A stretch of DNA of 64,000 nt from Octopus vulgaris (taxonomy: Eukaryota): assembly GCA_951406725.2 (NCBI GenBank), contig OX597826.1, positions 10,044,001-10,108,000 of the forward strand. Direction: 5' to 3'. Positions within the stretch are counted from its first letter, which is position 1, and the number at the start of each line of letters is the position of its first letter. Shown piece by piece: positions 1 to 64,000 of this stretch. A program made the translations under genes and the position numbers. Below the pieces are notes generated by a model, which saw nothing but the letters and a program-made list of their open reading frames with translations, was not told the origin of the DNA and searched no databases.

Positions 1-132
1 AGCATTATGTAAGATTGATTATATTGAATATTGATGAAATGAATGTAAATGAAGAATTAAAATGATTTAACTTCATTTTCTGATACTTGAAATGAAAGTA
101 TTTATACATATGCATGTATCTATGTATATATT

Positions 133-185
<53 letters not shown>

Positions 186-200
186 TTAGTTATTTATTAA

Positions 201-420
201 AGTGGCGAGCTGACAGGATCATTAGCACGCCGGGTGAAATGCTTAGCAGTATTTCGTCTGCCATTACATTCTGAGTTCAAATTCCACTGAGGTCGACTTT
301 GCCTTTCATCCTTTCAGGGTCGATTAAAAAGTATCAGTTATGCACTGGGGTTGATGTAATCAATTTAATCCCTCTGTTTGTCCTCTCTGTGTTTAGCCCC
401 CTGTGGGTAATAAAGAAATA
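201..420 (+). mobile_element. tRNA-derived SINE family A
   Basis: GGCGAGCTG head, GAGTTCAAATTCC B-box, gtcgactttgcctttcatcctttc core. Other copies near 26255-26658, 42860-43075, 53575-54015 and 57315-57650. Confidence 0.8.
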
Positions 421-1544
421 TATACATATATATATATATATATTTAGACACACACATATATACACATATGTATATGTATACACATGCATACATATGTACA
501 TATATACATAAAAACAAACATATTTTCTCACATATGTATATACATGTGTATATATGTACATATTCCTACTTCTATTTACTTAAATATATGAAAATATTTC
601 CACAATATCTGTTCATACATGTAGGTAGATGTAGTTACATATATTTACTATAAGCTGTGCAGCAAAGTTTTATTGATTGCCATCAGCTTTCATGCTGGGA
701 ATACTCTACGCTTTCATATAAAGAAAAGCTGATAATAAAGTTTATAAAAAAAGTGTTCGTTAAAGTTTCATGCAATTATGACAGACTCTACAATGAGTGA
801 CAGGGAATGTTAGAGACATGAAAGCAAATATATAACAATGCATATAGGGAAAATGTAGAAAAGGATCAATACTGTAAAAAAAAAAAACCAAACCAATATG
901 GCAGGGTTTGGATGAAGGTGATTGCTATTGATTACTTATAAAACTATATCTCCTTTGAGGGACTTTAAATAGTAGAGAGAGATGTCCCAATTAAAATGTA
1001 AGTAACAAAAGATATATATTGTATAGATCTTTCCTGTCATTAGCTATTAAGGTATGATGTATGAATGTTTTCTTAGTGATAAACATGCAAAAAGGTAGTT
1101 TTTAGTAAAGGGCAGAAGAAAAAAAGTTAAAGTGAAAAATACATTGCTTTAACATATTCGATTCATTAGTTCTGAGATCAATTCTGTGGTAGTCTTTATT
1201 AGATTTTTTTAATAGGTTATTGGGTCACTAATAAAGGATTTATATTCATATAGACTGAGTCAAGGGCAAATCAGATTTATGGAGCTTATCCCTGATCAGG
1301 GTATTGATTTCAGTCAGAGATTGTTAATAGGAGTAATTGAAGTGTAATAGTTCAATCAGAAATCAATTTTGCATTATAAAATTAGGTTTGTGGCTGCTTT
1401 CTGTCATCATAGGGTTCTTAGACTAAAAGGGACATGTCCTCTTACTCTTCATGGATTTTGGGGTCACTAAAAAAGTTCTCATAACATTTAACTATAGCCA
1501 AAAATTGTAGGAATAAGGAATAATGTCAAACCTCTGGAAAACTT

Positions 1545-1772
1545 ATTTCTTTACTACCCACAAGGGGCTAAACACAGAGGGGACAAACAAAGGCAGACAA
1601 ACGGATTAAGTCGATTATATCGACCCCAGTGAGTAACTGGTACTTATTTAATCGACCCCGAAAGGATGAAAGGCAAAGTCGACCTTGGTGGAAGTTGAAC
1701 TCAGAACGTAGCGGCAGATGAAATACCGCTAAGCATTTCGCCCAGTGTGCTAACGTTTCTGCCAGCTCGCCG
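1545..1772 (-). mobile_element. SINE family A with TSD
   Basis: Full copy flanked by ctctggaaaactt (1532-1544) and ctctggaatactt (1773-1785). Confidence 0.85.
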
Positions 1773-3227
1773 CTCTGGAATACTTGCCATGTACATATTT
1801 TTACTGTAGCTGTTGAATTTCATTGGCTGAGAATGAAGATTTTGCATACAGCATTCAGTACACCAATCTTTAGTTTAATTGTTCAAAAGGAACATTGACC
1901 ACCACCACCACTGTCATCATCATCAGAGCAGAACTTAGAACAAAAACAGTCTAGCTGTTGCAAACACATCTTCTTCTTGGGGTGGGGTTGGGGGCAGAGT
2001 GTGAGGTGGGGTGGGGGCAGAGTGTTGGGGTGGGGATGGGGGCAGAGTGTATCCAGGACTACATTACTCAGATTTGTTCTTCCTATCTTCTTCAAACAGT
2101 AGGGTGCCAGTTGAGTGAAATTTGGCTGCTATTTCTAGCAGGTAGAGCACCTCTGTAGATACCTTCCCATTTGCATGTATTGGCAAAGATTTCCGCACGT
2201 ACAACCAAATAACTTATGAAAGACATCAGCAAAGCCATAACTCATTTAAGCGTTTATAAACATGGTCTTCATCATACACAATATAACACATTTTTGATCG
2301 TATATAACACGTTTGGTCTTAATTTAATCGACCATGAAATATATAGTTTTTATCAAAATAAAACAAAATAAAACAAATATTCTAATTTGAGTTTGCTTAA
2401 TCTGGATAAAAACTAGAACTCAACTCCAACACTTCAACTGAGGTGCACAATTGCCGTTAAGTATCAGACATTAACATACTTTGAGCAAGTTAGAGCTTGT
2501 GGGAGATTAAAATACCAGGAATTTTATACTGGCAAAAAATATCTTACAGCATTCATTTTTCATAAAGGTACACCCCCCGCCTACACACAAGCACATCTAC
2601 TCATGCCACCCAACCCTGACATATGTGTGCGTGTGCGTGTGTGTCTGTGTATGTGTGTGTGTATATATATATTTACTCTTTTACGTGCTGGAGCACCGCC
2701 TTTAGTTGAGCAAATCGACCCCAGGACTTATTCTTTGTAAGCCTAGTACTTATTCTATCGGTCTCTTTTGCCGAACCGTTAAGTTACGGGGATGTAAACA
2801 CACCACCATCAGTTGTCAAGCAATGTTGGGGGACAAACACAGACACTCAAATATATACACACACACAAACATACATATATAAAAAAAAAAAAAATAATGA
2901 AATTATTGTATACAGTGCTCAGGTGCACCACAACTTGTCAGAAAGTGCATATAAAGTACATGCAGTAATGTAGAAATGCCTGGAAAGCGAACAATGTATG
3001 AGTCAGATACATGCTTGTGTGTGTATGGAGGGGAGAAAGATCAGGTGTGGTGTTGGCGAATCTCAGGATGGGCTTCTTTCAGTTTCCGTCAACCAAATCC
3101 ACTCACAAGGCTTTGGTCAGCCTGAGGCTACAGTAGAAGACACTTGCCCAAGGTGCCACGCAGTGGGAATGAACCTGGAACCATGTGGTTTGTAAACAAG
3201 CTACTTACCACACAGCCTCTCCTATCT

Positions 3228-3263
<36 letters not shown>

Positions 3264-3331
3264 CACACTCACATGCACACACACACGCACACACATACAT
3301 ACATACATACATACATACATACATACATGAA

Positions 3332-3367
<36 letters not shown>

Positions 3368-3573
3368 TGTGTGTGATCATCATCATTAACATCGTCATTT
3401 AACATCCATTTTCCCATACTGACATGGGTCAGATGGTTTGACAGGATCCAGCAAGCTACTGGACTGTGTTGAGTTCCAATGTCAGCTTCAGCATGGTTTC
3501 TATGACTGGATGCCCTTCCTAATGCCAAGCACTTTACAGAGTGTAGGTTATTTTACTGAAGCTGGAAAAACTT

Positions 3574-3622
3574 CACAAACTGTTACTCAGAGTTTCGCAT
3601 TACCATTCATCAGGTGGTTGTG
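3574..3622 (-). ncRNA. Degenerate hammerhead motif related to the 9510 copy
   Basis: CTGATGA-atggtaatgc-GAAAC-tctga-GTA-acag. Same 3' half as 9510-9548; stems weak. Confidence 0.4.
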
Positions 3623-5630
3623 CATATTCAGAACAATATAATACTTTATTGTATTGTTTAAACTATTGTCACGTCACATGAGCATGTGACCGACCAGGCC
3701 TTCAGATGTTGTTACACATCGCTGGTCACAATGCGCTTCGCATTGTTTTAGCCTTCAAATGACGCCACCCTGCTGGCTAAGCGAGCAGGCCAACAGAAGA
3801 AAGAGTGAGAGAAAGTTGCGGCGAAAGAGTACAGCAGGGATCACCACCACCCCCTGCCAGAGCCTCGTGGAGCTTTAGATGATTTCGCTCAATAAACACT
3901 CACAACGCCTGGTCTGGGAATCGAAACTGCAATCCTACGACCGTGAGTCTGCTGCCCTAACCACTGGGCCATTGCACCTCCACTTAAACTATTGTATTGC
4001 TCTGAAATATCCCCATATCATCAATCATATGAAAGCAGAGGACAAGATATGCTGGTCACTACTATCAAAACAAAGATGAATTAGCAAGAAGGCACCTTTT
4101 GTGGACCCTCAACCTTGGGAATTCTCATGTCAGATGACTCAGAATGTCATACATGGATCAATTTTCTTTTGATGTCAAGCTACAAATAGAAGACTGCAAA
4201 AATGGCATGGAAAACAGAAAACACTTGGAGAGAAAAAGTGGTTTTAGTCTGGGCAACCCACTCGAAATGATAGATAGAAATTTGAATTTGAATTAAAGGG
4301 ATTATGAAGAAAACAATGCAAAGAATTCATCATCATCATCATCATCATCATCATCGTTTAACGTCCGTTCTCCATGCTAGCATGGGTTGGACGGTTCGAC
4401 CGGGGATCTGGGAAGCCAGGAGGCTGCACCAGGCTCCAGTCTGATCTGGCAGTGTTTCTACAGCTGGATGCCCTTCCTAACGCCAACCACTCCGTGAGTG
4501 TAGTGGGTGCTTTTTATGTGCCACCGGCATCAGTGCCAGGTGAGGCTGGCAACAGCCACGGACGGATTGGTGCATTTTACGTGCCACCGGCACAGAAGCC
4601 AGTCTAGGCGGCTTCCGTGCCGACTTTTCATGTGGTTCTTAAGATTTCTAGTCTGTTGTAATCATGTATAGAACTATTACATTCTTTTTAGTAACCATCA
4701 GCATGATATAGTCTTAGATTTATTAGTTTAACATTGTATGAAGTGAAACATTTCTTGTAGATGGAAAATAATTACAGTTTGGAAGAAACTCATGAAAAGT
4801 GGGGTTTTTTAAAATCATTTTTTCCTTCATAGAGCATTGGTAGTTAAGAAATTGAATAAAAGATAATGCTCTTACTTTATCATTAATCCTCTGGCATTCA
4901 GATTTCTATGGACAAGTGTATTGCTTATTTATTCACATTGTTTTGAATTAATCATGCATTATCGTGTAGATTCACGATTTCAATGGTGTACTCTTTTGCT
5001 ATTTTACTTGTTTCAGTCATTTGACTGTGGCCATGCTGGAGCACCACCTTTAATCGAGGAACTCGACCCCCAGGACTTATCCACTCACAAGGCTTTGGTC
5101 GGCCCGAGGCTATAGTAGAAGACACTTGACCAAGGTGCCACGCAGTGGGACTGAACCCGGAACCATGTGGTTGGTAAACAGGCTACTCACCACACAGCCA
5201 CTCATGTGCCTGTGCTTGCAGATTTTTAGAATGACATTGTAGGGCAAGTATGAGAGGTTGGATCTGCTCAGTTTCAACATAACACAATTTGAATATTTGT
5301 GCCAGATGTGGCTGGATTAAAGACTGAAGGGTTAAGTACAGTGGATTGGTAGAACTACTGGAGTGTCAGTAGCTTTCATTCTGGTCTTCTACATTCTGAG
5401 TTCAAAACTATCTGAGGTCAGCTTTACCTTTCGTCCTTTTGGGGGTTGATAAAACAAACTGCCGGTCAAGTACTGGGCTAATTTAATCAACTAAAACCCC
5501 TCCTTCAAAACTGCTGGCCTTGTGCCTAAAATCTGAAGCAGTATTACATTACCAATATCTAAGTTTAATACCTGTCAGAACAAGAATGTGAGAAATTCCA
5601 GATTTATTTATTTATCCATTTATCTATTTA

Positions 5631-6015
5631 CTAGCAGTATCACCCGGCATTGCTCGGGTTTGTAAGGGAAATAACTATAAAGCATTTTTAGAGAGTTATA
5701 GCCAAAAAATAGCAAAAAAATGGAAAAAAAAATATGGTAAATTTATTTTTGAGAGTTAAAAAGGTGGAGTTGCGTCCTCTAGACAGTCTGTGGTTTGTGT
5801 TTCTGATTCTCGACCCCATGTCGAATTTATCGATTTTTTTCAGAACTGGGGGAACTTTTCAAAATTTTCGCTGCGTTAGTTTTGAATTATGACATTGGGC
5901 TATGTGTGTGTCAAGTTTCATCAGAATCGGTTGAAAGCCATGGTCAGGGTGAGGGTACAACCTAACAGACACACAGAAACACACACAGACAAACTGCCGT
6001 TTATATATAGAGAGA
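5631..6015 (-). mobile_element. Non-autonomous Helitron (Lep1-like architecture)
   Basis: Minus strand has 5' TC after A, a (TG)/(CTGT) tract, a subterminal GC hairpin (cccgagcaatgccggg) and 3' CTAG before T. Confidence 0.7.
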
Positions 6016-6596
6016 TTTACTTCTTTATCCATCTTGATCTGACTGAATAACAAATAAATAAACAACTGTACAAAATTTAATGAGTACAGGTGCACCTCTG
6101 ATCTTCTGGCAGTTGACGATCCAGCATCTCTTTTAACCTGGTCGCAATTATGAATTCCTGAACATGAATTTTTAATGACCAGCCAGACTAATTAATTCAG
6201 GTTAGGAGGTTAGCATGTGGCATTAGTTTTAATTTTAAATATTTATTTCTTCATATTAATGGAGTTGAAGCTTTACTGAGAGAGTGAGTGTCAGCACCTT
6301 CATATGCTTGAAGAGAATTATTAGTTAGTCTGGCAAAACAAATAATTTGACATGGATCTAGGGCCAAGGGTGGTGGAAAATTGGTTTACCTACACTAATC
6401 ACAATTTCTAATATGGCCACAAGACTACTAAAATAGTGGTGGAAAGACATGGAATTAGATCAAGGTCAGCACTTGAAATATATATCACATTGTGAATTAA
6501 CAAGCAGCATCATTTAGTTACAACAAATTTCTCACAGTGATTTTTGTTTGATGAGTTTCTAACGATGTCATAAAAGAGCGTCTGTAAATTTCTAGC

Positions 6597-6627
<31 letters not shown>

Positions 6628-7182
6628 ACATATGTATATATATATGTATATGTGTGTGTATGTATGTATGTATGTATATATATTATATTACCAGTAAAGG
6701 TTTCAGTTGCCAATTCTGTACAAGACATTGTAGATCTTTAGCTGGGCTAAAAAGTCATATTCAATCACAGCACCAATAACAGTTAAGCTTCGTGCAATGG
6801 CCATACTCGACAACGAGGGGGCAGCCATCATCATGTATATATACGAGCAAAATGCCTCCCGTCCAATGGACGGTGCTGAGTTGTCAAACATTTAAACCAA
6901 ATTTTCTCAAAACAACTTGTCCAACCATCCCTTTGAGAAACACTGATTTAACCTAAATTTGAGACACCAGCAAAAGAAGAAATAAAGATAGACTTTTTTT
7001 CTATTCCAAAGAAAAACGGCTTTATCGATTGCATTCTCACCTGGAATCGATTTTTGTAATTTTTTCAAGACCTATTACACGCTCTGATACCGTCGGTATC
7101 TGCATATCAAAATTGAGCGTAATCGGATGGAGGATGCCCGAGATCCTAGAAGATACACACACACAGATGGACAGAACAATTT

Positions 7183-7237
<55 letters not shown>

Positions 7238-9509
7238 TATATATATGTATATTATGTATAAATGGCAATTTTTGTATGTCTGTCTGTGACCATCTTGCTG
7301 CCCAAACCAGCGAACCAATCTTCAGCAAATTTTGTGTACATGTTAAACTAACATCCAGTTCAATTAGAGGCTAATTGAATTTCAATAAAAATTGACAATG
7401 GACCGACTACGGGGGTGTTGGGCTATTACATGATAAAATGAGAGGGGTGCAAAAGTGTTAGGTTCATGGAAATGTGGCATAATTAGGGTGACTGATATCA
7501 GGGAAGGGGAAGAGAAAGGAAGAGATAGACACACAGGGAATGTGAAAGACAGACAGAAAGAACAACAGTCAGGGACACTTCCATATATATAAAAGAGAGT
7601 TTGTATGTGTATGTGTGTGTGCCTATCTTCCTTATCCATTTGAAAACTGAGTTGCTGATTTGATGTATGGGGTATCAAAAGGTTCAGTAATCTTACAACT
7701 ATCAAATTAACTTTATTTTCATTTACATATTTACATTACAACAATTTACATTATAACCTTTTCTGTAAGTCAACTATTGTAAACATTTTATACTACAACA
7801 ACAACGACAACAACGTCACATTTTCTATATGAGTGTGTACCTTAAAAGACATCCATTTCTCTTTATGATGACGAAATACATTCACTCCCTCTCTCTGTTG
7901 CTGTGTTTGTGTCCCCATAACTTAGCGGTTTGGCAAAAGACACCAATAGAATAAACACTAAGCTTACAAAGAATAAATCCTGGAATCAACGTGTTCGACT
8001 AAAGGTGGTGCTCCAGCATGGCCACAGTCATATACTTTATATAAAGAACTTGACAAGGAGAGCTTTATTTTATTGACCAGAGTGGTCAATAAAATACGAT
8101 TAACCTCAGTGAATTTGAACTCAAAACATAAAAAGATGAAAGTAAACATTAGAAAAGTATATTGTTTGTTGGTTCTACTGATTTTGCCAATCCACTTACG
8201 TTAAGTATAACTTTTTCTTTCTTAAAGTAATTATAAATGTTTGTCCCAGATAATGTGAGTTGAATAGTTCTATAAAAATTGCGTTTTCTAATCACTCACC
8301 TGTGAAATGAGAGTATGACTTATATGACTTATTTTTTAAGGGGTTCAATGAATATTGAGACAAGTAGGTTTGGATGACTATTGAAAGGTCTATTAATGTG
8401 TTTAATCTTTTAATTATCTCACCTGTCTTACTAATACATTAGACTGTGTAGCTCATTATTTGTCCTTGGGTAGCAACTGTCATTTCCTATTTGTTTACCC
8501 TTGGAAAGTGTGAAATATGGCTAATATTTCTTTCAAACTTTGCCTTTGTTACATTTATTCAAACCCTAAAGAATCACTCTCAACACATGGCTATAATGCC
8601 CCCACCACCACCACATTACTCTTGCTCATAATCAGAGATGCATATATTGTCAGCCACTAGGCAACATGCTCAAGTGGTTAAGGTCAAGCTACTGACGAGC
8701 AAATCTGTGTTACAGAGCAGAATATTTGCTATAATGATATTTCTGCTTCAGCAACTCAGTACCGAATCTGTCTGAAATGTAATGGAAAATAGGTCAGTTT
8801 CAAAACATTGACGTCAATGTGACAAAAAGTTTAAAGGGAGTGGTGGTCATTTCCTTTGATTTCCAAATAGAAGCAAATAAAACATAACACTTACTGACCA
8901 AAGACAAAAAAAAAAAAAAGAAGTTACATAGTCTTATTAAACAATATAAAGATAAAATAATATAAATAAACTAAAAATAAACAGGTAAAGTTCCTGAAAT
9001 ATAATTTGGAGACTTTTGTTGCTTCTTTAAATTTTGTTGTTTCTTTTTGTTAATTTAATTAATAAATATACAGGCATATTTATGGTAGACCCTGATTTGA
9101 TTCATTTCGCTTTGAGTTGTGACCAAGTGCAAATTCCAAGATGTGTGGGTCTTGCACTTGAGGCCAATTGAGAAACCCTGAATGAAAACCCATCAAAAGT
9201 TGATGCTGTCTAATTGGTGGCATGAGACAGAGGGAAAAAAGAATAAGGGAGACTCTTATTCTCCATACGTTAAGACTAAATATCTTAATCTCAATGCATG
9301 GAAAAAATGACCTCTCATGTTTCGAGAGCAAAAGACGGAAAATTGCAGTGTAGAAACGAATTCAGAACTTCCTTTTTGAACAGCTTCAGTTTTAGGATTG
9401 AAAGATCTTCATGGCGTATTTACCATCATCATCATCATCACCACCAAAACCACCACCACCATGTATATATATATATATATATATACTTTATTTAAATCAG
9501 CAGCAAAAA

Positions 9510-9548
9510 CTGTCCGATGAACGGCAACGGGAAACTCAGAGTAACAGG
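9510..9548 (+). ncRNA. Degenerate minimal hammerhead motif
   Basis: ctgt-CCGATGA-acg-gcaa-cgg-GAAAC-tcaga-GTA-acag. One core change (U4 to C); lies in a (TA)n-flanked insert. Confidence 0.55.
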
Positions 9549-9709
9549 TCTTGTTGAATTTTCTGCTGCTTTAAATAAAACATATTACTCTACCACTGGT
9601 ATTTGAGTACTCTTTTTTCCACCTTGTTTCACATTTATGTGTTTACTCCGGTATATATATATATACGTATACACACACACACACATATATATATATACGT
9701 ATATATATG

Positions 9710-9744
<35 letters not shown>

Positions 9745-9799
9745 GTATATATGTATGTATGTATGTATATATACATATATATATGTATGTGTGTATTTG

Positions 9800-9849
<50 letters not shown>

Positions 9850-11343
9850 TATAGATTATAAGGTTTATTTGACCTACGTAACCTGTCCAAGCTTGTATTT
9901 AGGTGATTCTTCTCATTGTTTAGAAATTCATTCATGTTGTTTGCATTCAGAGGCCTTCTAGCTATCTCTCTCAGTCAGTGTAGGCAAATGTATAATGTTC
10001 CTCAACAGTTCGTGTCTGAGCAAGTTGTCATAAACTTCTTGGAGCATTTCTATAATGAAAAGATTTTATTCTTGGTAAAGTGAAAATGATAACAAGGCAT
10101 CTAGAATCGGCATGGCTTCATGGCCATTCTGTTCTATTGTTTCAGTACATATAACCATACATACTGAAAAAAGGTAAATGAAAATATTAGTGTATTATGT
10201 CATGTGACTAAGATTAGAGGCAGAGCTTTTGATGCGTGCGTTTAGATGCAGATGTACACACACACACACACACATACACACATGCACATGCATATTCACA
10301 TATGAAAAGTTCCTGGTTTTGGGTAAAAGAAAATATAGGGGGACCAGGTAATTACGGTTTTATTCAACATAATCCCTTTTCAGATTCACACACTTATTGC
10401 AGTGGTCCTTCAGTTTTTCTGAACTCTGCAAAAGAACTCTGATGATGGTTGGGCCTCCAGCCAGGCCTTTTGCAATACCCTTAAAACCAGAAACCTGTAA
10501 GAAAGAGCTGGCCATCACTTGTGAACAGGTATGACTTAGTAGCCTGTACCATGATTTCATCAATTATTTTTGGGGCCTGTGTTGTCATGAGCAGACATAG
10601 TCACTCTTTTGACTGTCTCAGTCTTTGACCCAGCAGCAAGTCCAGGATGTGCCAGCTTGAAGGGGAGAGAGGGAGAGAGAGATAGAGAGAGAGAGAAAGA
10701 GAGAGAGAGAGTGAGAGAGAGCTGTACCAGGGCTTGTCTGTGACTCATTTTCAGGTGAATAAACTGGAACAATGTGAAATGAAGTACCTTGCTCAAGGAC
10801 ACAGTGAAACACTCAGTCCAGAAATTGAACCCATGACGGACACAAATATGTACACAGACACACACGTGGGAGAGAGAGAGAAAGGGGCTCATACATCTCT
10901 TTTGATTCCTTGCCCCTACCACCTCTATAATACCCTCTTATCTATCAGTTATCAGTATCAATCTTATCAGTCTTTTACACTTTCCCCTCATACACACACA
11001 CACACAAGTCCAGACATGGCTATATGGTTGAGAAGGTTGCTGTTCCCAACCAAATAATTTCAGGCCCCACTACTTGGCAGTTTAAGCAACTTCGATTACC
11101 CTAGGTCAATCAAAGTCTTTTGATTGGATTTGGTGGATGGGAACTCAAAGAAGTCTGATGCATGCTTGGTTCCCAAATGTGTTGTCTTGGACCCAGTTTC
11201 ACTGTGCTGCACCTTGGACAGTGGACAAGTAACTTCTATTATAGCCCCAGGGGTCATCAAAACTTTGTGAGTGGATTTAACAACAGATGGAAACTGAAAG
11301 AATCCTATTGTGTATATATATTGTGTGTGTGTGTATCTATTAC

Positions 11344-11400
<57 letters not shown>

Positions 11401-11497
11401 AATCCAAACATGAACAAGCAAGAAAAAAACAACAGCGCGAAGACGTGGAATAAGTACAGTGTTATTGGATGCTCAGGAAAGGAAAGAAAAGAAAGAG

Positions 11498-11534
11498 AAT
11501 TTCATGTTTCGAGCAGAACTCTTCATCAGAAATA
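11498..11534 (-). ncRNA. Degenerate minimal hammerhead motif
   Basis: attt-CTGATGA-agagttctgctc-GAAAC-atg-aaat, within a ~200 bp insert between (TA)n runs. Cleavage triplet is not canonical. Confidence 0.5.
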
Positions 11535-11590
11535 TAGAAAAAGTTCAAAGAAGGGAAGACGGAGAAAAAAATCGCCAACGATGCACAGGT

Positions 11591-11627
<37 letters not shown>

Positions 11628-11629
<2 letters not shown>

Positions 11630-12054
11630 CAATGATAAATCTCAGAGCGAGTTATAAACAGTAGCGGTAACACATCTTGATGCATATTTGCCATTTGAAT
11701 ATGGCTAACCCCTAAGGGTGGATGCTACTGTATCGCTCTGAGATTTATCATTGTTTGATTTCACTTTTTCAATATCAGTGTCAAATCGACACTGGAAAAA
11801 GTATATGTATTTGTGAAGGGATCTGACTTCTCATCGACAACCATGATTGTCACATGCTGATGAAAGGTAAACACCTTGAAACTCTGGTACGTGTGTATCA
11901 TGTGTTGAAGACAGGGAGGATAACTCCCCTTCACAAATACTGAGAGGACACAGATAGTGTGTCTATAGCCAGCTGGAGGAGATATCTTCCTGGGGCTACA
12001 AACTACAGTAGCATCCACCCTTATGGGTTAGCCATATTCAAATGGCAAATATGC

Positions 12055-12058
<4 letters not shown>
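11628..12058 (+). mobile_element. TA-inserted hammerhead element with interleaved inverted repeats
   Basis: Inverted pairs 11628-11650/11733-11755 and 11678-11732/12004-12058; hammerhead at 11851. Confidence 0.6.
11851..11895 (+). ncRNA. Minimal hammerhead ribozyme
   Basis: cacatg-CTGATGA-aaggt-aaac-acctt-GAAA-C-tctg-G-TA-cgtgtg. Stem I has one G:U pair; stem II is 5 bp. Confidence 0.75.
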
Positions 12059-12086
<28 letters not shown>

Positions 12087-12090
<4 letters not shown>

Positions 12091-12718
12091 TTAATTAATA
12101 AGGGTGAGAGAATTAGATACTAATTAATAGTATATTTATTCAACACCAAGTGGCCTAGTGCTACGAGAAACCTGGATTATTATAATATTTTATAACATAT
12201 TATAATATTTTTACAAAATAAATATAAGAGAGTGGTCACTATATTGCTCACTCTAGCACCAGTTAATCCAAAAGGTTTCAACCACGAAAATACATGTTTC
12301 CCATGAAAGCCAGTACGACTGTTAGCTCACACGGACAGGGCAAATAAAAAATAACAAAAATACAGATTATTTTGGGACAATTGTTTCGCTATTAATGAAT
12401 TAAATGTAATATTACTTACAAAAAAATCCATTTGTAGCTCGTCAGCCAAGACTATCTGGATGAAATCCACTCAATCACACGCCAGATTTTACCATAACGA
12501 TAAATACGCGTGTGGTTCAATTGATTACATCCGACGTTATAATTCAAATGCCCCAACCAACAGCGCGCCAAACTTTCACGGAAAACAAATACAGCATTTA
12601 GAAATAAATGCAGCATAATTATAATTAATTAATAAGGGTGAGAGAATTAGATACTAATTAATAGTATATTTATTCAACACCAAGTGGCCTAGTGCTACGA
12701 GAAACCTGGATTATTATA
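12087..12718 (-). mobile_element. Non-autonomous Penelope-like/retrozyme-like element with 98 bp terminal direct repeats
   Basis: 12087-12184 is identical to 12621-12718. Internal hammerhead, (TA)n flanks, no ORF. Confidence 0.65.
12372..12449 (-). ncRNA. Minimal type I hammerhead ribozyme (intact core)
   Basis: ttgg-CTGACGA-gcta[loop]tagc-GAAA-C-AATT-G-TC-ccaa. Palindromic ACAATTGT stem III, GUC triplet. Confidence 0.8.
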
Positions 12719-14230
12719 TATATGGCTGTAAATGAGCATGATCAGCATACAAGTGATGTTCATTTCCAGTCTTCCACAAAAAACATGCCTGGTCAAGGAG
12801 AAATATTATTTTGCTTGCAAAGCCAGTGAGTATTGGTGTGAGGAAGGACATCCAGCTGTTGGAAATTTGTCTCAATGAATTTCTGTCTAACCCATGCAAG
12901 CATGGAAAAGTGGATGTTAAAATGATGATGATGTGACAATGATAAGTGTGTGTGTGTGTGTGTATGAGAGAGAGAAGGAGGGAGAGAGGGAAGGAGAGCG
13001 AGAGATTGTGTGTGTCAACATCATACAGTCAGTGACATTTTGTTTCCAGTCTTCTGTGAAGACATGTCCAGCCAGGATGAAATGATATCATGTTGCTTGG
13101 AAACAAGTAAGGGTTGACAATAAGAAAGGCATCGGACCATAGAAAATAAATTAAACTCCAATGAATTGTGTGGGATTCATGCAAGCATAGGAAAATGGAT
13201 GTTAAAATGATGAAAATGAAGATGAGGGTATATATAGGATGGCCTTCTGAGTGTATCCATGTTTCCATCTACCAAATCCACTCACAAGGGTTGGCCCTGG
13301 ACTATGGTGGATGACTGTTGCCTTAGTTGCTGTGGATTGGATATACAATAGGGTGTTGAAAAGTTCCTGGTTTTAAGGGTACCGCAAAATACATGGTTGG
13401 TGGCCCAACCTTTCGAGTTCTTTTACAGGGTTTAAAGAAACTGAAGGACCACTGCAATAAGTGTGTGAATCTGAGAGGGGGAATATATGTTGAATAGAAT
13501 CATGATTAACTGATCCTCCTGTATTTTCTTTCACCTAAAGGCAGAAACTAAAGTCATTTGACTGTGGTCATGCCAGAGCACCGCCTTTAGTCGAGCAAAT
13601 CAACCCCAGGACTTATTCTTTGTAAGTCTAGTACTTATTCTATCGGTCTCTTTTGCCGAACCACTAAGTTACAGGGATGTAAACACACCAGCATCGGTTA
13701 TCAAGCGATGTTGTGGGGCAAACACAGACACACAAACATATACACATACACACATATATATATACATATATACGACAGGCTTCTTTCAGTTTCTGTCCAC
13801 CAAATCCACCCACAAGGCTTTGGTCAGCCCGAGGCTTATAGTAGAAGACACATGCCCAAGGTGCCACGCAGTGGGAATGAACCCGGAACCATGTGGTTGG
13901 TAAGCAAGCTACTTACCACACAGCCACTCTTGCGCATGTATATATGTATGTTTGTATGTATGTGTACATATGTATAAGTGTGAAGACCAGTCCCTCTAGT
14001 GGTGAAAAGCACTTGTGGTGGTGTCACATGAAAGTACCTGTGCAGTGTCGTATAGAAGCACGGACCATACCCTGTAAAGTGGTTGGTGTTAGGAAGGGTG
14101 TCCAGGAGGAGCATGCAAAATCAGACTGGAATCTGGTGTAGTTCCCCAGCTTGCCAGCTCTGGTCAAACTGTCCAACCCATGCCAGTATGGACAATGTAC
14201 ATTAAATGATGTTGATAATGATGTGTGTAT

Positions 14231-14281
<51 letters not shown>

Positions 14282-14868
14282 TATATATATGTATAAATGT
14301 GTCTGTATATATATGTGTGTGTGTGTGTGTATGAACCTCGCCTGTGCAAGTGCCAGGTAAAGAGCATTGAATCCACTCTGCAGAATGGTCAGTGTTAGGA
14401 AGGGTATCCAATTGTAAAAACCCTGCCAAAACAGACATAGTAACATGGAGTAGTCTTCTACATGGCCAGCTCCTGTCAACTGTCCTGTCCATGCATGCAT
14501 GGAAGATGGACATTAAATGATGATGATGATGATGATATATATATATATATATATATACATAGTACAAAGTAAGATAGGGGTTATGAGGGTAACCCACTAT
14601 GGGATATATATATTTGACTTTTTATTAAAATTTTATGTATTGATTAAGTCTTTCCTTGTTTGTTTTGCAAAATAGTGGTTTTGTCTCTAATAATATTATA
14701 TGTATATATATATAATTATAAATAAGGGCAAAAGAAAAAATTTCTATGCCAAGATGCTGAGAAATAGACTTTAAATCGTCAGTCACCACATACGATATAC
14801 ATCACTATAAATACACATCATGTTGAATCGAGGAAAGCAAGCTAACAGAATTTTTAAAAAATGCATTA

Positions 14869-14927
14869 TCTCTGTATCAAATGATTTTGGGATTAATCCA
14901 ACGGATTTTTCCACTCATCAGTAGAGA
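14869..14927 (-). ncRNA. Decayed hammerhead motif
   Basis: tctcta-CTGATGA-g...c-AAAA (GAAA probably lost by CpG decay)-tcatttga-TA-cagaga, inside a TA-flanked insert. Confidence 0.35.
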
Positions 14928-15114
14928 ATATGATAAGAAGTCAATGAAATACTTACAAGCACCCATGAAAAAAAAGCAGAAGCGAGAGTCATGTGTACAC
15001 ATAAGTACCCCAAATATATCTAAATATGAATTCCGTAGCAAGCCTTACTACGGAATTCATATTTAGATATATTTGAGGAAATTTTTTGAAAAAATTTTAT
15101 CCTATATTAGAAGT

Positions 15115-15177
<63 letters not shown>

Positions 15178-15307
15178 TTCAGCAAAAATTTAGATTCAAA
15201 TGAATATGGTACTTAATTTAGATGCACCAGAATTCTGTATGGTGTTATCCATAAAAATCTGTGGGGTGATTATAATCAAAATAAGCAACAAGAATGACTC
15301 CGGTAAT

Positions 15308-15384
15308 TTGGTACGATCGTTTCGTACTACATCATTTTATTAAGTACTACAACAGATTTAAGATGCTGAGTACTCATCAGCCAA
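15308..15384 (-). ncRNA. Minimal type I hammerhead ribozyme (intact core)
   Basis: ttgg-CTGATGA-gtact[loop]agtac-GAAA-C-GATC-G-TA-ccaa. Palindrome ACGATCGT, GUA triplet. Confidence 0.8.
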
Positions 15385-15550
15385 TTATAGAGGTTTTCCA
15401 TTAATACAAAAATTTTCAAATCAAGTGGCAACATTATAGAGAAGGTAGATATATAGACAAAGATGTGGATTTAAATTTTAAGAACATATGATGTAGTGGA
15501 CAAGGTATAGATAATGGTTATTACATATTTTTCTTTTATGAGAGTAAATT

Positions 15551-15657
15551 TGGCCTACAGCTGTTTCCTCTAATCATTCTAGGTATGTTACTGATAGGTT
15601 TACTCAGTTGGTCTATTGATCACCTGAGAAAAATGAATGCTGCTTTCGTCAGAGCCA
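15551..15657 (-). ncRNA. Second hammerhead-like motif in the 15.2-15.9 kb element
   Basis: tggct-CTGACGA...GAAA-C-AGCT-G-TA-ggcca. Palindrome ACAGCTGT; stem II poorly paired. Confidence 0.5.
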
Positions 15658-15923
15658 TTTCTGGTTGTAACAAAGCAAACCGTTATTTATACTTTGTTTT
15701 ATCTATCACTCTGTGTAAAAACCAGTTTGACTGGAGCTTAATCATGGATCTACAATATAGAAACTGTGATGAACCATAACCTTGGACCCTGGCATAAAAA
15801 TACTTGAAGTTCTTCAGTAATCTAAACATAACTGTTAGCCTGGTTTGCCAACAGAGAGCTTATGAAGTGTTTTGCCCGGATTGATAATCCCTCACTATTA
15901 GCTCTGTTATATATGTATATATA

Positions 15924-17358
15924 TCATCATCATCATCATCATCATCATTTAACGTCCGCTTTCCATGCTAGCATGGTTTGGACGGTTCAACTGGGGTCTG
16001 GCAAGCCCGAAGGCTGCACCAGGCCAGTCAGATATGGCAGTGTTTCTACAGCTGGATGCCCTTCCTAACGCCAACCACTCCGAGAGTGTAGTGGGTGATT
16101 TTATGTGCCACCGACACAGGTGCCAGACGAGGCTGGCAAACGGCCACGCTCGGATGGTGTTTTTTATGTGCCACCGACACAGGTGCCAGATGAGGCTGGC
16201 CGGATGGTGTTTTTATGTGCCACCGACACAGGTGCCAGATGAGGCTGGCAAACGGCCACGATCGGATGGTGCTTGTTACGTGCCCACAGCACGGAGGCCA
16301 GTCGATGCGGTACTGGCTACGGCCACGTTCGGATGGTTTTCTTGTGTGCCACGTGCCACCGGCACTGGTACCACAAAGATACAAATTCCATTGATGTTCA
16401 TCTATTTTGATTTGTTTTGATTTTCACTTGCCTCAACAGGTCTTCACAAGTGTCACAAGAAGGAAGGTATGCACAGGTGGACTGACTACGTCCCAGGTAG
16501 GGGCCATGGGTTATGGCCTGACTAGTCTTGCCGGGTCTTCGGATGGTGTTTTTATGTGCCACCGACACAGGTGCTAGATGAGGCTGGCGAACGGCCATGA
16601 TCGGATGGTGTTTGTCATGTGCCCACCGCACTGACTACAGCACTGATGGATTTCTTTGTGTGCCACAGGCACTGGATTCACTTGCCTCAACCACAAGATA
16701 CAAATTCCATTGATGTTCATCTATTTTGTCTATTTTGATTTGATTTGATTTGATTTTCACTTGCCTCAACCGGTCTTCACAAGTGTCACAAGAAGGAAGG
16801 TATGCACAGATGGACTGACTAGTCTTGCCGGGTCTTCGGAAGGTGTTTTTATGTGCCACCGACACAGGTGCCAGATGAGGCTGGCGAACGGCCATGATCG
16901 GATGGTGTTTGTTACGTGCCCACAGCACGGAGGCCGGTCGATGCGGAACTGGCTACGGCCACGTTCGGATGGTTCTCTTGTGTGCCACCGGCACTGGTAC
17001 CACAAAGATACAGATTCCATTGATGTTCATCTATTTTGATTTGTTTTGATTTTGATTTTCACTTGCCTCAACAGGTCTTCACAAGTGTCACAAGAAGGAA
17101 GGTATGCACAGGTGGACTGACTACGTCCCAGGTAGGGGCCATGGGTTATGGCCTGACTAGTCTTGCCGGGTCTTCGGATGGTGTTTTTATGTGCCACCGA
17201 CACAGGTGCTAGATGAGGCTGGCGAACGGCCACGATCGGATGGTGTTTGTCATGTGCACACAGCATGGAGGCCAGTCGATGCGGTACTGGCTACGGCCAC
17301 TTTCGGATGGTTTTCTCTTGTGTGCCACCGGCACTGGTACCACAAAGATACAAATTCC
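15924..17358 (-). mobile_element. Internally duplicated RTE 3' UTR array
   Basis: (CAT)n tail followed by repeated cggatggtgtttttatgtgccaccgacacaggtgccagatgaggctggc modules and larger duplications. Shorter tails at 4328, 21575, 37380, 49130, 51363, 52520, 56190 and 59455. Confidence 0.75.
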
Positions 17359-17394
<36 letters not shown>

Positions 17395-17396
17395 AT

Positions 17397-17570
17397 GTAT
17401 ATGAATAAATGAAAGAATGGAGTCGAACGAAGATGTTAACAAAATTCCTTTACTCTCGACATATGTTTCGAAGACAGAATGAAAACATGCTGTCTTCGAA
17501 ACATATGTCGAGAGTAAAGGAATTTTGTTAACATCTTCGTTCGACTCCATTCTTTCATTTATTCATATAC
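17397..17570. repeat. Perfect ~81 bp inverted repeat with 12 nt spacer
   Basis: Arms 17397-17477 and 17490-17570; contains GAAACATATGTC. Confidence 0.9.
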
Positions 17571-19329
17571 AACACACAAATTTCTGCACATGAACCCGGA
17601 GTTTCTACCCTTGACAGGTCGCTTCAACCGTGTTTTCTGACGTGAATTTGCTACCCAGGTTTCGGTTAAACGAATTTTCCATGCTGACGATAAACATAGG
17701 ATAATTCATTCACCTGCTTAAATATATATGTATGTATGTATAATTTTATCCCCTTCATACATATGTTGATGATTTATAGTATCAGTTACAATATTATGTA
17801 GAAATCCTGGAGGCTTTATCCTCACTCAGTGGCGTTGCATGTAACAAAACCATTCACAAGACTTTACCATGAGTTGAGGTAAAGGTGGAAGACACTTCCT
17901 TATTCAAGGAATAATATAATAGAATTGAATGTGGTTCCTCACTGCTTAACCATTCAGCCATGCAAGCTTCTATATGCATGGATACGCACACAAACATTAG
18001 CACAGAAGTGAGTGAGAGAGAGAGAGAAGGGGAGAGATGGAGAGAGAGAGTGAGGGGGAGTGAGAGAGGAAGAGAGATGGGTAGAGAGAGAGGTGGGGGA
18101 GAAAGAATAAAAGACAAATAGCTGAAAGAATTCCAGGATTCTGTTAAATTTCTTCCAACCACTTTAAGTTTTGTCAAATTGTCACCAGATTATTTTAAAA
18201 ATCTGTATGCTTGTTTTTGTTTATGACCCCCACTACTACTTGACAACCAATGTTGGTTTGTTTACATTCCTGCGAATCGGCAACAGTTACTGATGGAATA
18301 TGCAGCAGGCTTAAAATTAAAAAAAAAAAAAAAGTACTGAGGTTGATTCATTCTACTCAAAAAATTTTCAAGACGTTGCTCCAGCATGGCAACTATCCCA
18401 ATACAAATTTTAAAAAATAAAAAAAAAAGTTTCAAGCAGAAAAATTCAACCTATTCTACTTTACAAGCGAAGCTGTGTGGTCAGAAGTTTGCTTCTCGAT
18501 CCGATGGTTTTTGAGTACAGTGTCACTGCATAACATCGTGGGTATGTCTTCTTCACAGCCCCAGTCCGTGAGTGGAGTTGGTTTTGTGGAAGCTCAAAGA
18601 AGCCCGTCGTATATATATATATATATCACGTGACCAACAGATGTTGCTACACATCGCTGGTCACAATGCGCTTCGCATTGTTTTAGCCTTCGAATGACGC
18701 CACCCCGCTGGCTAAGTGAAGCGAGCAGGCCAACAGAAGAAAGAGTGGGAGAAAGAGCGGTGAAAGAGTACAGCAGGGATCGCCACCCCCTGCCGGAGCT
18801 TTTAGGTGTTTTCGCTCAATAAACACTCACAACGAAACCGCGATCCTGCGACCGCAAGTCCGTTGCCCTTACCACTAGGCCATTGCGCCTCCACCGTATA
18901 TATCGCTAAGTTACAGGGACGTAAACAAACCAAGCAGTGACAAGCACACACAAATATGTATATATATACGACGCTAATGTATATATATACATATATACAT
19001 ATTTGTGTGTGCTTGTCACTGCTTGGTTTGTTTACGTCCCTGTAACTTAGCGATTCAGCAAAAGACACCGATCGAATAGTTATTGTGCCAATTTTTTGAA
19101 AGAAAAACCAAACCCAAAGTACCGGATCAATTCATTCGACTAAAACCCCTCCAAGGCGATGCCCCCCACCCCACCCAGCATTGTCCGCAGTCCATCGACT
19201 GAAACAAGTACCCGATACTCCCCGCCGTCCCCTTCCTACCACCGTCTCCTTCACCACCACCACCACCACCACCGTCTCCTTCACCACCACCACCACCACC
19301 GCCGCCGCCGTAAACTAATTTATTCTCCT

Positions 19330-19680
19330 CCTCCGGGATCTCTTGTAACAATAACAGATAAGATTCTTGACGACGACGCATGCGCACTGCGACCACTTGT
19401 GTATGAGCGGCATTTATGTTTTGACTGCGGTAAGTTGGACAAGATTTCTTTTTACCGAAATATAAAGCAATCCTTTGAGCGGTTCCTTCTTCTTAATTGT
19501 CCCTGTAATTTCACCTGGACACACCTTACTTTCGTCCCCGTCTCATGTCTTTGTTTGATTGCGTAAAACGTTGCAGAGTTAAAAGGAAAAACAAAAATAT
19601 TTAACGACCGGCCGAGAAAATGGTTTTTCTGTTTCCGTTTCGGTCTCACACGTCATTTGTTTTGAAGATCGCTTAAGTTT
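19330..19680. promoter_or_regulatory. Candidate promoter / first exon
   Basis: Unique CpG-retaining sequence, NRF1-like CGCATGCGCA at 19377-19386, donor GTAAGT at 19430. Confidence 0.45.
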
Positions 19681-22600
19681 CCCTTTTTCCAAACACTTAT
19701 ACAGGTCTCACAGAAACAAACCCATATATCTGTTCATCCTTTATATATATATATATATTCTGACAATAGAATACGAAAGACGGAAGTTAGGTTTGGGGGG
19801 ATTTAAACACCTCCAGGTACACATCAACGGGTGTATGGGTATGTCTGCAAATATTACCGCATCCTTGAGTGTATACATTGTGTATTAGTGTATAAGAGTG
19901 TACATATGTGGCCTTTCTATGTGTTTGTATATCGAATACCTCATGTTTTAAACTCTATCACGAACATAAAACAAGGTGTATGTACACAGATTTAGTGTTA
20001 TGTATCTTTGACTATTAGAGTACATATAACCTTATCTCTCTCTCAATATATTTACACACACATACACACGTATGTATATAAGTACGTGTGTGTATACATA
20101 TAGTATATATGTACAGAAAAAAGTCGCTTGGAAGATCGCCATGGCAGCTTAAGTTAGTTGTTGACAAACAAACCGCAAATGGAACCCTTCTGTCGCCAAA
20201 GGCTGATTTGGTTATTCCCGTCCTAATCATGCGAAGAATACAGGTTTAGGAACGAAATGCTTCTCACCCTAGGGTACCTAGTGAAGATGTAGGATTCTCA
20301 ACTATGCAAATGGTTTAGTCGTGTTCGAGAGAAAGAACTTGCAACATCTTTAACTCAGCATCTAAACAGACCATATCTAGCTCAGATATTCTACCTGTTT
20401 TTATGTTCATACCGGCCAGATCTTGCTCCTCACACCTACCCACTCTTCTAAAAAAATAAGCAATCACATCGAAATTTCGAAGTTATGAGGTAATCCATGA
20501 TTAATTCGAAACAGTGTGAATAAATAAGCATCATATTTGACAGATTACTCTGACTGCTAAAGAGTTATGTAACTCCTGCAGTTTCTGCCTAGGGAAAAGC
20601 CTCTTTGATGCTTATTTCACCGGCCAAAATAAAGAATACGCCCCCCTCCCGTTTTCGGCGTAACCCTAGCCCCCGGGTGTTGCATATTCTTTACTTTCGC
20701 CTATTTCACCAATACTGTATGTGTATATTTGTATGCATGCTGGCATATATGTTTGTGTGTGTGTGCATATATGTATATTTGTGTTGTTGTGTGTATATAT
20801 ATATATGTGTGTGTGTGTGCATATATACACACACACATATGTATGTATATATGGATACAGGACATCATATCATTGGTCGGTTTATATATCACCCACTCTT
20901 GATATCAACAGCTCCTGTATATTATATGGCTAAATGAGTAACTGCCATGTCTTTTGTTTAAAAGTGGCCAACAAGGTTTAGTTACCGAAACATCTCGATG
21001 TTCCTGGAGGAAACTTGGGGTAAATATTCCACAGTTTGTTAAATTTCATGTGATATAATTGAGGCTCGTTATTCCTGTTTGTTTAATTAACAAAGACATA
21101 AAGTCATAGCACATCTTCCTGTCAGGTGCAATTTCAGTAATAAAATATCCTTCCCAGATTGTATTGCCTAGCTTTATGTGCATTCATCAACTATAAATAT
21201 AGGCCGTCCAGTTGTAGAAACACAACACTCCGAAAACAACAGTTAAGTCAATGGAAATTCCTAATTGGTTATACGGGGCTCACATTTATCGTGTTAGTCC
21301 TGTACACAATAGTGGTGTGATGCCAGGTAGGAATGTCTAGCTATATGTGAGAATCCTTCAACATCATTGATCAATTGCATCAACACTCTTATTTTTCCAT
21401 AAACTAGATAGTAAACAACCTATCAGAAATTCTCCTCTCTGTGTACAAAACTTCTAGACTGGCGCCATGAGCGATACATTTGGAGAGACTTTATAGATGT
21501 TAGAACAGAGGCCAGTAGATGTGTTTTGTGTACATGAGGTAGGATGGAGGCCTCAGCCAGGTTCCTTTTCAGCAAGGAATACAGATAGTGTAAGTGTTAC
21601 CGCGTCGCCTTACTAGCACTTGTGCTGGTGGTACGTGAAACATTTGAGTGAGGACGTCGCCAGTGCTGCTGGACTGGCTCCTGTGCAGGTGGCACATAAA
21701 ATGCACCATTTGGACGTGGCCGTTGCCAGTACCACCAAACTGGCCCTCATGCCAGTGGCACGTAAAAGCACCCACTACACTCAGTGTGGTTGGCGTTAGG
21801 AAGGGCATCCAGCTGTAGAAACTCTGCCAGATGAAGTTGGAGTCTGGTTCGCCAGACCTCAGTCAAATCGTCCAACCCATGCTAGCATGGAAAGCGGACA
21901 TTAAATGATGATGATGATGATGTTTCAGATAGGTACTGTAGTTGTTGAAGTAGATGTGTCATTGAGAAAGAAATGGATAAAGCAATTTAATTGCTCTGAG
22001 TATGTAATATATTTCTTTACTATCCACAAGGTATGCAATAGGATAATAAAGGTATGTAATAGGATAATAAAGCTTGGGTTAATAACAGTATTGCAACAGC
22101 ATATGCACCAGTTGTCAGTTGACAGATGAGCTAAATGACCGTTTCCATGAAGCTCTCTTGTAACCTACCTCAATAATAGATGACATCAAACTTGCTGGTT
22201 AAAGCTGTCAACTTTAATGGACATGTTGGACTACACCACGATGGGTATTCCAATGTGCACAGAGATTTTGTTAAGGCACATAACTGATGAAGGATGAAAG
22301 CTTTTTGGAATGATGTGATGCAAATGTCTTAGGAATTTGCAACACTAGTTCCAGAAAGCTGGAAATCTGCTCATCCAAATGAGGCATGATGTGCATTCAA
22401 TGACCGTTTTAAGCAACTGTGTTACACATGTAAATTTGAGTATTAAAGTCACCTTCAAGACTGACGAGATGGATGCTGTTGGTGTTCTGCTTAAACTGTT
22501 GCATGTTGATGATTGCAAAATACATGTTTGCTTTTGTTTTTTCCTTCTCGAGCCAAGCCTGGCTCATATAGGGGCCGGTTTCGTTGGCGTATAGGTTCCC

Positions 22601-22859
22601 CACCTGGACGGGACGCTGGGCTGTTGCAGGTGAACTGCAAGATGCAGGAGGAAAAGAGTGAGAGAAAGGTGTGGCGGAAGAGTCAGCAGAAGTTTGCCAT
22701 TACCTTCTGCCGGATCTGCGTTGGAGCTTAGGTGTTTTTGCTCATAAACACACACATCGCCCGGTCTGAGATTCGAACCTGTGATCCCCTGACTGCGAGT
22801 CCACTGCTCTAACCACTAGGCCATGTGCCTCTACGTGTGCTGAGAGAGAATTCCAGAAT

Positions 22860-23520
22860 GCTGACATTTTGAGAAAAAAGTACTGAATGTAGTAGTGGTT
22901 AGTGCAGGGCCTGGTGGGTTGGATACAATATGAGTGAGTAAGGAGAAGAGAGTTCAGTGAATTGAGAGTGCTTGAATGGTAGTGGCTTAAGATCAGCCGG
23001 CTCTGAAGAGCAATCGTCATTGTAGTAGCTGTAGGAAAGACAGAGAGAGAGAGAGGTTGTATCGTATCTGTCGGCCAGTGGTTGGCATATCTCTGTGAGG
23101 GACTTCTTTGTAGTCATTTGAATGGCTTTCTCTGGATATGGTCCACAATGTCTGTGGGTAGCAGCAGCAGCACAGTCTTAGACGTGGGAGTTGTACTCCA
23201 TTGTGGGTCCCTCTTGAGCCTTGGAGAGAGTTAGCTGTTGATAAGGGCTGCAGTATTTTCTGACTCCGAAGAGAAATGCGTCTTTTAAGATGCAGTCTTT
23301 GCTATGTTTAATATGTTTCTCCAGGAGAGATCCTTATTGATAGTGAGGCCTAGCATTCAAAGTGATTGTGAAGATTCTAGTTATGTGTTGCTCATGTGCC
23401 AATGTTTTCTTGGTATGTGCTCTGATTGGCAAAACACATTCAAAGATATTTTTGAGATCACTGCTCATGAAGGCAGTGCAGGTGAGGTGTCTGTGTTACT
23501 CGTGGATGACGACTGGATGT
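22860..23520 (-). mobile_element. Decayed Jockey/CR1-group LINE RT fragment
   Basis: LTLSKAQEGPTMEYNSHV...QPLADR...YSYYNDDCSSE, with stops and frameshifts. Confidence 0.55.
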
Positions 23521-23530
23521 AGAAAATTAG

Positions 23531-23573
<43 letters not shown>

Positions 23574-25859
23574 TACACATACATTTTATATATGTGTGTG
23601 TATATATGTGTATGTATTCTTGTCTAGTTATGTGATGGATGTAAATGAGCATCATTGTCATACAAGAGGGATTGTTTGTGTTCAATCTTCTGTGCAAAGC
23701 ACATTTAGCCATGGGAAGATAGAACCTTGCTTGGAAATAAGTGAGAGTTGGTGATAGGAAGATCATCCAGCTGTTGAAAATGCCATGTGATCTATGCAAG
23801 CAGGGAAAAGTAGTCATTAAATGATGATGATGATGATGAAGGTCTTACAGGTTTTGTGGTGCTAGGTAAGAGTCATCTAGTTTGTTGGAGTAACTGGTGT
23901 CTTTTTAAGTGTTGTAGGGAAGAGGGAGACCCTGGAAGACATGGGAAGACCCTGGAAGACATGGGACAAAGTGCTGAAGGCCAATCTCAAGACACTGAGC
24001 CTTACGAGGGAGATGACTAAGGACTGAGATGTCTGGCATGTTGCTGTGCTCAAGAAGACCCTTCTGCCATGGCAGAAGGTGCTGGTGCCACATAAAAAGT
24101 ACCAAATACACTCTGTGGAGTGGTTGGCATTAGGAAGGGCATCCAGCTGTAGAAACCAAGCCAAAATAGACTGTGGAGCCTGCTGTGGCTCATGGCTTTA
24201 CCAGCTCTGGTCAAGCCATTCACCCCATGCCAGCATGGGAAATGGACATTAAATGATGATGATGATGTCTGAAATGCTGCAATGAAGCTTTGAGTGAGCC
24301 ATTTAGAGGACTTGAACCATAAGTTTTTGTGAAGTGACATGTCAAAAAGCATGGTTTCTGTCACATTCGTAGCTGTTTCTGATGGCTCAAAGCAAAGCAC
24401 ATATACTGGTCATTTCAGCAACTTTGGCGACAGTCTAATTGAGGCATCTTTGTTCTGTTCCCCTCTTCATCTATCCTTTTAGAAGAAAAGCACATGCTCA
24501 AAGCATTAAAGGCTTCTTGCAGTTTTCCTGAGTGTCAACCTAATACACCCTGTTCGTTTTTTTTACTTCTTCATGTTTTTTTAATTTTTGTACCACCTGA
24601 TATGGGTGTGTGAGGTTATCTTGTACGTATGTGTATATGAGGCTGTTAAATGTGTGTGAGACCTTATTTTCTGTTTATGTGGAGTTGTGTGTGTGTGATG
24701 CTATTGAGTGCATGTATACTGTGTATGTATGTGTTTGTGTTTTGTGTGTATAAGAGATGACTTGGAGCTTGAGCCAGTGGTCAATGTTAAAAATCAAAGT
24801 TATGGAAATGAATCCGGTTACGTTATGTGACTGTATCCTCTTTTCCTTCCTCCGAAAAGAATGAAGTGAGATGTCCCCAATGCAGGACACAATGTATGTG
24901 CATGCGTGCGTGTGTGTGTGTTTGTGCATGAGTTCATATTTCTTCTTTGTCTCTCCGTGTGTTCACTGACTGTAAACAAAACAACAGCCTCACTATCTGA
25001 TACAGGCGGGGTTGTATGCTTGCAGTCAACCGCAGAAAAAGCATGTCCTTGCTCTTTGACATGTCTTGGCCTGCTGTCTGATCTTTTTAAACAAAAAAAG
25101 GCTCATCAATATGTATGGGCTGTTTATTGGGATTATTACTTTGATTGATAACAGGGAGGGTTGGAAAATGGAAAGCTATCCAACTGGAACATCTCCTTCA
25201 GCGAATTCCATTTGAGTTATGCAAGCTGGGGAAAAAGGGATGGTAAATGATGTATACACTCTTACAGAGTTAATAACTCTTTAGTTCTTTATTCGAAATT
25301 CCTTGAATCCTAAATATTTTCAAGGGTGCTGCTGCTATGTAAAAAGCACAGTGTTGGTGCCACAAACAAAGCACTGGTGTCTTTTAAAACACACTGGTGC
25401 TGCATTGGAAGCACTGGCATCACGTAACAAAAAAGAAAAAAAAACTGGTGCCATTTAAAAAGCACTGGTGTTACCTTAAAAGCACCCAGTACACTCTGTA
25501 AAGTAGTTGAGGAGTATTTGAAGGATCTGGAACCCAACCTAGGGCCCCAGGTCTACGGCGTTCGCCACTGGAATAAGGAGTAGTTGGAGATCACGCAGTC
25601 GTTAGCCTCAAATTGCCAGGCCTGGTCGGCGTTTGTGAGAGACGCAGCATTGAGGATAAATGAAGCCAGCTCAACCCACCCCGGGTGAATGCTGTCAGAA
25701 GAAGAAAGAAAGAAGTAAAGTAGTTGGTGTTTGGAAGGGGATCCAGCTGTAAAAACCAAACTAAAGCAGACTATGGAACCTGGTGTAACCCCTGGCCTTG
25801 CCAGCTCTTGTCAAACTGTCCATCCCATGCCAACATGGAAAATGGACACACAAGCATAT

Positions 25860-26040
25860 ACATAAACACACATATACGACGGACTTCTTTCAGTTTCCGT
25901 CTACCAAATCCACTCACAAGGCTTTGGTCGGCCCAAGGCTATAGTAGAAGACACTTGCTCAAGGTGCCACGCAGTTGGACTGAACCTGGAACCATGTGGT
26001 TCGTAAGCAAGCTACTTACCACACAGCCACTCCTTGTGCC
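25860..26040 (-). mobile_element. SINE family B, 5' half
   Basis: Head begins 3 nt after the U6 oligo-T and ends at the internal microsatellite. Confidence 0.8.
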
Positions 26041-26043
26041 TAG

Positions 26044-26150
26044 AAAAATATGGAACGCTTCATGAATTTGCATGTCATCCTTGCGCTGTGGCCATGCTAA
26101 TATTCTCTGTATCATTCCAATTTTAGAATATGTACTGCCGTAGCTAGTAC
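26044..26150 (-). pseudogene. U6: U6 snRNA retro-pseudogene, full length (107 nt)
   Basis: Minus strand reads GTACTAGCTACGGCAGTACATATTCTAAAATTGGAATGATACAGAGAATATTAGCATGGCCACAGCGCAAGGATGACATGCAAATTCATGAAGCGTTCCATATTTTT. ACAGAGA box, AGC triad and oligo-T are present. Three CpG-type decays and internal stem-loop substitutions; upstream flank is a MITE, not a PSE/TATA promoter. Confidence 0.93.
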
Positions 26151-28109
26151 TCTTTAGCATTCAGATTTTGCTGTCAAATGTAATGCTTATTTATTATTAA
26201 TGCATTACCTTTGTAGCTTTGAGATTTCAATGACGTGATTATTTATTTTTAGAGTTAAGGCGGCAAGCTGGCAGAATCGTTAGTGTATTGGACGAAATGC
26301 TTAGTGGTATTTCATCTGCTGTTACGTTCTGAGTTCAAATTCCACCGAGATCAACTTTGCCTTTCATCCTTTTGGGGTCGATTAAATAAGTACCAGTTAT
26401 GCACTGGGGTCGATGTAATCGACTTAATCCGTTTGTCCTTGTTTGTCCCTTCTGTGTTTAGCCCCTTGTGGGTAGTAAAGAAATAGGTATTTCGTCTGCC
26501 GCTACGTTCCGAGTTCAAATTCCGCCGAGGTCGACTTAGCCTTTCATCCTTTCGGGGTCGATAAATTAAGTACCAGTTACACACTGGGGTCGATGTAATT
26601 GACTTAATCCGTTTGTCTGTCTCTTCTGTGTTTAGCCCCTTGTGGTTAGTAAAGAAATCATATATTTTTAGAGTTATATTGTAAGGTAAGTGTGAGAACT
26701 CAGATCTGTCTGGTTTGAAGATAAAATAGATTATTTTGTCTGGATATGGCTGGTTTAAATACAAAAGGGTTTAAATGTAATTGTCTGTATTTTATATAAC
26801 CAACATCACACTTGTATTTGATGGTATACTTAAGAAATAACTGAAATATTTATTGCAATTTTTGTTTACTACTCTGAGTTGTCTAGAATGAAATAGCCAG
26901 AACTATGGATTAGTCACCTGTGTGTAGGCGTGTGGTTATTAAGTCTTGACAACCATCTATGACCTTGGTTTAGTACACTTTTGTTCTTATTATTTGTGAC
27001 AAGTCAGTCTTGATTGAGTAATGACCTACCTTTTGATTAAAGGTGTTCCAGAGATATTCAGGCACGGTGTATCTAGAACTACAGTATTTCAAAAAGTTTT
27101 TCCCCTTATTTTGAAGTGCAATACAATGTGTATGATGGGAGATTTGACTGTTATTTCTAACAAATCGAAGAAACTATTCAATGTTCTTTTTCATTGACTC
27201 AAGGTGCTATCTTTGTCTCGAATGGAGCCAGGCCAACAAAGGTGTCTGTCTGTATGCAATTCCTTGAAATGACACAAACCAAATCTCCCTCAAATCAAAC
27301 CCTACTGTTCTTTGTTTTTGTTTTTTTTTAAAAAGAATATAATCGAAAATGTAATCCTTATATACAAAAAGATGGGACTGTGACATTTGTAACCCCTTTG
27401 ATCATCAAGCCATGACAGCAGATGTGTGAATTCTTGTAACTCTTCACCAAGCCATCTGCACATGCATTGAATTTAAAATGCTTGTACTCCAACCATGGAC
27501 TGTGATATATTTACATTATCGATACCAATACAAACCATCTGTGCTTTTTGGAAGGTATTATATAGTCTTTTGTAAGTTGATGATTCGATTGATTGTTACA
27601 CAGGAGTGGCTTAGTGGTTAGGGCATTCGGCTCACGATCGTAAGGTCGTGAGTTCAATTCCTGGTGATGTGTTGTTTCCTTGAGCAAGACATTTTATTTC
27701 ACGTTGCTCCAGTCCACTCAGCTGGCAAAAATGAGTAGTAACTGTATTTCAAAGGGTCCACCCTTGTCACACTCTGTGTTACACTGAATCTCCCTGAGAA
27801 CTACGTTGAGGGTACATGTGTCTGTGGAGTGCTCAGCCACTTTCACGTCAATTTCACAAGTAAGCTGTTCTGTTGATTGTATCAGCCGGGACCCTCGTCG
27901 TCGGAACCGACAGAGTGCTCCTCTCCCCTAAACACAGGAGTTCCACTGAGGTGCTCTCAGTAATGATGGATTTAATCATCAATTCTGAATGGCCACAACA
28001 TATATTTAACATATCTTTTTTTTACATCCTGATGTGTGTGTGTGTATGTGTATCATCATCATCAATATTTAACACCTGTTTTTATGCTGGCATGGGTTGG
28101 ACAGCTCCT

Positions 28110-28615
28110 TCTTACAGTATTCACCTGGGTAGGGTTGAACTGGCTTCATTTATCCTCAATGTTGCATCTCTCACAAACGCCGACCAGGCCTGGCAATTTG
28201 AGGCTAATGACCGCGTGATCTCCAACCACTCCTTATTCCAGCGACGAACGCTGTAGATATGGGGGCCTAGGTTGGGTTCCAGATCAGCCTTGACCATCAT
28301 CAGCCAGGTTTTTCATTGTCCACCACGATGCTTTCGCCAACCCTGAAGGGGAGCTGAGGCAATTGCCCCGTAGATGAATTCTCCTGGTTGACGATGGAGG
28401 GCATGACCCAGCCAACGCAGACGTTTCGTTAGGATGACTTGTCGGAGGGAGGTGATTCTGCACTGGTGTCGTAGACTCTGGTCAAGATCTGAGATCTGAC
28501 GCATTACCAAAGTACGGATCTACCAAGCACTAGTGCGAACGATTCTCCTCTACGGCAGCGAGTCATGGCCAATGAGGGTGGAAGATTTTAAGCGACTAGA
28601 ATCCTTCGATCACCT
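28110..28615 (-). mobile_element. RTE-clade LINE 3' fragment
   Basis: RLRWLGHALHRQP..GWRKHRGGQ. Its 3' ~170 bp recurs on the + strand at about 25523-25700. Confidence 0.7.
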
Positions 28616-29210
28616 CTGTTGGACAGCTTGACAGGAACTGTCAAGGCCAGGGGCTACACCAAGTTCCATAGTCTGTTTTGGCTTGGATTCTATGACTGGA
28701 TGCCCTTCCTAATATGAACCTCTCCAGAGAATGTACTGGGTGCTTTTTATGTGGCACCAGCACCAGTGCTTTAAATATGGCACCTTGATCTTAGGACCTC
28801 AATTCTGTTGTGGTGATTGGGTCTTCACAAGTACATCTATGGGCCACATAGATCAGTCCTCCATCATCTCCTTCATAAAGTTCTGTGTTTTGAGATTGGT
28901 CTTTAATACTTTGTCCCATGTCACAGTCCACCTATCATGGTTTATTATTTAAGCTTACATCAATTCCTCTGCGGTGTTGTTTTGCATTTATAATAAAATA
29001 AATATGTACAAATTATAAAAAGAATAAAAGAAAAATATACAGTACAATACTGTTTCTACTTTGTGGATTTTCACCTATTGCAGGGGTTTTTGGAACATAA
29101 CACTCATGATAGTCGAGGGAGTAATATATGTATATATAATAATAATATTAGGGAGTATAACTCCAAACTTACAGGGAAAAATTCAATTTAGTATTAAATC
29201 AAATTTCACA

Positions 29211-29502
29211 ATATAAATTGGAGAAAAAACCACTATTATGCAATTCAAACAATGATAGACATAAACCAAATCATAAATAATTATAAAATATATTTTTATA
29301 AAACATATAACTAGATCACAAAAAGTATAAAAATGAATAATTAATATATAATAAGTATATTATATATTGATTATTCATTTTTATACTTTTTGTGATCTAG
29401 TTATATGTTTTATAAAAATATATTTATTTTTTTATTTATGATTTGGTTTATGTCTATCATTGTTTGAATTACACAATAGTGGTTTTTTTCTCTAATTTAT
29501 AT
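29211..29502. repeat. AT-rich fold-back (~140 bp arms)
   Basis: Arms centred near 29355; element ends are shared with 38942-39212. Confidence 0.8.
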
Positions 29503-29544
29503 ATTATATATATATATATATATATAAACAGAGGTGCAGCACGG

Positions 29545-29602
29545 AATTTTGTCAGTGAACAGGTTGCAGTCTCAAAGCACCGAAAAAATATTTTGGCAAA
29601 TT
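29545..29602 (+). ncRNA. Hammerhead-like variant with G3-C8 core
   Basis: aattttgtca-GTGAACA-ggttgc-agtctcaaa-gcacc-GAAA-aaatattt-tggcaaatt. A related copy lies at 46802-46857 on the minus strand. Confidence 0.45.
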
Positions 29603-29735
29603 AAATTAAAATGAAGTGAATCTAACGGTTTGTGTGTGTTTCTTAAATGGCTTATAAACACCTTCCATGCTGCAATTGTTTTCGTTCCAGCACATGATCT
29701 CAGGTCAAGTCACTTGCTATGCAAGTACATCTCCG

Positions 29736-29777
<42 letters not shown>

Positions 29778-30529
29778 TAAATGTATGTTTATGCGTGTAG
29801 TATAAATATGCTTGCTTCCCAACCACATGGCTCTGGGCTCAGTCCTACAGCATGGCACCTTGGACTAGTGTCTTCTATAGCTGTGGACTGACCAAAGCCT
29901 TGTTGAATGTATTGATCTCAATACTTTTTTTTTTAATGCTGGTACTTACTTTATCAGTCTTCTTTGCTGAATTTCTAAGTTACGGGGACATAAACACACC
30001 AACACCACTTGTCAATCCGTGGTGGTGGTGTTGGTGAGGCGACAAACACAGACATAAAGACATACACACATAGATATATATGTATATATATATGACAGGC
30101 TTCTTTCAGTTTCCATCTATCAAATCCACTCAAGGCTTTGATCAGCCTGAAGCTATAGTAGAAACACTTGCTCAAGGTGACACGCTGTGGGTCTGAACCC
30201 TGAACCGTATATGTATTATTGTATGTGTGTAGTTGTGTTTATTACCCCCCTCCCCTCGTTTGACAACTGGTGTTGGTGTGTTTACGTCCCCGTAAACTAG
30301 CGGTTCAGCAAAAGAGATAGAATAAGTACCAGTTTAAAAAAAATAAAAGTACTCGAGTTTATTCATTCGACTAAAAATTCTTCATGACGGTGCCCCAGCA
30401 TGGCCGCAGTCAGCTGACTGAAAAAGCAAAAGATCAAAGATATGATGTATAGAAACATGTGTGTGTGTGTATATATATATATATATTGGCTAAACTGGCA
30501 AAATGACCGTTCCTAAGTGCAACAACATG

Positions 30530-30564
<35 letters not shown>

Positions 30565-30904
30565 ATACACGCATAGATATATGCATGTGTGTGTGTGTGT
30601 GTGTGTTGATATATCATTTTGCTTGATGCTGTTTAATCTCTTGCAGACGAGTGTCCCCCGTAATGTGTTGATGTAACATGCTTCAACTCGTCCAATCATT
30701 GGTACCGGGACACACATCTTTATAATTCTTTTCGTTGTTGTTGTTGTTGTTACCTCTCTCTTTCTCTCTCTTTGTCTCTTTTGTTTTACTTCATGATTTC
30801 TGAATTCTTGTTGTCTTTGTGTTCGGCAGAATCATCCAACCTTTCTTTTTCTTCTTTTTTTTTTTTTGTGGCTTTCGTTGCTCGTATGACTTCAGGTAAT
30901 TAAT

Positions 30905-31274
30905 CACACTCACATACACATGTAAACAGGTACATACATACATACACACACACACATACATACATACATGCATACATACATACATAATACATACATGCAT
31001 ACATACACATACATACATAATACATACATACATACATACATACGCACATACATAATACATACATACGCACACACACATACATACATACGCACATACATAA
31101 TACATACATAATGCATACATACATACATACATGCATACGTACATACATGCATACATACATACATACACACACATACATAATGCATAATACATACATACAT
31201 ACATACATTATACATACATACATACATACATTATACATACATACATACATACATACATTACATACATACATACA

Positions 31275-31305
<31 letters not shown>

Positions 31306-31545
31306 ATACATACACGTGTAAACATGTACGTGCGCGCACACACACACACACGATTCGCTCGCATTCTTTTGAAGTCCTTCCATACCAGTGAATACGTTAT
31401 TCAACTCTCTCTCTCTCATCTTTCTCCCCCTCTCTCTCTCATCTTTCTCTCTCTCTCTCTATCAACTTTCTCCCTCTCTCTCTCTATCAGAGTCACTCAC
31501 GCGCAAGCACATGCACGCACACACACGCACGCACACACACACGCA
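30905..31545. repeat. Compound microsatellite (CATA)n, (CT)n, (CA)n
   Basis: Seen directly; lies immediately upstream of the CpG-rich segment at 31.5 kb. Confidence 0.9.
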
Positions 31546-31549
31546 CCGC

Positions 31550-31975
31550 ATTCACTCAGAAGTAAAAGAAAGAAAAAAATCGAACGTTCGGCAATCTTTC
31601 TCGGCCGATCAAGGGCAGAGTGGGTGATGTCCATCCAACTCGCTGCGCCGTAAATTATTTTCTTTTCTCCGATATCGTTTGACACTTTCGGTCTCAACTT
31701 TCAGCCGGGCTAAAATATTCAACCTCGGGGCAAGGAAACTCGATACCAATCCGACAGTTATTGATTTTGCAGTTCAGCAACAACCACTCAGGTTTATGAT
31801 GGATAGTTCAAATAGGATACTGTCGTGTTTTATGCCTATCTTGATGGGGGCATTATCGACTTAAAGTAACCTGATATGGCTTCAACAAGGAATCGAAACC
31901 GTGTACCGACGAACTGTGTTCGCCGGGAACGTAGATCTTTACTCTGCAGCACTTGTTGCTCTTTATGGCGTATGT
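31550..31975 (+). promoter_or_regulatory. Candidate TSS and 5' exon
   Basis: CpG-retaining unique sequence ending at a possible donor GTATGT at 31970; short upstream ORFs. Confidence 0.4.
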
Positions 31976-33071
31976 ACCTTAAATTTTATTTCATTGCTTT
32001 AATCGTTTTATCCAAGGGTCATAAAAAAAGTACTAATATAAACGAGCGAAATCTTTATAGATAATGGTTAGTTGTTGTCTATATTTTAATTCATTACCCG
32101 TGGGAGTCGTAATTAATTTCACTCGGGGGCACTCAATATTCGATGTAGATCACATAGAAATTAAAAAAAAAAAGAAAAAGAAAAACAGCAACAAAGTTAA
32201 TTGTGAAAAGAAAAAAAAATCGAAATGATAAAAGCAATATTATTGTTTTCTTTCATGATTATCGTAATTTTGATTAGAATTTCTTTTTTCAATTATGTAA
32301 GAAGTTGACCTTTGTAGATCTTGGATCTCTGCCAAAATTTCATGTTGGATACCATTATAGTAATCTAACTAACCATAAATAAAAGCTACAGCTAACATTC
32401 CAACGCATTAAGGGCTTAGCTCTTTTCAGTAAGTTTTCTTTTAAATTCTTTTATTATTATTATTATTATTGCTTTCGATTGATATTATTAATCATCTGCG
32501 CTGTGTCTTTGCACTGTGAGTACCCTTTTCTTATAACTGTCTCTTCTACCCTTTTCAGTTGTATGAAATCTCTTAATAATATCGATTTCTTTGCAACTAG
32601 TCACGAAGCCATTTCTCAGGGTAACAAACAATGCAAGTCAACTTAAATCGATACTCCCGTGTGATTTAATCTGTTAATGTTAACTGTTCAATTTAATGCC
32701 AAACTTTTTGTGCTCGCATTAATCAGTCACAGTATATTTACTGACATTTCCACTGAGAAATTTCGATACAAATACTTTATTATCGAGTTTATTGTCGAGT
32801 AACTCTATCCTGTGCTGTTCGAACGGGTCTATGATACCCTGATAGATAATCGAACACCGAAAAGGAAATTGCTTGGTGTTGAGATTCTCACGCTGACAAA
32901 TATCAGCACACCCTTAAAAAAGGGGGTAGTTTTTGACGCCCCCCTTTATTAACCAGTGAGGTATGATGGAGATGGTCGGCCTAAGCAACGCTTTTACTGG
33001 GTCGGTACTTTCGGGTTTGCTGTATAAGTCTGTATATGTTTGGAGATCTGTCGAGGGGAGACTCAAAGGTT

Positions 33072-33480
33072 GGATCTTTTCGGCAGTTTTTAACGTAATT
33101 TCCACGTAACTAAACACTTTTAAACTTCGTATACTGGTAGAATGTGTTTATAAAACATCTTTTTCTCTTGGCTTTATTGAGAAAATTTCTATAGTTTGTA
33201 AGATATTTGTTGTTTTTTTTCTTCAATTTCTGCAATTTCAACCAATCAATGACGTCTGTTGAGGTAAAAAAACATTCTGTGCCGTATGAATATGTTCCTC
33301 GTTTAAGAAACAGATTGGGTTTATTTACATTTGTGAAGAAAAAAAAGATATCCTTCCCCCACCCCTAACCCTAACCCTAAATCAGATTGAAATGCAATAG
33401 ATCGATACTAGGGTCATAATTATGGGTGACAATTTCATATGACACCGCTAGAAGAATTGCCGTTCAAACCGAAAAGATCC
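33072..33480. mobile_element. MITE with 12 bp TIR and 8 bp TSD (Merlin-like) containing (CCCTAA)3
   Basis: TIR GGATCTTTTCGG / CCGAAAAGATCC; TSD CAAAGGTT at 33064-33071 and 33481-33488. Confidence 0.8.
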
Positions 33481-34706
33481 CAAAGGTTGGGCCGGGCGGC
33501 ACTCGTTCTAGGTACACACCCCTGCCCTTTATAAAAGAGAATATAAAATCGAATTTGCATCCATATAATTCTTTCTTTGTCGTGGTATTGATAAGTTTAT
33601 CTTAACCCTATCAAACATAGCAATTTGTCTGCCTTCTTTTGAATTATCGTGGGGCTTTCCCATCCCATATGTGAAACAGTGGTTTAGTGGATGTGGTATT
33701 AAATTTTCAGTTCAAAGATTTTGAGTTCAAATCCGCTCCAAACATTTCATTGTGTATTTAAGTGGTACATTTAATTCTACTTCGTCTCAGTTCATCCAGC
33801 CGTTGAGAATAGATACCATCGGAATGTTACATGAGATAGACTGGCATTTTATCTAGGGTAGGATTATAATTTTTGTCTACTTAAATACGCAATGACAAGG
33901 TGAAGCAAAAGCCCCTAAAAACTAGTTTAGGTTTTAAAAGTATTTACATTTTTAATGAAAGACTTTGGTGTTACTCATAGCTGCAGCATAAATTGTAAGA
34001 CATGCTACAAGCTGCGCCCTGTGCACCTTGTCATATGTTCAACCAAATGCGGTTACCGGTTTTGAATAATGAAAGAATTCTGTTTTAAATTCTTAGCCTT
34101 AAAAATGGCAACTGATAGAGGCTGTTATTTGAATTGGTTTTCAAATAGTCCCTCATTTCTATATTGTAATCTTTAGTTTTGATGAAATATTTACAGCATA
34201 AGGTTGCGTAGTGTTAATTTATTTCAGTTTCTGTATTGAGTTTTTTTTTTGTAGGATACACTAGTTCTAGGATGTTTGAAAATGCATTGGGTTATTGGGG
34301 CATCACTGAAGATTTCATTTTTAATTTGTGGATCTGGAATGGGCATGGGCAACATTTTTTGAGGGGGATGCATATGACATGACTCATCAAGAGTAGAGCT
34401 GCACTACTAAAAGATTCAGCATAATTTTGCATTAGGCATACCATTTGGGAAATCTTGTGGGCTGCAGATTGTCCACAACAGGTCCAGAGCATGTTAGACT
34501 AGTCTGGTGGAGCCCTTTCCATCTCTAAGCTACTTTCCTAGTGTGATTTGAACTTGGCATGGCAGGTTAACACAACTTTAGTTAATTATGCAGTGTTGCT
34601 GCTGCTGCTGCTAACAGCAGTGAGTTATTCCACGTATATACAGCCACATGGACTGAGCTGTATCAGTTAATTGTTCTGACCATGGACACAAAACAGAGGC
34701 AGAAGT

Positions 34707-35891
34707 CATCATCATCGTCATCGTTTAAGTCTGCTTTCCATGCTGGCATGGATTGGATGGTTTGCATGAGGACTTGCAAGCCAGGAGGCTGCACCAGGCT
34801 CTGATCTGATCTGGCAAAGTTTCTACAGCTGGATGCTCTTCCTAATGCCAACCACTCTGAGAGTGTAGTTGGTGCTTTTTACATTCCACTGGCATGGGGG
34901 CCAGTTAGGCGGCACTGGCATCAACCATGTTCGAATGGTGTTTTTTATGTGCCACCGGCACGGGAGTCAGTCAAGTGGCACTGGTACCGACCATACTCAA
35001 GTGGTGCTTCTTATGTGCCAGTCAGGCAGCTCTGGCATTGGCCACAACTACGATTTCACTTGACTCAGTTGGTCTTTTCAAGCATAGCATATTGCTCAAT
35101 GATTGAAGGATATTTTTAAACGGGCCAGTTATGTGACACTGGCATTGGCCACGGCTATGATTTCACTTGGCTTACCAGGTCTTCTCAAGCACAGCATATC
35201 TCCAAAGGTCTTGGTCGCTTGTCATTGCCTCTGTGAAGCCCAGCGTTCAAAGGTCATACTTCACCATCTCATCCCATGTCTTCCTGGGTTTACCTCTTTC
35301 ACACGTTCCCTCCACTGTTAGGGTGTGACACTTCTTCACACAGCTTTCTTCATCCATATGCAACACATGACCATACCAGAGCAGCTGGCTCTCTTGCACA
35401 CCACAACTGATACTTCTTATGTCCAACTTTTCTCTCAGGACACTTACATTCTGTCATGTATGTACACTGATATTACACATCCAGCAAAGCATACTAGCTT
35501 CATTTCTTTCAAGCCTATGCATGTCCTTAGCAGTCACAGCTTATGTTTCACTACAGTGTAGCATGTCTGTTCGCACACATGCATCATACAGTCTACTTTT
35601 CACTCTGAGGGAGGGGCCCTTTGACACTAGCAGAGGTAGGAGCTCTCTGAATTTTGCTCAGACTATTCTTATTCTAGCAGTTATGTTCCCAGAGCATCCA
35701 CTCCCGTTACTGACTTGGTCACCTAGGTAACAGAAGCTATCTACTGTTTCTAGTTTTTCCCCCTGGTATGTGATGGGAACTGTTTTCTGTACATCTTCGG
35801 TGTTTATTGCCCCTGTGCATCTGCCACACACAAAAACTATCTTCCCAGTTAACCTTCCTTTGATATTGCTGCATCTCTTACGAACCACCAA
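34707..35891 (-). mobile_element. 5'-truncated RTE-clade LINE
   Basis: KRCSNIKGRL..FVCGRC..LETVDSFCYLGD..ITARIR RT segment, repeat-rich 3' UTR and (GAT)n tail. Confidence 0.8.
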
Positions 35892-36090
35892 ATCACCTGC
35901 TCAACTCTGCTGTTACTGTCTACATCTCTGGATTTAGTTTTAGGAGATTTATATAAGTTTCTAGCATCAGGAGAAGGTAAAAAATTTTAGGAGACAGGAA
36001 AGTTGATTAAATCTGTTTTAGTTCTTGTTAGGTATTTATTTCATTTACTTGCAGGAGAATGAGAGACAGTCAGCCTTGGAGGGATTTTAA

Positions 36091-36292
36091 ACCTTTAGCA
36101 TTTAAACTGGCCATATCTGGCCTAAATAATTTCTCTTGTATGCTCAAACCAGCCAGATGTGGCTTCTCACACCTGCCCTACATTGTCATTCTAAAAATAT
36201 ATACAATCACATCATCAAAATCTCATGATTAATTCAAAGCAATGTGAATAAATTGGCGTTACATTTGACAGGCTAATCTGAATGCTAAAGGG
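36091..36292. mobile_element. piggyBac-like MITE
   Basis: TTAA-acctttagcatt ... aatgctaaaggg-TTAA. Related copies at about 4883-5335, 20350-20566, 26151-26772 and 51038-51771. Confidence 0.7.
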
Positions 36293-36378
36293 TTAAACCA
36301 ATGTGGCTAGATCTGACAAGATAATCTTATCCAACTTTTAACTGATTCTGTCTTTATATTGGTTGTATACTGTCAACT

Positions 36379-36582
36379 TAATGTGACAGTCCTGTAAGGG
36401 AATTACACCACCGCTGTTTAGCCCTAGGAAGCATTGACGCTTCCTGTCGGCCTTGACACATTTCCTGTGTCCTTCGTATATTTACGAAGGACACAGGAAA
36501 TGTGTCAAGGCCGACAGGAAGCGTCGATGCTTCCTAGGGCTAAACAGCGGTGGTGTAATTCCCTTACAGGACTGTCATGTTA
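36379..36582. repeat. Near-perfect palindrome / fold-back MITE
   Basis: Arms 36384-36478 and 36483-36577 (95 bp, 1 mismatch), 4 nt loop, TA at both outer ends. Confidence 0.85.
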
Positions 36583-37061
36583 CGTATACAACCACTCTAT
36601 CGCTCCACCACCGTACATACCTCTATGAGATATTTAGAAATTTAATATTTCTGATGTCTTTATATTGTAATTTAGAAGTATATTGACATACTAGGAGCCT
36701 CTGTGTAGTCACTTGATCTGGTAAACGTAGCAGCTAAGTTCCCTGAATACACCCTGCTGTCTCAAGAAAAAAGGAAAGGCATATTGGATGATATAGTCTC
36801 TGATATACAAAACGATAGGGTGGTTATGGTTGGAGTGCTTTTCTATGATAGTGATGCTTGTTTACAACTACTGCATAATGTCAATAGGCACAAACATATG
36901 CATGTGTACACACATATGATGGGCTTCTTTTAGTTTCCATCTACCTGTGCTATAGTAGAAGACACTTGTCCAAGGTGCCACGCAGTGAGACTGAACCCAG
37001 AAGCATGTGGTTGGGAAGCAAACTTCTTACAACACAGCTATGCCTGTGCCCACACAAACAC

Positions 37062-37114
<53 letters not shown>

Positions 37115-37147
37115 ATCAAAATAAGCAACAAGAATGACTCTGGTAAT

Positions 37148-37233
37148 TTGGTACGATCGTTTCGTACTACATCATTTTATTAAATGTTGTAAGTATTACA
37201 ACAGATTTAAGATGCTGAGTACTCATCAGCCAA
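37148..37233 (-). ncRNA. Minimal hammerhead ribozyme, second copy of the 15308 family
   Basis: Core and stems are identical to 15308-15384; differences fall in the stem II loop. Lies in a ~240 bp copy (37112-37350) directly after a (TA)n run. Confidence 0.8.
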
Positions 37234-38179
37234 TTATAGAGGTTTTCCATTAATACAAAAATTTTCAAATCAAGTGGCAACATTATAGAGAAGGTAGATA
37301 TACAGATAAAGATGTGGATTTAAATTTTAAGAACATAGGAGGTAGTGAAGTCCTTCCATATGTATGTATGTATCATTGAACACTAAACCCTGCTTGCGAA
37401 GACCTGTTGAGGCAAGTGAAATCAAAATCAAATTCAATAACTTGCATCTGTGCTAGTGGAGCGCTAAGAGCACCAACCGAGCATGATTGTTGCCAGAGCA
37501 GCTGACTGACTTCCGTGCCAGTGGGACGTAAAAAGCACCATTCAAGCGTGATCATTACCAGCATCGCCTTACTGGCACTTGTGCAGGTGGCATGTGAAAA
37601 AAACATTTGAGCGGGGTCGTTGCCAGTGCCACTGAACTAGCTCCTGTGCAGGTGGCACGTAAAACACCATTTGAGCATGGCTGTTGCCAGTACCGCCTGA
37701 CTGACCCTCGAGCCGGCGGCACGTAAAAAACACCCACTACACTCTCAGAGTGGTTGGCATTAGGAAGGGCATCCAGCTGCACGTAAAAAACACCCACTAC
37801 ACTCTCAGAGTGGTTGGCATTAGGAAGGGCATCCAGCTGTAGAAACACTGCCAGATCAGACTGGAATCTGGTGTTGCCCCTCAGCTTACCAGCCCTGGTC
37901 AAACCATCCAACCCCTGCCAACATGAACAACAGATGAGGATGATGATGATGATATATCATCATCATCGTTTAATCGTCCAACCCATGCCAGCATGGAAAG
38001 CGGATGTTAAACGATGATGACGATGATGTAGTTTTATTGATTTTAGTCTTTGAACTGCAGTCATATTGGGGTTCTGTCTTCAAGCATTTACTTGATTTCT
38101 ACTACTCATTCCAGTCACCTACTTATTTTATCAATTAGTATGTGTGTGTTTGTGTGTGTACCATTTAGTGATACTTGTT

Positions 38180-38222
<43 letters not shown>

Positions 38223-38303
38223 AGAATAACAAAGTAGTCAAAATGTTGGATGATTATATAGATTTTTATTTACATTTTTACCACTTTGCATATATATGTA
38301 TGT

Positions 38304-38346
<43 letters not shown>

Positions 38347-38910
38347 TAAATATGTGTTTGTGTGTTTATATATATAAATGTGTGTGTGTGTGTACATATG
38401 TATACATTTTTGGGATTAGATTGACTATGTTCAGTCCACAGCAGGATGAAGGTCTCAGCATGATCTCCACTGAGATTATACTGGTTTGATGAGCCAACTC
38501 TGTCACACTGGCTTGACATGGAGATGTAGTTTTTACATTCTTTGTGAGGAGTAGTTAAGTTGATTATATTACCTCTGCAAAGTCAACCTCAGTGGAATTT
38601 GAACTCAGAACGTAAAGATAGACTAAATACCGCTAAATATTTTGCCCAGTGTGTTAAAGATTTTACCAGCTCACTTATTCTTTTATTTTTTTACCTGTTT
38701 CAATCATTCATCTGTGGCCATGCTGGAGCACGGCCTTGAAGGGTTTTCGTCGAACAAATTGACCCTGGGACTTATTATTTCTTTTTAAGCTTAGTACTTA
38801 TTCCATTGGTCTCTTATGCTGATCTGCTAAGTTACAGGGACATAAACACAACAACACTGGTTGTCAAGTGGTGATGGGGGTATAAACACAAACACCCCCA
38901 CACAGATATT

Positions 38911-38941
<31 letters not shown>

Positions 38942-39438
38942 CATAATTATTTGAGGGAATATTATTCCTAACTTACAGGGAAAAATTCAATTTAGAAATA
39001 CTAAATCAAATTTCACAAAATATAATATATATAAAAATTAGTATATATTCTATCAAATATATACGTTTTTATTATTATTTTGCAATTTACTTAATTATTG
39101 GTATATTATTGTTATTTTAATTTTAATATTTCTATTATATGTAATTTTCTAGATGGTGTAAGTTAATTGTTCATTTTGAATTGATAAAAGATGTTTTTTT
39201 TCTAATTTATATATGTGCCCCAGCATGGCCACAGCTCATTAGCTGAAACTGGAAAAATCAAAATCAATCATATATATTTGTTGGGGTTCTTTCAGTTTCT
39301 CTATTAGATGCACTCACAAGGCATTGATCGACCTGATGCTATAGTAGAAGACACTTGCCCAAGGTACCATGCAGTGGGACTGAACATGGAACCATGTGGT
39401 TTGGAAGAAAGCTTCTTACATACGTACATATATTTATG

Positions 39439-39498
<60 letters not shown>

Positions 39499-40536
39499 TG
39501 TTTGTATATCTTTGTCTTTGTATTGTGTTTGTTCTCCTCCAACGCTTGACAACCAGTGTTGACTTGTTTATGTTTCCATAACTTAATTTGACATAAGTGA
39601 TCAATAGAATAAATACCTGGCATTGAATTGAACGCCGGGGTCAGTTTGTTTGACTAAACCTTCCAAAGGAGTGCCCCAGCATGGCTGCTGTTCAATGACT
39701 GAAACAAGTTTAAAAAAAAAAAAGTCAGGCTCTGTATTTCTCTGTGTTTCATGTTACTAAATAATGCAGCTGTCAATATCTGGCAAAAGTATGTTGTTAC
39801 TATGTTAACTATGTGTGCTAATGTATTTCTCTTGCATTTCGGTTTTAAGGCTACTGATTAGAATTTTCTACACATATCCTGTTGCTCATTTACCAAAACA
39901 GTTGACAAGCTAAATAGAGAAACAGAAAGAAAGAGAACGAGAGAGAGAGAGAGAAAAGGGAAAGAGAACTGAGCTGCATAGTTGGTATGCAAATAACTTT
40001 GTAGAAAACCAAAATTTCTGAAGACAAAAAAGAAACAAAAAATTATATCCTAGCTTCTGCAGTTACTGAGAAACCGGAGCGGGCATTGAAACAATCAATC
40101 AATTAATTGATCAATCAAGCAAACAGACTTGTTAAAAGCTGTAGAACCTAATTATTTGGTTGTTAGGGGTGCACAATGACGGTATTTTTGATGGATGTAT
40201 AGACTGATGTAGGGGCAAGAGAGGGAGAGAGAGAAGGAGAGACCTATTTAAAGTGATAAAACGTCTGGGAAAAAGGTGTTATTTTGTTTAATGTATTGTT
40301 TGGATAATTCCTTACAAAAGGGCTCCCATGGAGATGACTAATTACTTTTGGTATTATGTTGAATTTTTATTGAATGTGGCTGTGGTAAGAAGTTTGCTTT
40401 CCAACCACATTGTTCTGTGTTCAGTCCCACTGTTTGGCACCTTGGACCCTGGGCAAGTATCTTCTGCTATGGCCTCCGGCCAACCAAATCCTTGTGGGCG
40501 GATTTGGTAGATGGAAACTGAAAGAAGCAAGTTGTA

Positions 40537-40599
<63 letters not shown>

Positions 40600-40998
40600 C
40601 TAGCAGTATCGCCCGGCGTTGCTCGGGTTTGTAAAGGAAATAACTATATAAGCATTTTTAGAGAGTTATAGCCAAAAAATAACAAAAAAATGCATTAAAA
40701 ATGGAAAAAAAATTATGGTAAATTCTTTTTTAAATCGTTGACTCATCGTAGACATTTTTAGAGAGTTACTTCCCTTATATAATAGCGAAAAAAATGCATT
40801 AAAATAGAAAGAAATGATGGTAATTTATTTTTTAAATTGTAGACTCATCGTAGACGCACGCTAATACCCAGAAGGGCTCGATATGAATCACGACTATAAT
40901 ATACTCGGTTTTGGTTAAACTGCACCGCAAAATGTGGGAGTAGTTAGGAATCTAAATTGTAGGAGACAGACACACAACTTGACTTTTATATATAAAGA
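40600..40998 (-). mobile_element. Non-autonomous Helitron, same 3' end as 5631
   Basis: ctagcagtatcgcccggcgttgctcggg end and ~130 bp shared with the 5631 copy; different 5' half; TC start. Confidence 0.7.
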
Positions 40999-41769
40999 TA
41001 TATATGCCTAAACACTGCTTGACACTAATATTTTGGTAATATATATACACACATATATATGTGTGTGTTCTGTGTCTGTGTTTCCCACCATTTGACAACT
41101 GACGTTGATGTGATTGTGTCCCTGTAACTTAGCAGTTCGACAAAAGAGATTGTTAGAATAAGTATTGAAGCATGGCCACAGTCCAGTGACTGAAATAAGG
41201 GAAAGAGTAAGACAAGGCTAAGTTATACACAAGTAAGTTGTTTAGCCCCGGGTCAGCCCTGATTAATCAGATCTATGATCAAAGAATTCCCAGCCATGAC
41301 CATCCCATCTTTCAGAGATATAATGGGCTAGATATTTTAATGTATTGATTCCTTTCTTAAGCTGGTAGGGTGTGACTTGAGAAAGATTTGGCTGCTATTT
41401 CTTGCTGGTTGAGCAATTGTTTAGAATAGAGATGAGGACTTTTTAGAACTGCAGTGAATTGTAAACACACAAGACTGGGAAAGGGGTCCACCTGTATTGA
41501 GGAGAATTATGAAACTTACATTAACATCATTATCCCCATCATCGTTGTTTTATTTTTCACTTTTCCATGCTAGCATAGGTCTGATGGAGTTTATTGGAGC
41601 AGATTTTCTATGGGCAGATGCCCTTCCTGTTGTCAACCTTCTCCTGATTCCTAGAAAGGTAATATTTCCCCATAGCTAGTCATGTTTTCACAGAATACTA
41701 GAAATGAACAACACTGCTTGTATGACAGTGACATTCATTTACAACTATCATACGATAGCAAAACAAGGC

Positions 41770-41815
<46 letters not shown>

Positions 41816-44242
41816 TGTATGCATATATGACGGACATCTTTCAGTTTCTGCCTATGAAATCCACTTACAAGGTTTTGGTTGGCCCAGGGTTACAGTTGAA
41901 GTCACTTGTCCAAGGTGTGTCACAATGAGATTGAACTCTAAACCATGTGGTTAGGAAGTAAACTTCTTAACCACATACCTATGCCTGTGACCTTAATCTA
42001 AAAGTTCATGGGTATGGAACTTATATTTGTTTTGATTTGAAGGCTTAAACATTTTTCTGTTTCCAAATTTTATCAGTGGACAGTTTACAATTAGCATGCA
42101 GACCAAATTTCACATGTATACAAAGGGTTCTCCGGCCCCTGTTGTAGAAGTTCCCTCATAAACAAGAAAGTTCACATCTTGTGTGTTGGATGTAGATTGC
42201 TTGCGCAATAAATAATGCTGAATTCAGAGACAGTAATATTAGTTTCAATTTTTGGCACAACGCCAGCAACTTTGGAGGAAGGGGTAAGTCAATTACATTG
42301 ACCCCAGTGCTCAACTGGTCCTTATTTTATTGACCCTGAAAGGATGAAAGGCAAAGTTGACCTTGGTGGAATTTGAACAGTCATGGTTGTGTGTAAGAAG
42401 CTTGCTTCCCAACCACATGATTCCAGGTTCAGTCTCACTGCATGGCACCTTGGGCAAATGTCTTCTACTATAGCCTCGGGTCAGCCAAAGCTTGGTGAGT
42501 GGATTTGGTAGACAGAACCTGAAAGAAGCCCCATCATGTGTATATATGTGTTTGTGTGTCTGCATTTGTCCCCACATCACCACTTGACAACTGGTGTTGG
42601 TGTGTTTACATCCCTGTAACTTAGTGGTTCAGCAAAAGAGACCAATAGGATTAGTACTAGGCTTAAAAAATAAATCCTGGGGTTGATTTGTTCGACTAAC
42701 ACCCTTCAAGGCAATGCTCCAGCATGGCTGCAGTGAAATGACTGAAAGAAATAAAGGTATAAAAAGAATGGACGGAATACTGCTAAGCATGTTGCCCGGT
42801 ATAATAATGGTTCTGGCAGCTTGCTGTCTTTTCAGAGACATTAATATTATAATTTTCAACAAGTTGGCAAACCGACAGAATCATTACTGTGCTGGACGAA
42901 ATGCTTAGTGGCATTTTGTTTGTCTTTATGTTCTGAGTTCAAATTCCACTGAGGTTGACACAGCTTTTCATCCTCTCGGGGGTTGATAAAATAAGTACCA
43001 GTTAATCACTGGGGTTGATGTAATCGTCTTACCCCTCTCCCGAAATTACTGGCCTTTTAGCAAAATTTGAAACCAATATAATGCTCAGCTTTTAACTCTT
43101 TCCCTGTGTTTCACATGTGTTACACACAATATATTTCTCTGGCTTCCATGCATCATCATACAATATATCTAATTTTTTTCAATTACCAAAGTATCTTGGG
43201 GACTTATGAAATGAAAGTGTAGCATATCTGATATCCTCACTGTTTGAGAAACACAATAAGAATGATCTCGTTTGAGATTACGGCCATCTTTGGCTGGTTT
43301 GACCCTGTTGTGTCCACTGATCTGATTGGTTGGCATCTAGCGCGGTTTGTCTCCCTACTTATTTCGTGCCAGAGTATAAAGGCAACCAATCACGGCCTTT
43401 GGATAAGGCCTGCTTGATTTGAGCCATCTAAACCCCTTAAATAGGCTAGATTTTCATTATTCTTCGTCTTTCGACTCCAGACCTTTTTAAGGCCTAGTCA
43501 CTGACCACAGAGCTACTCAGCCATGTTCCAGTTACAGCGACAGACGACCAGTCAGCCAGCTCTGCTATTGCTCCAGCTATGAAGACGCTATTATATACCA
43601 GCAACAAACAGAACATTTTCTATCTCCGCCGCCGTCATCACCATCATCGTACTCCAACTTTACGCCATCTCCACCATTCGTCGCCATTACCACTGCCAAC
43701 TTCAAATATGTACACACCAACTCCTTACGTATGGCCGTATAATCCTACAAAAGCTTTATATTAGTCAGAAAAAATAAAACAAGTGCTAATTAAAGTCGAT
43801 AACAAATATTGACACTTAAGATAAACTTACAAAAATGCTTTGGAAATGCAAACGATTAATGTCACTTTTCTTTTTCATGTAGCTCACATATAAAATAGAA
43901 CTTATATGTTGCAAGAAAACATAGACAGCAGAGTCTGTTAGTAAGTTTGGTCTTTTGATTTAAAGTTCAGTGTGAGCTAGGATGAAACTTTAACCCATTT
44001 GGACAAACCCACCTGAGATTGATTGCCCCTGGTTCAATGATGCTAAATTCTTTATTTAGATTGATCTGAATTAAAACTGTTTATCAAAACTTCAAGCTAC
44101 TTTATGTTCCAATACCAGCTTAATTTTAACAAAACTGATTTACAAAATTATTCATGATTTTGAAATTAATTTAAATAGAAGTAGTATATTTCAACAGAAA
44201 CATAGTAACAAAATAGTTAACTGGGCCACATTAAACTATTTC

Positions 44243-44685
44243 AAACTTAAAATCTTCAAAGCCATAGTCGAACCAGTTCTACTATATGGCTCAGAAACCT
44301 GGACATTATCAAAGAAGCTCGCAAGGTGGTTGGATGGAACTTACACTCACCTCCTTATGAGAGCTCAAAATCTCTCGTGGAAGTGTCATCCAACCAAAGT
44401 GCAAATATATGGGAAACTACTACCTGTATCATCTCTTGTGAAAGGTAGAAGAGTCCAGTTTGCTGGACATTGTTGTAGAGCTGAAAAAGAGGTAATTTTT
44501 ACTCTTCTCCTCTGGAAGCCATCTGCTCACGATACCAGAGGGCGCACACTCTCCTACCCTGATGTAATCTCCAGGGATACAGGCATCCAGCAACAGGACC
44601 TCCGTAATGCTATGGTGGCATGTGAAGTCTGGCGTAGCATGGTAAATTCCATTGTCTCGACCACGGTCGAACAATGACGATGATG
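44243..44685 (+). mobile_element. RTE-clade LINE 3' fragment (different family)
   Basis: KLKIFKAIVEPVLLYGSETWTL...FAGHC...WRSMV, stop at 44675-44677, (GAT)n tail. Confidence 0.85.
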
Positions 44686-45761
44686 GTTTCATGATTACTG
44701 TTGAATGTTATATATATTACCTATGGTTGGCTGCATGGTTAAGAAGTTCAGTTCTCAGCCATGTAGTTTCAGGTTCAGTCCCACTGTATGACACCTCGGG
44801 ACTGACCAAAGCCTTGTGAGTGGTTTGGTAGATGAAAATTGACAGAAACCCATTGTGTGTGTGTGTGTGTGTGTCTCTCTCTCTCTCTTGTCTTGACATA
44901 GCATGGTAGTTGTAAGAGATGTAAATAAGTGTCACCATCATACAATCATCGTTCATGTCTAATCTTCTGTGAAAATATGTCTGTCGGACCATGGGGAAAT
45001 ATTATCTTGTTTGGAAACAGGTGAGAGTTTGTGACAGGAAAGGCGTCCAGCCATAGAAAATCTGCCTCAACAAATTCTGTCTGATATTTGCGAGCATGGG
45101 AAAGTGGATAGTTAAACTGATGTTGGTGATTGAAACTGATCAAGAAAATAGAGGAATTTTGTAAAATAACTAACTTGTCTATAATTTAGCTGATCTCACA
45201 AGCATTGTGAATCAGAGTTTCTGATATAAAATGTCAAAAGAAAGTTTTAATTTTAAAATATGTTAAAGCAAAAGGCCCTATTGTTTGAATAGAACCAAAA
45301 GTGGTGTCAGACAGATTAAATATTGCTGGTTTAGCTGCTGCTAAGATGCTAATTTCCAGATGGTATCAGGTACTTCAGTCATATTCCTCATCATTATCAT
45401 TGTTTCAACATCTACTTTTCCATGCTTTCATGGGTCAGACAGAGTTTATTGTGGTACACTTTCTATGGAAGGATGCCCTTCCTGGTGCCCACTCTTACCT
45501 GTTTCCAAGCAAAGTAATATTTCCCTATGGTCAGATATACTCTCACAGAATATCGGGAATGAATGACACCGCTTGTATGACAGTGACACTTGTTTACATT
45601 CATCATCTTATGTCAAGACAAGGAGACATAAACACACACATGCTCACACACACACTCGGCTTCTTTCAGTTTCCATGTACCAAATTCACTTACAAGGCTT
45701 TGGTCAGACCAAAGCTATAGTAGAAGACGCTTACTCAAGGCATGCCACTCAGTGGTACTGT

Positions 45762-46062
45762 GGAGGCACATGGCCTAGTGGTTAGAGCAGCGGACTTGCG
45801 GTCGAGGGATCGCGGGTTCAAATCTCAGACCGGGCGATGTGTGTGTTTATGAGCGAAACACCTAAGCTCCATGCGGCTCCAGCAGAAGGTAATGGTGAAC
45901 TTCTGCTGACTCTTTTGCCACAGCTTTCCCTCACTCTTTCCTCCTGCATCTTGCAGCTCACCTGCGATGGACCGGCGTCCTGTCCAGGTGGGGAACCTAT
46001 ACGCCATGGAAAGCGGGAAACCGGCCCTTATGAGCCAGGCATGGCTCGGGAAGGAACAAACA
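45762..46062 (+). mobile_element. tRNA-derived SINE family C
   Basis: A-box TGGCCTAGTGG, B-box GGTTCAAATC. Inverted copy at 22545-22832; same head with a different tail at 3670-3982 and 18627-18893. Confidence 0.8.
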
Positions 46063-46626
46063 AAAAAAAACACTCACTGGTACTGAACCTGCATCCATGT
46101 GGTTGGGAAGCAAACTTCTTCACTACTCAGCTATGCTTGTGCATATCAGTGAAAATATATTTGCCTTCCCAAATATATTGGAAGGTATGTGTATGGACCT
46201 AAGTTAAGCACCAGCTTTCAGTTTTCTGATGTAAAGTGGACAAAAGATACCCCCCACCATTATTTCTCTCCTAGATTAGATGCCAGTTTAGTGCATGTAA
46301 CAATCCCAGATAATCTGGTATTAATTTCTGATAGCCAAGTGAACTTAGGCATTGTAAAAATATATCTCCGGAAGTGTAACAGAATGTCAGTAGAGTGTTT
46401 GAATTTATTGCCCATAAGCCACTATTTCACTGACTTATCCTTTTAGTCATAGTGCTGCCATCCATGCCCTCCTGTCTTTTCGGGCATAAAATATATGTCT
46501 ATGTCTGTCCTGTGTGTTTATAAATGCATATAGTGTATATAAGACTTTTTCTGTCCAATGTGTATGTAAGTATATATAGTGTATATATAACTACACTTGT
46601 CCATTGTATGCATGTGTGTGTGTGTG

Positions 46627-46662
<36 letters not shown>

Positions 46663-46665
<3 letters not shown>

Positions 46666-46867
46666 CGGAGATGTACTTGCATAGCAAGTGACCTGATCTG
46701 AGATCGTGTGCTGGAACGAAAATAATTGCAGCGTGGAAGGTGTTTATAAACCATTTAAGAAACACACAAAAACTGTTAGATTCACTTCAACATTTAAATT
46801 TAATTTGTCAAAATATTTTTGGCACTTTGAGACAGTGACCTGTTCACTGACAAAATTCTGTGCTGGA
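46663..46867 (-). mobile_element. TA-inserted repeat; inverted copy of 29527-29738
   Basis: Shared ttacggagatgtacttgcatagcaagtgac...ctgacaaaatt sequence; both copies abut (TA)n. Confidence 0.7.
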
Positions 46868-47556
46868 TATAAACAATTGGATTTTGGCCTAACTGGCCAA
46901 CATCCTACCTATTGATTTAGCTGTCTTTGACTCAAACCAGTGACGGAGCTTCGACGTACTCAATCAACTTGCTAGCAACAGCATTACAAATCTCTGTTAA
47001 CCTTTTTGTTACCATATTTCTGATGAAATATACAGCCTTTGTTTCACTTCATTTTTAAAATTAATGATGAATTTACTAAAATAAACTTTGTCATTAGTAA
47101 GCTGGTGTTTGGAAACTAAATTACCATGAAGCTTTGATGTAAGGTTTTAATTTAAATCACTTTAAAAAAAAAAAAAAAAGCAAGAGAAATCTTGAGCAGA
47201 TTGCTATCAAAAGGCTTAAATCACATCTATCGTCTTAGAAAAACAGATGTCTATATTGAAAACTGTGGTCCTAGTTGCACTGACACTGTGAAATAGACAT
47301 GATGGTCATGACTGGATCATAGATCATAGATCTGTTCAGTCAAAGCTGACCTGGGACTAAAGAATAACATTAATTACTCCTTACTAAAAAGGAAACTGCT
47401 GCCCCTTGCTTCCAGTTACACTGTTTTTATATTTACCTCTGTGTGTGATGCGTGTATTCATCCCTCCCTCCTCTCATAAACGATTTACAAATTTAACAAT
47501 CTTTCAGTGATCTTAAATTAATTATAATTTTTCTTTCTCTTCTGATAATAACATAG

Positions 47557-47655
47557 AAATGAAATGAAAGATCTGAAATTTCCCAGTGTTCGGACTGTTC
47601 TTTGGGATCGAGCCAGCCAAGGTCCAGCTGTTAATGTTGATATATCTTCTTTCAG
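47557..47655 (+). CDS. STIL: STIL-like (SAS-5/Ana2 family) coding exon A; possible start ATG at 47564
   Basis: Pyrimidine tract + AG at 47555-47556, GT donor at 47656. From 47564 it reads MKDLKFPSVRTVLWDRASQGPAVNVDISSF+AG (phase 2), resembling the STIL N-terminal FxFP..LW...G.....L..YR segment. Confidence 0.75.
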
Positions 47656-47661
47656 GTAACT

Positions 47662-47880
47662 ATTATTATTATTGTTGTTGTTGTTGTTGTTGTCTTTCTT
47701 TTTCTTCTTTCAAATTTGCTTCCATTTCTTGCCGAGTGTCTTCCCGACTCCTAGGGCAAAGAAACTCATAGTATACAGATAAATTAAAATGCATGGGTAG
47801 TAATAGTTCTCACATCGACAATGCTCTTCTCAATACGTGTGATGTACCAGTTAAGACAATCTTTTGCACTTCTTGCAGGG
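47662..47880 (-). mobile_element. R4/Dong-type LINE 3' end with (TAA)/(CAA) tail
   Basis: LQEVQKIVLTGTSHVLRRALSM-stop resembles the QK.VLLGT..ILR..L C-terminus of R4-clade elements. Confidence 0.6.
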
Positions 47881-49659
47881 CAAGAAGGACAATAATAAGA
47901 CAAGTGCAAAAGATTGTCTTATTATTGTTATTGTTATTGTTATTATTGTTATTGTTATTATTGAGTGAGAGAGCAGAGCATGCCATCAAAGTGACATTGG
48001 GATTCAAATATATGAAGCCCAATATACCCATCATTTCTACCCATCTAATAAGGGTACACCAGGCACAAGCATCACAATGATGTGTGCACAACATGGTGAC
48101 CTCATATCAAGATAAACAGTGCATGACCTTGCAAGTGGGGCCCAGTTAGAATTTCCTTCAGGTCAAGTAGCCCATCCTGCTGAATAAGGGTTGTTTAAGG
48201 AAGAAGATCAAAACATACATGTTTCCAGAGGTGAATTATTCAAACACCCAAAGAATCCTTTTCAACACATGGCTATGATGCTCCCCTACTACTCCTGCTC
48301 GTGATCAGAGATGCACATATTGTCAGCTACTAAGGGCAGTTGCTTGGTTAAGGTCAGGCTACCGACATTGAGCAGAATATTTACTGTGGCCCATTTTTTA
48401 CACTGAGACAAAACATGTACATGATAATATTTCCAATCAGTTAAAATCACAAACCACGAGAGCCACTGCCTGGTACTGTCTTATTTCCACTGAGATCAGT
48501 GTAAATCCTTAAATCCTTAAAAATGTTTCAGCCCGAAGGCCGCGGCCATGCTGGGGCACCACCGCTGTAATTGAATAAATTCTCCAAAATTTTAGGCCTT
48601 GTGCCTATAGTAGAAAGAATTGAAATTATTTATACTGGTGGTGGTGGTGGGTGAAGGTGTATGACCTTGTGGCTAGGTTCAATCCCTACACTGGGTGGTG
48701 TGTTGTGTTCTTGAGCAAAACACTACATTTCACATTGCTCAAGTCCTCCTTTCAATCAGGTGGCAATGTTGGCCCGCTCGCCTAGCCAACAAGATGGTGT
48801 CATTCGAAGGCTAAATCGATGCAAAGCGCATTGTGACCAGCAATGTGTAACAACATCTGATAGTCTTGTCAGTCATGTGATTATAGTGGGGAGTGTTAGT
48901 AACATTCGAGTAGCGAGCTAAAATATCTTGCAGTACTTGAATACTCATTTAAATTCTGCTACGATTGATTTTATAATCCAACTTTGCAGGGTTGAGAAAA
49001 ATTAATAGAAAAAAACAAACAAACCCTAAAACAAAAGACCACCACAAATTATTATGTTTTAGAGTCAATTTAATTGACTATACCTCTTCTTTATTGTCAT
49101 TTGAGGAAATTGTTTTTATTATCTCTTTTATTGTGCCAGTGACACGTAAAAAGCACCCACTACACTCTCGGAGTGGTTGGCATTAGGAAGGGCATCCAGC
49201 TGTAGAAACTCTGCCAGATCAAGATTAGAGCCTGGTGCAGCCATCTGGTTTGCCAGCCCTCAGTCAAAATCGTCCAACCCATGCTAGCATGGATAGTGGA
49301 CGTTAAACGATGATGATGATGATGATTGTGGTGGATTGGCTATTTCTTCTAGCTCTTTTTGTTCTGAGTTCAAATCCTGCTGAAGTTGTCTTTGCCTTTT
49401 GTCCTTTCAGGGTTGATAAAATATAGTACCAGTTAAGTATGTAATTGACTAATTCTGTCTCCCAAATCCCACACCTTATTCCAATGCTAGAAACATTATT
49501 TTTTTTCTTTTCTGTTTTGTCCCCACATTGGTCCCGGTTCAGCAGACATGGTGGAAAAACACTGCAGTTGTGACCATTTGTGCCGAGCAGTTCATTTTTT
49601 TCATTATATATTGTTACTATGGCTACATTATATGATATATCTTTCCCTTTTTTTGACAT

Positions 49660-50281
49660 GTGAGTGGGTGTTGAAAGGTTCCTGTCTTTGGGTAAAAGAA
49701 AATACAGGAAGATCAGTTACTCTTTTACTTGTTTCAGTCATTTTGACTGTGGCCATGCTGGAGCACCGCCTTTAGTCGACCAAATCGACCCTGGGACTTA
49801 TTCTTTGTAAGCCCAGTACTTATTCTATCGGTCTCTTTTGCCGAACTGCTAAGTAACAGGGACATAAATACACCAGCATCGGTTGTCAAGCAATGCTAGG
49901 GGGACAAACACAGACACACAAACACACACACACACACACATATATACATATATACGACAGGCTTCTTTCAGTTTCCGTCTACCAAATCCACTCACAAGGC
50001 ATTGGTCGGCCCGGGGCCATAGCAGAAGACACTTGCCCAAGATGCCACGCAGTGGGACTGAACCCGGAACCATGTGGTTGATTAGCAAGCTACTTACCAC
50101 ACAGCCACTCCTGCGCCTGTTAATTATGATTTTATTCAACATATTTCCCTCTTAGGTTTACACACTTATTGCAGCGGCCCTTCAGTTTTTCGAAGCCCTG
50201 TAAAGGAATTCAGAAGGTTGAGCCTGCAGCCAGGTCTTTCAAGATACCCTAAAACCAGGAACTTTTCAGCACTCCCTCATA
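49660..50281. mobile_element. Mariner-like MITE interrupted by a SINE
   Basis: Imperfect TIRs gagtgggtgttgaaaggttcctg / caggaacttttcagcactccctc. Related copies at about 10282-10495 and 13345-13549. Confidence 0.6.
49720..50117 (-). mobile_element. tRNA-derived SINE family B (CORE-like, internal microsatellite)
   Basis: GGCGCAGGAGTGGCTGTGTGGTAAG head, GGTTCAGTCCC box, (a/c)ttgggcaagtg motif. Other copies near 2675-3220, 4990-5210, 13550-13935 and 42380-42765. Confidence 0.85.
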
Positions 50282-51956
50282 GTAGGATGCGATTTGAGGG
50301 AAATATGGTTCCTATTTTAAATAGGTTCAGCAACACCATACGGGCTCCCTTGCTGGCTTGTTTTTGTTGTTGTTTAGTCCTGAGTCAGCCCCGAGGGAGC
50401 AGACCTATGGAGATCAAAGGCATTCCAGCTGTGACCATCCTAGCTTTTTATGTATCAGGGACTACATTGTCTAGTGTGTTGTGTCTTCCTTTCTTTGAAA
50501 CAGTAGAGTATATTTGAGGGAATTTGGTTGCTATTTCTTGCAGGTCAAACCAGCACTTACAGGACCCCATGTTGGGCTATATTTTTTTGCTTTTGCTTTT
50601 ATGTTACTGCTCTCTGTGTTGGTGGAAGTGATGGTGTTATTAGTGTTGTTGTTGTTGAAATGGTGTGTTAGCAGGAAGAGTATCAAATTATGCACGTTAA
50701 CAATATCTAGATCTGCCCCACTTTTTTTCTGAATTCAGGTCCCTTCAAGGCCAGCTTTTCCTTTTCATCTTTCTCTTCTGTACCAGCAATAAACAGGGAC
50801 TCGTTCAAATGCTCTACACTAATGCTCAGTCAGAAAAAAAAAAAAATTATTATTATGTTGTTAGAAACAGTAAGATACAGAATCAATAAGTTACTGTTGT
50901 CAGATCAATCAACAGACAACATTCTCTTTTGTACAAAATAAATTTAGATATAAACCACAAGTGTTATGTAAAGATCATTGTACTGAAGAATGATTAGTTT
51001 TTACTCAAGTAAACCAAATGTATTTTTTAATTGTTCCTTAACACTCTCGCGTTCAGATTGCTCTGTCAAATAGATTACTTGTTTATTCATGTTGTTTTGA
51101 ATCAATCATGCATTATCTCATAACTTCAAAATTGTGATGATGAAATAGTTATTTTTTTGTATGACATTGTAGGGCAAGTGTGAGAAGTTAGATCCGGTTG
51201 GTTTGAATGTAAAAACAGGTAGACTATTTGGCCAGTTTGACCCTTTAGCATTTCAACCAGTAATATATCAGGCCCAACTATTCTCGATGCTATATGTTGA
51301 AACTGGGCAGATCCTGTCTCTCACACCTACAGTACAATGTTGTTCTGAAAAATAAGCAATCACATCATCGTCATCATCGTTTAACGTCCGTTTTCCATTT
51401 TTCCATGCTAGCATGGGTTGGACGGTTCGACTGGGGTCTGGGAAGCCAAGAGGCTGCACCAGGCCCAGTCTGATCTGGCAGTGTTTCTACAGCTGGATGC
51501 CCTTCCTAACGCCAACCACTCCGTGAGTGTAGTGGGTGTTTTTTCCGTGCCACTGGCACAGGTGCCAGGCGAGGCTGGCAACAGTCATGATCGGTTGGTG
51601 GTTTTTATGTGCCACTGGCACAGAGGCCATTCGAGGCGGCGCTGGCAACGGCCACGTTCGGATGGTTCTTTTACGTGCCACCGGCACTGGTATCACAACT
51701 ACAATTTCTATTGATTTTAGATCGATTTTGATTTGGAATCTCAAAATGCATAACCAGGGCTAAAGGGTTAAACAAAAATAAGAATGTGGCATTCTCCACC
51801 TTTAAAACCCCAGGGTTTCAAGCCCTGGGAAACAAAATCCTCAGGGAATTAAGAAATTGTTTTTATTTCTTAATTCAATAAGAAATGAATAAATTATTGT
51901 TATTGTTGTAAAAATTCAAGAATTAAAATGTTTCTTTTTTACTGTTTTACTTGTAG

Positions 51957-52069
51957 GAAATTTCAGATATGTCTCTCTTCAAAAGCTCTTCATATCCTCC
52001 AACAACACTGTTCTGGGTTAGTGGAGAGCCAGCTTTTGCTTTTGTCTGGTTATGTACATTCAGATAATG
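51957..52069 (+). CDS. STIL: STIL-like coding exon B (113 nt)
   Basis: Acceptor ttttacttgtAG, donor GTAAGT at 52070. Phase 2 start completes AG|G (Arg), then KFQICLSSKALHILQQHCSGLVESQLLLLSGYVHSDN+G (phase 1). Aligns by eye to human RNPKLVVTEKTIRLAYRH...CFLLGSLTADED. Confidence 0.8.
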
Positions 52070-54124
52070 GTAAGTACTTCACTGTAATTGTAAGAAATTG
52101 CTTTGCTGTTTAATTACCATCTTTTCCTTTTTTATCTTTTACTTGTTTGAGTCATTGGATTGCGGCCTTGCTGAGGCAGTACCTCAAGGGGTTTCAGTGG
52201 AACAAATGTACCCAAGTGCTTTTTTTTAAAGTCTGGTACTTATTCTATCATTGTCTTTTGCTAAACTGCTGAGTTATGGGGACATAAAGCTACACCAGTT
52301 GAGCAGTGCAATGGGGGTAATAATTACAAAGACACACAAACACATATACATGCAGTGACTGCAAAGACCCGACAAATAACGTGAGTTCATGGCTGTTTCC
52401 TGCACCAGCTTCACGTAGCAGCCCCAGCCCATCCAAAGTACCTTGGTTCTCAGGATGGCCTGCTGTGTTTACCTTGGATCATAGGGCGACCTGCTGTGCT
52501 TGAGGAGGCCTATTGAGCCAAGTACCTCAACATCAAAATAAAATCAAATGGAAATTGTACTTGTGATACCCGTGCACGTAAAAAGCACCATCCGAACATG
52601 GCCGATGCCATCGCTGCCTTGACTGGCTTCCTTGCCAGTGGCACATGAAAAGCACCAACCGATTGTGGCTGTTGCCAGCCTCCCTGGTGGTACGTAAAAA
52701 GCACCCACTACACTCATGGAGTGGTTGGCGTTAAGAAGGGCATCCAGCTGTAGAAACACTGCCAGATCAGACTGGAGCCTGGTGCAGCCTCCGGGCTTCC
52801 CAGACCCCGGTCAAACCGTCCGACCCATGCAAGCATAGAAAACGGATGTTAAACGATGATGATGATGTGTGTGTTTCTAGCTATCTATCTGTCTATGATG
52901 AACTTCCACACAACCTCTGTTGCCAAATTTACTCACAAGGCATTGGTTGGCCTGGAGTTGTAGTAGAAGACACTTGCCCAAGGTGCTGCACAGTGGGACT
53001 GGACCCAAAACCAAGTGGTTGCAAAGTACGTTACTGAAACACGCAACCATGCCTGCACCTGGTTTATTATTCAGTTTTATTTACACATCAACCAAACTTT
53101 GGTACCTTTGTTTGTATGGTTGTCTTTTAATCCAGTACAGACCTTTGGTCAACATCTTTCCAACAGTGAAGATCCTGCTTTTTCTTGTGTGCAATACCCT
53201 GGGGGTGGGAAGGAAGTGGGGGAGACATGTATGCTATTCTTTGCTGGATGGATGGCCATGTAAAAGCTCCCCTGCTAGCTTGATTTATTTGAGTTATTTC
53301 AATAACTCAAATGTGAATTCTTTTGATGTCAACCCGTCTGAGACTACCCCTGGCTCTATGATACAATCTTCCTGCTTTGAAGTGATCTAAAAACCTTCCA
53401 TCAGTGAGCGGGGCCGGTGCGCATTGATGCCGTCGAGAGGTAGGCCCCGAAACGGCGCGCATTCTCTCCTGATGACCCCATTCACTTGCTGGCTTCCGGT
53501 ATATGGAGCTTTTGACTGGTAGCACTTGCATGTGCAAGTTGTTTGCAAGACATGTTCCAGATATTTTTCTACTAAAAGCACAAGGCCTGGAATTTGTTGA
53601 TCACATCGACCCCAGTGCGTAACTGGTACTTAATTTATTGACCCCGAAAGGATGAAAGGTGAAGTCAAATTCGGCAGAATTTGAACTCAGAACAGACAGA
53701 CAAAATACTGCTAAGCATTCTACCTGCTCGCTGCCTCACATGGTAACAAAAATATGTTAACCAAAAGGGTTATGGCACATTTTATTGTTTCGTTTGCCTC
53801 GTAAGGCAGTATACTGGCAGTCATTAACACATCACACAAAACGTTTTGTGGCATTTCGTTCAGCCCTTTATGTTCTAAGTTAATTCCACAGAGGTTAACT
53901 TTGCCTTTTTATCCTTTCAGCATTAATAAAATAAATACCGGTTAAACACTGGGGTTGATGTAATCAACTTACTGACTCTCTTTAAATCACTGGCCCTATG
54001 CCAAAATTTGAAAGAATTATTCTGTTTATTTCCGTTTACTTGACTGGCAACCTGTGTTCTACAACTAATTCACAGTGATTGAAAAAGCATCCTTCTTTAA
54101 AAATACTTGCTTCAACTCTATATT

Positions 54125-54520
54125 ACTCTTTTGCTTGTTTCAGTCATTTGACTGCGGCCATGCTGGAGCACCGCCTTTCGTCGAGCAAATCGACCCTGGG
54201 ACTTATTCTTTGTAAGCCCAGTACTTATTCTATCGGTCTCTTTTGCCGAACTGCTAAGTGACGGGGACGTAAACACACCAGCATCGGTTGTCAAGCAATG
54301 CTAGGGGGTCAAACACAGACACACAAACACACACACACATACATATATATATACATATATACGACAGGCTTCTTTCAGTTTCCGTCTACCAAATCCACCC
54401 ACAAGGCATTGGTCGGCCCGGGGCTATAGCAGAAGACACTTGCCCAAGGTGCCACGCAGTGGGACTGAACCCGGAACCATGTGGTTGGTTAGCAAGCTAC
54501 TTACCACACAGCTACTCCTA
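54125..54520 (-). mobile_element. SINE family B
   Basis: Near-identical to 49720-50117. Confidence 0.85.
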
Positions 54521-57500
54521 TGTAAAAGTTTGTAAAGACTTCCCATTTCTATGCATGAATGTAAATTTCTTTATTATTTTTTTTATATGAAGTGAAAACA
54601 ACATCTTTGTCATCTTTATCAGTCAAGTTTTTTTCTTCTTTCTTTTCGTGAGGATCGGGGATAGTATAAGCGATCTGGTGGTGTTTAGTTTTAATATTGT
54701 TTTAAACTTGGACAAGTGTTTTCTGCTGCCTTGCGACTGGATTTGGTAGATTTCTTTTCCTTGCCTTGCAAGTTACTTGGCAACTTCACTAGTGTCAGTG
54801 GCATGAAAAGATGCACCCAGTACATTCCGTAAAGTGGTTGGCATTAAGAAGGGCATCCAGATGTAGAGACCATGCCAAAGCTGACACTGAAGCTCAGTGC
54901 AGCCCTACAGCTCACCAGATCCTGTCAAACCATCCAACCCATGCTAGCATGGAAAATGGATGTTAAACGATGATGTTATATAATTATGTCTTGTTTTGGC
55001 ATCGCGATGGTTGTAAATGAGTATCACTGTTATACAAGTGGTGTCATTCGTTTCTATTATTCTGCAAAAAAAACAAAGCAATATCTGATCATGAGGAAAT
55101 ATTACCTTGCATGGAAACAGGTGATGGTTGCCCAATGGAAAGTCACCTGGGCAGAGAAAATCTGCCTCAGTAAATGCTCTTTGACATGCATGATAATGAT
55201 GATGTTCAAAGTTCAAATCCCATCCATGTCAACTGTGGTCTTTCAGCCTCTTGGTGTGAGTGGTTGTGGTGATGGGAATGAAATAAGTACCAGTCTAATA
55301 CCAGAGTCAATTTAATCTTTGTCTCCTTCTCTCAAAGATGTCCTGACTTGTACTTTAGTTGCAAAATTGTATTATGTACTTTTTTTTCTTTTTGGTGGCA
55401 TTGTTATCAATAAAATAGTATCTCCTCATCTGCAACATTGGTTATTATGAAAGGAAGTAATTATTGGTAATTATCAATAATTATTTCCTTTGCTAACGAC
55501 AACGATACACTTACGGAGCAACTCTTTCAAAGCAGCAGTAGCAGCATCAGTAGTAGTAGTAGAAGCAGCACCAGCAGTTGTTGTTCACTTTCGAAGTCAG
55601 CCCTGGTCAAGTGGTCCTCTGGCGAAAAGCTTTCCGGCAGTAATCAGCCATCTTGTTTACAGACATGGCTTGGTGTATCTAACTAACATCATACATGTCC
55701 ATGGGTAGGATGAGATTTGGTTGCTATCTCTAGCTAATCAAGTGACCATTTAGATGACCCTTGTTGACTTGTCTTTACTGTTGTCGAGAAACCCCAGGTC
55801 AAATAGAATTGTGATCCTGAAGTGGGGCCATTTATCACAAAATACCTAAGTTTTCAGTTTAGAGAGATTTAATCCTCTCGTTGCCATATTTCTAATGAAC
55901 TATGCTGCTTTTGTTTTAATTAGGTTTGAAAACAATAAAAAATTTAGTAATATAACTTTGTCATTGTCAATCTGGTATCTGGAAGATAAATTAAAATGAA
56001 ACTTTGATAAAAGGTTTTAATTTAGAACACTTTAAAACGAGAAGTTTGTACTGTAGAACTAGGAAGAGTCTCAGGTGGAGGGGGTATCAAAAAGGTTAAA
56101 CTTTTCTTGCTGAAATGCATATAAAAGAGAAGTGTGGACATGATTAATACAGCTGTAAGCCTGACCAAATGCTTTGCAATATTTAACTCTACTTGTGGAG
56201 AACTGTTGAGGCAAGTGAAAATCAAAATCAAAATCGATCAACATCAATGGTAATTGTAGCTGTGATACCAGTGCCGGTGGCATGTAAGAGAATCATCCGA
56301 ACATGGCCGTTGCCAGCGTCGCACTGACTGGCCTCCGTGCCGGTGGCACATAAAAAGCACCATCCGATCATGGCCATTGCCAGCCTCGTCTGGCATGTAA
56401 AAAGCACCCACTACACTCAAGGAGTGGTTGGCATTAGGAAGGGCATCCAGCCGTAGAAACACTGCCAGATCAGACTGGGCCTGGTGCAGCCTTCTGGCTT
56501 CCTAGACCCCAGTTGAACCATCCAACCCATGCTAGCATGGAGAGCGGACGTTAAACAATGATGATGATGAATTTTGTCCTCCACGATAATGAGCTCAATA
56601 CTAGCTTGGGCCTGCTTTGCCTTTAATCTCCTGTCAGAGAATATTGTTAAGGCATGGCTGTGTAGGCACAAGCATTTATGTGTGGTTAGGAAGCTTGCTT
56701 TTCAACCACGTGGTTTTGGGTTCAGTCCCTGTGTATGGCATCTTGAGAAAGTATCTTCTGCTATAGTCTCAGGCTGACTGAAGCCTTGTGATTGAATTTA
56801 GTGGGTGGAAATTCCCATCGTCTGTGTACATGTGTGTGTAAGTGCTTGTGCCTCCTAACAGAGGAGGGAATAAAGATTTAAAGTTAAATAGTTTGATTCT
56901 ATTTCCTTACAAAAATTAGTCATGTGCTTAAGAAAAAGAAAAAACAAAAAAAGAAGTAATCTAAACTTCTGTATAATTCTTGTGCAGAATCTGCTACCAC
57001 ATGGTAGGGAAGTGGAAGCAGAGCAGTTTAGGAATATAGGAAGGAACATAATTATTATCTCTGAATATACAGTATAAATCTGAGAGTATATTGAGTTTCA
57101 TGTAGGCCAAGAAAATATCCGGCAATCGTATGATATGAACATAGGATGTGAACTGAAGTAGAAAATACCATGCATTCTAGGGAAACGGTAGATGCAGAAA
57201 ACCTGGGATTGAAGTTCTCAATTTATTTAAAAGATTTCGTTTGTAAATGAAAGTATATCAAGGACAAATAGAGATAAACATGTCAAGCAATATTTTATGT
57301 TCATTCAAACCCATGTTTTGAGTTCAAATTCCGCTAAGGACAACTTTGCCTTTCATCTTTTCGGGATCGATAAAATAAGTACCAGTTATGCACTGGGGTT
57401 GATATAATCGACTTAATCCGTTTGTCTGTCCTTGTTTGTCCCCTCTGTGTGTAGTTCCTTGTGGGCAATAAAAAAATAGGTATTTCATCCATCTGCATGT

Positions 57501-57691
57501 TTTGAGTTCAAATTCCGCCAAAGACGACTTTGCCTTTCATTCTTTCAGGGGTCAATAAAATAAGTACCAGTTGAGTACTGGGGTCAGTGTAATCAACATG
57601 CTCTCGCCCTTGAAATCAGTTGCCTTGTGTCAAAATTTGAAACCAATTAATGTTCTGAGTTTTAAATTAAATTAATTCTATTTATTTTTAG

Positions 57692-57783
57692 ATGGCTCGA
57701 AGTTTTCAATCCTCGTGGATCCACTGGACGTCTCTAATCTTACTTCAGAGACAAATGAGAAATCTTTACAAATATCTGTCCTG
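57692..57783 (+). CDS. STIL: STIL-like coding exon C (92 nt)
   Basis: Acceptor tttatttttAG, donor GTAAAT at 57784. G|AT completes Asp, then GSKFSILVDPLDVSNLTSETNEKSLQISVL (phase 0). Compare human EEGVTLTVDRFDPG. Confidence 0.75.
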
Positions 57784-58309
57784 GTAAATATAGTTTATAG
57801 TTTTGTCTTTTGTGATTTTTCTAATTTGTTTTATAACAAGTTTAATTAAAACCTCTACTGCTTTCTCCTTGCCCTTTCAGTTCCTATTTAAACTAAGTAA
57901 GAGTTAGAAGTCAAATATTCAGAGCTGTTTGTTAATTGGGAATGACAAAAATGAAATTAAAGTTGATGACTTTTTATTAAGAATAAAAAAAAAAAATTCT
58001 TTTACACTTTATTGTAACCTGATATCAACACTAATAAAGATTTACATTCGTTAACATAAGCATCTTGTCATTAGCCATTAACTTGAATCCGAGCTTTTGC
58101 TCTTGTCTCTTCTTGTTCAGGCCTACATTATGGTGACAGCCAGTCAGATGATTAAGAACAATTAATTAAACCTTTGTGTCAAAATGGTCAAGAAGAAAGT
58201 GAGGTCACCAGGATGTATTCAACTACACAAAGTCAACATGTCCGTCTGACTAGATATTGTTGCTTTAACTTGCTCCTTCTCGCTTTACAGTGAAAGTGTA
58301 TTACTAATT

Positions 58310-58350
<41 letters not shown>

Positions 58351-60067
58351 GAACTTATTTATCATCATCATTCATGTTATTGTCATTTGATGTCTCTATT
58401 TTCTTTTTCCATGCTGGTACTTGTACGAATTTGCTGTACAGCTTATTATTAATCATCTTTATCATGTCCTGTTTCTTTCTGTTGGACACAGTTTCCTAAG
58501 ATCCGAGCTCACTACGTCTTCCTCTTCTCTGCATACCCCCCTCTACCAACAATACACAGCACTCGTCATCCATCCACATCACAGTACAGTCTCTAGGTGA
58601 TACCTTTAGTGCTTGACTGCTCTCTGAAATCATTTAGGATCTAATTTTTATACTGTTTAACATCACATATCTAATGTTATTTTCTTTGCTGTTTCTCACA
58701 ATATCTAATCTTTTACCTTTGCAGTTTGTACTCTATTCACAATTATAGTATACTATCATACAGATATAGCAGTATATCATTTAAACATAGCCTATTATTA
58801 TCACATAAAAGCAAACCATTTATGATATTAAACAGTGTACAAGTTTATCGTATTGTGATTTGATGTTGCTTTCCCATTAGCCATAGTCTGTGGCATCTGT
58901 ATGTATTGTATGACATCTGAAAAGCTTCTTGCCAAGACACGGGTCTGGGCAAGGTTTTATTTTATGAGCATTTGCTCATACATGCAAGTCTACCCTCTAC
59001 ACCTCCCCATGCTACTGATGTAATCCAAGAGAAAGGCAAGGGGTCGATACAGCTTGGCACCAGTGCGGTTGTAGGTGTTTTTGTCAGAGCTTAAAGAATC
59101 GGAACAGATCCTACAAGATGTTCCAGCCAATACTTCACCAATTTCTCTAATCCTCCTCCTTGGACTCTTTATTTATTTCTCAACCCCTGAAAGAACGAGA
59201 GGCTTGAGTAGAGTCAAGCTCTCACTTTTGTCTATGGTCATCAATACATCCTTCTCTAGAGTACAGTGCGCACCCTCTCCAATCCTTGGTCCATTTCAAT
59301 GTATACACCTTTCTGTAACTTGGTGGGTATCAACACTATCTCATCTTCACCATCTCTCCCCCATCTTTACCTGAAGCAGCTATGTTTATTCTGTACTGCG
59401 ATACACCTTTGTTTTGTTCCTCAATTCTACTCCTCCCATCAGTTGAAGGGTGGGGCTCATATCTTGCAAGTTACTTGGTGACCTCACTGGTACTGGTGCC
59501 ACATAAAAAGCACCCAGTACACTCTATAAAGTAGCTGGTGTTAGGAAACCATGTCAAAGCAGATGGCCGGGTTTGGTGCAGTCTTCTGACTTGCCAGTTC
59601 CTGTTCAACCATTCAACCCATGCTAGCATGAAAAATGGATGTTAAATGATGATGATGATGATGATGATGATGATGCTGCCACTGTTGTTGTTGTTTCATT
59701 GGTATATAATATTAATGTTATTATTTATATAGCGATCTGTGTATCTTGCTCCATGCAAACAGATCATGGAAAGACAAATTGACTGTGGTATTCGTCTTGA
59801 GATAATATCTCTTATGGATGTACTATGTTAAATAACACAAACATATACTAGTATCAAATGAAAATATCCAACAGCTGTTATGGGACCATGTCTGCTACTG
59901 ATATATTTGGCTATTATCTCTAGATGAATACTGCAGTTAGTTTGGCTTTCTGTGATGTATATGCATTAAGTATGATACACAAATCACTATTCTAAACCAA
60001 TACTGCTTCTGTTGCATGTGTTGAATTACTATTGTTTATGTGTTTTTTTAAAAAATATTTTATCCAG

Positions 60068-60124
60068 GTTTCCAAATCTAACAAGTGTAGTTTCCTCCCA
60101 GAAGATTATAACAGAGCTGTAAAA
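60068..60124 (+). CDS. STIL: STIL-like coding exon D (57 nt)
   Basis: Acceptor ttttatccAG, donor GTAAGT at 60125. Phase 0/0, VSKSNKCSFLPEDYNRAVK. Compare human HSVDDFSSALK. Confidence 0.72.
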
Positions 60125-60194
60125 GTAAGTGTATTGTAAATATATCCATTCTTTTCAATTTCTGCACCAGGAACATCATCAGCTTTAGTAAATC

Positions 60195-61260
60195 ACCATC
60201 ATGTAGTATCCATTGTCCATGCTGGCATGGGTTGGACGGTTTGACCAGGGCTGACAAGCTGGAAGGCTGCACCAGACTCCAATCTGATTTGGCATGGCTT
60301 CTACAGCTGGATGCACTTCCTAACGCCAACCACTCTGAGAGTGTAATGGGTCCCTTTATGTGCCATCAGCACGCGTGCCATTTGCGTGACACCAGTATCT
60401 GCCATGACTGTGATTTTACTTGGCTTGATGGGTCTTCTTCCTAAGCACAATGTAATGCCAAAGGTCACGGTCATTCTCTCCATGAGGCCCAACACTTGAA
60501 AGGAGCTCAGCCACATTGCTTCCATGGGGCCCAATGCTTGAATGGTGCTTTTTACGTGCCACTTACTTGGCACCAACATCAGCCGTTACTAGGATTTCAC
60601 TTGGCTTGATAGGGCTTCTCAAGCACAGCATATCGCCAAAGGTCTCAGTCACTAGTCATCACCTCTGTGAGGCCCAAAGATCATGCTTCACCTCGTACCA
60701 TGTCTTCCTGGGTGTACCTCTACCACAAGTTCCCTCCACAGTTAGAGATTGGCACTTGTTTACACAGCTGTCCTCGTCCATCCGTATCTCATAACCATAC
60801 CAGCACAGTTGTCTCTCTTGCACACCACATCTGATGCCTCTTATGCCCAAATTTTCTCTGAAGATGCTTACACTCTGTCGAACATGCACACTGACATTGC
60901 ACATCCAGCAAAGTATACTGGCTTCATTTTTTTCAAAGCCTACACATGTCCTTGCCTGTCACAGCCCATGTTTCACTGCCATGTAGCATAGCTGTTCGCA
61001 CACAGACATCAAACAATCAGCCTTTCACTCTGAGAGAGAGGCCCTCTGATGCCAGCAGAGGTAGGAGCTCTCTGAACTTTGCCCAGCCTAATCACAGCTA
61101 CACTCTTAGAGCATCCACCTCTGCTACTAACATGGTCACCTAGATAATGGAGGCTATCTACTACCTCTAGCCATTCCCCTGGCAGTTGGTGGAGTCTATT
61201 TTCTGTATATTTTCAGTGTTTATTGTACCTGTGCATCTTTCTCAAACGCAAAAGCTATTT
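60195..61260 (-). mobile_element. 5'-truncated RTE-clade LINE, same family
   Basis: LGIRGIRCGVQERQLCWYG...GRGTPRKTW RT C-terminus plus the shared 3' UTR. Confidence 0.8.
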
Positions 61261-61559
61261 TCCCTGCAAAATGTTTCTTGTTGTTTGTGCTGTTGGGTAG
61301 TTGCACTTTTCCATGGTTATTTCTGTTCTTTTCTTCAATACTGAAATGCTTTTTTTTTGAATTAAAAGAAAGAAAAGATTATCTTTTATAATGCTTAGCC
61401 TGTAAGGTGAACCATCAACCTATTGAAGTGATCAAGAAGAGGAGAACGGGTTGACTGGGACATACCCTACAGAAACTGGTTTCCAGCATTACAAGGCAAG
61501 CCTTTCAATGGGGGAGATGGAAGCATGCTTGCTTGCTTCCTGTTCTTGCTTGATGGGGC

Positions 61560-62110
61560 TGGGGTCATTTCAGGTTAGTGGTCCCAAAGTTGTCATCACG
61601 TGTAGAGTTGACCAGGTCCACCAGTGCTCTCCATTGCTGATGGCCCCGTGCCAGCTCCTCTGCAACCTCCAAGGTGATGTTGAGGCTCTGGAGATCTTCC
61701 CTAATCACATCCAGCCATCTGCCATGAGGCCTCTTCTAGTTTGCAGCTGCTGCGTCAAATAAGTGTAAAGCCCTGGTAGGGTTGATCTAGCGGGAGACGG
61801 AGGACACGTCCATGCCAGCACATGCGGCTGATAGCTACGAGGTGGGAGGCTGCAGGCTGTTGCATGCATGCATGCAGTTCTTTGTTGGAAATTTGAAGGT
61901 ACCTTCTGATTTTCTTGATGGTCCTCAGGCATCTGCTATCGATGGAAACAAGGTAGACCAAAAACAGCATGAAAAATGTCCACAGAAGCTGAAGTACTGG
62001 AAGATGGCTACCCCTGGGGACAATCCATTGCCAAAGTTCGAGACTGATGGAAATCTCTTGTTTGTATCCTATGCTCCATATGGGGTCAAAGAATGCTGTC
62101 ATTAATTCTT
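61560..62110 (-). mobile_element. Decayed RTE-clade LINE fragment
   Basis: Frameshifted pieces: DSRCLRTI, RMCWHGRVLRLP, GRWLDVIREDL..WRALV. Confidence 0.65.
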
Positions 62111-62427
62111 GAGTCGGATTAAATCAATGATTTCTGCCCATGCTAGAGCACTGCTTAATGACAGTATCTTTTAGAGTTTAGTGCTGGTATTTTTGATTTA
62201 TCACTGTTTGTGTGTGTATATGTGTATGCAGTTGAAGAATTAGTGAGTTACTTCAGGCTGCTTATTTATGGTTTGTAGGCTACTGAAGATGACTGTCTGG
62301 AAGGTGGAAGAGGAACATACACCACCTTCCTGCTGAAATCTTCAGCAAGAACTGTCACCATATTCTTGAGTCTATGATCAAAAACATGCCATTCATGACC
62401 TTTCCATCTCTTTCCTTATGTCAGATA

Positions 62428-62715
62428 TAGGTGCAGGCATGACTAGGTACAGGTATGTCTAGATGCAGATATGGCTAGGTTCAGGCATGGCTTGATGCTA
62501 GCATAGCTAGGTGCTGGTGTGGCTAAGTGCAGATACGGCTAGGTGCAGGCATGGCTAGGTGCAAGCAAGGCTTGGTGCAGGTATGGCTTGGTGTAGGTAT
62601 GACTCGGTACAGGCATGGATTGGTGCCAGCATGGCTTGATGCTGGTTTGGCTAGGTGCAGGCATGGCTAGGTGCAGGCATGGCTTGATGCAGGTATGGCT
62701 TGATGCAGGCATGGC
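62428..62715 (+). repeat. 16 bp minisatellite, 18 units (TAGGTGCAGGCATGGC)
   Basis: Counted unit by unit; the last unit runs straight into a SINE body (tgtgtggttaaaaagcttgg...). Confidence 0.9.
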
Positions 62716-63418
62716 TGTGTGGTTAAAAAGCTTGGGTACAGTCCCCTCTGCATGGCACCTTGGGCAAGTGTTTTCTTCTATAGTCCTAAACTGACTAAAA
62801 CCTCATGAGTGAAGTTGATAGATGGAAACTGAAAAGCTCACGTGTAAGTGTGTGTGTGTGTGTTTGTGTCTCCTGTCCTAAACCTCACATGATAGTTGTA
62901 AAACGATTGTCACCGTCATACAAGCGGTGTTGCTCATTTCCAATATTCTGTATAAAATGGGTCTGGCCATGGGGAAGCATTATCTTGCTTAGAAACAGGT
63001 GAGGGCTGGCAACATGAAGGGCATCTCACCATAGAAAAAAAAACTACCCAATAAACCATATTTGAACCATGCAAGCAAAGAAAAGTGGATGTTAAAATGA
63101 TGACGACAATGATGATGATGATGATCGCACACACACACACACACACACACACACGCGTCCATGCACACACACATACACACACTCACACACACAAGCGCAC
63201 ATGCACACGCATGCACACACATGCACACGCATGCACACACGCACACGTGCGTGCACAGTGTACTTTATTGGAAATTTGATCATAAAAGAATTAATGGCGT
63301 TTCAGTCGTTTAAAAGCCTGGGTTACTGATCGAAAGAGCAGGAATCAATGATACACGGCATGATAGATAATATATGAAACACCTGATGTCCCACTTATCG
63401 TACCACAGCCCTATCTAT

Positions 63419-63460
<42 letters not shown>

Positions 63461-63669
63461 CCTTAGCATTTATCATCCTGTTTAGGTTAGGAATAAGCCA
63501 TTGACTAAATTTTGTTGCCAATGATACAATTCAAACAGCAGAGTGTTCTATCAATTGTTCTATCTTAGTGAATTCATTGTTCTTTAGTGCTAACCTTAAA
63601 ATAATTGCCATATTGTGAGATGTGTTCACGACAGAATTCCAACAATTTTATGTTGATTTAGTGTGTATA

Positions 63670-63700
<31 letters not shown>

Positions 63701-63760
63701 TCATTTAGCGTCCGTTTTCCATGCTAGCATATATAATATATATAAATACATATATGTGTG

Positions 63761-63815
<55 letters not shown>

Positions 63816-64000
63816 TTTATATGAGTTCATGTGTTGAAGAATTTTCTGTTGTGTCTGGGGAGAGTCATTTTCTTTTTGTGCCTTATAATTTAACACACTC
63901 ACCAGTAAAATTTCCACTATTCCTTATTTTTATTAAATTTTTGTTGCGTCTTGCAACCTTTTCAATAGTCTTGACTCTGTCCGTTATTTACAGTAATTTA

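Follow-up and report, generated by a model that had tools for sequence, protein, structure and literature searches.

We consider it likely that, in an 8-kb stretch of the Octopus vulgaris genome, eight mobile repeats have accumulated as a nested cluster in TA microsatellites, that all of them were inserted by Penelope-type reverse transcriptase (RT)-endonucleases and, jointly with this, that one of them, family E, was copied from both ends of a DNA break from circular RNA. The stretch lies within a 64-kb window, the whole length of DNA initially annotated. Its eight repeats are mutually unrelated, high in copy number and flanked by (TA)n, and a type I hammerhead ribozyme occurs in the family of each. 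Judged from sequence, these repeats are a mixture: F and H are truncated tips of Hydra-type Penelope-like elements (PLEs), E and C (and probably D) are non-coding tandem retrozymes, and A, B and G are short solo inserts. As the retrozyme copies have a common two-armed shape, their spread was likely the work of Penelope enzymes acting on a probably circular RNA template. The components, namely PLE hammerheads, TA-targeted Hydra elements and retrozymes, were all previously known.

Hammerhead motifs in the window and the genome

We scored type I hammerheads with a strict descriptor (C[TC]GANGA, GAAAC..GTH, at least 3 bp in each of stems I and II, palindrome optional). In the 64-kb window it matched four times, compared with an average of 0.01 over 100 dinucleotide shuffles. 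In a genome sample of 60 tiles of 10 kb at even spacing it matched 18 times (12 independent insertions), whereas none of 10 shuffles gave a match. Helix III was palindromic in 17 of the 18 tile matches, and (TA)6 lay within 150 nt downstream of 9 of 10 palindromic tile matches (one tandem array left out) compared with 11% of random positions. Both the excess over shuffled DNA and the enrichment beside (TA)n, which the initial annotation had proposed to look for, are thus present. Rfam returned no hammerhead above the gathering score in the window and none at E<=10 within 9000-18200.

At least seven motifs had been claimed within 8 kb. Those at 11851, 12372 and 15308 pass the strict descriptor, but the others fall short. 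The 15551 motif has intact cores and the palindrome ACAGCTGT but a stem II without closure; the 9510 motif has the core CCGATGA and an A.G mismatch at the closure of stem II; and 11498 and 14869 are mutated (dead) copies from families in which other members have intact motifs. Beyond the cluster, the motif claimed at 37148 passes as an intact second family F hammerhead (37152-37229, minus strand), whereas that at 3574 is only a decayed relative of the 9510 motif (75% over 56 nt), an A-like core at 3580-3613 on the minus strand with stem I broken. The sites at 29545 and 46802 belong to the same repeat family; hammerheads were not found there and were rejected, the only core-like 7-mer being on the antisense strand.

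The three best motifs carry different 8-nt palindromes, as originally described. The label 'minimal' does not fit them, since 50-78 nt separate their core halves; the minimal PLE form, with no or rudimentary helix III and a compact stem II, was found in family B only. Families E, F, G and H combine 8-nt palindromes with long stem II regions (50-78 nt, branched in E, F and H). Among 14 long-stem-II motifs, 92.7% of cells were paired and 12 of 13 pairs had a two-sided change, with 0 of 500 shuffles as high, stems I and II being mostly imposed by the descriptor and the two inner palindrome pairs not selected for. The latter, unselected pairs were paired in 27 of 28 cells with nine two-sided changes. 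The initial suggestion that palindromicity is kept while sequence varies is borne out. The cluster is denser than is usual in the genome sample: the window's families account for eight insertions in 8 kb against 17 in 600 kb of tiles (at most two per tile; 10 of family B), a comparison biased by the choice of families from the cluster's own window.

Short inserts and Penelope-like tips

Family A (9486-9651, plus strand) was delimited by copy comparison as a fixed-length solo insert of ~150 bp with a short inverted 5' arm, and the starts of 10 out of the 11 fetched copies lie no more than 3 nt from one place. Its hammerhead (9510-9547) has a 9-nt near-palindrome, ACTCAGAGT, of the Hydra-clade type. 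Family B (11396-11592, minus strand) is likewise a fixed-length solo insert, of ~200 bp, with 11 of 11 fetched copies starting at about one place; the minimal hammerhead of the family, GAAACGTT, is mutated to GAAACATG in the window copy. Family D (14713-15117, minus strand; main arm 14713-15040, short inverted arm 15046-15117) is probably a tandem unit and probably an older retrozyme (82-89% identity), with a hammerhead at 14870-14926 that is dead in the window copy, the family form being GAAATCGWTCGAT. Family G (15498-15908) is an old two-armed insert with a minus arm at ~15498-15676, which holds a hammerhead core at 15556-15652, and a plus arm at ~15678-15908. Parent elements of A, B and G were not found. 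A (TA)n target tract lies at 11347-11395, and others at 11593-11628, 12060-12089 and 15117-15175 lie between the neighbouring inserts B-C-E and D-F.

Family F (15176-15497, minus strand) and family H (17396-17722, plus strand) are regarded as 5'-truncated tips of autonomous elements because other copies extend upstream into ORFs with RT and GIY-YIG-type domains. The F copy is a 3' tip with a hammerhead core at 15312-15380, ACGATCGT, and a 9-nt deletion in the stem II insert; at two other loci (L154, L166) F lies at 88-89% identity downstream of the ORF. The H copy is two-armed, each arm retaining the 3' half of the hammerhead only, GAAACATATGTC (17498 on the plus strand, 17469 on the minus strand). 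The initial description of the inserts as non-autonomous thus holds for the ORF-less tandem units E and C, and probably D, but not for F and H. The search for an autonomous RT and GIY-YIG partner by insert comparison, which the initial annotation had advised, linked F and H to ORFs but yielded none for E.

The related autonomous elements encode RT followed by a C-terminal GIY-YIG-type endonuclease in a single ORF, as seen in the 717-aa frame of family K, in locus L151 (947 aa), in L154 and, by tblastn, at H loci. Pfam gave no relevant match to the PLE proteins, and the domain names are therefore based on motifs and on a visual resemblance to Hydra proteins. The RWK and DKT motifs are present in the K translation and in L151, and the CxCX5C linker together with CxxC and CxH in the endonuclease in K, L151 and the F-linked ORFs; H translations have CxxC and CxH, and CxCX5C is apparently absent. 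A hammerhead in the terminal repeat and insertion at (TA)n were found for the parents of F and H and for K, and by these motifs we assign all of them to the Hydra-type PLEs. Family K is intact, with a 2.58-kb unit and 150 of 150 scored matches at 98-100% identity, while F-related subfamilies are longer (ORF of up to 947 aa plus a 3' region of ~1.5 kb). Among the K loci, all of them top matches or hand-picked, multi-unit two-armed arrays like those of E occur, 12 of 15 with one arm at each end and with unit identity of 99.4-100%.

Retrozyme families C and E

In families C and E, short units are arranged head to tail and every unit has a type I hammerhead; E reaches 12 full units per arm. No ORF of at least 170 aa was found within E or C units (loci L001-L098 plus the window), in keeping with the retrozyme-like elements proposed initially. 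We classify both as non-LTR retrozymes on the basis of sequence and predicted folding. LINE-like and mariner-like ORF remnants were also seen in the loci.

The C copy (11629-12058, plus strand) has a 352-nt tandem unit, an inverted arm at 11629-11732 and a main arm at 11733-12058 with a hammerhead core at 11857-11889; in the family, ends fall at unit positions 306 and 349-352. The E copy (12087-12718, minus strand) has a 534-nt unit and a fixed 3' end at 12087, and its 98-bp direct repeat arises because the copy spans 1.2 units. The E hammerhead (12372-12449, minus strand) comprises CTGACGA, a 51-nt branched stem II, GAA and the palindrome ACAATTGT, with the cut predicted between 12376 and 12375. 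A 23-mer over this ribozyme has 2130 exact copies in the genome (control, 0), and the ribozyme aligns with the Hydra-type end L164 at z 7.7. When folded as circles, E, C and a third retrozyme gave z values of -6.9, -8.6 and -9.4 against ~0 for the ends of F, H and K, with 2 of 20 random windows also below -6. The junction of such a circle would have the same sequence as the tandem junction in the genome. Contigs from four runs, whose RNA origin is only a guess, cover the E unit piecewise and have no bearing on expression or circularity.

Insertion anatomy of family E

We compared 71 E loci, 38 of which were top matches or hand-picked and 33 taken by position. Nearly all arms (116 of 117) terminate next to (TA)n, at one or other of two fixed sites, in agreement with the (TA)n targeting suggested initially, and two-armed loci use one of each site in 45 of 46 cases, including 16 of 16 among the loci taken by position. 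Both E and C have the insertion form of PLEs, in which a truncated copy is inverted and just one end has a tail, and the two end sites of E match the two RT starts and one-sided 'tail' of these elements. Junctions were resolved in 16 of 21 cases, half of them (8) with overlaps of 1-3 nt and half with 2-27 extra nt; universal junction microhomology is not supported.

The two arms of a locus tend to carry the same variants. Arm haplotypes were concordant in 41 of 45 informative loci compared with 330 of 1980 cross pairs, and six locus-private variants were found in both arms of their locus. Arms continue across the ribozyme cut site and reach up to 12 units; of 117 5' ends, 1 lies at 244-248, and none of 154 crossings of the site carries a scar. 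Inherited variants show an A-to-G bias. The four discordant loci, together with 13 variants found again in units that are not neighbours (at period 3 in three arrays), indicate that later duplication, mixed templates or assembly error also act. Multimeric-circle periodicity was rejected as unproven, as the period-3 and period-5 patterns fail in further units.

Proposed mechanism and alternatives

In the mechanism that we propose, the hammerhead, dimerised through its 8-nt palindrome, would cleave transcripts of E arrays, and the products would be ligated into a self-paired circle of 534 nt. A PLE protein, likely itself a dimer, would sever the two strands of a (TA)n tract, and each DNA end would prime cDNA on one and the same RNA, at two fixed internal sites (unit positions ~406 and ~534). 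The RT would then travel round the circle and detach at a random point, and a head-to-head joint would link the two cDNAs. Since insertion leaves TA on both sides, new elements could land beside old ones.

The E data support a reaction in which PLEs drive the copying, from both DNA ends, of a single RNA that is either circular or an uncut multimer. Dependence on Penelope elements, as originally suggested, is seen in F and H through their ties to ORFs for RT and endonuclease, and we infer it for E from a footprint that is that of K. At the sequence level, E has no similarity to K beyond chance words, no partner emerged from 12 autonomous 3' ends, of which only L164 was notable, and the E start sites have no match in K, M or H (best p 0.03, uncorrected). 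By eye, K and E seemed alike at TGACYAC / TCTYACC, a likeness that was not significant.

The template could instead be an uncut linear multimer transcribed from existing arrays and inserted by the same two-ended PLE reaction, with the hammerhead a passenger or late-acting and the circle unneeded. Either template would fit the E array data, and homogeneous source arrays would give both arms a common haplotype. Uncut RNA is the main substrate of Poseidon PAc, the one PLE tested in vitro, where ribozyme mutants still inserted and the ribozyme was dispensable, according to the available text of Frangieh et al. (2024, PMC11167929); some E variants also recur in several units, once in both arms (L111), and the monomer hammerhead fold lies 4.6 kcal/mol above the minimum-energy fold. 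We nevertheless regard this template as rather unlikely. Of 57 array-wide variants, 25 are confined to a single locus, and 31 haplotypes occur among 50 loci, so that a linear template would need repeated monomer bottlenecks followed by re-multimerisation; only 4 of 119 unit-private variants recur in two loci, and the E unit is predicted to fold as a closed, strongly self-paired circle.

Long arrays might also have grown after insertion, by local, satellite-like unequal crossover from copies of one or two units, a route proposed by Li, Clavereau and Pollet (2026, bioRxiv 10.64898/2026.07.22.740005, in the text available). Internal expansion would retain the fixed ends and the common haplotype, and 13 minority variants are multi-unit, some at period 3. 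It is nonetheless improbable given that 121 minority variants occupy a single unit, that their density does not track array size (rho 0.03) and that arm lengths from 66 to 6812 nt fit one exponential (n=49, KS p=0.64); moreover, the autonomous 2.58-kb K makes like arrays of nearly identical units, and the older family D reaches at most about two units in 11 loci. We find it very improbable that E and C were moved by a LINE or other non-PLE enzyme or at the DNA level, with convergent likeness to PLEs. The lack of a sequence-level partner for E and the LINE-like and mariner-like remnants would suit such a route, but the two fixed internal 3' ends, one per arm, follow the pattern of K, no poly(A) tail was seen at the ends, the targets are (TA)n, and the E ribozyme is related to Hydra-type ends.

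Relation to known systems

The novelty of the cluster is reduced by the Hydra-clade PLEs with hammerheads and (TA)n preference already catalogued, including the octopus family Hydra-1_Obim (Craig et al. 2021, PMC8557442). What stands is the insertion anatomy of E: in the literature as available to our searches there was no account of it, of two-armed retrozyme insertions or of octopus retrozymes, although supplements, Repbase or Dfam could hold one. The Hydra clade is defined by RWK, DKT, CxCX5C, CxxC and CxH, is without a CCHH finger and is generally <3 kb (PMC8557442). The elements described here share its single ORF with RT then endonuclease, these motifs, the terminal-repeat hammerhead, (TA)n insertion, the inverted truncated copy and the one-sided tail, and differ in an end-to-end spacing of 46-230 nt rather than 30-40, in F-related ORFs of up to 947 aa and in the apparent lack of CxCX5C in H. 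Compared with three published rows of Hydra hammerheads, A and K have the same 9-nt near-palindrome, whereas F, H, E and relatives have a branched stem II of 45-78 nt and perfect 8-nt palindromes.

The minimal PLE hammerheads of Cervera and de la Pena (2014, PMC4209133) have a palindromic helix III, implying cleavage as dimers, and occur as massive numbers of dispersed truncated copies with opposite-strand pairs 100-700 bp apart. Palindromes, dispersed truncated copies and opposite-strand pairs recur here, and family B fits the minimal type, but in E, F, G and H the stem II insert is long and the dimer helix measures 8 bp, and C is near-canonical.

Metazoan non-LTR retrozymes, in the available text of Cervera and de la Pena (2020, PMC7229834) and of Li et al. 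(2026), are likewise ORF-less, strongly self-paired tandem units with type I hammerheads that coexist with PLEs, and PLE mobilisation and circular templates have already been proposed for them. Two-armed insertions with two fixed starts, (TA)n targeting and haplotype sharing between arms are not reported in those texts. The 534-nt E unit is above the 170-400 nt of the former and inside the 51-972 bp of the latter, which leaves the mechanism open, discusses local expansion and observed cleavage in 1 of 9 retrozyme dimers. Poseidon PAc, as far as the available text describes it (PMC11167929), resembles the proposed E reaction in that both strands are cut and extended, two internal RT starts define the tail, the protein is a predicted dimer and targets are AT-rich; it belongs to another clade and was assayed with autonomous RNA, with no circle or non-coding passenger in that test.

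Implications

The enzyme and the circular template of animal retrozymes have so far been argued from co-occurrence and sequence relatedness, and are described as unresolved in the available text of the 2026 preprint (bioRxiv 10.64898/2026.07.22.740005). Here, young non-coding units and an intact young PLE share one footprint in one genome, with two start sites mapped to a few bases, and the published in vitro PLE assay can therefore be applied directly, comparing circular with linear E RNA in the presence of a protein from K or the F subclade. The long-stem-II hammerheads, undetected by Rfam, are a structural variant of interest in their own right.

We would give about even odds to a broader reading in which this is a live host-parasite system: Hydra-clade Penelope proteins would seize small RNA circles that bear a ribozyme and, by rolling-circle reverse transcription from two fixed starts, copy a single circle from each of the two ends of a (TA)n double-strand break. 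If so, the arrays would be a direct genomic record of circular RNA as an intermediate in PLE and retrozyme transposition, and the A-to-G bias would be RNA editing, or selection on the fold of the circle, written back into the genome.

Hammerhead motifs in the window and the genome

A strict type I hammerhead descriptor, which does not require a palindromic helix III, matched the window at 11857 (+), 12445 (-), 15380 (-) and 37229 (-), four matches compared with 0.01 per shuffle. In 60 evenly spaced tiles, together 600 kb of the 2.8-Gb genome, it gave 18 matches, and none in any of 10 shuffles; seven of these are units of a single array, which leaves 12 insertions, and helix III is palindromic in 17 of the 18. 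Outside that array, (TA)6 lies no more than 150 nt downstream of 9/10 palindromic matches, compared with 11% of random positions. The initial annotation had placed seven motifs in an 8-kb part of the window, and three of these satisfy the strict descriptor. The remaining four are defective or mutated: those at 15551 and 9510 keep their cores with defective closure of stem II, and those at 11498 and 14869 are mutated copies from families that include intact motifs. An Rfam scan detected none of the hammerheads in the window. Two further motifs claimed at 29545 and 46802 were not confirmed as hammerheads.

A set of 276 sequences reduced to 101 distinct motifs in 20 clusters, 15 of them with a palindromic helix III. 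Among 14 motifs with a long stem II, two-sided changes occur at 12 of 13 pairs and no shuffle equals the observed pairing; pairing of stems I and II in this test is mostly imposed by the search descriptor, and that of the inner palindrome, where 27 of 28 cells are paired with nine two-sided changes, is not. The 8-nt palindromes are predicted to pair as dimer helices (-6 to -11 kcal/mol) and scarcely at all as hairpins, which would fit the dimer cleavage described for the ribozymes of Penelope-like elements (PLEs).

Identity of the inserts

The cluster of hammerhead-bearing repeats is a real feature, mostly built from known parts. Its eight families (A-H) are each high-copy, with first-look candidates, which are not copy numbers, of 621 for A, 3349 for B, 2346 for C, 1963 for D, 1129 for E, 2657 for F, 1401 for G and 2661 for H. 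Families B-C-E and D-F-G are adjacent in series, with only TA tracts between the members of B-C-E and between D and F.

Families F and H are 3' tips of Hydra-type PLEs, a clade reported to carry hammerheads, to insert into (TA)n and to include a listed octopus member (PMC8557442). In one F copy (L026) an endonuclease ORF lies upstream and is continuous with F, and at L154 and L166 an RT-endonuclease ORF is followed by F at 88-89% identity; a search for the endonuclease gave 19,642 candidates. In several copies of H the endonuclease ORF ends ~300 bp before the ribozyme, and one copy (L237) reaches as far as the beginning of the next ORF. The PLE proteins contain RWK, DKT, CxCX5C, CxxC and CxH, the hallmarks of the Hydra clade. 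Of 44 relatives of one PLE protein from this genome, the single one labelled with an organism is a gene model of Octopus sinensis, which suggests an octopus source. CxCX5C has been proposed to guide microsatellite targeting (PMC8557442); translations of the family H ORF (L230-L243) are without this linker although H inserts into (TA)n.

Families C and E are retrozymes. E is a 534-nt unit in head-to-tail arrays at ~99% identity, its ribozyme 23-mer has 2130 exact copies, and the ribozyme, taken together with 30 nt, can be aligned to a Hydra-type end (L164; z 7.7). C is a tandem unit of 352 nt, and D shows degenerate tandems. A further retrozyme of 359 nt in a random tile (L169:2100-4770), with a compact hammerhead and an ACCGGT palindrome, forms a two-armed array in which two unit variants alternate irregularly, and its 3' end resembles that of C. 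Start and end are fixed in 10/11 fetched copies of A and 11/11 of B, which could represent mini-elements or else short cDNAs copied from the transcript start of a parent; no parent was found for either. G is an old insert, also without a parent in the searches made.

Elsewhere in the window, a ~210-bp TA-flanked repeat (family I; 29527-29737 and 46664-46865) shares with the other families a pair of fixed 3' ends and the presence of inverted arms, and a search of its sense strand found no hammerhead. A U6 snRNA-like copy with several substitutions lies at 26044-26150 (-) (Rfam, 98 bits), a GC-richer degenerate tandem repeat with periods of 49, 112 and ~300 bp, unrelated to the ribozyme inserts, at 16062-17345, and a 200-aa open stretch, by eye resembling the C-terminal region of a LINE-type reverse transcriptase, at 44075-44674 (+). 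P0031, a public gene model annotated as an ankyrin-repeat protein, contains an RT fragment of Hydra type (68% over 38% of the query), which probably reflects an annotation chimera or an exonised fragment.

Insertion anatomy of family E

We mapped 71 E loci, comprising 38 top hits and a positional sample of 33 drawn from the initial 100 pattern matches on C1. Of 117 arms, 116 stop at unit position ~406 or 529-534, nearly always beside TA repeats. Each end site supplies one arm at 45 of the 46 two-armed loci, where the arms point outward and are joined head to head. The 5' ends are scattered, with only 1/117 at the predicted cut site (position 1 was assigned to ten of them, in part as an artefact of the unit boundary), and none of 154 cut-site crossings checked carries a scar. 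In the positional sample, arm length is consistent with an exponential distribution (mean 1.08 kb, maximum 6.8 kb, KS p 0.64).

Both arms share a haplotype at 41/45 informative loci (13/15 in the positional sample), compared with 330/1980 cross pairs, and six locus-private variants are present in both arms; 31 haplotypes occur in 50 loci. Within arrays, 121 variants are confined to a single unit versus 13 that are shared. At eight loci (L099, L100, L102, L104, L105, L111, L113 and L114) variants recur in non-adjacent units, three arrays doing so at period 3 and two being mosaic; block duplication, a mixed template and assembly error are all candidate sources.

Folded as circles, the units are strongly self-paired (E z -6.9, C z -8.6); z is about 0 for PLE 3' ends, and 2/20 random windows are likewise strongly self-paired. 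Among 57 array-wide E variants on the sense strand, with polarity set by majority only, A>G outnumbers T>C by 16 to 7 (p 0.01 against composition), and 13 A>G changes convert predicted A-U pairs to G-U. This excess is compatible with A-to-I editing or with selection on the RNA fold; unit-private variants number 10 A>G and 11 T>C, and their difference from the array-wide variants is not significant (Fisher p 0.22).

A young autonomous element

Beside an E array we found K (L244+L245, L246-L263), an intact Hydra-type PLE with a 717-aa frame in a 2.58-kb unit, 98-100% identical in 150/150 scored hits and without a copy in the window. Its arrays resemble those of E, with up to four units and an inverted arm, and 12/15 hand-picked two-armed loci have one arm at each of two ends ~75 nt apart.

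Discussion

In vitro, a PLE cleaves both DNA strands and extends them; its two internal start sites set the genomic tail, and a dimeric form is predicted for it (PMC11167929). By analogy, both ends of a (TA)n break would prime cDNA, each at one of the two sites on a single RNA. The E template is best explained as a monomer circle, because cut sites are read through over many units, fall-off is constant and private variants are repeatedly fixed array-wide. An uncut linear multimer, which could also be read across cut sites, seems unlikely as the template given that repeated fixation, and later, satellite-like growth of the arrays is a very improbable source of them. Recurrent multi-unit variants and the four discordant loci show an additional contribution from other processes or from assembly errors. 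As for the partner enzyme, comparison at the start sites found no sequence that E has in common with K or the other families tested; young F-related subfamilies exist, with pairs at 98.8-99.8%.

PLE hammerheads and their dimer logic (PMC4209133), retrozymes and the PLE-and-circle hypothesis (PMC7229834; bioRxiv 10.64898/2026.07.22.740005), Hydra elements in (TA)n with inverted copies and tails (PMC8557442) and two RT starts (PMC11167929) have been described, and the field is reviewed in PMC6765202. Our literature search found no description of a retrozyme with a two-armed PLE footprint, of arm haplotype sharing or of this hammerhead subclass with its long stem II and 8-nt palindrome, each of which supplements or repeat databases may hold. 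This new variant among known parts makes an open mechanistic question testable, and K offers an enzyme that could be taken straight into in vitro assays.

Follow-up and report, generated by a model that had tools for sequence, protein, structure and literature searches.

A probable retrozyme-like hammerhead element inserted beside a TA microsatellite in Octopus vulgaris

Introduction

Animal non-LTR retrozymes are described as non-coding, self-paired elements with a G+C content below 50% and a type I hammerhead, and the accessible parts of their descriptions give them no LTR, primer-binding site (PBS) or polypurine tract (PMC7229834; bioRxiv 10.64898/2026.07.22.740005). They consist of at least two tandem units, each with a hammerhead, and the circles tested measure 170-400 nt (PMC7229834). 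A 2020 study held Penelope-like elements (PLEs) to be strong candidates for moving retrozymes and proposed circles as the templates (PMC7229834). In its available text, a 2026 preprint ties retrozymes to pseudo-LTRs by phylogeny, treats dispersed monomers as retrozyme derivatives, gives family lengths of 51-972 bp and allows for unequal crossover in the growth of arrays, and it calls the mechanism unresolved (bioRxiv 10.64898/2026.07.22.740005).

In the pattern reported for PLEs, a full copy is preceded by a 5'-truncated one, and an inverted copy and a tail belong to the pattern as well (PMC8557442). Pseudo-LTR PLEs combine this upstream truncated copy with a microsatellite target, no clear target duplication and a hammerhead, as far as the accessible text goes (Craig et al. 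2021, PMC8557442; Frangieh et al. 2024, PMC11167929). A TA bias has been reported for the Naiad PLEs in the parts of the literature available, and a microsatellite bias was proposed for Neptune. The purified anole PLE protein cuts AT-rich DNA and initiates cDNA internally, at two sites; its substrate in this 2024 biochemistry is uncut RNA, and the ribozyme is dispensable in vitro (PMC11167929). A short palindromic helix III and action as a dimer are on record for animal motifs (PMC4209133; PMC6765202), and helix II measures 4 bp in the canonical motif and 7-8 bp in the minimal PLE motifs (PMC4209133). Penelope elements and Rfam type I hammerheads have already been noted in cephalopod genomes, according to the sections available (PMC8967140; PMC6962438). 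We found no account of the element described here, or of cephalopod retrozymes, in the literature, although the supplements of PMC7229834, of the 2026 preprint and of PMC4209133 may list related motifs.

Here we analyze a hammerhead-bearing insertion in a 64,000-nt stretch of Octopus vulgaris DNA (GCA_951406725.2, contig OX597826.1, 10,044,001 to 10,108,000), the whole of which is called the window; positions are those of the window.

Results

Organization of the Element

The element spans positions 12087-12718 (632 bases) and is non-coding. It consists of a 534-base unit and an exact 98-base partial copy, as the preliminary description had claimed: 12087-12184 and 12621-12718 agree at 98 of 98 positions, their starts are 534 bases apart, and the exact match extends beyond neither edge. 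On the minus strand, which carries the ribozyme, the partial copy comes first (12621-12718; 5'-truncated, pseudo-LTR-like, equal to the final 98 nt of the unit and without a ribozyme), followed by the complete unit (12087-12620; 32.6% G+C and highly self-paired) and a (TA)13 tract. The locus holds 1.18 units and one hammerhead, which sits in the unique part, with 178 nt between its end and the repeated 98 nt downstream (12363 versus 12184). The unit join (12087/12620) lies inside a 21-nt AU-only run without extra bases, and a hairpin (12611-12594) is predicted at the very beginning of the unit.

The longest ATG-led frame of the unit, on both strands and read as a circle, has 54 codons. The RT and GIY-YIG frame that an autonomous PLE requires is absent from the element, no coding remnant was found on the 5' side of the unit, and no protein relative was found for an 87-aa antisense frame. 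A Pfam scan of 142 window frames (136 of the 265 complex frames, from 333 of at least 60 aa, and six short ones from the elements) gave two weak matches below the cut-off, neither in the hammerhead elements, and no PLE coding remnant. The reading as an LTR or TRIM element was rejected, since TG..CA ends, a PBS, a polypurine tract and a type III ribozyme in the repeats are all missing; the ends of the 98-bp repeat are AT-only on both strands, and the inner flanks are neither PBS-like nor purine tracts. A bacterial promoter scan of the sequence, which is inapplicable to a eukaryote, stayed at chance level, B-box-like motifs matched on both strands and were uninformative, and a scan for tRNA genes found none.

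When the 632 bp were used in blastn and nhmmer searches, no second copy was found within the 64-kb window; the next nhmmer matches were an internal inverted match and two hammerheads of the family called B below, at E 1.1 and 5.2. Phage and plasmid searches with the element gave no match. A hammerhead pattern built from the motifs of the window had three matches in the window, which are not independent of it, and none in bacterial and archaeal genomes.

The Hammerhead Motif

A structural descriptor finds a type I hammerhead motif at 12363-12458 of the minus strand: CUGANGA, GAAA and UH stand around three helices, and helix I is open-ended. Helix I (12458-12446 with 12375-12363) contains an internal loop. 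The core comprises CUGACGA (12445-12439) and GAAA (12387-12384), between which helix II occupies 51 nt (12388-12438) as 4 bp, an internal loop, 8 bp, a second internal loop and a 5-bp apical hairpin, its first four pairs having probabilities of 0.97-1.0. Helix III has two pairs (A12384-U12377 and C12383-G12378) that enclose a palindromic loop, and the region as a whole (12377-12384) forms a perfect palindrome of 8 nt, through which two copies could pair (self-duplex -6.4 kcal/mol). The cleavage triplet GUC ends at C12376, in agreement with the cut predicted beforehand between 12376 and 12375 of the minus strand.

The descriptor found four hammerhead motifs in the 64-kb window, all of which passed a stricter stem rule, and 30 block shuffles gave no strict and two loose matches. 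Rfam Hammerhead_1 aligns to 12370-12451 over the full model at 27.4 bits, versus a gathering score of 34, and the E value of 3.7e-5 applies only to a search narrowed to 141 bases picked after the fact; the whole-window and 1-kb Rfam scans did not report a Hammerhead_1 match in the element. In the alignment, 39 nt of helix II appear as an insertion in loop 2. This long helix II suggests that standard cut-offs undercount hammerheads in the octopus lineage.

The hammerhead had also been described as intact. Its sequence core is indeed complete, but the single motif is predicted to be blocked: core and cleavage site mis-pair with each other at probabilities of 0.95-1.0, and adopting the active fold would cost 5.6 kcal/mol. 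The Rfam consensus offers the same mis-pairing, so the blocked fold is no proof of inactivity. The predicted active dimer (-49.2) is level with two blocked monomers, a blocked dimer reaches -53.0, and action as a dimer is possible in these energy models. Since the ribozyme lies outside the 98-bp repeat, the copy has one hammerhead and could not release a circle alone, and any circle of ~534 nt would have to derive from a dimeric source locus elsewhere. No circles are predicted to arise from the copy itself.

Folding of the Unit

The 534-nt unit folds with a z of -8.15, and none of 100 shuffles was equally stable; across runs, 63-66% of its bases are paired and z ranges from -6.9 to -8.2. The ribozyme strand folds better than the opposite strand (z -7.4 versus -4.85, with 20 versus 8 G-U pairs), which points, in these predictions, to selection on the RNA. 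Sixty-four strand-windows as long as the unit, sampled across the 64 kb, had a median z of -0.8 (a rough z, with five shuffles each); only two fell below -7, and these were the two strands of a single DNA palindrome. Of the folding signals sampled, the strongest comes from a long, near-perfect DNA palindrome at ~36380-36580.

Within the unit, a long basal stem (12587-12535 with 12356-12295, minus strand) holds the ribozyme and a side arm (12532-12458). It has 46 predicted pairs, 11 of them G-U, and a z of -7.6 on the minus and -5.8 on the plus strand. The 3'-terminal 98 nt of the unit (12087-12184, minus strand) are joined to the unique part (12285-12281 and 12262-12254) by predicted helices of 5 and 9 pairs at a probability of 0.7-0.8. 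Shuffles equalled this link in 13/300 and 3/300 cases in two tests and in 181/300 in a duplex test, so that the predicted tie between the two parts is of moderate strength. Closing the unit into a circle does not improve the predicted fold (-149.5 kcal/mol, versus -154.6 for the linear form), and folding therefore lends a circle no support.

The Insertion Site

The (TA)13 tract at 12060-12085, the likely target, stands at the 3' junction, 2 nt from the end of the repeat. At the 5' junction (12715-12723) a TATA common to element and flank is followed by a short TA remnant, and the 5' end of the element falls within a predicted AU hairpin. No clear target duplication accompanies this TA microsatellite. 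Further out lie two parts of an older dispersed repeat, both on the plus strand: the left half (11270-11346) matches six intact kin in their upstream part, and the right half (12722-12943) has 67-74% identity to kin elsewhere in the window. All six kin are unbroken at the position where the cluster stands. The flanks are thus halves of one older repeat, and the cluster between them is inserted. This cluster (11347-12718) contains three hammerhead-type elements parted by TA tracts, here called D and C and followed by the 12087-12718 element.

All four element 3' ends in the window that are fixed by sequence (12087, 37113, 12058 and 11629) lie at most 3 nt from a (TA)6+ tract, and positions this close to such a tract make up 0.83% of the window. 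The ends of D and of B1, the first copy of family B, were excluded from this count because they had been placed by means of the tract itself.

The identity of the repeats had been read as the mark of a recent insertion. There are no differences in 98 positions, but this bounds the divergence only to less than about 3%; judged by sequence, the element is probably young relative to the older repeat that the cluster splits. The order of decay in the cluster (D decayed, C with one mismatch in 77, the 12087-12718 element with none in 98) fits successive insertion, as far as sequence divergence can be read in this way.

Neighboring Hammerhead Elements

Element C (11629-12058, plus strand; a descriptor match with its core at 11857) comprises a forward copy of 326 nt and, next to it, an inverted arm. 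In the arm's own reading direction, the last 55 nt of the unit (54/55 identical) come first, followed by 27 new nt and the first 22 nt of the unit (22/22). The 27-nt bridge is absent from the forward copy of C, the implied unit is 353 nt long, and the two TA-joined 3' ends are ~49 nt apart. The order of end, bridge and start needs a tandem or circular 353-nt template, and at the level of sequence C is arguably better evidence for such a template than the 12087-12718 element. C has a fold z of -7.7 on its ribozyme strand, and the stabilization of a circle by the bridge does not go beyond shuffles (16/100). As C is of a different family, it counts as an analogy only.

Element D (11396-11592, minus strand; relaxed descriptor, core at 11529) is TA-flanked and carries a decayed hammerhead of the minimal type, with an extra base between the core and helix II. 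It has no folding signal (z 0.0), and no second copy of it was found within the window. The Rfam search recognized neither the motif of C nor that of D.

Family B has two copies on the minus strand, at 15176-15905 and 37113-37347 (cores 15380 and 37229), which are 93.6% alike over 235 nt. Both sit on TA tracts and have a helix II of 50-59 nt and a palindromic helix III. The first copy, B1, scores 20.3 bits with Rfam, and its fold (z -1.6) is no better than that of shuffles. The 3' ends of the two copies lie 136 and 39 nt beyond the cut, so that the ends of this family are not fixed. Kinship of the 12087-12718 element with family B was not supported, since the helix II alignment was equalled in 106/2000 shuffles and the flanks in 113/300 and 208/300. 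A consensus fold of three sequences did not recover the hammerhead, and none of 15 pairs showed a compensatory change. A 71-bp palindrome (15008-15078, 93% self-complementary) lies near the TA tract of one family B copy.

Discussion

Comparison with Known Systems

The element is a real, well-formed insertion of a kind already known; its unit is larger and its helix II longer than usual, and the cluster in which it stands has junctions of the Penelope type on non-coding ribozyme units. It shares with the animal non-LTR retrozymes the non-coding, self-paired and G+C-poor sequence, the type I hammerhead and the lack of LTR, PBS and polypurine tract set out in their accessible descriptions, and its 534-nt unit is within the range of family lengths given by the 2026 preprint. 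The unit exceeds the circles tested so far, however, and the locus has 1.18 units with one ribozyme where retrozymes have tandem units with one each; its helix II of 51 nt contrasts with the 4 bp of their canonical motif. By analogy, the element may act as the monomers of animal non-LTR retrozymes do, but we do not file it as an active retrozyme.

The likeness to pseudo-LTR PLEs lies in the truncated upstream copy, the microsatellite target, the lack of a clear target duplication and the hammerhead, and neighbor C shares with PLEs the inverted arm and the two 3' ends. Unlike these PLEs, the element has no RT/GIY-YIG frame, and its 98-bp repeat is too short to hold the ribozyme. The element is inserted like a PLE, yet it does not strictly belong to either retrozymes or PLEs: its ribozyme is not tandem, lies outside the repeat and is not accompanied by an ORF. 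Its short helix III, palindromic loop and low predicted activity as a monomer recall the dimer-acting hammerheads of animal PLEs and repeats, as these are described in the available text (Cervera and de la Pena 2014, PMC4209133; Perreault et al. 2011, PMC3088659), but it lacks the extra base before helix II that neighbor D has, and its helix II greatly exceeds the 7-8 bp of the minimal PLE motifs (PMC4209133). The non-autonomous, MRC1-type elements of Chlamys are likewise non-coding and form pseudo-LTRs, for which they were mistaken for LTR elements; Chlamys elements differ in being green-algal and, in the portions of the account available, mostly without canonical hammerheads (PMC8557442). 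Plant LTR retrozymes are also non-coding, with direct terminal repeats and a hammerhead, but the accessible description gives them type III ribozymes inside LTRs of 300-400 bp, a PBS, a polypurine tract and 4-bp duplications, none of which the element has (PMC5680766).

Origin of the Insertion

We favor, at a probability of about 0.7, a retrozyme-like, non-autonomous element that was placed in one insertion by a Penelope-type RT/endonuclease supplied in trans, from a continuous template longer than one unit. The preliminary description had seen one unit and a partial second copy, as from copying more than once in the manner of Penelope pseudo-LTRs or retrozymes, and this reading finds support in the layout, the neighbors and the TA target, and in a sequence that has a type I hammerhead with a palindromic helix III but neither an ORF nor LTR hallmarks. 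Because the insert contains the cleavage site uninterrupted, a linear monomer cut by the ribozyme cannot have been the template. An uncut tandem transcript is somewhat likelier as the template than a circle, at about 60:40.

Under the favored reading, a source locus elsewhere with at least two units would be transcribed, and paired hammerheads would cut as dimers, some monomers perhaps being ligated into circles. A Penelope-type protein, presumably a helper encoded elsewhere, would nick the (TA)n tract and start cDNA synthesis within the RNA, at a site made up of A and U only (12087). The layout shows one whole unit followed, across the unit join, by 98 further bases; the enzyme would have copied the first through an uncut ribozyme and then continued. 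Copying would halt in the AU hairpin, and the new end would be joined to the target by the TATA that both are seen to share.

A single copy is expected to have the identical layout whether it was made from a circle, from an uncut tandem transcript or by a template jump between two linear RNAs. For the last of these, in which the enzyme finishes a linear 534-nt RNA with fixed ends and restarts at the 3' end of a second one, no tandem or circle is needed; the hairpin at the start of the unit might cap a real 5' end, and the linear fold matches or exceeds the circular one in stability. We nevertheless consider such a jump improbable, because C continues across the join of its own unit by way of a bridge absent from its forward copy, the 3' ends of family B vary, and the join of the 12087-12718 element lies in an AU-only run without extra bases. 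It is still less probable that the layout arose from a local DNA duplication or an assembly fault that created the 98-bp repeat in an otherwise plain monomer, and we give this the smallest chance of all: the repeats are 100% identical and PLE tandems are said to trouble short-read assemblies (PMC8557442, accessible text), but the partial copy occupies exactly the place that the PLE model assigns to it, with the 5' end of the unit on one side and the continuation of the older repeat on the other, and it shows the TATA microhomology.

Two further explanations are, in our estimate, equally remote, each clearly below the template jump and somewhat above the duplication or fault. In one, the 98 bp are a long target-site duplication, a 436-bp hammerhead element having entered an earlier 98-bp fragment already present on the TA tract. 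Duplications longer than 4 bp are mentioned for animal retrozymes (PMC7229834), PLEs tend to insert into or beside earlier copies (PMC6765202), both as far as these texts are accessible, and one of the three pairing tests failed to link the 98 nt to the rest. The 98 bp, however, lie outside the split older repeat and occur nowhere else in the window, and the predicted helices, favored by the other two tests, tie them to the unique part. In the other, the element is a terminal non-coding piece of an autonomous PLE, namely two 5'-truncated copies in tandem, the longer of which was cut off at 534 nt. PLEs are mostly 5'-truncated with a hammerhead near one end, in the portion of PMC8557442 available, and B1, with its z of -1.6, may be such a piece; against this, the 534 nt fold as one unit, with the 5' part pairing with the 3' part around the ribozyme, and the 5' side of the unit holds no coding remnant.

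A bolder extension of the favored reading takes the 12087-12718 element and C as relics of RNA circles that ribozymes had made and a Penelope-type enzyme then copied, going round the 534-nt circle 1.18 times in the one case and across the join of a 353-nt circle in the other. We hold this tentatively and think it rather unlikely. The enzyme would start and stop wherever an AU-rich patch pairs with the TA target. If this were true, circularly permuted insertions would form a family in the genome, with a dimer-gated hammerhead whose long helix II lets it escape the standard Rfam cut-offs, and the junctions would show directly that the retrozymes of animals are mobilized as circles by Penelope machinery. 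The single locus by itself is an ordinary product of a known class. Its readable junctions on a TA target make the movement of retrozymes testable through the ends of copies, which may be fixed, clustered or circularly permuted.

Other Features of the Window

The window is repeat-rich eukaryotic DNA with many microsatellites, dispersed repeat families and one U6 copy, and its repeats seem similar to those of octopus genomes. The latter is a full-length U6 snRNA match at 26044-26150 on the minus strand (98.2 bits), with several differences from the consensus, and is either a gene or a retrocopy. A 200-codon open frame at 44075-44674 (plus strand), without a Pfam match, resembles what we take to be the C-terminal part of a LINE reverse transcriptase. 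A common dispersed repeat is represented by two 95%-identical copies (398 nt) at 49717-50112 and 54123-54519.
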